Assembly: GCA_951406725.2 (NCBI GenBank)
Contig: OX597814.1
Location: forward strand, 31,062,001 to 31,126,000
From: Octopus vulgaris
Taxonomy: Eukaryota
Direction of reading: 5' to 3'
DNA length: 64,000 nt
Notes under the pieces: model-generated
Seen by the model: the letters and a program-made list of their open reading frames with translations, nothing else
Database searches by the model: none
What the model was told of the DNA's origin: nothing
Translations under genes and position numbers: made by a program
In this document: one piece after another, positions 1 through 64,000 of the stretch
Layout of the letters: every line of letters begins with the position of its first letter
How positions within the stretch are numbered: the first letter of the stretch is position 1

Positions 1-92
1 GGGAAATTTCAAAAATTTTCTTTCCTTTATCGTGAATAATAATCCTCTTTGACTAGTAGATATAAAATGACTTTTTAATGTCCGTCTCTGTT

Positions 93-140
<48 letters not shown>

Positions 141-2869
141 CATGTGTGTGTGTAGAGAGAGAGAGAAAGAGAGAGAGATGCGTTTACTACCATAATTCTT
201 CCCATATTTTTCAACAGCAACGACAATCACCAGCACCACCACTGCAGTTGACACCATGAGCACCACCATCACCACAACAACAGCAACTGACCCAGCGTCA
301 CCCACTCCTTAACTCAACCCACAGTTGATGACCGGGTCAGCAGCCAATTCTGCGATAAAAAATTACAGCTACAACAAACACGTTCACCAGCTCTAATTTA
401 ACCACGTTTTCATATCACTTAACTACTAAATGAAAAGAAATTCAATTTATAACATTTTTAACGACTTCAGATATTGCTTATGAGAAAAAGATGGCGGCGA
501 CAATGTATTATTTCAAAAGTGGATAAAACAAATTCTCATACAGGGGGTGGGGGGTGAAATTCTAACTGGGGGTGCTGAGCACCCTAGAGCCCCCACGTGA
601 CTAATGACTGGCTGTACTACAAATTATACTAAAAGATTTTCTCCCAAACTTATATAGATTTTGTCCCAAATATATCATAGACATATGCAAACGTCTTGTC
701 TTAAAATGCAACTTATTCGTAGGCTACTGTGGAAGGATGATGACTACCTCCACGTGACTAAAACTAGACTAACGCCTTGTGCCAGTTTAATATCGTAGTT
801 TGGGGTACTACAGATTACGTTCTGTGTGAACATATTAATTCCGTGGAAGGTTATTCTAGATAACCATATCCAAACATTTATTTGGGTAATACTATTCTAC
901 ACCCTTGTCACAACCCACCGGATTGGTTTCCAAACCTCTTCGTATTTCCTTTGTACCTGTGCATTTACCATCAAACTTCAACGCCTAAAAGCTTATGTAA
1001 AGGAATTATTTACGAACTATATATAGATTTCAATTGATCAGCAAGTCTTTTCGACGTGAAATCATATTCCGAGTGGAAAGTAAATAGTTCGAAGAGCTCT
1101 ATCACGAGGTACAGACGTAATGGCAAATTTCTTCCTAAACGTTTCAAATCTCAAATCAATTCGATGCGAAGTCATTCTATCGCTTGAACTCTAACTGCAA
1201 CACCGAAAATCTACTGGCGCAACCACAACAGCCACCACTAGGAATATTATCTTTGATTTTAGTGAGAATGAAAACCATATTTTTATGTCCAAATATTTAC
1301 GTCCAAAAATATGCCCAGTTTTATAAAATTAATGAATACCTATATCGTAGTTAAAATTGATAACTTAGTTAAAAAGTATAACAGAAAATTCCTCAATCTA
1401 AATATACTTTAGAATTAATTAAATAAATACCGATGAGTGTCATGTATTCATTTATGCCAATCACCTCACTTTATTTTGCCTCATCTAACTAGATGTAAGC
1501 TTTGTCACACCTACGACCCTCATTCACCTATTCAATAATTAATTTAATCATACGAATCACGAGTAAATCTTCAATTTAAGTTTGCTTAAATTCTAATTTA
1601 TGTTACTGTATAATAGTCAATAATCCTGGAATTTCAAACGATCAAACAAACAAATTCTCTTCTCAAATCTGAATAGCATTTAAAGAAAAAGTATTCCTAT
1701 TAAAGAACACCAATCTGTAAAGTTTATTCAATTCAGAGAAGACAGTTCCGAAACACGACTTTAGAAGAACCCCTATATAAAGAACCTACTTCATTGATTA
1801 TACAATTAACAAACATTTCCAGTCGTTCTTCCGAGAAATCTTTCGATCTTTGATAGGAAAAAAATGCATTAAGTTCTCAGTGTATAGCAGAATATATGAT
1901 GATATACCAGCCAATAATAGTGCTTCATGGTTGTCGCTCAACCTGCTAGAAATAGAAGTCAAATTTTTCTCAAACCACTCTTTAACTTCTTAAAAATGAT
2001 ATATGATGTGATACGGAGGACGTTTGATTTGGGAAGGTGCAGCATGGTCATAACTGCGATGCTTTATGATGTTTGAATTGTAGCTCAACTTACAAGACAT
2101 CATCATCATCCCCTACCATCACCTCAGATCAACCACAACCTTATTATATGTCTCGAATGGCAGATTTATTTTGCACACTAGTTTTGAAGATCTTCAGGAA
2201 GATATGATTTACTTGACGTACTATCATTTTGTGTTTCCAATGGGGTCTTCTTGAAGTTGGTGTTTTTATTTTGAATTTTATTTTATAGCAAAATGTGGTG
2301 CATCATACTGAGGTCTGTATGAACACAATAGGAAATAAATGTTAGCCTTGATACTATAAGCATGAAAAATCTACTAAACAAAACAGAGATAATAGTAACT
2401 ACATAAAATGTGCAATGAATAAAATGAACTGAAATAAAGAAAAGAAAACAAGCAAGGTACGAAAGAGTTAGATCATGTTTTATCTTAAAACAAAGATTGA
2501 AGCCCTTCTTATAGCTTAAAGGGCATCAATTATTTTACTGGTGCTCCATAAAGAGCCAGAATACTGCTCTGAAGCGGTGTCTGTGAAACGTTATATTATG
2601 TCCTTGCCCAGTCAGTGCGGAGAATGTTTACAATCATTGCAATAAGAGTTAACGAGCAAAAGGTTACTGTGCACAAGATGGAAGTAAGAAATAGGAAGAT
2701 GAGGATTTATTTGGCCACTGCTGCTGACACATCAAGAGAGAGGTGTTACGGTTCAAGATCGAAATGACTGTTGATCGCTGGAAACCGTCTGATAACATCA
2801 ATTCCTCGTGGACAAAGTTACATTCACCAAGGATGAATAATGAAGTGACATCTTTTAGATGTTATAATA

Positions 2870-3054
2870 TCGATGGAGTAAGTCGCTTACATCGACCCCA
2901 GTGCTCAAACATTATCCTTTTTTGTCGACCCGGAAGGGATGAAAGCTAAACTCGACCCTAGCAGAATAAATTTAAACTCAGAACGTAAAAGCAGACGAAA
3001 TGGTGCTAAGCATTTTGTCCGACATGCTGCCGATTCTACTAGCTTACCGCCTAA
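2870..3054 (-). mobile_element. tRNA-derived SINE, family B (degenerate copy)
   Basis: Reverse complement begins GGCGGTAAGCTAGTAGAATCGGCAGCATG and contains TTCTGAGTTT...GGTCGAGTTTAGCTTTCATCCCTTCCGGGTCGAC, matching the intact copy at 34351. Confidence 0.8.
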
Positions 3055-4460
3055 TTAGATGTTATGATATCATAAACTGATAAATAAAAAGTAAGTTTAT
3101 GAAGTTTATCATCCTTTGTAATTTGTCTTTTTGCTTTTCAATTTTCATACACCTTTTGTTGTTTATTTCATCTCAACTATTATCGAGAAAAATTGAAAGT
3201 TTCCTAGATGTGGCCATCTTATAAATTTATTCAAATAGAATTTATCTACGATTAAAATATAAGTTAACATAATTTTAAGCCGGTAGAATGTAGTTTGAAT
3301 ATATTTAGCTGCTGTTCCTACTGTATCGAATGTCCATATAGGGACTCTCTTACATGTTTAATGGACATAAATTTTTACTTGCATAGCTATGATGGTTCAC
3401 AAGCTTCTTGTAAGGTATCCACTTTTAAAATGTTTCTTGAATGCATGTAAACAAGTGTATGCGTGCGTGAGTGCATGTGTAATTGAGAAAATAGTGTATA
3501 GGAAGGCAAGAACACAACTCTGTTCTCTTATGTAGGCAAATGAACACGAATTTAGCATCCTGTCACACATACACGCTTCACGAATATGTGTGCCTGTGCG
3601 TGTGTGCGTCTATGTGTGTTTGTGCACTGTGGTGTGTAATAATGGACTATTTCTCTCTCTCTCTCATTTTCTCTCTCTCTCTCTATCTCTCTCTCTCTCT
3701 CTCTCACGCACACACATTCTTTCGTTCTGTATATATGGATTACTATTGTAAAAAAATAAATTGAATATGTGCAGCAAAATTTCCATAAAATAGAAAATCA
3801 AACATTACGCTTGATAAAATTGGAATCCCAGTGAAGGACAAATACGTAATATTAATACTTATAATAATGTATAAAATAGAACCATGATCCGAGGAACCAA
3901 GAACTCCCTAAACAAGTTTAATTTTTTCAGTAGTAAACTTTCAAATAAAGGGTAACTTAGAACCATCAGAACAGACTGTGCAAAAGATTCACATTCAAGA
4001 TGTACATTATACGTGTAAATCCCATCTTCAGCTATCTAACGCATGTCATTATGGTTTCAACACTAGGTCTATATATGGTATAATTATATAACATGGAAAT
4101 ATAATTAATATTTTCTAACAATAGTGATAGCATTACTGGTTCAACAGAGTGATGGACAGTCTATTTTCTCTTCCCCAAGATTAAGAAATTCGTAAGCATG
4201 AGCACATTTTCGTATTTATATTTGTAGGCAAACAGTATATACAAATGTATTCTCTTATATCCTCCATCCTTTAAAATAATAAAGTTTACAGCGAGGGAGA
4301 TTTAGTAGCAATTTTTAACTGATCGAGAAACTACACACAGGCGCTTATGTTTCCAGTGGCTAAAATTCAGATGATGATGACATCATCACTGACATAAAAA
4401 CTTACCATCCATTTCCAATGCAAAAAAAAGATACAACTCACTTAAACATAATGTCAGGTA

Positions 4461-4504
<44 letters not shown>

Positions 4505-4508
4505 GCAC

Positions 4509-4556
<48 letters not shown>

Positions 4557-5339
4557 AGAAATATGTATAATATATATCTTCAATTTTATATATGTATATG
4601 TATGCATATATAAACATATATGTTTTATATCTCTCTCTCTATATATACATATATATATAACATAATTTCTATCAATACGCACACGTATCTATCTATATCT
4701 ATATATGTGTGTGTGTGTGTGTGTCTGTGTGTGTGTGTATGAATACGCTCTCTCACATACATATAACTTATCACAAAGTTCTTATCAACAAACCTTCTTG
4801 TGAAACATGCCCCAAAATTTTGAGAGAAGTTATTATCAGAATTGATGGGAAAACATGGAATTTAAAGTCTGAAAATATATTCTTAATATTACAACATTTA
4901 TTATGTAACACATATGTTACCAAAAAAAAAAAAACGCAATTAAATTGCGCCAATTTCTAATAAGTAATAACCAGTAAAATCCAACAACGTTATAATCAAC
5001 TTGTACAACAGCCCTACTGATACGTTATTAGAAACAGCCCATATACATACAATTAGAGGCTCAGGTCTAATTCTCCAGTTATAATTATGGGCATATAAAC
5101 ATATCTGCACACATAGATACGTAGGTGCGAGTATGTAAACATATGCCTACGTGCAAATATATTCTAGTGCAGGTAACAATTACTATAACACAATGGCGCT
5201 TATTGTAAACATAAACAATAGAAATATAAAGATTTTGAAGTTTAAAACTCCAAGTAGTTTAATGTAGCCGTCTTTCACACATTTTCATATCTCAAACAAA
5301 AGGAAATTATACACACTTTATATACTTATATATATACAT

Positions 5340-6048
5340 ACATGATGCACGCATACATACATACGTACAACATACATACATACATACATACATACATACA
5401 TACATACATACATACATACACACATGCCAAGGATCTCACGCATTTTCCAATATATATATATATATATATATTCGCGAACAAATACACCCTCTTACATACA
5501 TATGTGCCTGTGGTTTATGTTCTGTATACATTCATATGTGTGTGTGTATATATACAAAACATACGCACACACTCGCTTACATACACACACTCATATATAT
5601 ATATATATATATATATAGTCACACAAAAATAATTTACTAAAATACACAAAGTGTCTATAAATATACAATACTGGCTCATACATATGTATATGTATACGGA
5701 TTTCACCTACAAATATTTATTTCCTATATAGAAAAGCCCGCACTACATACGCATTTCTCTGTATACACACCCACAAGCACATAAATGCATGTGTATATGC
5801 TTAAGTACAAATAACTCGCACACACATAAATATGTGTGTGTGTGTGTAAGAGTGTAAGAGTTTATAAATAAACCTTCACATCTGCGCAACAATGTACATG
5901 TAAGTTATGTGTTCAAGAATATATGTATGCTATGCGTGTATAGTTGCAAGAATATATTTAAGATGTATGAGTATAATAATAGACTCACACACGTCTATGA
6001 TTTATAAATGATTAAATTTCTGTATTTCATGTATAAAACTGCATTCAT

Positions 6049-6118
<70 letters not shown>

Positions 6119-6132
6119 GTGTATATATATAC

Positions 6133-6172
<40 letters not shown>

Positions 6173-6202
6173 TATATATGCATGTATACATATATATATA
6201 TC

Positions 6203-6252
<50 letters not shown>

Positions 6253-6398
6253 AGTGTGTATATATGTAAGTATACATATATATATATATATGATGTCTAT
6301 ATAAATCTATAAAAACATATATATATATATGAATATATATATATATATGTATGTATATATGTATGTGTGCGTACATACATACACATATATATAAATAC

Positions 6399-6434
<36 letters not shown>

Positions 6435-6515
6435 AAACAAACATACATATATATACACATATGTATATATGACTATCTTTCTGTCTGTCTATCTATTTAT
6501 CTATCTATATATATC

Positions 6516-6571
<56 letters not shown>

Positions 6572-6720
6572 ATTGCATATATATATATGCTTGTATGTAT
6601 GTATGTATGTATGTATATATATATATGCATTTATATATATATATACATATATGTACGTGCATGTATCTATTCTCAAATGTATATATAAATATAAGTACGC
6701 AAAATATATAAACTATAAGT
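5340..6720. repeat. Compound microsatellite field: (TACA)n, (TA)n, (TG)n, (TATC)n
   Basis: Directly visible; it generates the YI/HT/CV-rich spurious ORFs. Confidence 0.97.
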
Positions 6721-7072
6721 AGCTGTTTTGAAAGAAAAATCCATCGTACATGTATTAAACTTTTGAAACTATTTTTTAAATTCCACTGGACTGAAGGGCA
6801 GTTTGTAATATATGACATTTTCCTAAATACATTTGTTTTAGGAAAAAATATTTAAATATATATTCTAAATTTTCTAGAATAAATTTTATTTATTTTTGAT
6901 TTAGCATATTAAAAAAATAATGGAAACAAGTGTATATTGTATTGTTGGAAATATTTCTCCTTTAGAACCTAATTTTATGTTAAAAAAATATATCGTATAT
7001 GTTTTCAAGTATGTCCTTTTACAATGATAAATATGCTTCTTGTATGGCCTCGAATGTGAATATGCTTTTTGA

Positions 7073-7105
<33 letters not shown>

Positions 7106-7130
7106 AGTGTGTGTGTATTTGTGTGTGTGC

Positions 7131-7169
<39 letters not shown>

Positions 7170-7180
7170 TGTATATATAC

Positions 7181-7423
7181 ATACGTGTATTCGTGTGTAT
7201 GAGACTTTGGTTCTGTTGTTGCCTGCCTTTATATTATTGCTTCAATTACGTTATGCAGACACACATGCACATTATGCACATACACACTCACATACAGTCA
7301 TGTACATATATTCACCCGAACGCTATGTTATATATATATATATATATATAACGTAATTGTAGCAATAATATGAAGGCAGGCAACAACAGAACCAAAATCT
7401 CATATACACACGAATACACGTAT
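7181..7423. repeat. Inverted repeat (fold-back), ~75-bp arms
   Basis: 7181-7254 (atacgtgtattcgtgtgtatgagactttggttctgttgttgcctgcc...ttacgttat) is the near reverse complement of 7348-7423. Confidence 0.92.
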
Positions 7424-7440
7424 TCAAATTACATACATAT

Positions 7441-7588
7441 AGGCGCTGGAGTGGCTGTGTGGTAAGTAGCTTGCTTACCAACCATATGGTTCCGGGCATC
7501 TTGGGCAAGTGACTTCTACTATAGCCTCGGGTCGACCAAAGCCTTGTGAGTGGATTGGGTAGACGGAAAGTGAAAGAAGCCCATCGTA

Positions 7589-7659
<71 letters not shown>

Positions 7660-7887
7660 ACGTGTATGTTTGTGTGTCTGTGTTTGTCCCCCCAACATCG
7701 CTTGACAACTGATGCTGCTGTGTTTACGTTGCCATCACTTAACGGTTCGGCAAAAGAGACCGATAGAATAAGTACTGGGCTTACAAAGAATAAGTCCCGG
7801 AGTCGATTTGCTCGACGAAAGGTGGTGCTCCAGCATGGCCGCAGTCAAATGACTGAAACAAGTAAAAGAGTAAAAAGAGTAAGAGTA
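7441..7887 (+). mobile_element. tRNA-derived CORE-like SINE, family A, with internal (TA)n(TG)n microsatellite
   Basis: Head AGGCGCTGGAGTGGCTGTGTGGTAAG with a truncated B-box region, CORE-like CTTGGGCAAGT and tail GACTGAAACAAGTAAAAGAG; more than 10 similar copies in the window. Confidence 0.92.
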
Positions 7888-8289
7888 TACATTGCACATA
7901 TATCTTTGTCTCCGTGAATACGTTCGCGTGTGCAGGCTTATGAGTGTCTGTGTGCAATATTTTAAGATAAATTAATATATATACATCTATATATCTATCT
8001 ACCTGTCTGTCTATCTGTATATCTATATACATATCTTTATATTTTGCTCAACTGATATTTGCCCATCTGAATGTCTGTTTACCTCTCTGTCAGTCTCTAT
8101 GTATACGTGCATATGTTTATGTGTATGTGTGTATGTATATATATATAAATATGTATGTGTGTGTGTGCATATATATAAATATGTATTTCTGTGTATGTGA
8201 GTGTATGTGTGTGTATGCGTGCACTCGTGCTTATATGTTGATATGTATATATAATTAATAGTGACAGAAGCAGTATTAATATCAAATGT

Positions 8290-8755
8290 TAGTTTTTTTA
8301 TCCCCATTTAATAGTGGATGTAATGTTAGAACACAGAATACTGTGATATTTCCCAAGAGAGACCTCACAAATGGACTTGTGGTGCATATAAACACTTATG
8401 TTTATATCGCTATGGGAAGATAATCATCCGCCATCACCACTGTATCTACCAGATCATGTGATTTCGGCGTTCCTTGGCTAGCCCATTTGTAATAAAAGTG
8501 CTTCATTAGGTACTGAGATTCTATGTATATCGCTAGTGGAGGAATCACTGCTACCTTTAGCTTTTTGGTACGAAAGATGTACGAAAACACTTGATCTGGT
8601 AGTCCCTGCGGAGATGGAGGATGATAACCTCCCACTAGCGATATAAACACAATTGCATATATGCTCTGAAAATCCATATGAGAGGTTTTCCCATGGTAAT
8701 TATCGCAATATATACTGTGTTCTAACCCCCCCTTTGAAGTGGGGATAAATATAAC
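8290..8755. mobile_element. Old fold-back element (~170-bp diverged arms) with a degenerate hammerhead motif
   Basis: 8290-8460 aligns with the reverse complement of 8587-8755 (tatcccca, gttagaacacag, gtttatatcgcta, ctaccagatca). Minus strand 8513-8447 reads tac-CTAATGA-agca...cgcc-GAAA-tcacatga-TC-tggta. Confidence 0.65.
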
Positions 8756-8843
8756 CTTACGTGTGTGTGCGTATATGTATATATATATATGCATGTGTGT
8801 GTGTGTGAGCGTCTGTGCGTATATATATATATGTATATATATA

Positions 8844-8925
<82 letters not shown>

Positions 8926-9026
8926 AATTAGTAAATTATTTACTAACTTGTGTATTTTTCCCTCACGGGCTACTTTTTACTGGAAGGCAATACTTTGTAT
9001 TGCATTACTGATATATATATATATAC

Positions 9027-9738
9027 TCAACTAATAAGGGTGAGAAAATTGGATACTAATTTAATAGCACCATCCATTTAACACCAAGTGGCTTAGTGCA
9101 TAAAAACCAGGAGTACAATAAATATTATACGTAAATATAAGAGAGTGACCACCATGTGGTCGACTCTAGCACTAAAAATAGATCCGCTGGTTTCAGCCAC
9201 GAAGAATTGTTTCCGATGAAACTTAGCACAACTATTAGCGTAAACGAACAGGACAAATAAAAATAATAAAAATGCAGATTAATTCAGGACAATTGTTTCG
9301 CTATTAATAAATTATGTAATTTTACTCACATAACGTATCTGTAGCTCCTCGGCTGAATTTGTCTAGAATACAATTTACTCAACCGCATGCCAGATTTTAC
9401 CATAACGATAAACACACATGCGGTTCAGTCGATTGCATTCGCCGTTATAATTCAAGTGCCCCCGCCAAAGTCCACCAACATTTACGGAAACAGGTACTAC
9501 ATCAAAAATTAAATGCAGTATAATTACAATCAACTAATAAGGGGGAGAACATTGGATACTAATTTAATAGCACCATCAATTTAACACCAAATGGCTTAGT
9601 GCATAAAAACCAGGAATACAATAAATTTTATACGTAAATATAAGAGAGTGACCACCATGTGGTCGACTAAAAATAGATCCGCTGGTTTCCGCCACGAAGA
9701 ATTGTTTCCGATGAAAGTTAGCACAACTATTAGCGTAA
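9027..9738 (-). mobile_element. Non-autonomous Penelope-terminus/retrozyme-like element with ~210-bp direct repeats
   Basis: 9027-9243 is nearly identical to 9530-9738 (8-nt indel, a few SNPs); a hammerhead lies in the unique spacer; TA-rich tracts on both sides. Confidence 0.8.
9281..9359 (-). ncRNA. Type I hammerhead ribozyme motif (U4C core variant)
   Basis: Minus strand: aattcag-CCGAGGA-gcta[38 nt]tagc-GAAA-caattg-TC-ctgaatt; 7-bp stem I, 4-bp stem II, palindromic stem III, GUC site. Confidence 0.8.
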
Positions 9739-9779
9739 TATATACTCTTTATATATACATCTATATATCTATCTATATA

Positions 9780-10135
9780 TACTTTTTTTATTGTTTTACT
9801 TCTTTCAGCCATATGACTGCGGCCATGCTGGAGCACTGTCGAACAAATCCACTGCAGTATTTATTCTTTGGAAACCTAGTACTTTCGCTATCAGTCTCTT
9901 TCGTCACACCGCTAAGTTACAGGCACGTAAACACACCAACATCGGTTGTCAAGTGATGGTGGGGGACAAACGCAGACATAATTACATATATATATATATA
10001 TATGCGACTGGCTTCTTTCAGTTTCCGTCTACCAAATCCACCGAGAAGGCTTTTTGATCAGCCCGAGGCTAAAGTAGAAGATACTTGCCCAATGTGCTAC
10101 GTAATGAGACGGTAACCAAAACCATGTGGTTGGGA
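9780..10135 (-). mobile_element. SINE family A (head-truncated)
   Basis: Reverse-complement match to 7441-7887 (gactgcggccatgctggagcac, ttccgtctaccaaatccac). Confidence 0.88.
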
Positions 10136-10502
10136 TATTTTTATCAACCTCGAAAGGATGAATTTTGATCACGGTCAAATTTGAACTGTAGACGTAAGGA
10201 CGGATGAAATGTCGCCAAACATTTTGTCAAGCATGCTAACAGCTCTGGCAGCTCACCAAATTAACGCCGTCAATAATGCTGATAATTCTTTTTTTCGTAT
10301 TAGCACAAGTCCTGAAATTTTGATGGAAGGGCAACTTGGTTACACAGATCCCCCGTGTTCGACTGATACATATTCTATTGACCCTCAAAGGAATGCAAGG
10401 CAAACTCAACATTTGTGGAATATGAACTCAGAACGCAAACACAAACGATATGCCGCCAGGAATTTGTCACGCATGCTAAGGTTTCTGCCAGCTTGCCGCC
10501 TT
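10135..10502 (-). mobile_element. Two adjacent degenerate family B SINEs
   Basis: tttgaact/atgaactcagaacg B-box and ctgccagcttgccgcc head on the minus strand. Confidence 0.75.
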
Positions 10503-10504
10503 AT

Positions 10505-10540
<36 letters not shown>

Positions 10541-10610
10541 CGACGACGACAATGATGATGATGATGATGACGACGACAGTGATGATGATGATGATGATGA
10601 TGATGATGGT
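10505..10610. repeat. (GAT/GAC)n trinucleotide repeat
   Basis: Directly visible. Confidence 0.97.
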
Positions 10611-10756
10611 TATGATTGTTTTTAATATAAGCAGAGGACCTGGTTTATGTCGGTGAAGGTTTAGTGGATTACATAAATACACACACACACATATAATATG
10701 ATTTTGTATTGTATTACATTACATTATGATATATATATATGTGTGTGTCATGAGGA

Positions 10757-10797
<41 letters not shown>

Positions 10798-10893
10798 GAT
10801 GACATATGTGTGTGCGTTTGTGTGTTTCTGCACATGTGTGTGTTAATAAGTGTAGAGAGATAAAGAAGAAAAGATGGAAAGCAAGAGAGAGAG

Positions 10894-10924
<31 letters not shown>

Positions 10925-11319
10925 GGGGGGAGAGAAACCGTGGAGGGAGAGCGAACGAGCGAGAAATGCATAGATAAACAGAGCTAGTTAATAATACGTT
11001 GAAATATTTACACATTTTACGTAAAAGCGATGAACTATTGGGTTAAATATCTGAGTCCTTAATTTTTAATCGTAAAAAAAAGTTTTACTTGTTTGCTTTT
11101 TTTTACAAACTAAACTGCAAGGTTTTATATATTTTTTTTAGTATTTTGCCTTATTTACAGAATTTTCTATTTCTTAAATAGCCGTACAAAAACTAGTTTT
11201 TTGACGCCAGTCTTTCTCGCAACACACCAACATATAATTTATTATTTTTTTAATATCTTATCTCGTTTTTTTCTTACACAAGCATTTACATATTTTATAT
11301 ATACAATAACAAAATGTAG

Positions 11320-11362
11320 AACTACTACTACTACAACTACTACTACTACTACTGCTACTACA

Positions 11363-11399
<37 letters not shown>

Positions 11400-11400
11400 A
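11320..11400. repeat. (ACT)n trinucleotide repeat
   Basis: Directly visible. Confidence 0.97.
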
Positions 11401-11789
11401 ACCTCATGGATAAAAGTGAAACAATAATACATCATTCCTCATTTATCGCGTGATTTTGCGGTTTAAACATCTTTGCCTTATCGCTAACTTGTGTAATCAC
11501 AGATCAATTCGTGATACGCGTAAATCGATTTACAATGAGCCTACCGTGTTATCCTGGATCAGTGAACAGGCATCATGGATAAACTAGGATAGATGTATTT
11601 CGTTCTAATATAAGTGCAAGGCCCAATGGGGGAGAGTTATCGAAGGTAATCGATTCCTGTTTTTGATTGATTTGGTAATTTGACTTCAGTGGGATTTGAA
11701 CTCAAAACGTAAAGTTCCGGAATAATGCAATGCCTTTCTTTCTAACAATAGTGCCAGCTCAATTACAACAGCAGCAATAAATATAATTA

Positions 11790-13450
11790 TAACCTAAAAC
11801 AAATGATCGGAAATGTAACTGGAGAAAATGGATGCATGCTGCTACAAAAGCTAAAGAAAACTGTCAGGATCTGGACTCATATTTGGGGAGTTGTACAGAA
11901 GTGACGATAAATGTATTAAAGAAATTGAAATGAAATTAGAAAGAAGCATCTTAAAGGAAATACAGATATAAAAAAACAAAGTAACAATAGAAGATATTGT
12001 AGAACAAATAAGGTAAGCTGCCGAATTAGTACCTGGTCCTGATTGGATCCAGGTTTTTGACTGAAGAACTTCTCCCACCTATATGCGTAAATAAGAGTGT
12101 ATTTTGATGAATCTCTCTGTAATGGAACAGTATCCATAGGGATGGATGAGAGAACATATCTTATCCTAAAAGATGAGAACAAAGTTACAGTGGTAGCAAA
12201 GTACTGCCCAATTGTGCACTCAGACCTGACGTAGAAGCTCATCATGGATAAATGCATAGAAAGTTTAAAAGCTACTAGTAAATGATCCGTTGCCTGTGTA
12301 TAAAAAAGAATGCTGGAAAGAGTCGTATGGAACAAAATATACACTCAGAATAGAATCTGCAACCCAACGTTAACTGCAAGAAGCAATGTACCAAATACAG
12401 TATGGCATAGGTGAATGTTTAAAAAGCCTATGTTGTGGTACTCCACACGTTGTTGTTTAAGTGACTATCAATGTTTGGCAATGCTGAATATGATACTAAT
12501 GTCATGGGGTTTAGCTACCACAATGGAAGACAAATCTGTAGGCTGGAAATTAAATATCTGAGTTCTGTCCATTTTTAAATTGAACATTCTCAAAAGATAC
12601 TCCTTTTACTTTTGAACTTTTTCTTAGCATTGACATCATTATCAATCAAATTACAAGGAACAAAGACTGGATACAAATTTCGAAATGAATATCCAGAGAT
12701 TACCCATCTTTTCTTTATGGGCAACCTAAAACTGCTTACTGAGTCAGAAAACCAATTCGATACGCTTATCAAAACGGTAACTGAAACCATAATTTAAGAA
12801 AACTTCAATTGAAGGTTTACCATCGATTCATATGATTATATCAATTATTGAATAGGTGAAAAGGGCCATGGATGTGACAAAGCATGCATCTAATTAAACG
12901 AGGCAAAAATAAAGTAAGGAGATTGGCATGAATGGATACGTGACACTCAGCGGGATTTATTTAGCTAAAGTATGTGTAAGTTGAGGATTTTTCTGTTGTG
13001 CATTTTAACTACGTTATCTATTCAGAGACTTACGACCGGAATATATCTCTGTAACAGTATTAAGAAATCCACACTGCAAAATTTATGGAAACTTAGAAAA
13101 AACTATCGATCACATTATTTCTTGAAGCCTGAAATTAGCGATGCCCGAATATATCTACCGGCACAACATGAAAGCGGTGTACCTTTTTCAAAGAACAAGA
13201 CAACTGAACATCAGCTCAACATAGCCACTGACAACAATGGTATCATCCACTGGGGTATGCTCAGCAACACTGGGAGAGAGAATAAAAGCCATCAAACCTG
13301 ACATATTCTCTGTCGAACAATATGTTTGCTTAGAATAGAACACATACTTAGAATACTTAGAATAGTACACATGTTATTGAGTGGGATGTCAATGAAGTGG
13401 CATCTGCCCTGTTGTGCCTAAAGCCTATAGTTTGGGTCTGGCCTAACAGG
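11790..13450 (+). pseudogene. Decayed non-LTR retrotransposon RT, Dong/R4-like
   Basis: Broken-frame motifs: VPGPD (NWKAPGPD-like), RTYLILKD, KKAY (WIDxKKAYD-like) and GYKFRNEYPEITHLFFMGNLKL (HLxFMDDLKL catalytic segment with DD mutated). Confidence 0.7.
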
Positions 13451-13540
13451 ATATGAACTAGGAAATACAAAAGAAACTAATAAAAATAGCAACAAAAAAC
13501 AACAACAGTAGTGTCATCACCATCAGCAACACCAGCATTA

Positions 13541-13765
13541 TATTTCTTTTCAGCCCACAAGGGGCTACACACGGAGAGGACAAACAAACGGATTAAGTCG
13601 ATTATATCGACCCCAGTGCGTAACTGGTACTTATTTAATCGACCCCCGAAAGGATAAAAGGCAAAGTCGACCTCGGCGGAATTTGAACTCAGAACGTAAC
13701 GGCAGACGAAATACGGCTACGCATTTCGCCCGGCGTGCTAACGTTTCTGCCAGCTCGCCGCCTTA
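13541..13765 (-). mobile_element. Intact family B SINE with 16-bp TSD
   Basis: Full reverse-complement copy of 34351; agcaacaccagcatta is duplicated at 13525-13540 and 13766-13781. Confidence 0.95.
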
Positions 13766-14894
13766 AGCAACACCAGCATTAGTAGTGCTGGTAATGGTGT
13801 TGGTGGTGGTAATTGTAGTTCTGGTTGAAATTATTTTCAATTTAGAGACACGGCCTGGATTTTATGAGGAGAGTATTTGTCGGTTAAATGAATCGAATAT
13901 TTAAGTGGTACTTTATTTAATCGATTTCAGAAGCATGAAAAACGGATTTGATCTGCGTGGGATTTGAACTGAGAAATTTCGGGACATGCAATATAGAAAA
14001 GACAGTACTTCAACTACCATATTGCTTCTTTTAATCCTAGAAAAACGAAAATGCGATCGAACCCTTTGGGATTATACCTGAGATCTCAGAAAGTGAAAGC
14101 GAATTATAAAATCTTAGTTCTATGTCTTAGAATTTCTGTTAGTCTCTATTTCTCTCCATGTATGATGGGAAACTGGTTCGAAAACAAAAATGTATGGAAG
14201 ACCTATGAGAAAAAATAAAATGGAAACAACGGGAAATAGAAATCGGCTCCTAAACTTTACTGACTTGCAACTTAACTATCTACCTCACAACACTCAACCG
14301 CATACAACTAAAGTAATAACAGATAATATCAAAAGGCATATTAAAATATACGAATAAAAAAAATTGAAAATTTGACAAAATGCGTGTAAAAATGCTTATA
14401 ACTAAAAACTGAAATGATGATAGGGACATGATGGAAAAAAAATCCTAAAGTTTACATTTCTTTTCATGACAATGTTTTTTCGTTCAAAAATATTTGTGTT
14501 AAATATCTCATTTTCTACATTTATGTTCCCGCTTTTTTCTTAATGAAAAAAAAGAAGCAAAAAACAAAATAGGAAATAGAAAATGGAGAAAATTCGCAAA
14601 TTATCTATAGTTTCAGAAAGTATTCTGGCTTCAGTTTTCTTGTATAAATTTCATCTAAAGAAACCAAAAGACAACAAAACATATTCTGTTTAAATAGCTA
14701 TTGATGATAGGGAACGATAAATTGCATTCTTTCACTTTCCTTTACAATATACCTTAGGTTCTCAAACAATTCCCTGTCTAACATACGCAAACATCTATAG
14801 ATATACATACAAGCATACACACGCGTCACTTATACAAAACTGAATGGTGCCTAAATATTTATATTGTATATATACGTGTATATATAGACATACA

Positions 14895-14955
<61 letters not shown>

Positions 14956-15049
14956 ATACATGCATATATGTATATATATATACATTTATGTACATGTATA
15001 TATATATATAATGGTGCCTAAATATTTATTTGTATATATACGTATATAT

Positions 15050-15097
<48 letters not shown>

Positions 15098-15857
15098 ATA
15101 CATGCATATATGTATATATATATACATTTATGTACATGTGTATATATGTATATATATAGGGACATCTATACACAGATACATATATATACACATATAAATA
15201 CTTGTATATATATATATGCACAAGTAATGTTCGCAGCCATACACACAAACACACACATAGATAGATAGACAATTATAGCCATATACATACCTACATTATA
15301 TCAACATTTCTGTTCTCGTCGAACTCTTCATCTATCTACCTATATATATATACTTATGTGCGTATTATATACATATGTGTGTATGTATATATAAGCACTT
15401 TTATAAACGCAAGTATCAAAAGTTGATTTAAGAATTATTTGAAATATTCGAAATGCTTTGTGCATATCAATACACCTCATTTACACAAAGTCATAAAAAT
15501 ATGCGCACGCGCACTTACATACCCATGCGCATACATATAATTATGTGTTTAGATACATACATATAAGTATGTGTTTAGATGCATATAAACATATGCGTAT
15601 GTGTATATATATAAATTCAAAATTCGAACAAGTTATTATCTTTAAAAAGAAAATGATAAAGTGGCCAGCAAACATGACCAAATAGGCAAAATATATAAAA
15701 AAAGCCAGGTCACAATATGGATCCGTTTCCTAGAAACAAGGGTTAAAACGCTCCTAAGTCACGCATCTCGCACAATATACGCACGGAGAATGTAACAAAT
15801 ATACTAAAAAAAATAGTGATAAATGCATGGCTTTGGAGTGTCCTAACTCTTCCTTCT

Positions 15858-16090
15858 TATTTCTTTATTGCCAACAAGGGGCTAAACATAGAGGGGACAA
15901 ACAAGGACAGACAAAGGGGTTAAGTCGATTAAATCGACCCTAGTGCGTAAACTGGTACTAAATTTATAGACCCCGAAAGGATGAAAGGCAAAGTCGACCT
16001 CGGAGGAATTTGAACTCAGAACGTAACGGCAGACAAAGTACCGCTAAGCATTTCTCCCGGCGTGCTAACGTTATTGCCAGCTCGCCGCCT
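15858..16090 (-). mobile_element. Intact family B SINE with 14-bp TSD
   Basis: taactcttccttct at 15844-15857 and 16091-16104. Confidence 0.95.
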
Positions 16091-16222
16091 TAACTCTTCC
16101 TTCTAGCAAACAGGTTCATATTATACCCTGACTTTTAATATATACTTTGCTTATTTGGTATGTTTGCTGGCCACTTTATATTTTTTTTAAAGATAATTTC
16201 CCATACTCCATTCCGTAACTCT

Positions 16223-16270
<48 letters not shown>

Positions 16271-16275
<5 letters not shown>

Positions 16276-16495
16276 ATTGGCAGGGAAAGACTGCTAGGTA
16301 GTCGGCCGTATGCTAGAAATAGATCATCAACGATCAAATAATTCTGTTTTTTATATAAATTTTCATCTGTCCTGCCCGCCAAATTTGGTTCTGGTGTTCG
16401 CTGAATTTTTTCCTCTAGAGAATTTTCTTTGTAGTTTGATCGTTGATGATCTATTTCTAGCATACGGCCTAGCAGTCTTGCCCTGCCAATATACA
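16271..16495. repeat. Inverted repeat, ~61-68-bp arms
   Basis: 16271-16338 versus 16435-16495 (ggccgtatgctagaaatagatcatcaacgatcaaa / tttgatcgttgatgatctatttctagcatacggcc). Confidence 0.93.
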
Positions 16496-16699
16496 CATAT
16501 ATTAGAATGTTCTCTGACTTCTCAGATTTTTTGTATGCTAGACTACTGGTTTTAAATTGATATTAAAATTAATATTAATTTATCTCCCTCATTATTTATA
16601 TATATACACATTTAGAAGGTTGAAAAGGAACACAAGAGTTGATGTATATGGAAAAATGTCACGGTAGAAAATGTTAAAATAATTTTATGAAAAACATTT

Positions 16700-16735
16700 C
16701 AGTACCAGTTTCAGCCATTGAGACTTTTTCAACTG
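16700..16735 (-). ncRNA. Minimal type I hammerhead motif, U3-A8 variant
   Basis: Minus strand: cag-TTGAAAA-agtc-tcaat-ggct-GAAA-ctgg-TA-ctg; ~90-nt tail ending at a TA-rich tract near 16600. Confidence 0.62.
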
Positions 16736-16810
16736 TAAGTATGGAAAACAAGTAAATTTGGGAAAAATTAAAAGAAAAGTTTTTAAAAAGAATATTTGCA
16801 TAGTATTCAA

Positions 16811-16980
16811 ATATAAGGGGCATTTTCCTTGTTTCTGCCTGTGTCTGTCTCTCTTGTTTACTCTTGTGAGAAATGCGTGGCTTTGGAGAGTCTTAACTCT
16901 TCCTTCTAGCAAACAGGTTCATATTAAGAGTAAACAAGAGAGACAGAAACAGGCAGAAACAAGGCAAAGGCCCCTTGTAT
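16811..16980. repeat. Inverted repeat, 55-bp arms, loop copied from the 15821-16123 locus
   Basis: 16811-16865 versus 16926-16980; the loop aaatgcgtggctttggagagtcttaactcttccttctagcaaacaggttcatatt matches the pre-SINE sequence at 15821. Confidence 0.92.
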
Positions 16981-18541
16981 CTCTTCTAGCATTATCTATT
17001 ACCTCAAATTTTGCAATTCTTTATATGTTGATGAGTCTTAGCGTCTACGCTATATCCGCCTCCAAAAATATACCACCGTCATCTGTCATTTTCGTACTTA
17101 CAACCACTCCGCTGAACATCTCACTGTCTTCGACTTGACCTTGCACCACAAGACTTCGTCAATGCTACATCTCTCTTCGAAATCATGTATCGGTTGGACT
17201 TAACACCTCATTCTTGTAATAGTTTCACTTTCATTCTCCCTTTATTTTATTTTTTTACTTATTTTTCAATATATTTATTTTTCATCATAATTTCCTTTTA
17301 ATTTAATTAAAATTAATTATTTCTATTTTGTTACGTAATCTTTAAAATTTAATTTTTATTTAAAATCTTTTAAAATTCTTTTACTTTTTTATTCCTTTAC
17401 TTGTTTCAGTCATTTAGACTGCAGTCATGCTGGAGCACCGCCTTAAATCTTAAACATTTTTCTGTAATTTAATTTTTTGAATTAAAATGTAAGTTTTTCA
17501 ATTACCTTTTAAAATTAATTTTAAAATCATTTAAAAATTTTTCTTAAATTTTTTATATTTAAAATATTTCTTTCAATTTTAAACTTTAAATCTTTGCTAT
17601 TTAAAAAAAAGTTTATTTTTATAAATGAAAAAAAATATTGTTAGTTTGGCTTCCACACACTCATATACATAACGTACACCCCCACCACATACTACATACA
17701 CATCTACCGCATATACGCACACGTTTCTATATCCTAACTTGTACATTCTGGGCCCAAGGCAAGATAGTACATACAAGATTATGCCCTTACTGATGTTTAC
17801 TTGTCGGCACATCGAACCTCTCACCTTATTGAACCAACTATATATATTGTAATGGAAATAAATTTGTTCTTGTATGGAATAGTGCCGTGCCTCTGTGTGT
17901 GAGTTTTGAGTGGAATTTCACCGTATCTTTTATCCTCTATGTTTGTTTCAATTGGCAATGTTCTTTCCCCAGTCTATCACACTCACTCTTACTAAATTGG
18001 TTATTGGTGGCAGATGAAGGAAGTTTTTTCTATTGTTTTTTTTTTTCCAAATTCTTTTGACATTTTAAAAACTGTGATAACAGTATGTTTAAACATGGTG
18101 TACCCCAGGTGGACAGCAGTCACACGGGAGACAAGTATGATGACAAGTTAAGGTGAGGAGGATTTGGAAGTTAGACATTTATATTATAGCATGAAGATTT
18201 ACAAAAAAATACGCATTTAATATATCTTTTTCCTATATACACTTTTTTGCATAAAGTTTGTAGCCCCAATATTTATAAATTACGCGCAATTGTTCTGAAG
18301 GGAAAATTTGGCTGTTACAAGTAGACTGGGGAATGAATAAGTAAAAATCATCTCATTGACTTGCATACTTGACTCAATTAGACCTCTATGCCCGAGAGTT
18401 CCTATTTTTGATTTTAACCCAATTCAATTAATTTTCAATGTGCCATGGTGAAATATATTTATAATTCTATCTTTGTAGTTACAGCTCTGTTTTTCAGGTT
18501 TTGTTCCTCTTTTCTAACATTCATTTCTCACCATAAACTCA

Positions 18542-18745
18542 GTGAGCTGGCAAAATCGTTAGCACGTCAGGAAAAATGCTGAGGGCTATTTCGAATGTCT
18601 TCTCAGCTCAAATTCCGCTGAGGTAGACTTAGCTCTACTTCCTTGTGTAGTCGATAATATAAGTGCCAGTTGAACATTGAGATCGATGTAACTGACCTAC
18701 TCCTTCCCTCGAAATTGCTGGCCCGATGCCAAAATTTGAAGTCAA
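18542..18745 (+). mobile_element. Family B SINE (degenerate)
   Basis: gtgagctggcaaaatcgttagcacg head and ctcaaattccgctgaggtagac. Confidence 0.8.
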
Positions 18746-19835
18746 TATGAATTAATTTCTCACCAACACAAAAATAAAACAGAGATAACAAAATTATGCT
18801 CTCTTTCCCTTTCATTGCAATTTTTTTCTTAAGTTAATTTTCGACAAATATATTCCACTTCCTTCATTATTCCAATGCAATAATTACTTACTAACTCAAT
18901 TATTTTGGATAATTCGTTCGGTCAGTATTCGAAACCGCACAGTCTATAGAACAAATTCCATTTTTTAAATACTTTCCCTCTTACTCTCTACACGATTTTA
19001 ACTTTTCTTTCATTCCCTCTTTCTCACCGATATAATTACTTTCTTAGTTTTTGAATCTACTTATTCAATAATTAATTTAGTCATTTTCTCTCTCTCTCTC
19101 TGGCTCTCTCTCTCTCCTTTTTTTTGCCCCATGACATATAGTCAACATCTATATTTACATCATTCAATTTCTGTATTTTACTTTAATTTCGCTTTGTCCC
19201 TCCACCTTCCTGTTTTCCGAAGCATTTACTTATGTTTATTTACATTTGTCTTTTTGCATACTCCATCGCTATCGTTTCATCGGGAGGATTTTTTTTTATT
19301 TTACAGATATTATTTTGTGGTATTTATATCTCTGTACTTTTCTAAGCCAAATGAACTGAATGTTTAGTAAACTTAGTTGGAAATGACGACATCTCTATCT
19401 TATTTTACTTTTCTTACTATGCCATACCCTTCCTTTCTCTCATTCTCTTTTCGATTCTCTCTCTAAATGTTGAAAGTAATTATTTCCATCATATATTATA
19501 AATGAACTGATTGATGTTTAACTTTTGTAATTAAAAACTTGCGTGGTTTGTTTTCTTTTCCTTCACCCATTTAGGAACGCTACCAGAAGATAAAACAAAT
19601 ATTGCCCCAGAACGTATTTAGAACTAAAGTTTAAAAACTGTTCATTTAGATGAAAATTAACTAGAAAAATCAACACCCTTAATAGTATCATACCTGCAAG
19701 ACATTGTCTTATCATTTTTTTCTTTTTTCGTTAAAGTTTCAAATCTATCATGTCGGATATGACTGAATATCTTTTGCGAATTTCACCAAGTGAATATTAA
19801 TTCTCTTCTTAGGCCAGTTTTTTTTCTCAGATAAA
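18745..19835. repeat. Paralogous ~1.1-kb block, copy 1 (copy 2 at 50395-51475)
   Basis: Colinear non-TE similarity, e.g. cattccctctttctcaccgatataattactttcttag and atcatgtcggatatgactgaatatcttttgcgaatttc in both copies. Confidence 0.92.
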
Positions 19836-21305
19836 CAAAACGAGGTTGCGTGACATTCATGTTTGTCTCAAACAATCCAGTAACGAGTGAGAAGTTAATT
19901 TGTTCTAAAATTCTAAATGCTAGACGATAACTCGACTCACTTTGCAACTCTTTAATGATACCACATATTTCACTTGAATATTTGTTTCTGTTGACGATGT
20001 TAAATACCTTTACATTTCTGAAGGAACAAGAACTGGATGATGTAATATACATTCCTTCCCGAAAGAAGTATTTAGATTAATAAGAAAAGCAGTCAAAGAC
20101 ATCTTTGTTCTATACTGGAGTATCTTATGGAAGCTTTTAATTTTTGCTCCAGCAGAATAGCGATGTCTAAGTATCATATAATTGCTAACCAAGCGTGACG
20201 TCCTATACTGGATATTGTTACTGGCGTTTATAGCTTCAAGAACACATTTTTTCTAGCTGGCTAACGATACACATTCTGTGTTCGATTAGTATATAACTCC
20301 ACTGAATAGGGCAACTTAGACACAGATAAACGTCATGGTTTGTATGATTTGGGGGTCTCGAGCAACATAAATCGCTGTTTTCTGTCTGTAATAGAATGCA
20401 TGGGACATCAAAGAGTTAAAACATGTTTGCAGTTAATAACTGATAAAATTAGGTGTCACTTACGTTTCTTGCTGGCTTGTAAAAACATTCCTTTACTTTG
20501 AATATGAGCATTTGTTCCGTCAACTTAGATGTCAAGAAGGACCAACTGTACAATTTTAAAAAGTCTCAAGGCATGATAGAAGTATTTGAAATTCGAGAAC
20601 AGTACCTTATGGCCCCTCAGCTTTTCCTTGAGTTACATTTGATACAATGACGCATATGTAGCAATCATGATGTTTTCACATTTCAGATAGTCCGTGAAAC
20701 AATTGTTCAATTTCCTATAATGCATCAAACAGTAGCCGACATAACATGCATAGACTGACCGTATCAAAGATCTTGGAAAAATCCTGCATAGAAATTCGTT
20801 TTGCTGTATTTTAATGTACAAATCACATTTGATTTCAGCTATACAACACTTTGGAAAACGTTAAACAAGAATGTGCAAACCACAATGTGGTCACTTCATT
20901 GGAATACCTACTCATTGATACTGTGTCCCTCAGGTATCATTTTATAAGTATACTCTAATATTTAGAGATATTTGAAATTTCACACTGCAACATTAATCCG
21001 GATTTGGAGGAGATTGAAACGGCTCTTACAAAAGCAATTGATTAAAAAATAATTTCGGATTAATATAAATGTTTAACATTTAATAGCTGCATGAATACGA
21101 TAGTGATACAATATATTAAAAGTATAATACAAAGAGCTGCTCTAAAGGCCATGTCAGAACATCATCTTTTAAAAGATTACCAATGTTAACGTGATAATGA
21201 ACAAATATATAATTTTAAGATCAACAACAGCCGAATTTGAATATCTAAGACAAACTGTAGAAAATGCGCTCTATGATAACAAGATGGATGACAAATGACA
21301 AAATA

Positions 21306-21592
21306 TACATTGTCTGATCAATAAGTATCCGGACTGTTGCCATTGTAACGAAACTAAAACATGCAAACTGAAGTCTCTCAGCATAGATTGACCTTGAACT
21401 GTGCTCTGCATGAGCACTGAAATTTAACATTCTAGCTCACTTCCGCTGTTTACAGCAGTGCTTAAAAGGAACATGTGTAGCGTGTGATCATCGCATTGAC
21501 CATGATAGAGAACGTTGAGCAGAGAGTCTGCATCACATTTTACCAAAAGTTTGGCGATACCTGCTCAGAAGCCTACACAAAATTTTCAAAAC
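21306..21592 (+). mobile_element. Mariner transposon 5' fragment
   Basis: TA followed by TIR-like cattgtctgatcaataagtatccggactg; MIENVEQRVCITFYQKFGDTCSEAY matches the mariner N-terminal HTH (EQRxCIKF..KLG). Confidence 0.8.
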
Positions 21593-21999
21593 ATTTTCAT
21601 CGTTCTGTGCACAATCAAGATCTTGTGCAACTGAAAACTGAGTACCCTTTTGGACGGGTGGAAGTAGTTTTTGACTCAAACTTGGCAGACAAGCGTCTCG
21701 TACCCAAAACTTCAGTGATAATGGACTGAACTGAAACGAAACTAATCTTAGCTAACATTGAGAAGTGGATCATTGGAGTTTGAAAGTAAAGCATGGAAAA
21801 CAATTAAATTGTGGAAAAGTTAAATGAAATGATTTTTTTAAATATCTCCATAGTTTTCAAATGCAAATGGCATTTTCCGTTTTTCTCTCTGTCTTTATCT
21901 CTCTTTTACTCGCGTGAATTCTAGCTGGTAGTGGTATTTAATATAAATTCGTGTTTTTGATTGTTTAAGCAACAGTAGTAATTGAGAAAGGAGGCAGCA

Positions 22000-22055
22000 A
22001 AGAAGAAGAAGAAGAAGAAGAAGAAGAAGAAGAAGAAGAAGAAGAAGAAGAAGAA
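22000..22055. repeat. (AAG)n repeat
   Basis: Directly visible. Confidence 0.97.
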
Positions 22056-22269
22056 AGAAAAATGCGGAAGTGGTACGACAGTAGCAGAAGGTTGGTGGAA
22101 TCCTCTTAAATGGTCAAGTGATATAAAAGTGAACCGTTGTGATTGTAATAGTAGTGATTGGAATTGTTCTAAATAATTTCATGAATAGTGACTGTACTGA
22201 ATATATATCGTTTTTAATATTTGCGTGGATATTATTCTAAGGCCCTTGTAATAGTGTCATTTGTGGTGG

Positions 22270-23905
22270 ACGCATTCAAAAGGGGTTTCTATTTTGGGAT
22301 AAAGTATGACTCTTTACTAATGCGTTAACACTAGGTTGCATCGTCCTTGAATTGATAGGGGGGAAATTCTGAAGCTGGGTTCGCAAATGTCGATGAGTTC
22401 GCTGAATGCTATTTTTTTTTCTGTATGATCCGAATTTTGATCTGGAATCTATGCAGAACCATCCTTTGACGTAGACTGTTTTTGGTTTGGCCTATGTATT
22501 GCTCTTGACACCGAAAGCATTTTAGTGTGTATATCAGGTTCTCCGAAGCACATGTTAAGCTGCTTTTGACTGTGAAACGTTGTCTCTGTTTGAAGGAGAA
22601 CTCTGATCCCTCAATTAAATTGACGCATATCCCACATTTGGGGCTTCCGCATTTTTTTACTGACGGCTTCAGTGTTGTCGAGTGTATTCGAGCTTGTGTT
22701 AGGAGACTTTTCATAGATTTGGGCTATCTTTTGCTCTTTATGATGGTGTGCATTTCGAGGATTAAATTCGTTCTGTGGTTCCTTTTTTGTAGGGTAATGT
22801 TCTGGAGGATGGTGTCGAAGGCTTCATTGTGAAGAGGGTTGTTTGTGGAAATGTATGGTAGGGCTTTTGGTTGTAAATCCTTCTTCAATTTGGGATGTCT
22901 GAGTTCGTGGTAGTTGAACTGTAGGACACGTAGAAAGCATATATCAGTTAGTGATGATGGGTAGTTCCTGGTGATGAGTGTATCTTTTAGTTCATATAGT
23001 CGTGTGTCCCTGGTGCTTGTATTAGAAAGTATAGTACAGATCCTTTTTGCCAGGTTGAAAGGCATATTCATTCTGGTGTATCTGGGATGGCAGGAGTTGA
23101 ACGGTAAATATTGCTTGGAGTCCGTGGGCTTATAGTATATATCTGTTTCTATTTCGTTGTTAGATTTCTTAATGAGGATGTTGAGAAATGGAAGGTTTAA
23201 CATGAATTTTAGATTTCTCATTATTTTCTGCTGACTGTAGTGTTGGCCCTTTTAATAATATGTTCTGTCTTCTAATATGGATAGTACAAGAGTTATATAG
23301 TATACCGTGTCCATTAAGACAACTGCACTCCCTTTATCATCCTTTTGATTGTTAATGTTTTGTCTTCTTTTAATTTGTTCAGCTCAGCCCATTCTTTTTT
23401 ACTGAAGTTTGGCCTGTGTTTTTGTTTGTGTATATGTTGATATGGGTAATTCGAGATGTCTTCACAGAAATGATCAAGAGTTTTGTTCTTACTTTTGAAG
23501 GGGTGTAGTTACTCCTATTTCGGACTAACGATTCATCCTCGTATTTGTCGTATAGCTCCTCAGCGAGTTGTAATTTTCTACAGAATTCCGCGACGTCTTC
23601 TTTCATTTCGTTGTAATTGAGGCGTTGGGGATGGGTGTAAGCTTGAGCCCTCTGGAAAGTACGTTGATTTGGGTTGCTTTCTAGGTCTCTGCGAGTTAGA
23701 TTGATGATTTTTATCACTTTGGCTCCTCCTGTCTGTTTGGTGCTATCTCGTGTCTCTGTGTTTGCGTATTGGCTTTAAAAACTGATTGAGGTATTTGGGA
23801 CAGTAGCTGTTTTGTTGTTGTTCCTTGTTGTTGTGGAGTGCCCTGTTGTGATGTATGGTGCTTGTTCTTGAAAAGGGTATTGAAAGGTGTGTTCCTATAT
23901 CCCAT
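22270..23905 (-). pseudogene. Penelope-like element (PLE) remnant: N-terminal region, RT thumb and GIY-YIG; RT core deleted
   Basis: DKGSAVVLMD (PLE/TERT-like N-terminal motif); LPFLNILIKK...TDIYYKPTDSKQYLPFNSCHP (RT C-terminus/thumb); CGSPKCGIC...CASENLIYTLKCFRCQEQYIGQTKNSLRQRMVLH (GIY-YIG); several frameshifts. Confidence 0.9.
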
Positions 23906-24528
23906 GTTCGGATGTGGTGCTTATATGAATCGGTACAATATTGAAAAATATATTATATATTCTCAGTAAGGTTCGTTCTGGCAAAATCGCTTTTTAAATG
24001 AGTTGTTTTCTAATTATAATTCTTTCTAGTATAGGCACAAGGTCTGACATTTTAGGGGAAGGGTCTAGTCGGTGATATCGAGCCCAGTATTCAAGTGTTT
24101 CTTATATTATCGTTCCCCGAAAGAATGTAATGTAAAGTTGATCTTGGCGGGATTTGAACTCAGAAGGTAAGGACGAATGAAATGCCGCTAAGCCTCTCGT
24201 CGGTTCGAGCTATCGCGTCTTCCAAATTGATACCTTGTTCTCTCGTTATAATGTGAGGGAATTACTTTACTTCCTCGTTAAAGTATCCGGTCTATTACTG
24301 AAATGTATATACTGTAGCAATGGAAATACGTGATACACACAGGCAGAACATTTCAATCCATTTACTCATTTGGAGAATATTTTTCCCGTTTGGTCTTATG
24401 GTAGAGGATGGCTGAAATAAATTCCCTCACTAAGCCAAAATAATATATTTTAATATTTCTTTAATTCTTTCTGTATATTTTTGTATTTAATTCTTTTGAT
24501 TGCTTTAGTCTTCCCGACAAAGGCTTTG

Positions 24529-24570
24529 CTGGAGCCTCACTTCAAGCATATATTTGAAGTGAGGCTCCAG
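24529..24570. repeat. Perfect 17-bp hairpin (duplicated at 29091-29132)
   Basis: ctggagcctcacttcaa-gcatatat-ttgaagtgaggctccag. Confidence 0.95.
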
Positions 24571-25359
24571 AACTTTATTTAAAAGCCAATCATATCATTA
24601 CATGCTTTCATCAAGTATACAAAATACACTCATCAACTAAGGTAACTTATGTTGAAATTTTAAAATTAATTAAATAATTAATTTAATATTAAAGGAAAAT
24701 CACATGCTTAAGCAAATTATAGATGCTGACAATGGCTTCAAGAAAGAATGTTATAAAAGATGCAGTAAAAGATAAACCCATATCTCCAAGTTGATGCGTT
24801 GATGCAGTAACAACTGTGCGATTAATATCGATGGAATGTCAGTGGACATTGTAGCTTAAAGCACACCACATAATATGCTTGTCAAAATATATTTCATGGT
24901 CGTGTACTTTTAGCATAAGTCTTGCTTGAGAGGGAAATCTTAACACCAATTACTTATTGGGTGACACTATTGTATTGCACAGATTAATGAACTGTTGATC
25001 AACAGGACGTTGCAACAACAGTAAACATGCAAATCTGTAAAAGCCTAAACAAAATCTTTTTCACTACTTAATTATATGCTTTTATGTTGTAGTCTGTAAA
25101 ATGCAAGGGGCAATTTAAACAACAGCATCTTTCATCAAAATGCTTTTCTTTTGTCAAAGTTTGAATCACAGGTGTTTGGATATATATATATATAAGTCAT
25201 TCTATACAAAATGGCTACAAACATAATAAATGTATATGTACGTGTGTGTATGTGTGTGTGCGTTTATTACACACACACACACACACACATCTTAAGATAG
25301 CAAGCTAGCAGAATCATTAGCATGCCGGGCAAAATGTTAGCTGTGGTATTTTTCCTCGA

Positions 25360-25947
25360 CAGAAATTTACTCAGGGAAGGACCGGTGCGCACCATCTGTA
25401 TGTTGAGTCTAGCATTGTCGGGTGCACACTAACCAGCTGTCCTATCAACAACATTAAAACGTGTTCTAGGGCCTATGTGGTATATGAAATAGTCTGCAGT
25501 AAATGTTGGGCATACTACATAGAGGGCACCAGCAGAAAATTGCACAACCGTATAAAAGAACACATGCGCACGGTCATTTCAATAATGAATCTCCTAAAGA
25601 AATGCTAAACCTAGAATTTTAAAGGTTTCACCAGAGCAACCCTACGCAACAGGGGCGATCTCAGAATCATGGAGGTCCTCTTTAAAAATAGAGGCCAGCC
25701 ACTCACAACAGGAAGGAACTACACAATGCAGACTGGTTGCTATAGCAACACCAGTCTGCGCATGTCACCCTCCTCCTTCCTCCCCCACTCATCTGAGCAA
25801 CGACTTTTCGAACTATCGCTTTTCCTAAATATCCTTAAGAAGGAGTCATTAACCGAAGTTTAAGCAAATTTATTTTGCTTTCTTTTCCTTTTATAGTTTA
25901 ATTTCTACCTTCTCGCATTGTTCCAGCCTTACACAACAAATCTCTTT

Positions 25948-25950
<3 letters not shown>
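25360..25950 (+). pseudogene. PLE 3' fragment, GIY-YIG endonuclease (duplicated at ~29921-30511)
   Basis: Frame from 25423: CTLTSCPINNIKTCSRAYVVYEIVCSKCWAYYIEGTSRKLHNRIKEHM (VVY...YIG..R.L..R..EH pattern); ends at (TA)n. Confidence 0.82.
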
Positions 25951-26021
<71 letters not shown>

Positions 26022-26025
<4 letters not shown>

Positions 26026-26208
26026 AGAATTCACGAAAAACACAAAAGACGAAGACTGGTGATGTAGAAAACAAACAGATGTATTAGTATAACGCTCGGA
26101 AATTGAAAAGAGTCTTTAACGTTTCGAGCCTACGCTCTTCCACATAAAGGAACACAGAAAGAAACAAGGAGATAAAAAAATGTGTGTAGTGGCTACCGAT
26201 CTATCATA
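26022..26208 (-). mobile_element. Short PLE-terminus-like element with degenerate hammerhead at 26114-26149 (copies at ~30541-30725 and 63818-64000)
   Basis: Minus strand: cttt-ATGTGGA-a-gagc-gtag-gctc-GAAA-cg-TT-aaag; the end abuts a long (TA)n. Confidence 0.7.
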
Positions 26209-26249
26209 TATAAGTGAGTTAAGTTAGAGGTTATAACAACCGTCTAAGC

Positions 26250-26731
26250 CAGGGATGGGGAAACCACTGCGAACCCTTTTTATTTTGCCCGCAGGCTGAT
26301 ATACTCACATGTACAAAATATAGTAAATTTTTCAATCATATAATTTACGCAATATTAGTATACCTATTTGCGACATAGATCGCGCTTCCACAACTGCTTA
26401 AAAGGCTCAGACCCGAACAGAAATCGTCCGATAATAACCATTTGAATAGAAATTTTGTTTTCATTATGAAACGCATATTGTTAGATTTTGCCACCCCTTG
26501 AGATACAACTACACTAGCTGAAAAGCAATGAATACCTCATAGGTAATATAAATGTTCTAAATTCAGTGGCGGAGTTAATGAAGATGTAACGCGTTAATTT
26601 AATGTGTTAAACTTATCTTTATTAATGTATATCGAATTATATAAGATATATACAAGGTTTACAGAGATCCGTCAGCGGGCCCTTTTCTTAGAAAACGTTT
26701 GCCCACCGCACTGAAAAGTTTCCCACCCCTG
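26250..26731. mobile_element. hAT (Buster-type) non-autonomous element (duplicated at 30769-31251)
   Basis: TIRs cagggatggggaaac / gtttcccacccctg; imperfect 8-bp TSD gtcTAagc / gtcTAtgg with central TA. Confidence 0.75.
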
Positions 26732-27493
26732 GTCTATGGGATACTTGTTTCAAAGGAATCCACCGGTAAGTTGAGATTATCTCTTTTTGTAATTAATTAA
26801 TAAATGATAATTGATGTAAAGAGATTTAAGAGATAGAACTTGTGATCCGCCCGCGGACCTTTTTCTTAGAAAATTTTTGCCCGCCGCACTGAAAAATTTT
26901 CCCATCTCTAGTCTAAGGAATACTTGTTTCCTTGAATCCACCGGTAGATTGAGATTCTGTTTTTTTCTTTTGTACTTAATTGATAAATGATAATTGATGT
27001 AAATCTATTGTTATTCATCAATTATATCTTCATTTTCTGCTTTCCTTATATGTATATATGTGTGTGTGTGGCTTTGTGTTTGTCCCCTACTACTGATTGA
27101 CAACCAGTGTTAGTGCGCTTGCGTCCGCGTATGTTAGTGGTTCGGCATAAGAACAATAGAATAATTACAAATTCAAGATATAAGAACTGAGGTCGATTTG
27201 TTCAACTAAACCATTCAACGCATTCCCAGAGGATAGGTGTAGTCCAGGAAATGAACACAGTAAAAGATTCTAAACAATAATGATTGCTGCCGTTCTGCAC
27301 CATACCTAACCCGATTGAACCAACATGGTGTCTCATATCTAATAAAGGTATAATGTATATAAGTGTATATTGACATGAATAAATATAACGCTTCTAACCG
27401 TTTAGATGATATATTTCTATCATTTTGCTTGTTTCTGTTATTAGGCTGCGACCATGCTGGGGTACCACCTTGAAGAATTTTGTATATATATAT

Positions 27494-27565
<72 letters not shown>

Positions 27566-27568
27566 GTT

Positions 27569-27603
<35 letters not shown>

Positions 27604-27615
27604 GTACACACACAT

Positions 27616-27648
<33 letters not shown>

Positions 27649-27669
27649 CATACATACATACCTATAAAG

Positions 27670-27700
<31 letters not shown>

Positions 27701-27754
27701 CATACACACACACACACAATCGTATTCCTTGTCGGCGGCGAGACTTTTCTGTAT

Positions 27755-32424
<4,670 letters not shown>

Positions 32425-33685
32425 AAATGCATGTTTTGCGAGAGAATGGGCTGCTATTCTTAGTAGAGGAACTATCCACATACCAGTACCCCATTTATGA
32501 TGCTTTGGGTCTAGATAAAGATTATCTAACATTGCACCCAAGTCATCACGTAGAAACGAAAAAAGAACCTGGTGGATATTTTCCCTTGATTCTGGAGGAA
32601 TCTAGATTAAATGAAGTTACTCTGAAGAAATGAAGAACTCTCAAGCTCCTTCTTTAAATAATTTACAAAGAAAGTGAAGAGAGTATATTGCAGTTGAAAT
32701 GTATCTGAATTAATGAGACAACACATCAGTACAATTCGAAATTAGAACAATAGAATAATAGTGCATGAATGTCTGAGTCAAGTATGACGAATTGGATTTG
32801 TAAGCTAACGAGAGAACCTCTAAAAAAATCACTCAACATATAGTGAAAAGCAGCCAAATCGCATCACACTGTGTGGTCTTCAAAACAGGAAGGCATATTG
32901 GATAATGTTGTAATTAGGTAATGGAGGCTGGATCAATTTTGCCTGTAGGTTTTACTTTTAACAACAACAACAAAAAAATCATCAACAACGTAAGACTTAC
33001 TATTGATAGAAAGAATGAAATATTATCCTAAAAGGACCGGCTATCATTACTGCAATCTATCTGCGTATCTTACTGGCGTATACACTTTGAACACGGAAAG
33101 TAAAGTAGATTTCGGAGTGACTGGGTGCTAGAAAATAGAACAGGTACATAAAATTAACACATTCTCATTTTTTCGTATCAATATATATCAATACACTAAG
33201 ATCAGAAGGCAAACACTACCTGCATATCAACATTACATATTTACTTTACAACAGGACTTTTTACAGTGGCGTATGGTCAGTTAGGATCAGTTAGGAACAG
33301 TAAACAAACCTTATATAAAAAACAAATTCGGTAATGCAGTGATACATACCATAAAATAATGGGATGGTCATGGGTGGAATGCCACTGTTGTCTGACCTTG
33401 GGGTTAAGCAACAAACATTTCACGTGTAAAGAATAAACATAACAAACCCCTACTCAATTTTTACCTGCCTTGATCTTAAAGTAATGTAAAGGTGTTTACG
33501 TATGCACAAATACACAAATATCCGTATGCAAATGTATATACATATGCATCTGTATATATACGAGTGTATTTCTGTGTGTATATGAATGTAAATCTGTATG
33601 TATTTATATGCCTCCTTTCTCCGAAAATAATGCGAAAGCTGGTTTACGTTTTATTATTAACTGACGTAGAACTTCCACATTTCAG

Positions 33686-34230
33686 GTGCTAGAAGAGAAA
33701 CTCTTTCTTCTTACAAAGGAACTATGCAACATGGTCTTCATATCAAACGATGCATTGGCTCCATTTTCGAATCAAACACTCGAATCTACCTGGAATACGT
33801 GTAGGTGTGCACTGTTGTGCGCATTTCTTCACAGTTGCTTTTACTCCTCTGTGCCATCAAATCTGTTTCCCGAAGATTGTTCTTCATTGAACCGAAAAAA
33901 TGAGAATCGATGGTCGCAAGATCCGAACTGTTCAGTGAAACAAACCCAAATATTAATTGCGTGATTTTGTTACTAAAGATGTGTGCGGCTGTTCGTTACT
34001 AAAATGAATGTGGATTGTTTTAAAGTACTTGTTCGATTTCTTCTTCTTCACGGTTTTTAGTGCCTCAATGTACTGTTTTTGATCACAGTACACACACGTT
34101 CCAGTTTATCATGGAGACTGGCAACATTATCATCCACAAAGCCATGACTTTGTGTACGGATTGTCGTCTCGTAATTTCATTGCATTCCAACAGAGAATGG
34201 CAGAAAGAAGAGCTACTATACAGAAAGAGT
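33686..34230 (+). pseudogene. Possible pseudo-exon of a PAN/apple (plus C-type-lectin-like) domain gene
   Basis: Branch-like ctgac and acceptor tttcag|G; frames give ...YKGTMQHGLHIKRCIGSIFESNTRIYLE / CALLCAFLHSCFYSSV...EDCS, joined by a frameshift, followed by DCFKVL and ASMYC. Domain call is by eye only. Confidence 0.33.
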
Positions 34231-34350
34231 TAGTCTACGTTCATGTTTATTTTGAACGCCCTATATCAGTTACTAAAAAGTTATGTCCACATTTGTTACA
34301 AAAATCGTGTGTATGTGTGTGTGTGTGTAAAAAGTTATATAGATGTATAT

Positions 34351-34581
34351 AGGCGGCGAGCTGGCAGAAACGTTAGCACGCCGGGCGAAATGCGTAGCCG
34401 TATTTCGTCTGCCGTTACGTTCTGAGTTCAAATTCCGCCGAGGTCGACTTTGCCTTTCATCCTTTCGGGGTCGATAAATTAAGTACCAGTTACGCACTGG
34501 GGTCGATGTAATCGACTTAATCCGTTTGTCTGTCCTTGTTTATCCCCTCTGTGTTTAGCCCCTTGTGGGTAGTAAAGAAAT
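34351..34581 (+). mobile_element. Intact family B SINE
   Basis: GGCGGCGAGCTGGCAGAAACGTTAG A-box, GAGTTCAAATTCC B-box, tail GGGTAGTAAAGAAATA; TSD-like tatatagatgtatat / tatacagatgtatat. Confidence 0.95.
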
Positions 34582-34622
34582 ATATATACAGATGTATATA
34601 TCATCCATCCATCCATACACTC

Positions 34623-34841
34623 TCTCTTTTACTCTTTTACTGGTTTCAGTCAAATGACTGCGGCCATGCTGGAGCACCGCCTTTTAATCGAGCAACTCGA
34701 CCCCGGGACTTATTCTTTTGTAAGCCCAGTACTTATTCTATCGGTCTCTTTTGCCGAACCGCTAAGTAACGGGACATAAACACACCAGCATCGGTTGTCA
34801 AGCAATGCTAGGGGGACAAACACAGACACAAACACACACAG

Positions 34842-34911
<70 letters not shown>

Positions 34912-35076
34912 GACGGGCTTCTTTCAGTTTCCGTCTACCAAATCCACTCACAAGGCATTGGTCGGCCCCCCGGGGCTATAGCAGAAGACACTTGCCCAAG
35001 ATGCCACGCAGTGGGACTGAACCCGGAACCATGTGGTTGGTTAGCAAGCTACTTACCACACAGCCACTCCTGCGCC
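34623..35076 (-). mobile_element. Full-length family A SINE
   Basis: Complete reverse-complement copy with internal (CA)n(TA)n. Confidence 0.95.
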
Positions 35077-35167
35077 ACAGTACACTCACGCACACTCACA
35101 CACAAACACACACACAAACACACACACACAAACACACAAACACACACACAAACACACGCACACACAC

Positions 35168-35292
35168 TATGAAATTAAGTTAAATATCTAAGGAACAGGA
35201 AATCATGCAATGGACTATATTCTCTTACAGCTGTAAGCGCATGAAGTTGATTGCATAATATCCTGTTCCTTTGTCATTTATTTAATTTCATA
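35168..35292. repeat. Fold-back centred on cttacagctgtaag
   Basis: gaaattaagttaaatatctaaggaacaggaaatcatgcaat pairs imperfectly with attgcataatatcctgttcctttgtcatttatttaatttc. Confidence 0.8.
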
Positions 35293-36102
35293 TTACACAC
35301 TCTACTCAGCCAATGCTTTATGTATATTTAATTCTAACACTAAGTTTTTCGCACCGTCATACCGAAACAAAACACCTATCCATCTATCTCTCTGTCTGTC
35401 TGTCTACATTCATACCTATTTCTTTACTATCCACAAGGGGCTGTCAACTTTCATACCTTCATATATTTTCTAATACACACATATAAACATACTCTTCTGG
35501 AATCGTATCAACCGAAAGGTCCAATAGAAAAAAAAGAAAACAACATTTTTGACGTTACAGTGGGGTCAAAATTAGAGACGTGCGTAGCTTGCGAAACGAA
35601 CTAGTTTCATAGATATACTTCTACTCTTTCAGATCCACAAAAGTTACCATCTGAAATTATTTTCAAACTTCATTAGAACGCAGAGAAACGGTAGATATGC
35701 ATTTGTCGAAAAAAAAGAAAAGAAAAATTATTAGGAAGAAGGATACTTAAATGAAAGATGGTGATAAACATCCAAAGAAAATATATGATGTTAACATTTA
35801 TATTGTAAAATTGGAAAGAGAATAAATAATTTAATTAACTTATTTTCATATTCTAAGTCACATATATATAGCCAAAGTTTTAAATATCTGATTTGATGAA
35901 TAGTTACTGATGTAATACACAATTGTATAAGGACTGGAAGTTTTTCACTCAAGAACAACAGAAATTTCTTTACCTAGCCAACACCTAAATGTCTTTACGT
36001 AAGCGCTAGCTCTTTCATTCTTTCTTTCTTTGTCTCTCTCTCTCTCTCACACACAGACATGCAAACACGCACATATACAATGATATATAATGCATACATA
36101 CA

Positions 36103-36138
<36 letters not shown>

Positions 36139-37029
36139 TATATATACATATGTATATGTGTGAATATATATTATAAAATGTAGAGAGAGTGCGTGCGAGA
36201 ATATATATAGTTCTGTGTGTGTGTGTGTGTGCATGTGTGTGTGTGTGTATGAGTGATGTGCGTATGTGTTTATATATCAAAGAAACAGAAAGAGAAATGA
36301 AAGGGAGAGATAAATGACATATGCATGCCACGTTTCTAGATATATTTTATTGTTATGTTCTATACATGATTAAGTATTTCAATAAATTCACTTAAATACA
36401 GACACAGAGACATAGCAGAAGTATATACACACTAGTATGTATTCATGAATGCATGCCTAACAATATGCTTGTGTGCGCACGTTGTACGAACGCAACATTT
36501 GCAGGCAAAAATCACTTTGATATTTTTCATGATACCACCTAGGAAAATGTTACGAGCTTAGAGAAGTTGACAGGAATTAAATGAATAAAGCAAAATACAA
36601 CACCCTAGTATCAATACATATATGGATATATCATGACATAAAGCGAAAGTTAGAAAAAAGACTAGACCTTACAACAATAAATGCAACAATTACAAAAGCA
36701 CAAATAAAATAAATTGAAATATGATATGAAAATTCGTAAGAAAAAAGACGAACTTAAACTGATATTTGTATTATATAGAGCTACAATATACACCTTTTTT
36801 AACTTTAACATATATCAATTATAGATATCTTAAATTTTTCTGTATGGATGCCTTTACGAACACCAATTGACATTTTCTTATCAGATCTATCTTCTTGCTT
36901 TCAATAAAGATAGGTATTTTGAATATTTACAAGTAGTTTCGAATGTGTATACATATAAATAACCAAGCATATAAGTAAATGGACACGCGCATTCACATAC
37001 ACTATACACAGGGTGTGTATATAGGAAGA

Positions 37030-37108
<79 letters not shown>

Positions 37109-37292
37109 TGTGTGAGTATGTATATGTATATATTTATATATATATGAGAGTGTATAACGATTTATACACTGAGAGAAGACCTTTGACAGGACTTCTTGCA
37201 AGCTAGAAAGGACAGTTAAACCCAAACAACGGAAGATAATTATTTAGGCTCGCTCTTAATTTCACTAGAGTGAACAAAATAGAAAATTAGTT

Positions 37293-37364
37293 AATCCCAT
37301 ACACGAATTTCGCTATTAATGCTCAAATAAATCAATTTGGCGTCCGTAGCTCATCAGTGGGATC
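37293..37364 (-). ncRNA. Type I hammerhead ribozyme motif with canonical core
   Basis: Minus strand: gatccca-CTGATGA-gcta[31 nt]tagc-GAAA-ttcgtg-TA-tgggatt; ~150-nt tail to a microsatellite at ~37143. Confidence 0.82.
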
Positions 37365-37409
37365 GTTAAAGAATGCATAATTATGTAGCTTTAATACGTA
37401 CCGAAAACA

Positions 37410-37569
37410 TGTCTTTTCGTCCCCGTAACTTGGCTGTTTTACAAAAGAGACCGATAGAATAAGTACTAGGCTTACAAAGAATAAATCCTTGGTTCGATCT
37501 AAACGATGTAAAGCGGTGGTCGAGCGTGGCCGCAGTCAAATGACTGAAACTAGTAAAAGGATAAAAGAA
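37410..37569 (+). mobile_element. Family A SINE 3' fragment
   Basis: aaaagagaccgatagaataagtactagg...gccgcagtcaaatgactgaaac. Confidence 0.85.
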
Positions 37570-37600
<31 letters not shown>

Positions 37601-37724
37601 GAATATATATATATATAGGTGTGTGTGTCTGTGTGTGTGTGTATGTGTGTGTGTGTGTATAAATTTTTAGAATGAGATAAAAATCCATAGCTGTGAAAAA
37701 TTTCAGAACATTTATAAACAGAAG

Positions 37725-37772
37725 TACTTACAGCTGTTTCCGGGATATTTTATATATTTCTCCATCGGAGAC
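37725..37772 (-). ncRNA. Degenerate hammerhead motif at the end of a PLE-like remnant
   Basis: Minus strand: gtct-CCGATGG-agaaatat...atatcccg-GAAA-cagctg-TA-agta. Confidence 0.5.
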
Positions 37773-38603
37773 GATGTGAGAAAGTGGTTAAGCAATTGTC
37801 ATTTTCGATAAGATATGAAATAGAGAGTGAAGTTGAGGAATGAAAATAGACGTGAGATATACAGGAATATTGCATCTGCAGATCCATTATTTAGGCAGAA
37901 TGGTATCTATATAAGATTCCAGTACCTTGCGAGTAAGTTCCAATAGTATTTAGAATTGGTCATTCTAAGTATAGAGTTTGTACACGGTGTTATTGAATCG
38001 AGGGTTTTTATTTAAAGTGACTTAAAAGTTGGGAATGTACTTGTAAGGTCAAATCGAAAACAGGACGAGAGGAACAAATGAAAAAGGAAAACGAAAAGCG
38101 GGGAGAGAGATAATAAAGAGCTGAGGAGAATGTAAGTGTACTGGTTAGATAAATTGATAGAAGGAATGGAGAGGTGAGGGTGATAGAGAGAGAAAGATAT
38201 GAGCGTGTAAAAATATGATAGGGTAAAGAGTAAAGGAGCGTCAAATAGAAGGAATAGGGGTGATGAGTGATAGAGAGAGAACGGTATGAGAGTGTAAAGA
38301 GTAAATGAGTGTCAGGTATGTAGTGATAGAGCCTAAGTGAGGAGCAGAGAGAGGGGGTAGGGGTAGTAAAAGGAAGAATTTTGGAATATAGGTTAGTTTG
38401 GTTAAAGGACAGGTCAGTACTTAGTAAGTAATAGAAGAATATATATGTGAAGATATATACACATACATATATTAAACATTTATATAGATATTTATACATA
38501 TCAACACCTACACATGCAACACGTGCTCATATGTATATGCGCATACGTACTCATATGTATATGTACATACGTACACTCAAATGTATATGTACATACGTAC
38601 ACG

Positions 38604-38800
38604 CTCCCATTCTCACTTAACATTAAGAACTTAGCTAAATCTTCCTTTAAAATACTATACTCTAACTTCCTTCGGCAATATAAATATCATTCTATCTTTA
38701 ATAGATCCACACTAAAACTATCTTATTCTGCCCCACTCAACTTCGAATCTATTGTAGCAGCCTCTAATAAGCAAAAGCTTTCTCTTTACTATCAAAATTC
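38604..38800 (+). pseudogene. Neptune-type PLE linker fragment
   Basis: LPFSLNIKNLAKSSFKILYSNFLRQYKYHSIFNRSTLKLSYSAPLNFESIVAASNKQKL matches the PPFS...HKIFNR.T.KLSYS...N...II..HN.K pattern. Confidence 0.75.
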
Positions 38801-39638
38801 ACATAATTACAACTCTAGTCATACGAACGCTCAACATACGCGCAGCTCCATACAATCGCAACCCAGCCCATCCTACTGACACTGACCGTGATTCCACCTT
38901 GTAAATGTATTTATAGACAGTAAAATGTGTGTGTGTGTCTAGCCATACGTATGTGTGTCGATGAGTACATATACGAATACACATACATTTGCGTTTACAT
39001 AGCACATAATAAGTCCTGCATCTTTATATTTTAGAACATCTTATGTTCTTCATCTGTATATTATAATTCATATATTCCTGCTTATTCATATCTTATAACA
39101 AACGTGGCGAAACTGCGACACTGTAAAGTACAAAGCTTGCCCTTAAACGAGTATAACATTTCAAAGGAAATTATATGATACATATATCTTGATCTAAGAT
39201 AATCTAAAGTAGCTTTCATATGCTTAAATGTTCCTTCCCTATTCATAACTGTATGCTGTCATTTACTTCCATGTGTCTTATACGTTATCAAAAAGTTTCA
39301 ATATATTTTGCGTACATTTTGTAAGGACATTCATGAGTAATTATCTATTATGTAGTAACCAAGTCTTAGTAGAAAAGACAATTAATGCTAAGTTGTCATC
39401 TGACATTTAACTTTTATCTGGCTTCTGGTTTTCTAATAGAAGAATGGTTTCCGTGTCTAGTCTATAAAAACACGTAGTTACACACACACTCACACACACA
39501 CACACGCCCACGAAAATACAGACACACGAGCACTCACACACGAACACACACACACGAACACACACTCGTGTGTGTGTAAAGGCTGTGGTCATGTAGTGGT
39601 ACCGCCAGTATTTTCTCTTTGTGCTTTCATGTTTGGAT

Positions 39639-39801
39639 TGGCTGTGTGGTAAGTAGCTTGCTAACCAACCACATGGTTCCGGGTTTAGTCCCACTGCGCG
39701 GCACCTTGGGCAAGTGTCTTCTGCTATAGCCCCGGGCCGACCAATGCCTTGTGAGTGGATTTGGTAGACGGAAACTGAAAGAAGCCTGTCGTATATATGT
39801 G

Positions 39802-39832
<31 letters not shown>

Positions 39833-40030
39833 GTTTGTGTGTCTGTGTTTGTCCCTCTAGCATTACTTGACAACTGATGCTGGTGTGTTTACGTCCCCGT
39901 CACTTAGCGGTTCGGCAAAAGAGACCGATAGAATAAGTACTGGGCTTACAAAGAATAAGTCTTGGGGTCGATTTGCTCGACTAAAGGCGGTGCCCCAGCA
40001 TGGCCGCAGTCAAATGACTGAAACAAGGAA
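39639..40030 (+). mobile_element. Family A SINE
   Basis: Near-full copy. Confidence 0.93.
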
Positions 40031-40050
40031 AAAAAATACATATATATATA

Positions 40051-40377
40051 TAATGTAAAGTATAGAAGCCATCTTAACATGGCTAAACACATAGGGGAGG
40101 GGTGTTACTGTAGCTCTATAGCCCCAGGAGATCGTCGTCTCCAGCTGGCTTTAGACACCATTTCAGTGCCCTTGAAGTATTTGCAAAGGGAGGCCATCCC
40201 TTTCTCGCAAGCCTGAGTGATACGCTCGACTAGTTTCGGCATTATTGTCCCTTATCAACGGGCGGTAACCACCGGGTAACACACCCTCCCCTATGTGGTT
40301 AGCCATATTAAAATGGCTTCTATACTTTACATTATCGAGCGATTACTGTTTACATCTCATTCTGAGATTTAATAATG

Positions 40378-40379
<2 letters not shown>
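40051..40379 (-). mobile_element. Fold-back mini-element with hammerhead (same family as 54683-55180)
   Basis: Arms 40051-40108 / 40276-40334; flanked by (TA)n on both sides. Confidence 0.85.
40223..40264 (-). ncRNA. Type I hammerhead motif, U3-A8 variant
   Basis: Minus strand: cgcccg-TTGATAA-ggga-caataa-tgcc-GAAA-ctag-TC-gagcg. Confidence 0.7.
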
Positions 40380-40451
<72 letters not shown>

Positions 40452-41707
40452 CATATGTGTGTGTGTGCTTGTCTTCGGTTTTTTTTTCTCCTTTGGTATA
40501 TCACTTTCTAAATTTTGTTATGCATATATTGCGCATGTAAAGTATCTATGCTACACCCGGTGAGCACAACGTGATTACTTTACACGTTTACAGATACACT
40601 TAAACAACATGCATAAATGTATTCTGATAATACTGGAAACGAAATCCGGTTAAGATTTGAAACTATAACTAGTCATCTTTAAAATGTATATACAAGGAAA
40701 TGTGGCAACTAGCTTTATTACTTTTCTATGTTATCACTGTGTATATATGATTTAAGCATTATAAATTTTAAATAATTTCATGACAAACATTCTTTCTAAG
40801 AAGTATTTTCTATACCTTTATAGGCAAAGTTGATAGATGATGAATAAATCATTTATTGATAACTTCATAGGTCATTTTGATTGATAGATGAGTAGATTCT
40901 CTATTTATTGTTCTTTAAATGAAATGCATAAGAAATGCGAATATCTTCATATAAGCATGATATATATTTTTTCGTAAGTGTGAATAAAACCACGAATATA
41001 AACAAATATTGTGGGAGCTGTCGCTTAGAAGTTTCCGGTAATACGAGTCTGCGATCAAGTTTTTGATTTTATTCACTTTCGTTTTTAATGCCCTTGAGTA
41101 AAGCGTGAATATTTCTATCTTCATTCCTGTCATCTGAATGTCAATATGGCTTACCACAAATGATGGATACGCTAATTATGAATAGTTTAGACAGTCTATG
41201 TCTCATATTATTTTAACTGTAATAAATTAGTTCTTGGTTTATAGTTTCCTTGCTATTATTTTATTTATTCAATTAAAACAGTATGTTATTTACCAGCATT
41301 TAAACAATTCAGTCACTGCTCAATAATGATGGATGTAATGGCGATAACATAATACAGGGATATATAGTACTCAGTTCATCTTTACTTATAACATGAACTA
41401 TGTAAATTACTCTTTTAATACCACTCTTTTAATACACTCTTAAAATAATAGTTACATATACAAAATTCACACACAAAATTAACTTATTCAATCAACTGTG
41501 ATTAACTCACGATTTCATTCACTCCTAGTTTAAAGTTTAACTAATGCGAGTGTCTTTTGCAGATGGAAGATGCTGTTTGAGCTTAACTTACACCACTAAA
41601 CAGTAATTCCATATTAAGCATTGCCTACGAAGTTGTAACTTAATTACAGTTAACTACAGTTTGGCACCGACACTCACGAATTCGTCGTCTTAACTTTCTG
41701 AAAAATA

Positions 41708-42160
41708 ATATTCTTTTCTATACTAGGCACAAGGCCCGATATTTTTCGGGAGGAGGCGGTCGATTAGATCGACCCCAGTACATAACTGGTACTTTATTTG
41801 TCGACCACGAATGGATATAAGGCAAAGTCGACCTCGGTGGATGTTGAACTCAGAACGTAAAGACAGGCGAAATACCTATTTCTTTACTGCCTACAAGGGC
41901 TACACGCAGAAGGGACAAACACGGACAGACAAACGGACTAAAATATTCTTTTCTATACTAGGCACAAGGCCCGATATTTTTCGGGAGGAGGCGGTCGATT
42001 AGATCGACCCCAGTACATAACTGGTACTTTATTTGTCGACCACGAATGGATATAAGGCAAAGTCGACCTCGGTGGATGTTGAACTGAGAACGTAACGGCA
42101 GACGAAATACTGCTAAGCATTTCGCCCGCTGTGTTAACGTTTTTGCTAGCTCGCCGCCTT
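41708..42160 (-). mobile_element. Family B SINE with a locally duplicated 3' part and an interposed piece of another tail type
   Basis: 41708-41855 is nearly identical to 41942-42090. Confidence 0.85.
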
Positions 42161-42372
42161 TCTGAAAAACGATATTCTAATGAAATTTTACAAGGGTGCA
42201 TTTTTGAGGTGTAGACTACGATTACATTAACACTAAACAGATATATTTTCCAGGTGTTTGAATCATTCTCCACGTTGAATGCTACTTTCGGTTGCTCACT
42301 CCTATTCTCCAGAAGGGACAAACACGGACAGACAAACGGACTAAGTCGATTACAGCGACATCAGTGCGTAAC

Positions 42373-42557
42373 AGGAACCAGTATCGCAGTGAGAATGAAG
42401 TTATATCTGCTGTTGCTGAGCTTTTTGACCAACAGGATGAAAGCTTCTCCACCAACAGAATCCAAGCACTGGAATACTGATGGAAGAAGTTTGTAGACTG
42501 CAAGGAGGGCTATGTTGTGTCTTGATCAGCCTATGAACATTTCAAAAGACCTTTGTA
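42373..42557 (+). mobile_element. Mariner transposase C-terminal fragment
   Basis: NQYRSENEVISAVAELFDQQDESFSTNRIQALEY*WKKFVDCKEGYV matches the mariner end (..GI..L..RW.KCV...GDYV). Confidence 0.85.
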
Positions 42558-42887
42558 TTCTTGTATGACAGAAAAATACATAGCCCTGTCTCCTCACTTT
42601 ATTTCTCTTCCGTTTTAGTTGCTTTCTTGAAAGGGTTAAATAAGACAACGTGTAATGAATAGAATGTTTTACTTTCGCATGTTTTGCTCTATTTTTATAT
42701 TCTCCTATGTAAGTATATAAATATTTGTAAAATAGTTTTAATAATCACTATCGTCTGATGATCGGAAACAAGGAACTCCAAGATCAAAGGTTACTGGTTA
42801 TCTCCCCATTTGCCCAGTTTTTGTGATAGCACACACTCTCACACACACACACACACAAACATTAGCTAGAGTTATGTTAATCAGTAT

Positions 42888-43258
42888 AGACGTAGGAGTG
42901 GCTGTGTGGTAAGTAGCTTGCTTACGAACCACATGGTTCAGGGTTCAGTCCCACTGCGTGGCACCTTGGGCAAGTGTCTTTGGTAGACAGAAACTGAAAG
43001 AAGCCCGTCGTATATATGTATATACATATATCATATATATATGTGTGTGTGTATGTTTATGTGTCTGTGTTTGTCCCCCCAACATCACTTGACAACCGAT
43101 GCTGGTGTGTTTACGTCCCCGTAACCTAGCGGTTCGGCAAAAGAAACCGATAGAATAAGTACTAGGCTTACAAAGAATAAGTCCTGGGGTCGATTTGCTC
43201 GACTAAAGGCGGTGCTCCGGCATGACCACAGTCAAATTACTGAAACAAGTAAAAGAGT
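42888..43258 (+). mobile_element. Family A SINE with internal deletion
   Basis: Head and tail are intact; the ctactatagcc...gtgagtggat segment is missing. Confidence 0.92.
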
Positions 43259-43504
43259 ATGTATATTTAGAAAATCGCATTACATACGTGTGTGTTCATA
43301 CATCTATATGTTTATATATGTTTCCAAGTATACATGTGCCTATCATTGTTTATGTGTGTACACATAAGCAAAGATATACACAAGCACCGACGCATACACG
43401 TTTGTAGACTGCTTGATACATATATAGAGAGACACAGAAAATAGGCAGATGATTTCATAGAAGTATGGATAAATATTCCTTTGGTGTTTGCGCTACCGTG
43501 CGTT

Positions 43505-43530
43505 AATATATATATATACATATACATACA

Positions 43531-43561
<31 letters not shown>

Positions 43562-43570
43562 CTATATCTA

Positions 43571-43651
<81 letters not shown>

Positions 43652-43658
43652 GTCTGTT

Positions 43659-43712
<54 letters not shown>

Positions 43713-43730
43713 CATACATATATGTATGTA
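43505..43730. repeat. (TACA)n-(TATC)n-(TA)n compound microsatellite
   Basis: Directly visible. Confidence 0.97.
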
Positions 43731-43890
43731 TGTGTGTGTGTATACTGATTGATAGACAAATTCATAAATATAGAGAGAAAGAGAAAAGTATGTATGTGTA
43801 CAATTATGCGCTTAAACACACTCAGACACATATGCATACGTACATACATGCATACATACATATGTAGTATGGATGTGTGCGCGCGCGCGC

Positions 43891-43937
<47 letters not shown>

Positions 43938-45164
43938 AAATAGGAAAAAGAGAAAGGGATTGTGGGAGTGGGAGAAATTGATAGACACAGGAACGGTGAG
44001 ATTAGTTCGAAGAAGGCGTTTACAGAGCAGAGAGCTAAATCGATGCCTGCCAGAAACGTGGAGTAAAAATAAGTGACACAAAATAGCGCAAAAGGAAGCA
44101 ACGAAGGCAAGTGGGAGCTAAATTATTGCGATAACAAAGAAAGTCATCAGAAATGTAAATATATAAATAAACGAGGAGAAAGAGTAGGATGGGAACGTTA
44201 TATCTCCGAAATAAATGAAATCGGGGTTTTACTTGTAATAAATATTCTAGCCAAGAGTACCAAAAGAGGAGTTGTAATTATAACTGGCCTGCGTTCATAA
44301 TTTGAAGTAGCATTTCCCTCAAAGTATAATTATTATTCTCATTTAATTATTTACCTATTTCTGATCATTTTCGATTTCAAATGCAAGAAGAATATTATTA
44401 AGAACCCCAAAAAAACACGTATCAAAATAAAATATAAATAATATATATCAAAATGTATAATACTATCACAGATATACGTTCTGAGCAATACATGTGCATA
44501 AGTGTTGTGAAATATCTAATTACTGCAGCAGATTTCTGTTTATTTGTTTACTTACGGCATTCATTTGATATTTTGCATAGAAATATGCGCAGATGGAAGA
44601 CAAAACCTTATATATAATTATTTGTCACACATAAAAACACATACGTATTCGTGTGCGCGTGTGTTTGTTGTTAAAGTTATATACATATATCTACGTCTTA
44701 AGATACGCATATATGTATATTTCTGCGCGGGAATGTGTTAGTGAATTTGTCATTAATTATGGATATACAAAGGAATTTGGAATATAGATCTACTTTGCAT
44801 ATTTATTCCTGTGGTATTTACATGAAATGGTAATACACCTTATTGGGAGTTAATTTATTTCACTTAGCAGTTATATCCTTAAGAGCATCATGGGTATCAC
44901 ACAATCTAATCCGCTATGAATACACAGCGCTTTGCTAAACAGGATATAATTAGTACATCTTTCATATGCGTATGTGTGTGATCGCCTGCATGTACATATG
45001 TGTATGCAGGAGTTTATATATATACAGATAATATATAGATACATACATATATGTATTTGATTTGCGTGTGCGTTTGTCTGTGCGTGTGTGAGTGTATATA
45101 TATATATATATTACGTCTTCTAAATGTTTTACGTTCTGTCCCAGTTTGTATTTTTCTACATATA

Positions 45165-45257
<93 letters not shown>

Positions 45258-45349
45258 TAATTCAAACAAGAAAACAAAAAGACAACAACGCGAGTATGTG
45301 GAACCAATAAAGTATTATTGGATGCTCAGGAAAGAAGGGAAGAAGGAGG

Positions 45350-45384
45350 GTATGACGTTTCGAGCGGAGCTCTTCGTCGGAAAC
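45350..45384 (-). ncRNA. Minimal hammerhead motif (U4C, extra A after A9) in a short element at 45253-45460
   Basis: Minus strand: gttt-CCGACGA-a-gagc-tcc-gctc-GAAA-cg-TC-atac; ~100-nt tail abuts (TA)n. Confidence 0.65.
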
Positions 45385-46227
45385 ATAGGAGAAAGAAAGA
45401 TCCGGAGACGGGAGGACAGAGGAAAAAAATTGCAGGTAGTCTTCACGAGGTCACATACTAAAGAGACGGATATATATATATATACATACATATATACATG
45501 TATACATTTACGTACACACACAAATATATATATAAATACACACACACATATATGTATATATGTATATAGGTGTATATTTGTGTATAGGGAGGTTGACTGA
45601 CGGGCATCAGAATGACAGGGACATTTGTATTTCGATTTACACATTAACCATTTCATTCACATTGCTTCAATAATATTCATGGAAACAACCTAAAAGATAG
45701 TTAGAGTTGTATTTCTTCCCTATCTGCTATTTCTAAAGACTGAAGTGAAGAATTCCTTCACTCTCATGTTCAAAGACATATTTAACAGTGGTCATAATTT
45801 ATATAGAACCAAATCATCCAACGTGTTCTTAATTCTCTTTAACGGCAATGCGTGAATTGTGGAAGAATTGGCTGCTCTTTCTAGTAAGGTGGCCGAAGAC
45901 GTTTTCGCTCCCAGTAGCAATGATGCATAAGAATGTCATTGATATTAATTTTTTTTCTGTTTTAGGTGTAAGGAAAATGTAGAATATAGATTTGTAGTTA
46001 ATACGCATGATAGGCCAAAGCAAGACTAATTACTGTTTAATTAGTACTTGCGAGAATAAACGAAAAGAAATGATCTTGATGGGATACGAAATCAGAACGT
46101 AAAGAGCCATGACCAACACATTTAGACCTTCATACACACATGCAGGCAAGCATGCATGCATGCATACATACATATACATTCACACATTCACACATACACA
46201 AACATACATTATGTGTGTGTGTGTATG

Positions 46228-46284
<57 letters not shown>

Positions 46285-46292
46285 TGTGTGGT

Positions 46293-46583
46293 GGAGGCAC
46301 AATAGCTCAGTGGTTAGGGCAGTGGATTCCCGGGAATGCGGTTTCGATTCCCAGACGGCCGTTGTGAGTATTTATTGAATGAAAACACCCTAAGCTCCAC
46401 AACTTTCTCTCACTCATTCTTTCTGTTACTGTTGTACCTGTATTTCAAAGGGCCAGCCATGTCACACACTGTGTCACACTGAATCTCCCCGAGAACTACG
46501 TTAAGGGTACACGCTGAATCTCCCCAAGAATTACGTTAAGGATACACGTGGAACCCTCATCGTCGCAACCGACGGAGTGCCGT
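46293..46583 (+). mobile_element. tRNA-derived SINE, family C
   Basis: GGAGGCACAATAGCTCAGTGGTTAG A-box and GGTTTCGATTCCC B-box; internal ~35-bp tandem duplication. Confidence 0.8.
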
Positions 46584-47021
46584 AATGATATAGTGTCCTG
46601 TTCCATGATATCTATTTACTTGCCTTGACTTACATATTTAGAAAGGGTGACTTACGACTTTTCGTGAAACCCTTATAATATTTCTGAGTGTAGTATGTTA
46701 TATTAACAAACGTATTTTCTTTCTGCATTTCATTAAAATATATTTAGAACTTAAATATATAAAACCAAGTTATTTTCTAACCACTAAAATAGTATAACAT
46801 TTCAATCTAATGACAAGAATTACGTTAATGGTCTTCCCCGTTGAAAATCACTTTACTGCAATTCTGGCGATAAATATTTAAGTCATGGAAGTGAAATAAT
46901 TTTCAGCAAAAACATTAATGAATACACATAAATATGAATTCATGATAAAGGACTGTAGATCCATGGCTATGTAGTAAACACATTCTCTCTGCAAACAATA
47001 TATATATATATATATATGAAC

Positions 47022-47148
47022 AGCAACGGGAAACTCAGAGTAACAGGTTTTGTTGAATTTTCTGCTGCTTTAAATAAAGCATATTACTCTATCACTAGTA
47101 TTTGAGTACTCTTTTTTCTACCTTGTTTCACATTTATGTGTTTACTCC

Positions 47149-47150
<2 letters not shown>
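47022..47150 (+). mobile_element. 5'-truncated PLE-terminus-like element retaining only the 3' half of a hammerhead
   Basis: GAAA-ctc-a-gag-TA-acag at 47030-47046, then ~105 nt to (TA)n; (TA)n also lies upstream. Confidence 0.5.
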
Positions 47151-47182
<32 letters not shown>

Positions 47183-47186
<4 letters not shown>

Positions 47187-47375
47187 GGGTGTACCAAAAG
47201 TTGCGCACCATTGTGGTTTTTTAAAAGAATACACTCTTGTTAATTTCAAAAACACTTTATTGAAATTAATCGTAACAAATGCTCAAATTGGGCACCCTCT
47301 ACAATAAAACATGCAGAAAACAATATAATAAAATAAAATGCTTTAATTATTTTAAATGAAAACCGGAATGATGCG
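47183..47375 (-). mobile_element. Tc1-like transposon 3' end
   Basis: TA-CAGGGTG terminus; ACFIVEGAQFEHLL transposase C-terminus. Confidence 0.75.
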
Positions 47376-47384
47376 CGACTTCTG

Positions 47385-47661
47385 TGAACAGTTCTGATGT
47401 CGACAAGACCATTACCAAAGGCCCGCTTGATATTCCGTAGAGCTTTTGCGGCAGAGTGACCCTGTTTGTACTCATACGAGAAAATCACTCAACATAGTTT
47501 GGTTGTTATCATTTTCATAAGGTCTGTAATTACGAATTTTGTATTCCAATATTGTTGGGAAAGGAAAAGAATCAAGGTATACATAATTATGTTCTTTTTT
47601 TTAAAATAACTGAAATAACAAGTAATTAAAAATGCGACATTTCATATGAAACAACCTAATA
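47385..47661 (-). mobile_element. Mariner 5' fragment
   Basis: TATTAGGTTG terminus; IFSYEYKQGHSAAKALRNIKRAFGNGLVDIRTVHR HTH. Confidence 0.82.
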
Positions 47662-48409
47662 GTACCTCCGGGCTGAATTATGTTGTTTATTTATTCTTGG
47701 ATACCACAATAAATTGTCTTTTTAATGTCGATTGACTACCTGGAGAAATAATCTGATTCATTTGAATTTATAGATAGTCAATGATGTATTTGGGAGTTTT
47801 GTTTGTGAAGTGCATGTCAAGACAGCTGTCCTGTTTTCTACGCATTTTCTTAACGACCTTATTCAGACAAGTCTTCTATTCATTCCTTCAGTTATGCAAT
47901 TCGATTGCCTTTTAAACAGAAATTTCACGGGAGTTTTACAAAGCTTTTCTACATGCTGGCTTGTTAGAAACATTGTCTTAATATCTTCGGGCCTCATCTT
48001 ATATTGTTTTCACAAAGAAAATGCATCCTTAGTCTAAATAGACAAACGTATACATTTTATGACAACTTTCAAATCAGTAAAGTATTAGAGAAATTGCATA
48101 CTTGTACAATGAAGTTTAATTTCATTTTATTGTAAATTTAAAATATATTTACATTGAAATCCATGACGATCCAACATGTAATAAAATGCGTTTTGCTATA
48201 TTTAATTTAGTCAGATTCATAACTCAACACAATTTAATTAGATAATGAGTGAGCTTATATGTAATCTGTAGTAGAAAACTCAGAAAGCATACCCCAAAAC
48301 AATAAACCTACACACCTAATTCGAAAATATCCTTACTCCTATCCGTTATTTAAACTTCCTGTCTCCCAATTTTATGCATGCACACACACATGTATATATA
48401 TATATATAT

Positions 48410-48450
<41 letters not shown>

Positions 48451-48451
48451 C

Positions 48452-48887
48452 ATATAAAGCTGAAGTTGTCTGTGTGTGTGTGTGGGGGGGGGTAGGTTTA
48501 GTAGCCTTCAACACTATCTTCTCCGAGACCCTGCGGCACAAGTTGATCAAAACTGAGATCATGATAGAAGACTTGCTCTTCATTCTGTAGAAGAAAAAAT
48601 TTAAACCGGACCATGTTAAGACCAAAAATTATTTATATCAAAAAGGTGCGTTTTTTCCATGAAAATCCCAATTTTTTGCGATGTTTTGACTGCTGTGTCG
48701 CCATTTTTCGGTGTATTTCAACCAGAAAAATGTTCACTTAAAGAGAATAACAAGCTATATAATGCAAAACTTTTACTTCTCAAAAAAGATTGAAACTATG
48801 TCAAAACTTTGTTAACGCGACATCAAAGTCTGCCGTTCTAGGCGCAAGTAAAAAACAAACACGAGCAACGCCGGGCTATTCTGCTAG
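48452..48887 (+). mobile_element. Non-autonomous Helitron-like element
   Basis: Start atataaagctgaagttgtc followed by a microsatellite; 3' end cgagcaacgccgggctattctgCTAG|T. Confidence 0.65.
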
Positions 48888-48900
48888 TATGTCTATATAT

Positions 48901-49164
48901 TAAAGTTTATTTGCCAACAGAATGTGGCGGTCCCATAAAGAACGATGTTACTGTTCTTTAAGCCGCAGGAAAACATCTTTCCCAGCTAGCTATCGACTCA
49001 CATTCTCATGTGAGGCTGGATATAGGAGCGATGACCTCCCTTGAAAACACTATACGGATACAGGCTGTGTGTCGATAGCCAGCTGGAAAAGATGTTTTCC
49101 TGGAGCTTAAACAGTAGCATTGTCCTGTATAGGATCGCCACATTCTGTTGGCAAATAAACTTTA
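48901..49164. repeat. Inverted repeat, ~100-bp arms, loop duplicated at 49311-49374
   Basis: taaagtttatttgccaacagaatgtggcg... versus ...cgccacattctgttggcaaataaacttta; ggagcgatgacctcccttgaaaaca occurs in the loop and again at 49330. Confidence 0.92.
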
Positions 49165-49392
49165 CTATTCGGTATTATTACCGTTTATATCGAGCAAAGA
49201 TTTTTAAAACAAATTTCATCTTTACGAGATGAGCGACTATGTGTCACTTAGTGTTTGCGAGTGGATAAGCTTTCATCAACAGCCATTAAATGTATCATGG
49301 TCTATGAGTATCATGTAAGGCTGGAGATGGGAGCGATGACCTCCCTTGAAAACATTTTACGGACACAGACTGAGAGATTTAAAGCAATTTGT

Positions 49393-49447
<55 letters not shown>

Positions 49448-49467
49448 TCTCTCTCTCTCTATATATA

Positions 49468-49525
<58 letters not shown>

Positions 49526-49557
49526 TACATACGTATATATGTATGTATATATATATT

Positions 49558-49867
49558 AAAGACCTTCTTTAGTCATGAATGACCATGGGATTGTTCCTAG
49601 AAAGTTACCCTCCGAGGCACAAGTCCGGGCAAGGTTGTTTATAGAAAACCAGCAGTCGCCTACTGATGTTATCCACGAGAAAGGCAAACACTGATACAGC
49701 TTGGCACTAGTGACGTTGCAACTCATTTTTACAGCTGAGTGAAAAAGAGCAACGTAAAAATAATGTCTCTTGCTCAAGAACACAACACACAGCCCGGTCC
49801 GGGAATCGAACTCACTACTTCATGATTGTGAGCCCAATGCTCTAACCACCGAGTCATGCGCCTTCAC
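49558..49867 (-). mobile_element. tRNA-derived SINE, family D
   Basis: Reverse complement GAAGGCGCATGACTCGGTGGTTAG...GAGTTCGATTCCC...TGTTCTTGAGCAAG; related to 62825. Confidence 0.82.
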
Positions 49868-49885
49868 CATTCTTCTTAAGCTTAC

Positions 49886-49983
49886 TTGTGAGCTATCCGC
49901 TGTGTAGAAGCCTCTGCTATGCAACATAGTAGCAGCAGTAGTATGGGGCATGTGCTGTAATAACACGTCGCTGCATCCACCAT
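49886..49983 (-). CDS. Probable first coding exon of a secreted or membrane protein (signal peptide)
   Basis: caaaATG start; MVDAATCYYSTCPILLLLLCCIAEASTQRIAH with hydrophobic core and A-E-A cleavage motif; canonical donor AA|GTAAGC (phase 2); possible upstream acceptor catatcag at ~50052. Confidence 0.6.
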
Positions 49984-50394
49984 TTTGTTGGTTATTCCCC
50001 ACTTTCGGCGGATGACATCCTTGCACGTCTCAAGCGGCAACCGGTAGTGATCTGATATGTCATTTTGCAAACAGTTCTTTGTATTATCTTAGTATCATAC
50101 CTTGCATCGTTTAAGTCGTTAATAGTGCTTCTTAAATTTTTCACAATGCATAATTATCATAATAGGTAAATCATAAGATAAATATGATTTAACAAGTATC
50201 TCATGAATATAACACTGCAAAACGAATTATAATTTAATACGGCTATGAGGCAACGAGCGTTGGAAGAAAATGCTTTGCGACTTTTGTTCCAGCCTTTTAC
50301 CTTCTAAATTCGAATCTTACCGATTTGATGTAAAGGTAACATTTGAGTACTCCTTGTCTCCAAATTTCTGTCCTTGTGCCAAAATTTGAAACCA

Positions 50395-51475
50395 ACGTGG
50401 ATTTCTCGCCAACACCACAGCAAAAACAAAACAACAATATCAAAATTATTGTCTCTTTTCCTTCCATTGGAATCCATTCGTGAAATATATACTCCAGTCC
50501 CTTCATTATTCCAATGCAGTAATTAATGCTTATTCTAATTATTTTGAACGATTTGGTCGGTCAGTAGTCGAAGCCCCATAATCTATGGAATAAATTCCTT
50601 CTTCAAATAATTTCCCCCTTACTCTCCGCATTTTTTTCATTCCCTCTTTCTCACCGATATAATTACTTTCTTAGTTTTCGAATCTACTTATTCCTTAATT
50701 GCTTAATTCAGTCATTCTCCTCTCTCTCTCTCTCACTCTCTCAGTCACTCACGTCTATCTCCTCACATATATTCAACATGTATATTTACATCATTCAATT
50801 TCTGTATTTTACTTTAATTTCGCTTTCTGTCCCTTCATCTGCAAGGTTTTTCCCAAGCATTTACTCATAGTTATTTATATTTGTCTTTTTGCATGTTCCA
50901 TCGCTAGCTTTCTCATCACGAGGATATTTTTTTTTAATGTATTTTAAAGATATTCATTTTGTGGTATTTGTATACCTTTATTTTTCCAAGCCAAATGAAT
51001 TGAATGTTTAGCAAACTTAGTCGGAAATGATGACATCTCTATCTTGCATTACTCTTCTTACTATTCCACACCCTTCCTTTCTCTGACGCTCTTTTAGATT
51101 CTCTCTCAAAATGTTGAAAGTAATTATTTCCAACATATATTATAAATGAACTGATTGATGTTTAACTTTTGTAATTAAAAACTTGCGTGATTTGTTTTCT
51201 TCGCATTCGTCTATTTAGGAACGCTACCAGAAGATAAAACAAATATCGCCCCAGAACATAATTAGAACTAAAGTTTAAAACTGCTCATTTAGATGAAAAT
51301 TAACTGAAAAATCAACAGCCTTAATTGTATCATCATACCTGCAAAATATTGTTATATTATTTTTTTTTCGTTGAAGTTTAAATCTATCATGTCGGATATG
51401 ACTGAATATCTTTTGCGAATTTCCCTAAGTGAATATCTATTTTGTCCTTAGGCTAATATTTATTTCTTAGATGAC
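50395..51475. repeat. Paralogous ~1.1-kb block, copy 2
   Basis: See 18745-19835; the preceding family B SINE remnant also appears to be shared. Confidence 0.92.
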
Positions 51476-52927
51476 GAAAAGTGTTTACTAGTGTCAAGAA
51501 ACTACTTAAAAGTTTTCGTTCAACACTATTAAACGAAATTTTTCAATAGCTATTTGAATATGAATTATTGTTGATCATACAAACCACCAACACACAGATA
51601 CAGAATTCACATCAAAAGCAGAGAAACTTCACCGTGCCGCCATTCATCAAATGTCGAATCACTAATGTACGAAACCGGTGTTACCTGTACCTACTCAGAT
51701 TAGCGTAGGAAACAACATATACATGACAGATGGATCTTTCAAGCTACGGCGCATAAATCACAGCGTCAATATGTCCTGCAGACATATTAAGAAGTATAGC
51801 AACACCATTTTGCGTAATTGCATCTTGCGGAAGAAATAGAACAGCGTTAGTTATTTCATTTATACAGGGTGGAGAAGTTTATTTCAATGAACAGTATTAA
51901 AATATCACCTGCATGTGTCTCCACTTCAGCTAGTTACTATTCAAATTTTGGAATCGCGTTTTGTCATCTGATAAAGAAGGTATGGGCAAAACGCCAAAAC
52001 CATTCGTTAGCATATCACTTATATTAACTCACAAATTTATGCAAACTCAGCATTTAAAGTTTCTCTTACTCTCACATGGATCCTTTCACATCAGTCTGGA
52101 TATAGTTGACTTAAATTAAGAAAATGGAGAAATACATCTAAATCAAATATCAATTACCAGATAATACTCAATCACATACTTTATTAAACCACCACATAAG
52201 AAACTATAGGGTTAAACATAAAAAAGTAGAGCAAAACAGTGTACATAAAGGAGTATACATAAAGTGTACATAAAAGAGTAATGTTATACAATAAGTAGAA
52301 TATATATAAGAGAATATAAATATAAGTAAATATAAATATAAATATAGATTACATCTTACAGCTGTTTCGGTCATGTAGATAAGTATGTCTAATTTTACTC
52401 ATATTAGCCTTTTATGGTAGGTCAATATGTAGGTCAATAAGCTCATGTTCATAAACCAATCTTTATTCAATCCTCTTCTTTCTTCCATTTCCCTTAATAT
52501 CTGTTAAATTAGTAGCCCTATTTTGAAATTTCTATTTATATATTAGAGATAAGCTAAAATATTTACTATCCAGATAACTCAAACGAAGCAGTTTACGAAA
52601 AGAAGGAGTTATACACCGTGCATGGTGTTTACCGTGGCAGGAAACAGACGACTACACGCGTGTGTAGGAAGCGTCTAAAGATCTTATGATTTATTACGGA
52701 AAATTCCAGCAGAACCTGGTGAATCTCCGAATAAAAATATTACCAATCCTAGATATCATTATAACCATACGCACGCACGCATACACACACATATACACAG
52801 ACGCTCATCTTTATGTGTGTGCGCGTGTGTTTATGTGTGTAAACGTGTGAATGTGAGTGAATCTGTACATATAAATATATATGCGTTTGTATATAAATAA
52901 TAACATTATGAAATGGCAATGAAGACT

Positions 52928-53153
52928 ACTCTTTTACTCTTTTACTTGTTTCAGTCATTTGACTGCGGCCATGCTTGAGCACCGCCTTTAATCGAGCAAC
53001 TCGACCCCGGGACCTATTCTTTTTGTAAGCCCAGTACTTATTCTATCGGTCTCTTTTTGCCGAACCGCTAAGTAACGGGGACATAAACACCCCAGCATCG
53101 GTTGTCAAGCAATGCTAGGGGGACAAACACAGACGCATAAACACACACACGCG

Positions 53154-53187
<34 letters not shown>

Positions 53188-53350
53188 TACGACATGCTTC
53201 TTTCAGTTTCCATCTACCAAATCCACTCACAAGGCATTGGTCGGCCCGAGGCTATAGCAGAAGACACTTGCCCAAGGTGTCACGCAGTGGGACTGAACCC
53301 AGAACCATGTGGTTGGTTAGCAAGCTACTTACCACACAGCCACTCCTGCG
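52928..53350 (-). mobile_element. Full-length family A SINE
   Basis: Complete reverse-complement copy. Confidence 0.95.
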
Positions 53351-53656
53351 ACTAGTTTTCTCTTTCCCACTCAGTAGAAATATGTGTACAATGACACATA
53401 CATAAGCTCACGCAAGGATGTACACATACAAACACACACACAGACATGCCTGCGCCAGAAGTAACTTAGATTGTCTGTTGAGGGATGCGGTGCCACGAAA
53501 TTTGAAGTATTGTCCCTTTTACCTAGTTTTACCTTCTCATATTGAGCTATGTAATCTATCGCTTCTCGGTGAATCAACATAAAAAGTGTGCGTGCATGTG
53601 ATTCCGAGTGTGCATATATATATATATAATTTAAAATTGAATAGAAGGTCTGAAAA

Positions 53657-53702
53657 CCACCTGATGAATGTCCTTAGAAGTGACAAGAAACAATTGTAGT
53701 GG
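53657..53702 (+). ncRNA. Type I hammerhead ribozyme motif with canonical core
   Basis: ccac-CTGATGA-a-tgtc-cttagaagt-gaca-a-GAAA-caattg-TA-gtgg; ~180-nt tail ends at (TA)n at 53883. Confidence 0.8.
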
Positions 53703-53878
53703 ATAACTTAATTTTATTTAATTTATATAAAATTTTTTATGTACTGGATTAAGTCTTTCTTTGTTTGATTTGCATAATAGTGGTTTTATCTCTAATTAAT
53801 ATTATATAATATTTTACTATAAAATTGGATTCAATCCTAAATCTGATTTTTCCCTGTAAATTTGGATTTATTCCCTAA

Positions 53879-53917
<39 letters not shown>

Positions 53918-53919
<2 letters not shown>

Positions 53920-54326
53920 TCTTTTACTCTTTTACTTGTTTCAGTCATTTGACTGCGGCCATGCTAGAGCACAGCCTTTAGTCGAGCAACTCGACCCCGG
54001 GACTTATTATTTGTAAGCCCAGTACTTATTCTATCAGTCTCTTTTGCCGAACCGCTAAGTGACGGGGACATCAACACACCAGCATCGGTTGTCATGCAAT
54101 GCTAGGGGGACAAACACAGACACACAAACATACACGCACACACACATATATATACATATATACGACGGGCTTCTTTCAGTTTCTGCCTACCAAATCCACT
54201 CACAAGGCTTTGATCGGCCCGAGGCTATAGTAGAAGACACTTGCCCAAGGTGCCACGCAGTGGGACTGAACCCGGAACCATGTGGTTGGTAAGCAAGCTA
54301 CTTACCACACAGCCACTCCTGCGCCT
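53918..54326 (-). mobile_element. Full-length family A SINE
   Basis: Complete reverse-complement copy. Confidence 0.95.
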
Positions 54327-54343
54327 ATATATGTATAAATTTA

Positions 54344-54614
54344 AAATAAGGGTGAGAAATTGGATATTAATTTAATTAAATTAACATCAATTTAACACCA
54401 GTGCTCTAGCATATAAAATCCGAAGGTTCAGTAAGCTGTGTTATATACAAATGAGAGGGATGACGACTATGTGGACAACCCTTAACCAGAAGTAGATCCG
54501 CTAAGGTCTTACCACAAAGAAATGTTCTCAAGACACGTTTCTTAGTGGTAAGACCATACCGGATATACTTCTAGCATAAGGGTTGTCCACATAGTGGTCA
54601 TCCCTCTCATTTGT
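54344..54614. mobile_element. Fold-back element related to the 9027 family
   Basis: Starts aataagggtgagaaattggatattaatttaat like 9034; arms 54447-54525 / 54535-54614. Confidence 0.8.
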
Positions 54615-54621
54615 GTGTATG

Positions 54622-54682
<61 letters not shown>

Positions 54683-54684
<2 letters not shown>

Positions 54685-55180
54685 CATTATTAAATCTCAG
54701 AATGTGATTGAAACAGTAATCGCTCGATAATGTAAAGTATAGAAGCCATCTTAACATGGCTAACCACATAGGGGAGGGGTGTTACTGTAGCTTTATAGCC
54801 CCAGGAGATCGTCGTCTCCAGCTGGCTTTAGACACCATTTCAGTGCCCTTGAAGTATTTGCAAAGGGAGGCCATCCCTTCCTCACTTCGAAATCAGTGGC
54901 AGACGTCACTAGAAAAACTCTTATATATTTGCAAGGAGGCCTTCTCTTTCATCACGACCTGGTGGTTACCGCCCGTTCACAAGGGACAAAAATCCCGAAA
55001 CTAGTCCGAGCGTATCACTCAGGCTTGCGAGGAAGGGATGGCCTCCCTTTGCAAATACTTCAAGGGCAATGAAATGGTGTCTAAAGCCAGCCGGAGACGA
55101 CGATCTCCTGGGGCTATAAAGCTACAGTAACACCCCTCCCTATGTGGTTAGCCATGTTAAGATGGCTTCTATACTTTATA
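54683..55180 (+). mobile_element. Fold-back mini-element, ~155-bp near-identical arms, hammerhead in the loop
   Basis: 54731-54885 versus 55027-55180; flanked by (TA)n. Confidence 0.9.
54970..55012 (+). ncRNA. Type I hammerhead motif, U3-A8 variant with G5C lesion
   Basis: cgcccg-TTCACAA-ggga-caaaaa-tccc-GAAA-ctag-TC-cgagcg. Confidence 0.65.
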
Positions 55181-55638
55181 TATATATAAGTTATATATGT
55201 GCATACTCATATGTGCACACTCACTCACATATATATCTTTGCACTGAAACCAAATCCTTGCTTTATAAACACTAGGCGTTTGATATTATTGTGATTCGAA
55301 TTAGTGGGTAGCTTCTAATTCATTCATAGTAATTTGAGTTATTTCGCATCAAACGTTAAATTGTTATGGTAAAACTAGCTATGGTGCACAATTGCGATAG
55401 AAATTGTAAAGTGTAAATAGAAAATTCTAGATAAAACCAGTTGTCTCCGTGCCAATGTGAAACAAAACTAACGCAGAAAGTCTTGCATATTTTGCTTTGA
55501 CATTAAATAGGTAAGAAAAGTAACATGTTTTCCTAGTAAACATGATAAATTTGTCTCAAATTCTGCCAGCGGCTTCGTTTGATATTAATTCTCAAACAGT
55601 TTGTGTTACATGTAAACATTTTTCTAGTACCTCTCCTC

Positions 55639-55639
<1 letters not shown>

Positions 55640-55707
<68 letters not shown>

Positions 55708-55716
55708 TTATCAATA

Positions 55717-55803
<87 letters not shown>

Positions 55804-55822
55804 TTATCTATTTATCTATCTA
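55640..55822. repeat. (TATC)n tetranucleotide repeat
   Basis: Directly visible. Confidence 0.97.
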
Positions 55823-56164
55823 TTGTTGTATGTTCTAGTTTTAAAAAAAATCCGGAGACATAGTTTCCGGCGAAGTGCTCAATATCTAACGTAGAGTGGA
55901 AATACTTGTTTATTTAGGTGATGGCTTGTACTTCACTTATTTTAGAAATTTTCTTAGCTTTCAGGTAGATTCTACAGAGAGAGAAACACAAGTAGTCTTA
56001 TAAGAGCCATCATCAAAACACATATATATATACATGTATGTACACTTATGTATTATGTAAATATTGTGTGCGTAGGTAGTTGCCTATATGCGAATTTATA
56101 TATATTATATATTCATACATATAATATATACATATATGTATATATTTAAATATATGTCTGAATA

Positions 56165-56215
<51 letters not shown>

Positions 56216-57280
56216 CTTATATATATATTTTTCATACACACTCACACGTACGGTCTAAATTTAGTACACACATAGTTAATTTGCTTGCATTGTATATTCG
56301 AGGTTCTTCAATTTCCATCCTGATTTTTACGTAGATGTTGTCATAGCACTGATTTAATTTAAGCCATTTATCACAAAAGTACTTAATAGAGCATTTTTGT
56401 GATAAACATCTACAGTATAGAAGAATTAGATGTGCTATGTGAAGTGCAATCATGTATTTTCCATCTATCTTCAATCTTTCTATTTTTTCTATTTCTCCTC
56501 ACAATATATGTATATTTTTTTAAATAGTTTCATTCGGTTCTAAGCGCGCTAAAGTCTCGCAGACATCTAACAGAAACCTAGCTCGTTCAGGTTTATATAA
56601 CCGAATGGAAGAATACAGGATGTCCAAGGGGAATTACAACCGTGTTTCGTGGTCTGCTACAACAACAGCTCCTTTATAGGATCCAGTTAGCTCAAGACAT
56701 CATCAGGAGGAACGACCGTCCGGTTTCGGTCCCTACTCCTCTACCGTTCTGCCGCGGCAACCCCCACTTTCGGAGGTGTCTTCAGCTCTGGTATTGGGTA
56801 CATGTCTTCTTTCTTCTTTCTTCTGTTCCTCTTCGTTGTAGCGTCAATGAGTGTCAGCCGGCCCTTGACTGACTTGTCAAATTTTTTCCCTTTTAATACA
56901 TGCCGTAGGCTCCAGCAGGCAACCCCAGCAAGCTACTGGAAAATGGACTGATATTTAGCAAAGCGTGTCACGTGATGTTGTTAGAAGTAAACTCAGCATT
57001 TCAGTGGCATCAGATGCATTAGAAAGGACAATTTCTTGGACTGTGTGGCTGGCTAGGAAGTAGGTGGCATTTAGGTGTCTGGTCGACCTTTCAAAGGATA
57101 AATATATTGATATCTGATATAAAGAGTGAAATTGTAAAAAGTAAAATGTGAATAGATACAGACACATTGAAAAAAAAAACAAAAATAAAACGTGTGCGCC
57201 TTCGTATAAATATTCACACACAAATATATGAACATATCAAAATACACAGAATGCACATACCTACATATACACTCATGAAA

Positions 57281-57626
57281 TCACTCCCGTATGATGGCTG
57301 CCCCCTCGTTATCGCGAATGGCCATTGCACGAAGCTTAACTGTTATTGGTGCTGTGATCGAATGTGACTTTTTAGCCCGGCTAAAGATTTACAATGACTT
57401 GTACAGAATTGGCAGCTAAAACCTCTACCGGCAAGAGCCGGCTGTAGTTGTAACTGGGCTGCATACCATTTAAGTCTTCCCGCCGAATTACACTCTCTTC
57501 CACATGCCTGACAGATATGAATAGTATGGTGTGTAACACCACCACCAGTGGCCAGGTTGTCACTAATCTATCTCGCTTCATGACTATGAAGATGCCTCTT
57601 GAGTTCAGCTTTACTGAGGCAGGGTC
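57281..57626 (-). pseudogene. RTE-like LINE 3' end with tandem C2H2 zinc fingers
   Basis: PCLSKAELKRHLHSH, ICQACGRECNSAGRLKW and FSCQFCTSHCKSLAGLKSHIRSQH* (stop at 57345-57343), then a short 3' UTR. Confidence 0.75.
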
Positions 57627-58297
57627 ATACATACACGCATGCACAAGCGCAAAGGCGCATACACAGGTACATACCCGTATACAAACACACATGTATGCAT
57701 ACATATATAAATGTTAAGTGGCAAGTTATTTCGTTTCAAAATTAATATTCATTTCATCATTTGTATAAGTATAAACATTTGATTGAAGTAAAATTATAAT
57801 TATATCATAACATATTTCCTGATATCAACCACAGTGGCAAAGTCTAATTGCAAATTTACCCATTATATGACAGGTTAAGTATTAATAACAAGCATTGCAT
57901 AGTATGACTTAAAAAAAAACACCGGATTTAATGTCGATATAGATGATCTTTAATTTGTTCTAAAATATGTTTGTTTTCAAATATGGATTTTCTTAAAATA
58001 ATATTTATAGCAATTGAAAAACTACATATATATAAAATGTGATTATTATTTTGAGATTCCTAATAATTAGATGCATTCGAGAGCACACAAACACACACAC
58101 ACACCCACACACACACACACACGCACACACACACACATACACATAAATAGATGCCATGAACAGTTGGACTATTATTTGTCAACAGAAGTGACGTAGTCTA
58201 AGTAACAACTACAACAAAAATAGCAGGTGAGTTGACCCGATGACGTGTTTCGAGTGAATGAAATATTTTCGAAAACAATGAATTTCTGAATACTTAG

Positions 58298-58662
58298 AGC
58301 AGGAGTGGCTGTGTGGTAAGTAGCTTGCTTACGAACCACATGGCAATTTGAGCAAATGTCTTCTACTATAGCCTCGGGCCGACCAAAGCCTTATGTGTGG
58401 ATTCGGTAGACGGAAAATGAAAGAAGCCCGTCGTATATATGCATATATGTGTATTTGTATGTGTATATGTTTGTGTGTTTGTGTTTGTCCGCCCAACATC
58501 GCTTGACAACCGATGGTGGTCTGTTTACGTCCCCGTAACTTAGCGGTTCGGCAAAAGAGAGCGATATAATAACTACTAGGCTTACAAAGAATAAGTCCTG
58601 GGGTCGATTTGCTCGACTAAAGGCGGTACTCCAGCATAGCCGCAGTAAAATGACTGAAACAT
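58298..58662 (+). mobile_element. Family A SINE
   Basis: Near-full copy with a small deletion in the head. Confidence 0.9.
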
Positions 58663-58679
58663 ATATATATATATATGTT

Positions 58680-58725
<46 letters not shown>

Positions 58726-58761
58726 CATATATATATATATATTTATGTGTATATATATATG

Positions 58762-58806
<45 letters not shown>

Positions 58807-58820
58807 CTGATTATATATAC

Positions 58821-59005
58821 ATATTAACCAAAAAGAAGCAGTCAGAACTGTGGATAATTCTTTATTGGCGCTTTCGTTCGATTAACCGAACTCTTCAAGA
58901 AGAATTAAAACCAATTTTTAATGTTTCTTGGAGAGTTCGGATAAACGAACGAAAGCGCTAATAAAGAATTATCCAAAATTCTGATTGCCTACTTTTGCTT
59001 AATAT
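58821..59005. mobile_element. Fold-back with a hammerhead-like motif in each arm
   Basis: Plus strand 58928-58966: TTGGAGA-gttcg-gataaa-cgaac-GAAA-gcgc-TA-ataaag. Minus strand 58898-58861: TTGAAGA-gttcg-gttaat-cgaac-GAAA-gcgc-CA-ataaa. Confidence 0.75.
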
Positions 59006-59563
59006 ACAATATCTGTACACCCCTTTAAACACTATACACACATATGTATGTATATGTATATACGTGTGTGTTAGTTTCATTTTATGTTCAGTTATAATAA
59101 AGACAATTTTAGATTAATCTGATGGGTTATCATATACTTTTGTAGAGTACAAATTTATTATTGTTAAACAAGAATATTATTGACACTGACTTATGTAGCT
59201 GTGTGAATATGATCGTGCGTGCATACGTATGTGTTTGTGTGTGCTCGCTCGCCTGTGTATGCGCGTATTATAAGTATGATTTCGAAAAATCTAGTCTGTA
59301 AAGCATCAGCTATTGTGAAAACATTATTTTACTTATTTGTAGTGTAATCGGAGTTGATAGAATTCGCTCGAAGGAACATGTGGAGGAGAAAGTTTAGAGC
59401 TTACGGTCAATGAACACTTTTATAAATCACACACACAAAGTTATATGTGTATATATATACATGTATATATATGCATGTATGTATGTATGTATGTATATGT
59501 ATGTAAATGCATATATATATGTATGTGTGTGTGAGTCTGTATATGTATATTTTAATGTATGTA

Positions 59564-59604
<41 letters not shown>

Positions 59605-59628
59605 GTATATATATATACATATACATAC

Positions 59629-59667
<39 letters not shown>

Positions 59668-59745
59668 CATACATATATATATATATATATATTTATATAT
59701 ATGTAGGTATATTACTACCAGAGTGCGCGCTCACACTACCATACG

Positions 59746-59793
<48 letters not shown>

Positions 59794-60659
59794 AACGTAT
59801 TGCTACAAACTTGGATGCGTGATTTTGCTCTTGTCTTCTGTGTATTTGTGAGTGTATCATTCATTTATTTTTTGTATTTAGCAACGAAGTATCAACAATG
59901 AAATTGCAATAAGAATATCTCACGGCTATGAAAAAAAAAATTACTTATTCGAAATGTCAACTAATTTTTATATTGTGATCCACCATCGTTTTTATACTAT
60001 TTTTTCTCACTATATTCTTTCGGTATTTTCTTATTCATTCATTCGCTTCTTTTTTTGTTTTTGTAGGGTTTTTTTACTCTAGAAATATTTCCTTTAGGGG
60101 AAATGCTTTGCATGAAAGCTATTCATGTCTAAATAGTGTTTGTTGAATTCATGCAAATATGTCTGCAAGATATTTTATGCGCATGCGTTAGTGACGTTCA
60201 TATCCGTTGTTAGTTCTCAATTTTCTCCATTGTTGATTGGAAATTATCCAGATTCTGTTGCGGCATTAAAGGACTATTGCTCAAAAATGTGCAGTATAGC
60301 TGAAACACGAAGTGGTATCGTAGAATTTAGTGCGAAGAATTAACAGAAACATTAAACGTCGAGAATATCCCGAGGTAAACTCAGATTTGGAATTGTGCCG
60401 GACTGTAATGAATATAGCCTGTAGAATTGTTTCGCCATAAGTATGCCCTCTAGGTTTCCAATACAGAAATATACACACGCAAATAGACATGTGTTCGCAC
60501 ACACACACACACACGCATGCACACACACACGCATGCACACACACACACACACACGAACAAACATGATGTAATCAGTATTTGTATGTATGTGCAACAATGT
60601 TAGTTCAGGCTAATCGCTTGATATAAGTGTATATACACAAGATAAATATATTCCAATAA

Positions 60660-61235
<576 letters not shown>

Positions 61236-61670
61236 TCGCTTCTACAGCACATGTTCCCGGGTTCAATCCTCCTGCGTGGGGCCTTGGATAGGTGTCGGAG
61301 TGACCAAAGTCTTGTGAGTTGATTTGGGAGGCGGAAACTGAAAGTGTGTGTCACTTGGTGTCTGTTGTGTTTGTCTCGCTTGACAATCAGTGTTTATGTC
61401 CCCGTAACATAGCAGTTCGGCCTAAGAGAACGATAGAATAATTACTAGGCTTAAAATAGAAGCGCTGTCTGTGGTCGATTTCTTTTACTAAAGGCGATGC
61501 TCCAGCATGACCACAATCAAATGACTGCGTCAAGTAAAAGAATAAATGAATATTTATATGATCCTACAAACATAGATATAAGCTTTGATATACACACGCA
61601 CACACTCCCATACACATCTCTGTCTGTCTGTCTGTATGTTTCTCTTTCTCTGTCTCTGTCTATCTTTATC

Positions 61671-61709
<39 letters not shown>

Positions 61710-62011
61710 TCATCTAAACCTCTAAGCCCTGCGAATATTCGTACTGTTTATTTATATGCCATTAGAGCAATTATTTTCAAGCTGTATGTATATTTCGCTA
61801 TCTTATTACAATGAATCTCAACTTTACATATATATTAATCATAATCTTTTTTGATACTATTTGTACGTAAAATATGTCGCTTTATGTCCATAGACTGTTT
61901 ATTTACATTTTCATATACACACACACACACACACACATACACACATACACACACACAAACACTCTCTCACACACACACACACACACATACACACATACAC
62001 ACACACAAACA

Positions 62012-62050
<39 letters not shown>

Positions 62051-62057
62051 TTACTCA

Positions 62058-62324
62058 TTTACTCTTTTACTTGTTTCAGTCATTTGACTATGGCCATGCT
62101 GGAGCACCGCCTTTAGTCGAGCAAATCGACACCAGGACTTATTCTTCGTAAGCATAGTACTTATTCTATCGGTCTCTTTTGCCGAACCGCTAAGTTATGG
62201 AGATGTAAACACACCAGCATCGGCTGTCAAGCGATTTTGAGGGTGGGGGACAAACACAGACATACAAACATATACGCACACACGCACACACACACACATA
62301 CACACACACGCATACACACATACC

Positions 62325-62397
<73 letters not shown>

Positions 62398-62553
62398 GAC
62401 GGGCTTCTTTCAGTTCCCATCTACCAAATCTACTCACAAGGATTTGGTCGGCCCGAGGCTATAGTAGAAGACACTTGCCCGAGGTGGCACGCAGTGGGAC
62501 TGAACCGGGAACAATGTGGTTCGTAAGCAAGCTACTTACCACACAGTTACACC
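62058..62553 (-). mobile_element. Full-length family A SINE
   Basis: Complete reverse-complement copy. Confidence 0.94.
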
Positions 62554-62824
62554 TATCTATAAATGTGTGTGTAAGTATTAGTAAATGGGGGGGGGGGTCA
62601 TGAAATTCGTAAGAATTCTAGACTCACAGGAGGCATAGAAAGGGCAAGCAATTCAATGAATCCAAAATATTCCACAGAAACTGAGAATCCATCAAACACA
62701 AAGTATAAAATAAAACAAGTAAAAGAATGAAGATAGTGGTATCGCATTTAATATCCAGTCAGGATCGTTTGAATAACTGGCAATACACTTGAATTATTTA
62801 ACATGCTGTAGCATATATATATGT

Positions 62825-63075
62825 GGAGGCGCGTGGCTTAGTGGTTAGGGAGTCAGCATCATGATCGTAAGATTGTAGTTTTGATTCCTGACCGAGCGAC
62901 GCGTTGTCTTCTTGAGCAAAACACTTCATTTCACGTTGCTCCAGTCCACTCAGCTGGCAAAAATGAGTAACGCTGCGATGGACTGGCGTCCCGTCCAGCT
63001 GGAGAACACATACGCCATTGAAACCAGGAAACCGGGCCCATGAGACTGGCTAGGCTTTAAAAGGACGCATTTATT
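62825..63075 (+). mobile_element. tRNA-derived SINE (family D-related head)
   Basis: GGAGGCGCGTGGCTTAGTGGTTAG A-box, B-box-like gttttgattcc and CORE/V-like TTCTTGAGCAAAACACTT. Confidence 0.82.
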
Positions 63076-63817
63076 TATTTTTTTAATATATATACATACA
63101 ATAATTAAGTAAGTCCTTGAGATATAAAAATGAAATCTACACCTATAATTTCATCATGACTTTCAAAACGTGGTTGTACAGATGGACAAACACAGTTAGA
63201 TATAAAAGTAGTGTGAGGGGTTTAAAATTGCTTAGCGAGAAATTAAGTAGGCTGGCACATATAAAGAGAACACAAAGTAAAGAATTACATAAACTACAAG
63301 ATAATATCACTTGTGTTGTGAAGGTCTCTAGTTACAAGTAGGTAAAATGATGGATTTTGCTGTTAACAGACTGAGAAGAGAGGAAGTTATTCATATTCAA
63401 GTAGCAGCCTGTACAGCAAATATTTCCCAGAGAGAAATTTATAAGCGAATAAGAACAACACCTACAATAACACCAAACGAACAAAGAGGAGAAAAAAGGG
63501 AGAATAAAGAGGAAGGGAAAAGGAATGGGAGTGAGAGAAATATGTGAGAATTCAACTATGACAAACAGAAAAATACAAATATACATTCGCACTTACATAT
63601 ACTTATCAAGTTTTATTAACCATTGAAAATTTATTAATTGTATTGTTACTTAAGCTATTGTGAGAAGCACGCGTAGATTCATTGTAAATATACATGCTAC
63701 ATCGTGATATATTAAGGCTGAACACTTACTACCAGGATATTTAAAAAAAAGTGTTCGTACCTCTATAGGTATGTATGCATGTATGTATTTATTTATTTAT
63801 ATATTTATTTAGGTGTG

Positions 63818-64000
63818 TAGGGAGAATTCACAAAAAAAGCAAAAGACGAAGACACGTGGTGAAGTGAAGAAAACAAACAGATGTATTAGTTTAACGCTCG
63901 GGAAATGAAAAATTCTTTAACGTTTCGAGCCTACGTTCTTCCACAGAAAGGAACACAAAATGAAACGAGAAGTGAACGTAAAGAATGTGTAGTTGCTAGC
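63818..64000 (-). mobile_element. Third copy of the 26022 family, hammerhead-like motif at 63915-63950
   Basis: Minus strand: cttt-CTGTGGA-a-gaac-gtag-gctc-GAAA-cg-TT-aaag. Confidence 0.72.

Follow-up and report, generated by a model that had tools for sequence, protein, structure and literature searches.

Within a 64,000-nt stretch of Octopus vulgaris DNA (contig OX597814.1; termed the window herein), we analyzed a 712-bp insertion that lies between (TA)n-rich flanks and carries two direct repeats, a predicted hammerhead ribozyme, and several predicted RNA folds. Its features are as follows, with positions counted in the window.

9027 to 9738, minus strand: the whole insertion, 712 bp, running in the RNA sense from 9738 to 9027 and comprising ∼1.4 units of a 503-bp period
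9530 to 9738, minus strand: the 5′ repeat (copy B), truncated 44 nt before the expected second ribozyme cut site and carrying an 8-bp deletion
9445 to 9529, minus strand: a predicted structured domain at the inner junction, made up of a hairpin (9520 to 9495; P = 0.83 to 1.0) and a closing helix
9366 to 9440, minus strand: a 75-nt hairpin with a core of 9-bp arms (9381 to 9389 and 9417 to 9425)
9281 to 9359, minus strand: a predicted type I hammerhead with its cut between 9288 and 9287, the closing helix extending to ∼9365/9275
9244 to 9280, minus strand: a U-rich linker after the cut site, mostly unpaired and homologous to the start of the forward copy of a relative at 16.3 kb
9027 to 9243, minus strand: the 3′ repeat (copy A, pLTR-like), whose end at 9027 is the fixed terminus and putative distal start of reverse transcription and abuts (TA)n
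9019 to 9028, plus strand: the left copy of a candidate target-site duplication (TSD), of 8 bp, or of 10 bp with a 2-nt overlap into the element
9738 to 9747, plus strand: the right copy of the candidate TSD, overlapping the element by 1 nt and followed by a SINE at ∼9780 to 10133

A preliminary description of the locus had reported ∼210-bp direct repeats with a 503-bp period, and this holds: copies A (9027 to 9243) and B (9530 to 9738) are 92.6% identical over 217 columns (BLAST E value, 4e-88), and their starts lie 503 bp apart. They differ by eight substitutions and one 8-bp deletion, the latter in copy B. Six of the eight substitutions are transversions, in comparison to a ratio of ∼1:1 in SINE pairs (P = 0.17, not significant), and the derived changes, polarized with an outgroup, lean toward copy B (4:1 to 5:2; P = 0.22 to 0.45, not significant). 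The predicted fold of copy B is also weaker than that of copy A (−20.4 versus −31.5 and −16.3 versus −20.1 kcal/mol). Direct terminal repeats, of which the 5′ one is truncated, give the element a pLTR-like layout. Neither dimers or arrays of the 503-bp unit nor a second copy of 9529 to 9360 was found in the window, where the general repeat search was dominated by microsatellites. Terminal inverted repeats of the MITE/TIR type are missing from the element; self-comparison yielded the internal palindrome at 9366 to 9440 only.

Both flanks are rich in (TA)n, which makes the target AT-rich and microsatellite-like. A plausible TSD of 8 to 10 bp, with priming microhomology at the element ends, can be read from the flanking letters. 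The 10-mer occurs four times in 128 kb (the window, both strands), two of these being at the element ends, and its last three letters follow just 4 of the 236 (TA) runs in the window. Since the flanks are repetitive and most of the TSD letters belong to the microsatellite, support for the duplication is moderate. That one candidate TSD brackets all 712 bp implies a single insertion event. The SINE to the right is one of a SINE-like family with at least 11 loci, also found in (TA)n (e.g., 7423 to 7895, 9780 to 10133, 52927 to 53354, and 53917 to 54327); one copy directly adjoins the right end of the element, and another precedes a relative at 54.3 kb.

The spacer had been called non-coding, and we found nothing to contradict this. 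No PLE (Penelope-like element) protein match was found in the element among the 10 best tblastn rows obtained with 30 PLE proteins (relatives of another family), and none of the four of its open reading frames (ORFs) that were scanned reached the curated Pfam cut-off. The Pfam scan took 145 of the 180 complexity-filtered ORFs of the window, the 35 omitted coming mainly from SINEs, MITE arms, and a duplicated block. An ORF for reverse transcriptase (RT) and GIY-YIG is absent between the repeats by six-frame translation, Pfam, and tblastn with the 30 PLE proteins. No tRNA genes were found, and prokaryotic genomes, searched for the exact pattern of the shared terminus, gave 0 loci. The element is thus non-coding, with a GC content of <50% (0.34 for positions 8001 to 10000) and a candidate TSD of >4 bp, as are non-LTR retrozymes.

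The predicted folding of the unit is biased toward the minus strand: against 40 shuffles per strand, its circular fold has a z score of −5.4 there and of −2.5 on the plus strand. The two possible monomers, folded as minus-strand circles, reach z scores of −5.4 and −4.4 with 64 to 66% of the nucleotides paired (40 shuffles each), and are thus strongly self-paired. The same bias is seen for 9530 to 9455 (z = −3.3 on the minus strand versus −0.5 on the plus strand) and for the 75-nt hairpin (−6.0 versus −4.1). The 9-bp arms of this hairpin had been noted before; they are exact reverse complements and form the core of the longer hairpin 9440 to 9366. The helix closing the junction domain (9529 to 9522 with 9452 to 9445) has a P of ∼0.9 in local folding and of 0 in global folding. 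Together, the minus-strand ribozyme and the strand-biased fold indicate that the element reads from 9738 to 9027; in the RNA sense, it starts with the truncated copy B and continues through two folded domains, the ribozyme, and the U-rich linker to copy A. The strand bias, the candidate TSD, and a change in the ribozyme core (below) go beyond the preliminary description.

A variant hammerhead motif between the repeats

The spacer had also been described as holding a hammerhead with a 7-bp stem I; the motif was confirmed, and it lies on the minus strand, which had not been stated. Helix I has 7 bp (9359 to 9353 with 9287 to 9281) and is followed by the core at 9352 to 9346, in which C takes the place of U4 (plus-strand position 9351). 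Helix II has 4 bp (9345 to 9342 with 9303 to 9300; G10.1-C11.1 and three further pairs) and continues into a long extension. Helix III (9296 to 9289) is palindromic, consisting of one pair past A15.1-U16.1 and closed by a palindromic tetraloop. The cut site lies 261 nt upstream of the terminus, so that, as in PLEs, the sense strand carries a type I hammerhead close to its 3′ end. No second hammerhead was found within 9027 to 9738; the single ribozyme lies between the repeats and not in them.

A hammerhead descriptor, which permits one core mismatch and was written after the motif had been seen, matched none of 4,000 dinucleotide shuffles of the 712 nt when helix I was set to at least 7 bp; with helix I of at least 5 and at least 3 bp, it matched 1 and 29 of 4,000, respectively. 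In the 64-kb window it gave one match at ≥7 bp, whereas 30 block shuffles averaged 0.03 matches. Since the descriptor demands that the 15.2-16.2 pair be Watson-Crick and allows no additional base ahead of GAAA, it misses two further motifs at 37.3 and 53.7 kb, which came from nhmmer and from a covariance model, respectively. A minimal hammerhead with a U3-A8 core variant, predicted in a TA-flanked segment at 16735 to 16700 (minus strand), is weak, since the relaxed descriptor that found it gave three matches against 0.7 expected. Rfam showed no hammerhead among the 150 matches listed of 236 for the whole window, and 3 weak unrelated matches without a hammerhead for 851 nt around the element; because the motif is a variant, this result is uninformative.

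The U4C change is reported to reduce hammerhead activity considerably in vitro (PMC3088659). The canonical core of the 37.3-kb ribozyme indicates that U4C in the ribozyme at 9281 to 9359 is derived. In silico, two copies of the ribozyme pair via helix III at −49.8 versus −44.6 kcal/mol. Directly before helix I is a stretch resembling a 3′ splice site, which may be compared with that of Drosophila virilis Penelope (PMC4209133). In addition, a stretch of nine bases that spans the GAAA of the ribozyme and the loop of helix III is found again, without change, at the apex of a hairpin in both repeats (9213 to 9205 and 9708 to 9700, minus strand). This recurrence is not kept in the relatives and is probably due to chance, but it could serve as a decoy partner for helix III.

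Relatives and other PLE-type sequences in the window

The following loci in the window carry related termini or predicted hammerheads, and the last holds a PLE with an ORF.

54335 to 54614, minus strand: relative 1, a forward repeat copy (to ∼54530) and an inverted copy (54537 to 54614), without a ribozyme
16278 to 16599, plus strand: relative 2, a forward copy (16338 to 16599; 262 nt) and a near-perfect inverted copy (∼16275 to 16338)
37293 to 37364, minus strand: a related hammerhead whose core is canonical and whose helix II base is identical to that of the target, with helix I altered by three compensatory changes
53657 to 53702, plus strand: a predicted hammerhead with a canonical core, a helix I of 4 bp, additional bases next to helix II, and the palindromic helix III of the target
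21800 to 23750, minus strand: a decayed Neptune-type PLE outside the element, with an ORF at ∼23711 to 22271, a zinc finger, GIY-YIG, and a 3′ untranslated region (UTR) to ∼21800

Relative 1 matches the repeat over 54345 to 54526 with 72% identity (BLAST E value, 3e-13), and relative 2 was recovered with an E value of 6.7e-8 by a profile from which it had been left out. The target, 54.3-kb, and 16.3-kb insertions end within ∼5 to 10 nt of a common terminus beside (TA)n, which bears out the earlier remark that an element at 54344 begins near the same terminus. By eye, the 54.3-kb terminus extends like the first 12 nt of the spacer; we set this likeness aside as uninformative, since (TA)n flanks give the same letters. 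In both close relatives, an inverted copy begins ∼105 nt inside the terminus, and in relative 1 the forward and inverted copies form a 168-nt hairpin. Inverted 5′ copies together with a tail at one end, a trait of PLEs, are thus present in 2 of the 2 close relatives and absent from the target copy.

The forward copy of relative 2 starts at the equivalent of 9283, ∼4 nt after the cut position, and its similarity to the U-rich linker was equaled in 3 of 1,000 shuffles and in 1 of 1,346 grid windows, the latter being the linker itself. Its length of 262 nt compares with a distance of 261 nt between the cut site and the terminus of the target, an agreement that points to linear cleaved templates.

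The target and 37.3-kb ribozymes have 33 of 34 cells paired over 17 pairs, 4 of which are altered on both sides. Slid controls pair at 21 to 39%, yet 30 of 500 shuffles reach the same covariation score, with n = 2 and a structure derived from the same two sequences. The sequence downstream of the 37.3-kb ribozyme is not significantly similar to the target (542 of 1,000 shuffles as good), nor is that downstream of the 53.7-kb ribozyme (421 of 500); because of this, we do not count the two segments as family members beyond the ribozyme. The former hammerhead is intact within a segment (37146 to 37410, minus strand) that lies between a truncated SINE and (TA)n, continues across the ribozyme, and ends ∼155 nt past the cut site; the latter belongs to a TA-flanked segment (53627 to 53884, plus strand) with a terminus that by eye resembles that of the 16.3-kb relative. 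In all, four predicted hammerhead-bearing PLE ends were counted in 64 kb.

The ORF of the Neptune-type PLE has lost most of its RT core by deletion and carries many stops and frameshifts. It is 40 to 56% identical to RT/GIY-YIG proteins (30 matches among 254 candidates) and retains a DKG motif as well as, ahead of the GIY-YIG domain, a CX4CX2C finger of the type that marks Neptune/Nematis (PMC8557442). Its 3′ UTR of ∼610 nt, which includes a (TTC)n expansion, matches 16610 to 17010 (0 of 200 shuffles as good). The target unit is not significantly similar to this UTR (199 of 200 shuffles as good) or to its relative at 16.6 to 17.0 kb (62 of 200), a comparison of terminal sequences for which the window offers just one ORF-bearing PLE. 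No cognate autonomous partner of the element was found in the 64-kb window; the decayed RT/GIY-YIG PLE shows that the class of machinery is present there. At 16278 to 17000, two PLE-type ends lie tail-to-tail in one (TA)n, namely relative 2 on the plus strand and the Neptune-UTR relative (∼17000 to 16613) on the minus strand, the latter with a long hairpin and a weak hammerhead 89 nt from the terminus.

Further observations concern the surroundings. A fragment that cuts the Neptune PLE at ∼21780 is presumably mariner. A ∼4.5-kb tandem duplication (23193 to 27482 and 27755 to 32002; 99 to 100% identity), which is either a recent event or an assembly artifact, starts where the Neptune ORF has its internal deletion. 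A young MITE-like element lies in (TA)n at 54684 to 55181; its inverted arms of 154 bp are 97% identical, and a rearranged second copy stands at 40053 to 40378. Palindromic or inverted-repeat elements at 8325 to 8726, 35168 to 35292, 48897 to 49168, and 24529 to 24570 are unrelated to the target by BLAST. Pfam also reported a fragment of a Mos1-type transposase helix-turn-helix (HTH) at 47249 to 47488 (minus strand; E value, 7.6e-8) and, under the cut-off, a zinc-finger-like stretch at 57346 to 57567 (minus strand; E value, 3.9e-6) that is possibly a host exon.

Origin of the insertion and of its 503-nt unit

Two groups of known elements resemble the target. Animal non-LTR retrozymes share with it a non-coding, low-GC, tandem-type unit, a type I hammerhead with a one-pair palindromic helix III, a TSD of >4 bp, and co-occurrence with PLEs; the target differs in having 1.4 units, one ribozyme with U4C, and a long extended helix II in place of the canonical loop 2. 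Animal retrozymes of 170 to 400 nt are expressed as circles (Cervera and de la Peña 2020, PMC7229834); the 503-nt unit is longer than these validated circles but within the 51 to 972 bp spanned by predicted retrozyme families (Li et al. 2026, bioRxiv 10.64898/2026.07.22.740005). The EN+ PLE pLTR tandems (Penelope/Poseidon and Neptune; PMC3846280, PMC8557442, PMC11167929, and PMC4209133) likewise have direct terminal repeats of ∼200 bp, a hammerhead upstream of a fixed terminus, an AT-rich target, and a TSD of 8 to 10 bp, and share with the relatives of the target the inverted 5′ copies and the tail at one end only. In rotifer PLEs, pLTRs of 193 to 218 bp, TSDs of 8 to 10 bp, an inverted pLTR, and an optional tail at one end only are reported (Arkhipova et al. 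2013, PMC3846280). PLE pLTRs are described as carrying type I ribozymes with a long helix II, a palindromic helix III, and dimer-dependent cleavage (Cervera and de la Peña 2014, PMC4209133). In contrast to EN+ PLEs, the target has no ORF, its cut site lies 261 nt from the terminus, and the apparent start sites of its family lie ∼105 nt apart, versus a tail of 30 to 40 bp in described PLEs; the start codon in the ribozyme of Poseidon_Ac is not evident in it.

Further classes were compared. Chlamys elements such as MRC1 (PMC8557442) are also ORF-less PLE derivatives with pLTRs and head-to-tail insertions, but they are algal and described as mostly lacking hammerheads, and similarity of the 3′ end to an autonomous partner has been demonstrated for them and not for the target. 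Plant LTR retrozymes likewise have a short non-coding body between direct repeats and a hammerhead, but theirs is of type III and present in both LTRs, with PBS/PPT and 4-bp TSDs; the single type I motif of the target, outside the repeats, sets it apart from this class. A Helentron/DINE-1 origin was considered and provisionally set aside on account of the ribozyme and the TSD.

The preliminary description offered two origins, a retrozyme or a PLE template jump. A hammerhead-bearing, PLE-related, more-than-unit insertion is indeed what we find, but the two options are not exhaustive. They also largely merge, since animal retrozymes have been argued to be non-autonomous derivatives of PLE pLTRs (bioRxiv 10.64898/2026.07.22.740005). 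An active retrozyme in the strict sense, for which the same preprint calls for two consecutive complete ribozyme-bearing units, the element is not, having one ribozyme with U4C. The further argument that a fixed 3′ end favors template jumping does not stand: a purified PLE begins reverse transcription inside a tandem transcript, at two fixed positions with a spacing equal to the genomic tail (Frangieh et al. 2024, PMC11167929), and because of this internal initiation, a jump predicts a shared terminus no more than do a circle and a linear tandem RNA. According to the same study, the purified PLE nicks both strands of AT-rich DNA, and initiation requires RNA downstream of the start sites, while ribozyme cleavage is dispensable in vitro.

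We hold it to be very probable that the element was inserted by PLE machinery from a hammerhead-bearing terminal region. The reading that we favor for its origin, tentatively and with slightly more doubt than confidence, is a non-autonomous mini-PLE, reverse transcribed in trans on a linear tandem RNA to which the 9529/9530 junction is native. Its layout would be pLTR, short structured body, hammerhead, and pLTR, and it would probably be of Neptune type; animal non-LTR retrozymes are nowadays equated with elements of this class. The source, a tandem or partial tandem, would have been transcribed on the minus strand, the strand on which the ribozyme lies. An autonomous PLE RT-endonuclease would have bound this RNA in trans and nicked the (TA)n into which the element is inserted, and reverse transcription would have begun at a fixed internal site corresponding to the terminus seen at 9027 and 9530. 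Copying would have run 503 nt through an uncleaved hammerhead and then across 9529/9530, since this boundary would be native to the linear tandem RNA, and have halted 209 nt on, 44 nt before the upstream cut site, probably because the template ended there or had been cut back. Repair would have left the candidate duplication of 8 to 10 bp, and the copy may later have decayed by U4C and the 8-bp deletion. A single ribozyme does not suffice for the copy to release a unit-length RNA by itself.

For this linear-template origin speak the halt of copy B 44 nt before the next cut site and that of relative 2 at it; the predicted fold starting at 9529, located where RT-binding RNA would be expected, also favors a native junction, whereas the P of 0 for the junction-closing helix in the global folding model argues against it. 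Also in favor of this origin are the minus-strand ribozyme and strand-biased fold, the structure kept in the 37.3-kb ribozyme, the terminus beside (TA)n common to three diverged insertions, the 10-mer at both ends, the likeness to rotifer PLEs, the internal initiation seen in vitro, the 262 nt of relative 2 against 261 nt in the target, and the PLE fossil in the window; on the other side are the lack in the window of a second copy of 9529 to 9360 and of a Neptune UTR significantly similar to the unit, the TSD letters that belong to (TA)n, the non-significant excess of derived changes in copy B, and a covariation that draws on two sequences. The domain start, as predicted by local folding, weighs at the same time against a rather unlikely but substantial rival, that a 5′-truncated autonomous Neptune-type PLE copy, with 503 nt of 3′ UTR/pLTR, was joined by a template jump to a second, probably cleaved RNA at a junction unique to this locus. 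We give this rival its weight because 503 non-coding nt, given a local Neptune UTR of ∼610 nt, also fit a plain 5′-truncated copy and because template switches are frequent, inverted second copies being found in both close relatives. The norm among PLEs is 5′ truncation with partial tandems (Craig et al. 2021, PMC8557442), and inverted 5′ copies, microsatellite targets, and non-autonomous forms are also described there. A different source RNA might give the weaker fold of copy B, and an AT-rich junction could mimic a target, but the junction has no clean (TA)n, the asymmetry between copies A and B is not significant, and the second copies of the relatives are inverted and start proximally, whereas copy B is direct and has the full terminus.

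More doubtful still is a true retrozyme, in which PLE machinery, priming internally, would have reverse transcribed ∼1.4 times around a circular RNA of 503 nt. Internal priming would reconcile the fixed end with a circular template, circles have already been proposed as a hypothesis for more-than-unit PLE insertions (PMC4209133), and axolotl retrozymes with a one-pair palindromic helix III do form circles (PMC7229834). The circular fold of the minus-strand monomer (z = −5.4; 66% paired) leaves the ribozyme helices free, and the in silico helix III pairing of two ribozymes also speaks for this origin. Against it stand the single ribozyme, the lack of a dimer or array in the window, and a length above that of validated circles, though inside the predicted range; copy B and the 16.3-kb forward copy end short of and at the cut site, respectively, which a circle does not require, and copies drawn from one circle would be identical at the start, yet the changes lean, not significantly, to copy B. 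A full-length pLTR-ORF-pLTR element stripped of its ORF by one local internal deletion, with the breakpoint inside 9529 to 9360, would have the canonical PLE architecture, and the Neptune fossil did lose most of its RT core in this way. It is nevertheless improbable, as both breakpoints would fall within ∼170 nt of non-coding sequence with no ORF remnant among the 10 best tblastn rows for 30 PLE proteins, and the folded domains on either side are intact. Least credible is that members of the family inserted one after the other at a single (TA)n, or that local DNA was duplicated later: (TA)n is the target of the family, two PLE ends do lie tail-to-tail at ∼16600, and the junction is AT-rich, but one candidate TSD brackets the whole 712 bp, the start of the repeat coincides exactly with the family terminus, and the junction does not reproduce the target cleanly.

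The target is filed neither as an active retrozyme, having one ribozyme with an altered core, nor as an autonomous PLE, having no ORF; by analogy, it would operate like an animal non-LTR retrozyme or a PLE pLTR tandem. Recently active Penelope-like families are reported for Octopus vulgaris (PMC13282606), in the main text of which the words ribozyme and hammerhead are absent, and a literature search on retrozymes and cephalopods returned only a Naiad/Chlamys PLE paper. The single locus matters little in itself, as hammerhead-bearing PLE ends are common in the window and the link to retrozymes has already been argued in print. In Craig et al. (PMC8557442), the in vivo role of PLE hammerheads is stated to be unclear. 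A joint proposal, which we regard as rather speculative and on balance unlikely in its entirety, is that hammerhead-cleaved RNA is a real in vivo template of PLEs, that two internal start sites lie ∼105 nt apart, with the inner one seeding the inverted copies, and that the unit is an ORF-less PLE parasite with a native junction, in which case it might be the first family of retrozyme type to be reported from a cephalopod. The cleaved-template part of this proposal rests on the 16.3-kb copy that starts ∼4 nt from the cut site and on copy B, whose end falls 44 nt short of that site, at the base of a hairpin. The value of these insertions lies in the family, whose 5′ ends may mark the use of cleaved templates in vivo.

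Follow-up and report, generated by a model that had tools for sequence, protein, structure and literature searches.

Natural hammerhead cores in which the C3-G8 pair has covaried to U3-A8 are known from several examples (Perreault et al. 2011, PMC3088659), and a descriptor for the U3-A8 form has given about 1,300 matches, mostly single, in Schistosoma mansoni (Cervera & De la Peña 2014, PMC4209133). Figure S3 of the latter study includes the cores UUGAUAA and UUGAAAA, as well as a Penelope-linked U3·G8 core from Saccoglossus. The hammerheads of metazoan Penelope-like elements are mostly minimal: in the motifs published in that paper, helix II has 7-8 bp, a base is added after A9, helix III is slight or absent, and loop 1 is ill-defined. 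Penelope-like elements themselves are described with an inverted 5'-truncated copy, a one-sided tail of 30-40 bp and microsatellite targets (PMC8557442), and the one-sided tail has been ascribed to two reverse-transcription start sites (PMC11167929). Retrozymes bear a full-size motif and occur in tandem (PMC7229834).

The window, i.e., the whole stretch of 64,000 nucleotides analysed here, is AT-rich, animal-type DNA rich in microsatellites, and holds two copies, A and B, of an element carrying a hammerhead with U3 and A8. These copies are like the Penelope hammerheads of PMC4209133 in their U3-A8 core, palindromic helix III and neighbouring motifs on opposite strands, but depart from the minimal Penelope motif, their helix II having 4 bp and their helix III 2 bp, with no base added after A9 and with a helix I bulge like that of HH9. 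They are like the full-size Schistosoma Sm-alpha-type or HH9 (RF02275) hammerheads and the non-LTR retrozymes (PMC7229834) in their helix lengths (6/4/short palindromic), contact loops and non-coding unit, but differ from them in the core U3, an Rfam score far under the cut-off, a non-tandem arrangement, and inverted arms with a tail. In the open literature searched for a cephalopod Penelope hammerhead and for U3 core strings, no description of this family was found. The earlier note had implied that U3-A8 was in itself new, which does not hold, as animal genomes have been scanned with descriptors for it from 2014 onwards (PMC4209133); the core adds little, having been reported from nature in 2011 and from Penelope-like elements in 2014. 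The point of interest left is an apparent split between U·G and U-A inside one family, a polymorphism that the available text of Perreault et al. (PMC3088659), which has the same core covariation, does not report. Our main reading, with a probability of about 0.7, is that A and B are insertions, now decayed, of short Penelope-like ends that form an abundant family, in which U3·G8 is the common core and U3-A8 belongs to a smaller subfamily.

Anatomy and private lesions of the two copies

The features of the two copies, and of a second motif in the window, are as follows.

40052..40378, minus strand: copy A of the element, made up of an inverted 3' arm, hammerhead and body, with (TA)n on the flanks
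40276..40378, plus strand: inverted copy of the element 3' end in copy A
40216..40273, minus strand: hammerhead of copy A, with distal helix I, GUUAC bulge, helix I, core, helix II, GAAA and helix III
40258-40252, minus strand: core UUGAUAA of copy A
40258, 40254, 40253, 40237 and 40229/40228, minus strand: U3, N7, A8, G12 and U16.1/C17 of copy A
40253, minus strand: position 8, A in copy A and G in 60-70% of contig depth in four of four sequencing runs
40052..40215, minus strand: body of copy A, 3' of the hammerhead, without a long frame and with minority alleles common to copy B
54684..55181, plus strand: copy B of the element, made up of a 200-nt inverted arm with a 46-nt tail, a 75-nt spacer, hammerhead and body, with (TA)n flanks
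54961..55019, plus strand: hammerhead of copy B, with helices I and II intact and a GUC site ending at 55006
54976-54982, plus strand: core UUCACAA of copy B, with U3 at 54976, G5C at 54978 and A8 at 54981
16697..16738, minus strand: hammerhead-like motif of another family (the 16700 family), core UUGAAAA, U3 at 16732, flanks unrelated to A and B

Copies A and B are 93% identical over 245 nt, and in each three helices surround the core with the open ends in helix I, which is the layout of a type I hammerhead. With 6 bp in helix I, 4 bp in helix II and a palindromic helix III of 2 bp, this layout is full-size. Two features are absent from the earlier description of the motif: a C×A mismatch at the third pair of helix I in both copies, and the continuation of helix I, via a GUUAC/UA bulge, into a distal helix. 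Loop II reads CAA(U/A)AA and, together with the helix I bulge, aligns to the Rfam HH9 model; copy A scores 21.3 bits (E=0.002, 111-nt scan), under the gathering cut-off of 52, in an alignment that spans model positions 1-77 and includes the helix I bulge of full-size hammerheads. Rfam gives no hammerhead match for copy B or the 16732 motif, and none appears among the 150 of 344 matches listed for the whole window, nearly all of which are microRNA models on microsatellites.

Each copy carries its own damage. In copy A a G×G mismatch occupies helix II at 40240 and the cleavage junction is one base short, whereas copy B breaks the invariant core through G5C. Contigs of 4 of 24 sequencing runs were aligned to copy A at 80% likeness; these runs come from four organisms (labelled A, B, C and D), and their material is presumed to be DNA or is of unstated kind. 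The resulting difference table is considered through 40 of its 52 rows, the other 12 including one A>G row (at least 2%) per run. At 40240, all of the depth (100%) in each of the four runs shows the pairing base. G5C stays below 2% of depth, the sole C>G place in each run being 40240. At the junction, all six spanning pieces among the 32 listed have a gap, single-base insertions are listed there, and an insertion like that of copy B is listed in all four runs (1-2 contigs each). All three lesions are thus private to A and B, as supported by the contigs of four runs.

Sequence and contigs bear out much of what had been proposed, namely that both copies are type I hammerheads with U3 and A8 and private damage each, and that A and B, by complementing each other, yield a full type I hammerhead whose cleavage site is GUC. 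It also stands that a strict CUGANGA (C3-G8) pattern misses both, and that their flanks are unrelated to the 16700 family, to which neither A nor B has a blastn match. A strict U3-A8 descriptor matches only 16732 in the window, with no match in 100 shuffles. A relaxed descriptor matches A and B only, with two matches in 300 local shuffles, a significance that is overstated because the descriptor was written after the motif had been seen. The loci returned by pattern scans elsewhere (0 metagenome contigs, 0 and 1 genome contigs, 14 viral) were rejected as chance, all 15 being without helix II/GAAA anatomy or flank similarity.

Other hammerhead-like motifs in the window include one at 53652-53712 (plus strand, C3 at 53661), whose core is the standard CUGAUGA and whose helix III is the palindrome ACAAUUGU, and one at about 37295-37366 (minus strand, C3 at 37357), with a CUGAUGA core, a long helix II and a 7-bp helix I.

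Conservation and predicted cleavage of the motif

For an intact motif, cleavage would fall after GUC and take place mainly in a dimer joined through the palindrome ACUAGU, perhaps with help from a protein of the element. Palindromic helix III with dimer cleavage is the described pattern for such motifs (PMC4209133; PMC6765202). In copy A the helix III sequence CUAG, which follows GAAA, lies within this palindrome; ACUAGU allows no normal hairpin closure and pairs with a second copy at -4.8 kcal/mol. In RNA folding, the lowest-energy structure of copy A is not the hammerhead, and monomeric copy B forms both helix I and helix II (probability 0.78-1.0 in 13 of the 14 pairs). Judging from their sequences, A and B are probably both inert, for each has a lesion of its own and 14.6 kb separates them, on opposite strands.

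For the family as a whole, the motif could be a catalytically dead relic, the element amplifying without cleavage, which we hold to be possible although unlikely. In one type III construct, single and double mutants at positions 3 and 8 are low in activity, the G-C swap excepted (PMC9901934), and the helix I C×A mismatch is without repair among the rows listed. One Penelope hammerhead required protein in order to cut, and in vitro insertion could proceed without the hammerhead (PMC11167929), so that drift of the core would be allowed. Against a dead relic, no variant at U4, G5, A6, A9 or GAAA is found among the difference rows listed, and the invariant U4 G5 A6, A9, G12 A13 A14, A15.1-U16.1 and H17 are kept at the family level among those rows. 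The junction insertions listed likewise all preserve an NUH site and pairing, although both kinds of conservation may only reflect recent amplification. The other family changes listed inside the motif are at N7 (C in 71-78% of depth), in loop II, and in helix II, where a G-C pair becomes G·U (26-33%).

Probable Penelope-like ends and their surroundings

Both copies start with an inverted copy of the element 3' end, and this inverted arm extends past the stop of the sense arm by 43 nt in A and 46 nt in B. In copy A, 40276-40335 pairs with 40050-40108, and 40336-40378 is the unpaired 43-nt tail. Each copy shows the inverted 5'-truncated copy with one-sided tail that is described for Penelope-like elements, the tails being slightly longer than the 30-40 bp given in PMC8557442, and each is inserted in AT-rich, microsatellite DNA, with (TA)n on both sides. 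The family would then consist of Penelope pseudo-LTR stubs or of a non-autonomous derivative. Its RNA may owe its copying and insertion to a Penelope reverse transcriptase/GIY-YIG protein, in trans or from a longer parent. Such a protein would start copying at internal sites, insert into AT-rich DNA, and leave the arm and the tail.

No reverse transcriptase or GIY-YIG/endonuclease frame is linked to A or B in their surroundings in the window, and the Penelope link of their family is accordingly drawn from architecture only. The full-size motif of A and B counts against this link, metazoan Penelope motifs being mostly minimal. A coding role of the body was considered and rejected: the only frame after the motif, of 30 codons, is not kept in the relative at 49027. 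That relative, at 48897-49380, is a distant one, matching the body at about 71% over 82-87 nt; it shares the fold-back layout and also includes a second, partial copy, and no hammerhead core was found in it.

Elsewhere in the window, 21789-23774 (minus strand) is a broken Penelope-like coding remnant. Its part at 22409-23774 has a GIY-YIG match at E=0.015, under the cut-off, and Atlas neighbours with HTH_animal at 0.96-0.97, a recognition below its threshold; the Penelope-like fragments of the window have no match in NCBIfam or PDB searches. Some 500 nt downstream of the GIY-YIG-like frame, the stretch 21789-21917 has 77% identity to the sequence that precedes the 16732 motif on its 5' side, but does not keep the core. 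The region downstream of these coding remnants resembles the 16700 family, not that of A and B. Identical translated frames at 23379-25608 and 27941-30169, 4,561-4,562 nt apart, represent either a recent tandem duplication or an assembly duplicate. Eight more local inverted repeats (125-465 nt) are possibly fold-back stubs of other elements, and that at 58766-59062 includes a core string resembling U3·G8, the helices of which are doubtful.

7162-7441, 8297-8749, 16262-16502, 16811-16980, 35168-35292, 54447-54614, 58766-59062 and 61390-62212: local inverted repeats

A and B might also be solo fold-back derivatives of a non-LTR retrozyme family, i.e., of units of 150-450 bp that repeat in tandem, bear a type I hammerhead of full size and have circular RNA intermediates. 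The full-size type I motif with its helix I bulge and CAA(U/A)AA loop II is of the retrozyme type (PMC7229834); a coding frame is absent, and the distance from hammerhead to tail end is about 270 nt. Neither copy in the window is tandem, both being solo with inverted arms, no unit-length head-to-tail joint occurs among the 15 of 18 contig joints listed, and the word 'inverted' is absent from the main text of PMC7229834. We therefore regard this origin as unlikely, although a 2026 preprint argues that retrozymes derive from Penelope ends and are often monomers, so that this origin overlaps with the Penelope-like reading that we prefer.

Loose contig ends on 40051-40379 point to two or more further tail types in the family, one of which joins terminal sequence directly at 40115/40276 and occurs in all four runs.

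History of the 3-8 pair

In both copies of the window the 3-8 pair is a Watson-Crick U-A, and in 60-70% of the family depth it is probably U·G. G8 at 40253 makes up 63, 70, 65 and 60% of depth in the four runs (13, 13, 7 and 7 contigs), and no variant row for position 3, i.e., no C3, is found among the 40 of 52 difference rows listed in these runs. Depth is flat over 40249-40259 (79,567 against 79,573 at 40253 in run X1), so a C3 linked to G8 would match the support of the G8 row, and weaker rows were listed; the common form of the family is therefore very probably U3·G8, with position 3 read from the absence of a C3 row.

At 40134, 40159, 40160 and 40165 the allele common to A and B is the rarer one, with a maximum of 3-31% of depth. 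What depth remains for A8 (29,078; 14,488; 1,172; 1,649 in the four runs) is of the same order as that remaining for the A/B allele at 40159 (42,794; 24,664; 787; 1,383). U3-A8 thus looks like the mark of one smaller subfamily that contains A and B, whose common ancestor had U3-A8; contig depth is not copy number, and the linkage of position 8 to the body alleles is drawn from depths alone. As G8 lies within a CpG, some A8 may be decay, but CpG decay as the sole source of A8 is disfavoured, because only 2 of the 11 CpGs of copy A touch variant rows among the 40 of 52 listed. The 3-8 pair has probably passed from C3-G8 to U3·G8, still the common form, and then to U3-A8 in the smaller subfamily, the direction of change being unrooted.

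The earlier note had taken U3-A8 to be ancestral in the family, a claim that is not supported and that arose because two copies from one minor subfamily were taken for the whole. That U3-A8 was the ancestral working core, G8 being a later A-to-G change that amplified, has on its side that both window copies carry it, that U3 seems fixed among the rows listed, and that the pair is Watson-Crick and stated to be active in vitro (PMC3088659, citing Przybilski & Hammann 2007). This is very unlikely given the share of G8 in four of four runs and the minority lineage of A and B at four body positions; moreover, hammerheads in general carry G8, and its retention would need no extra change.

Most improbable is that the G8 copies are ordinary C3-G8 hammerheads, with only the A/B subfamily fully compensated to U3-A8: one A>G row per run does lie outside those listed and most of the family depth stops short of the core (in X1 about 80,000 there against 325,000 at 40159, only part of the family aligning over the core), but a linked C3 would equal the G8 row in depth and in its 7-13 contigs, weaker rows (3-5 contigs, or a share of at most 8%) were among those listed, and copy B supplies another candidate for the unlisted row at 40143.

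With U3·G8 as the probable common core, hammerhead pattern searches should permit U3 with either purine at position 8. A further, rather doubtful proposal is that U3·G8 is abundant and U3-A8 derived within one full-size, contact-looped family whose wobble form cleaves as a dimer or with an element protein; if true, it would provide a natural, testable series for the crossing of a supposedly strict 3-8 pair in evolution. Should U3·G8 prove to be the main form, with U3-A8 as a derived subfamily, the family would offer natural sequences, matched to each other, with which to study whether cleavage is indispensable to Penelope-borne hammerheads.
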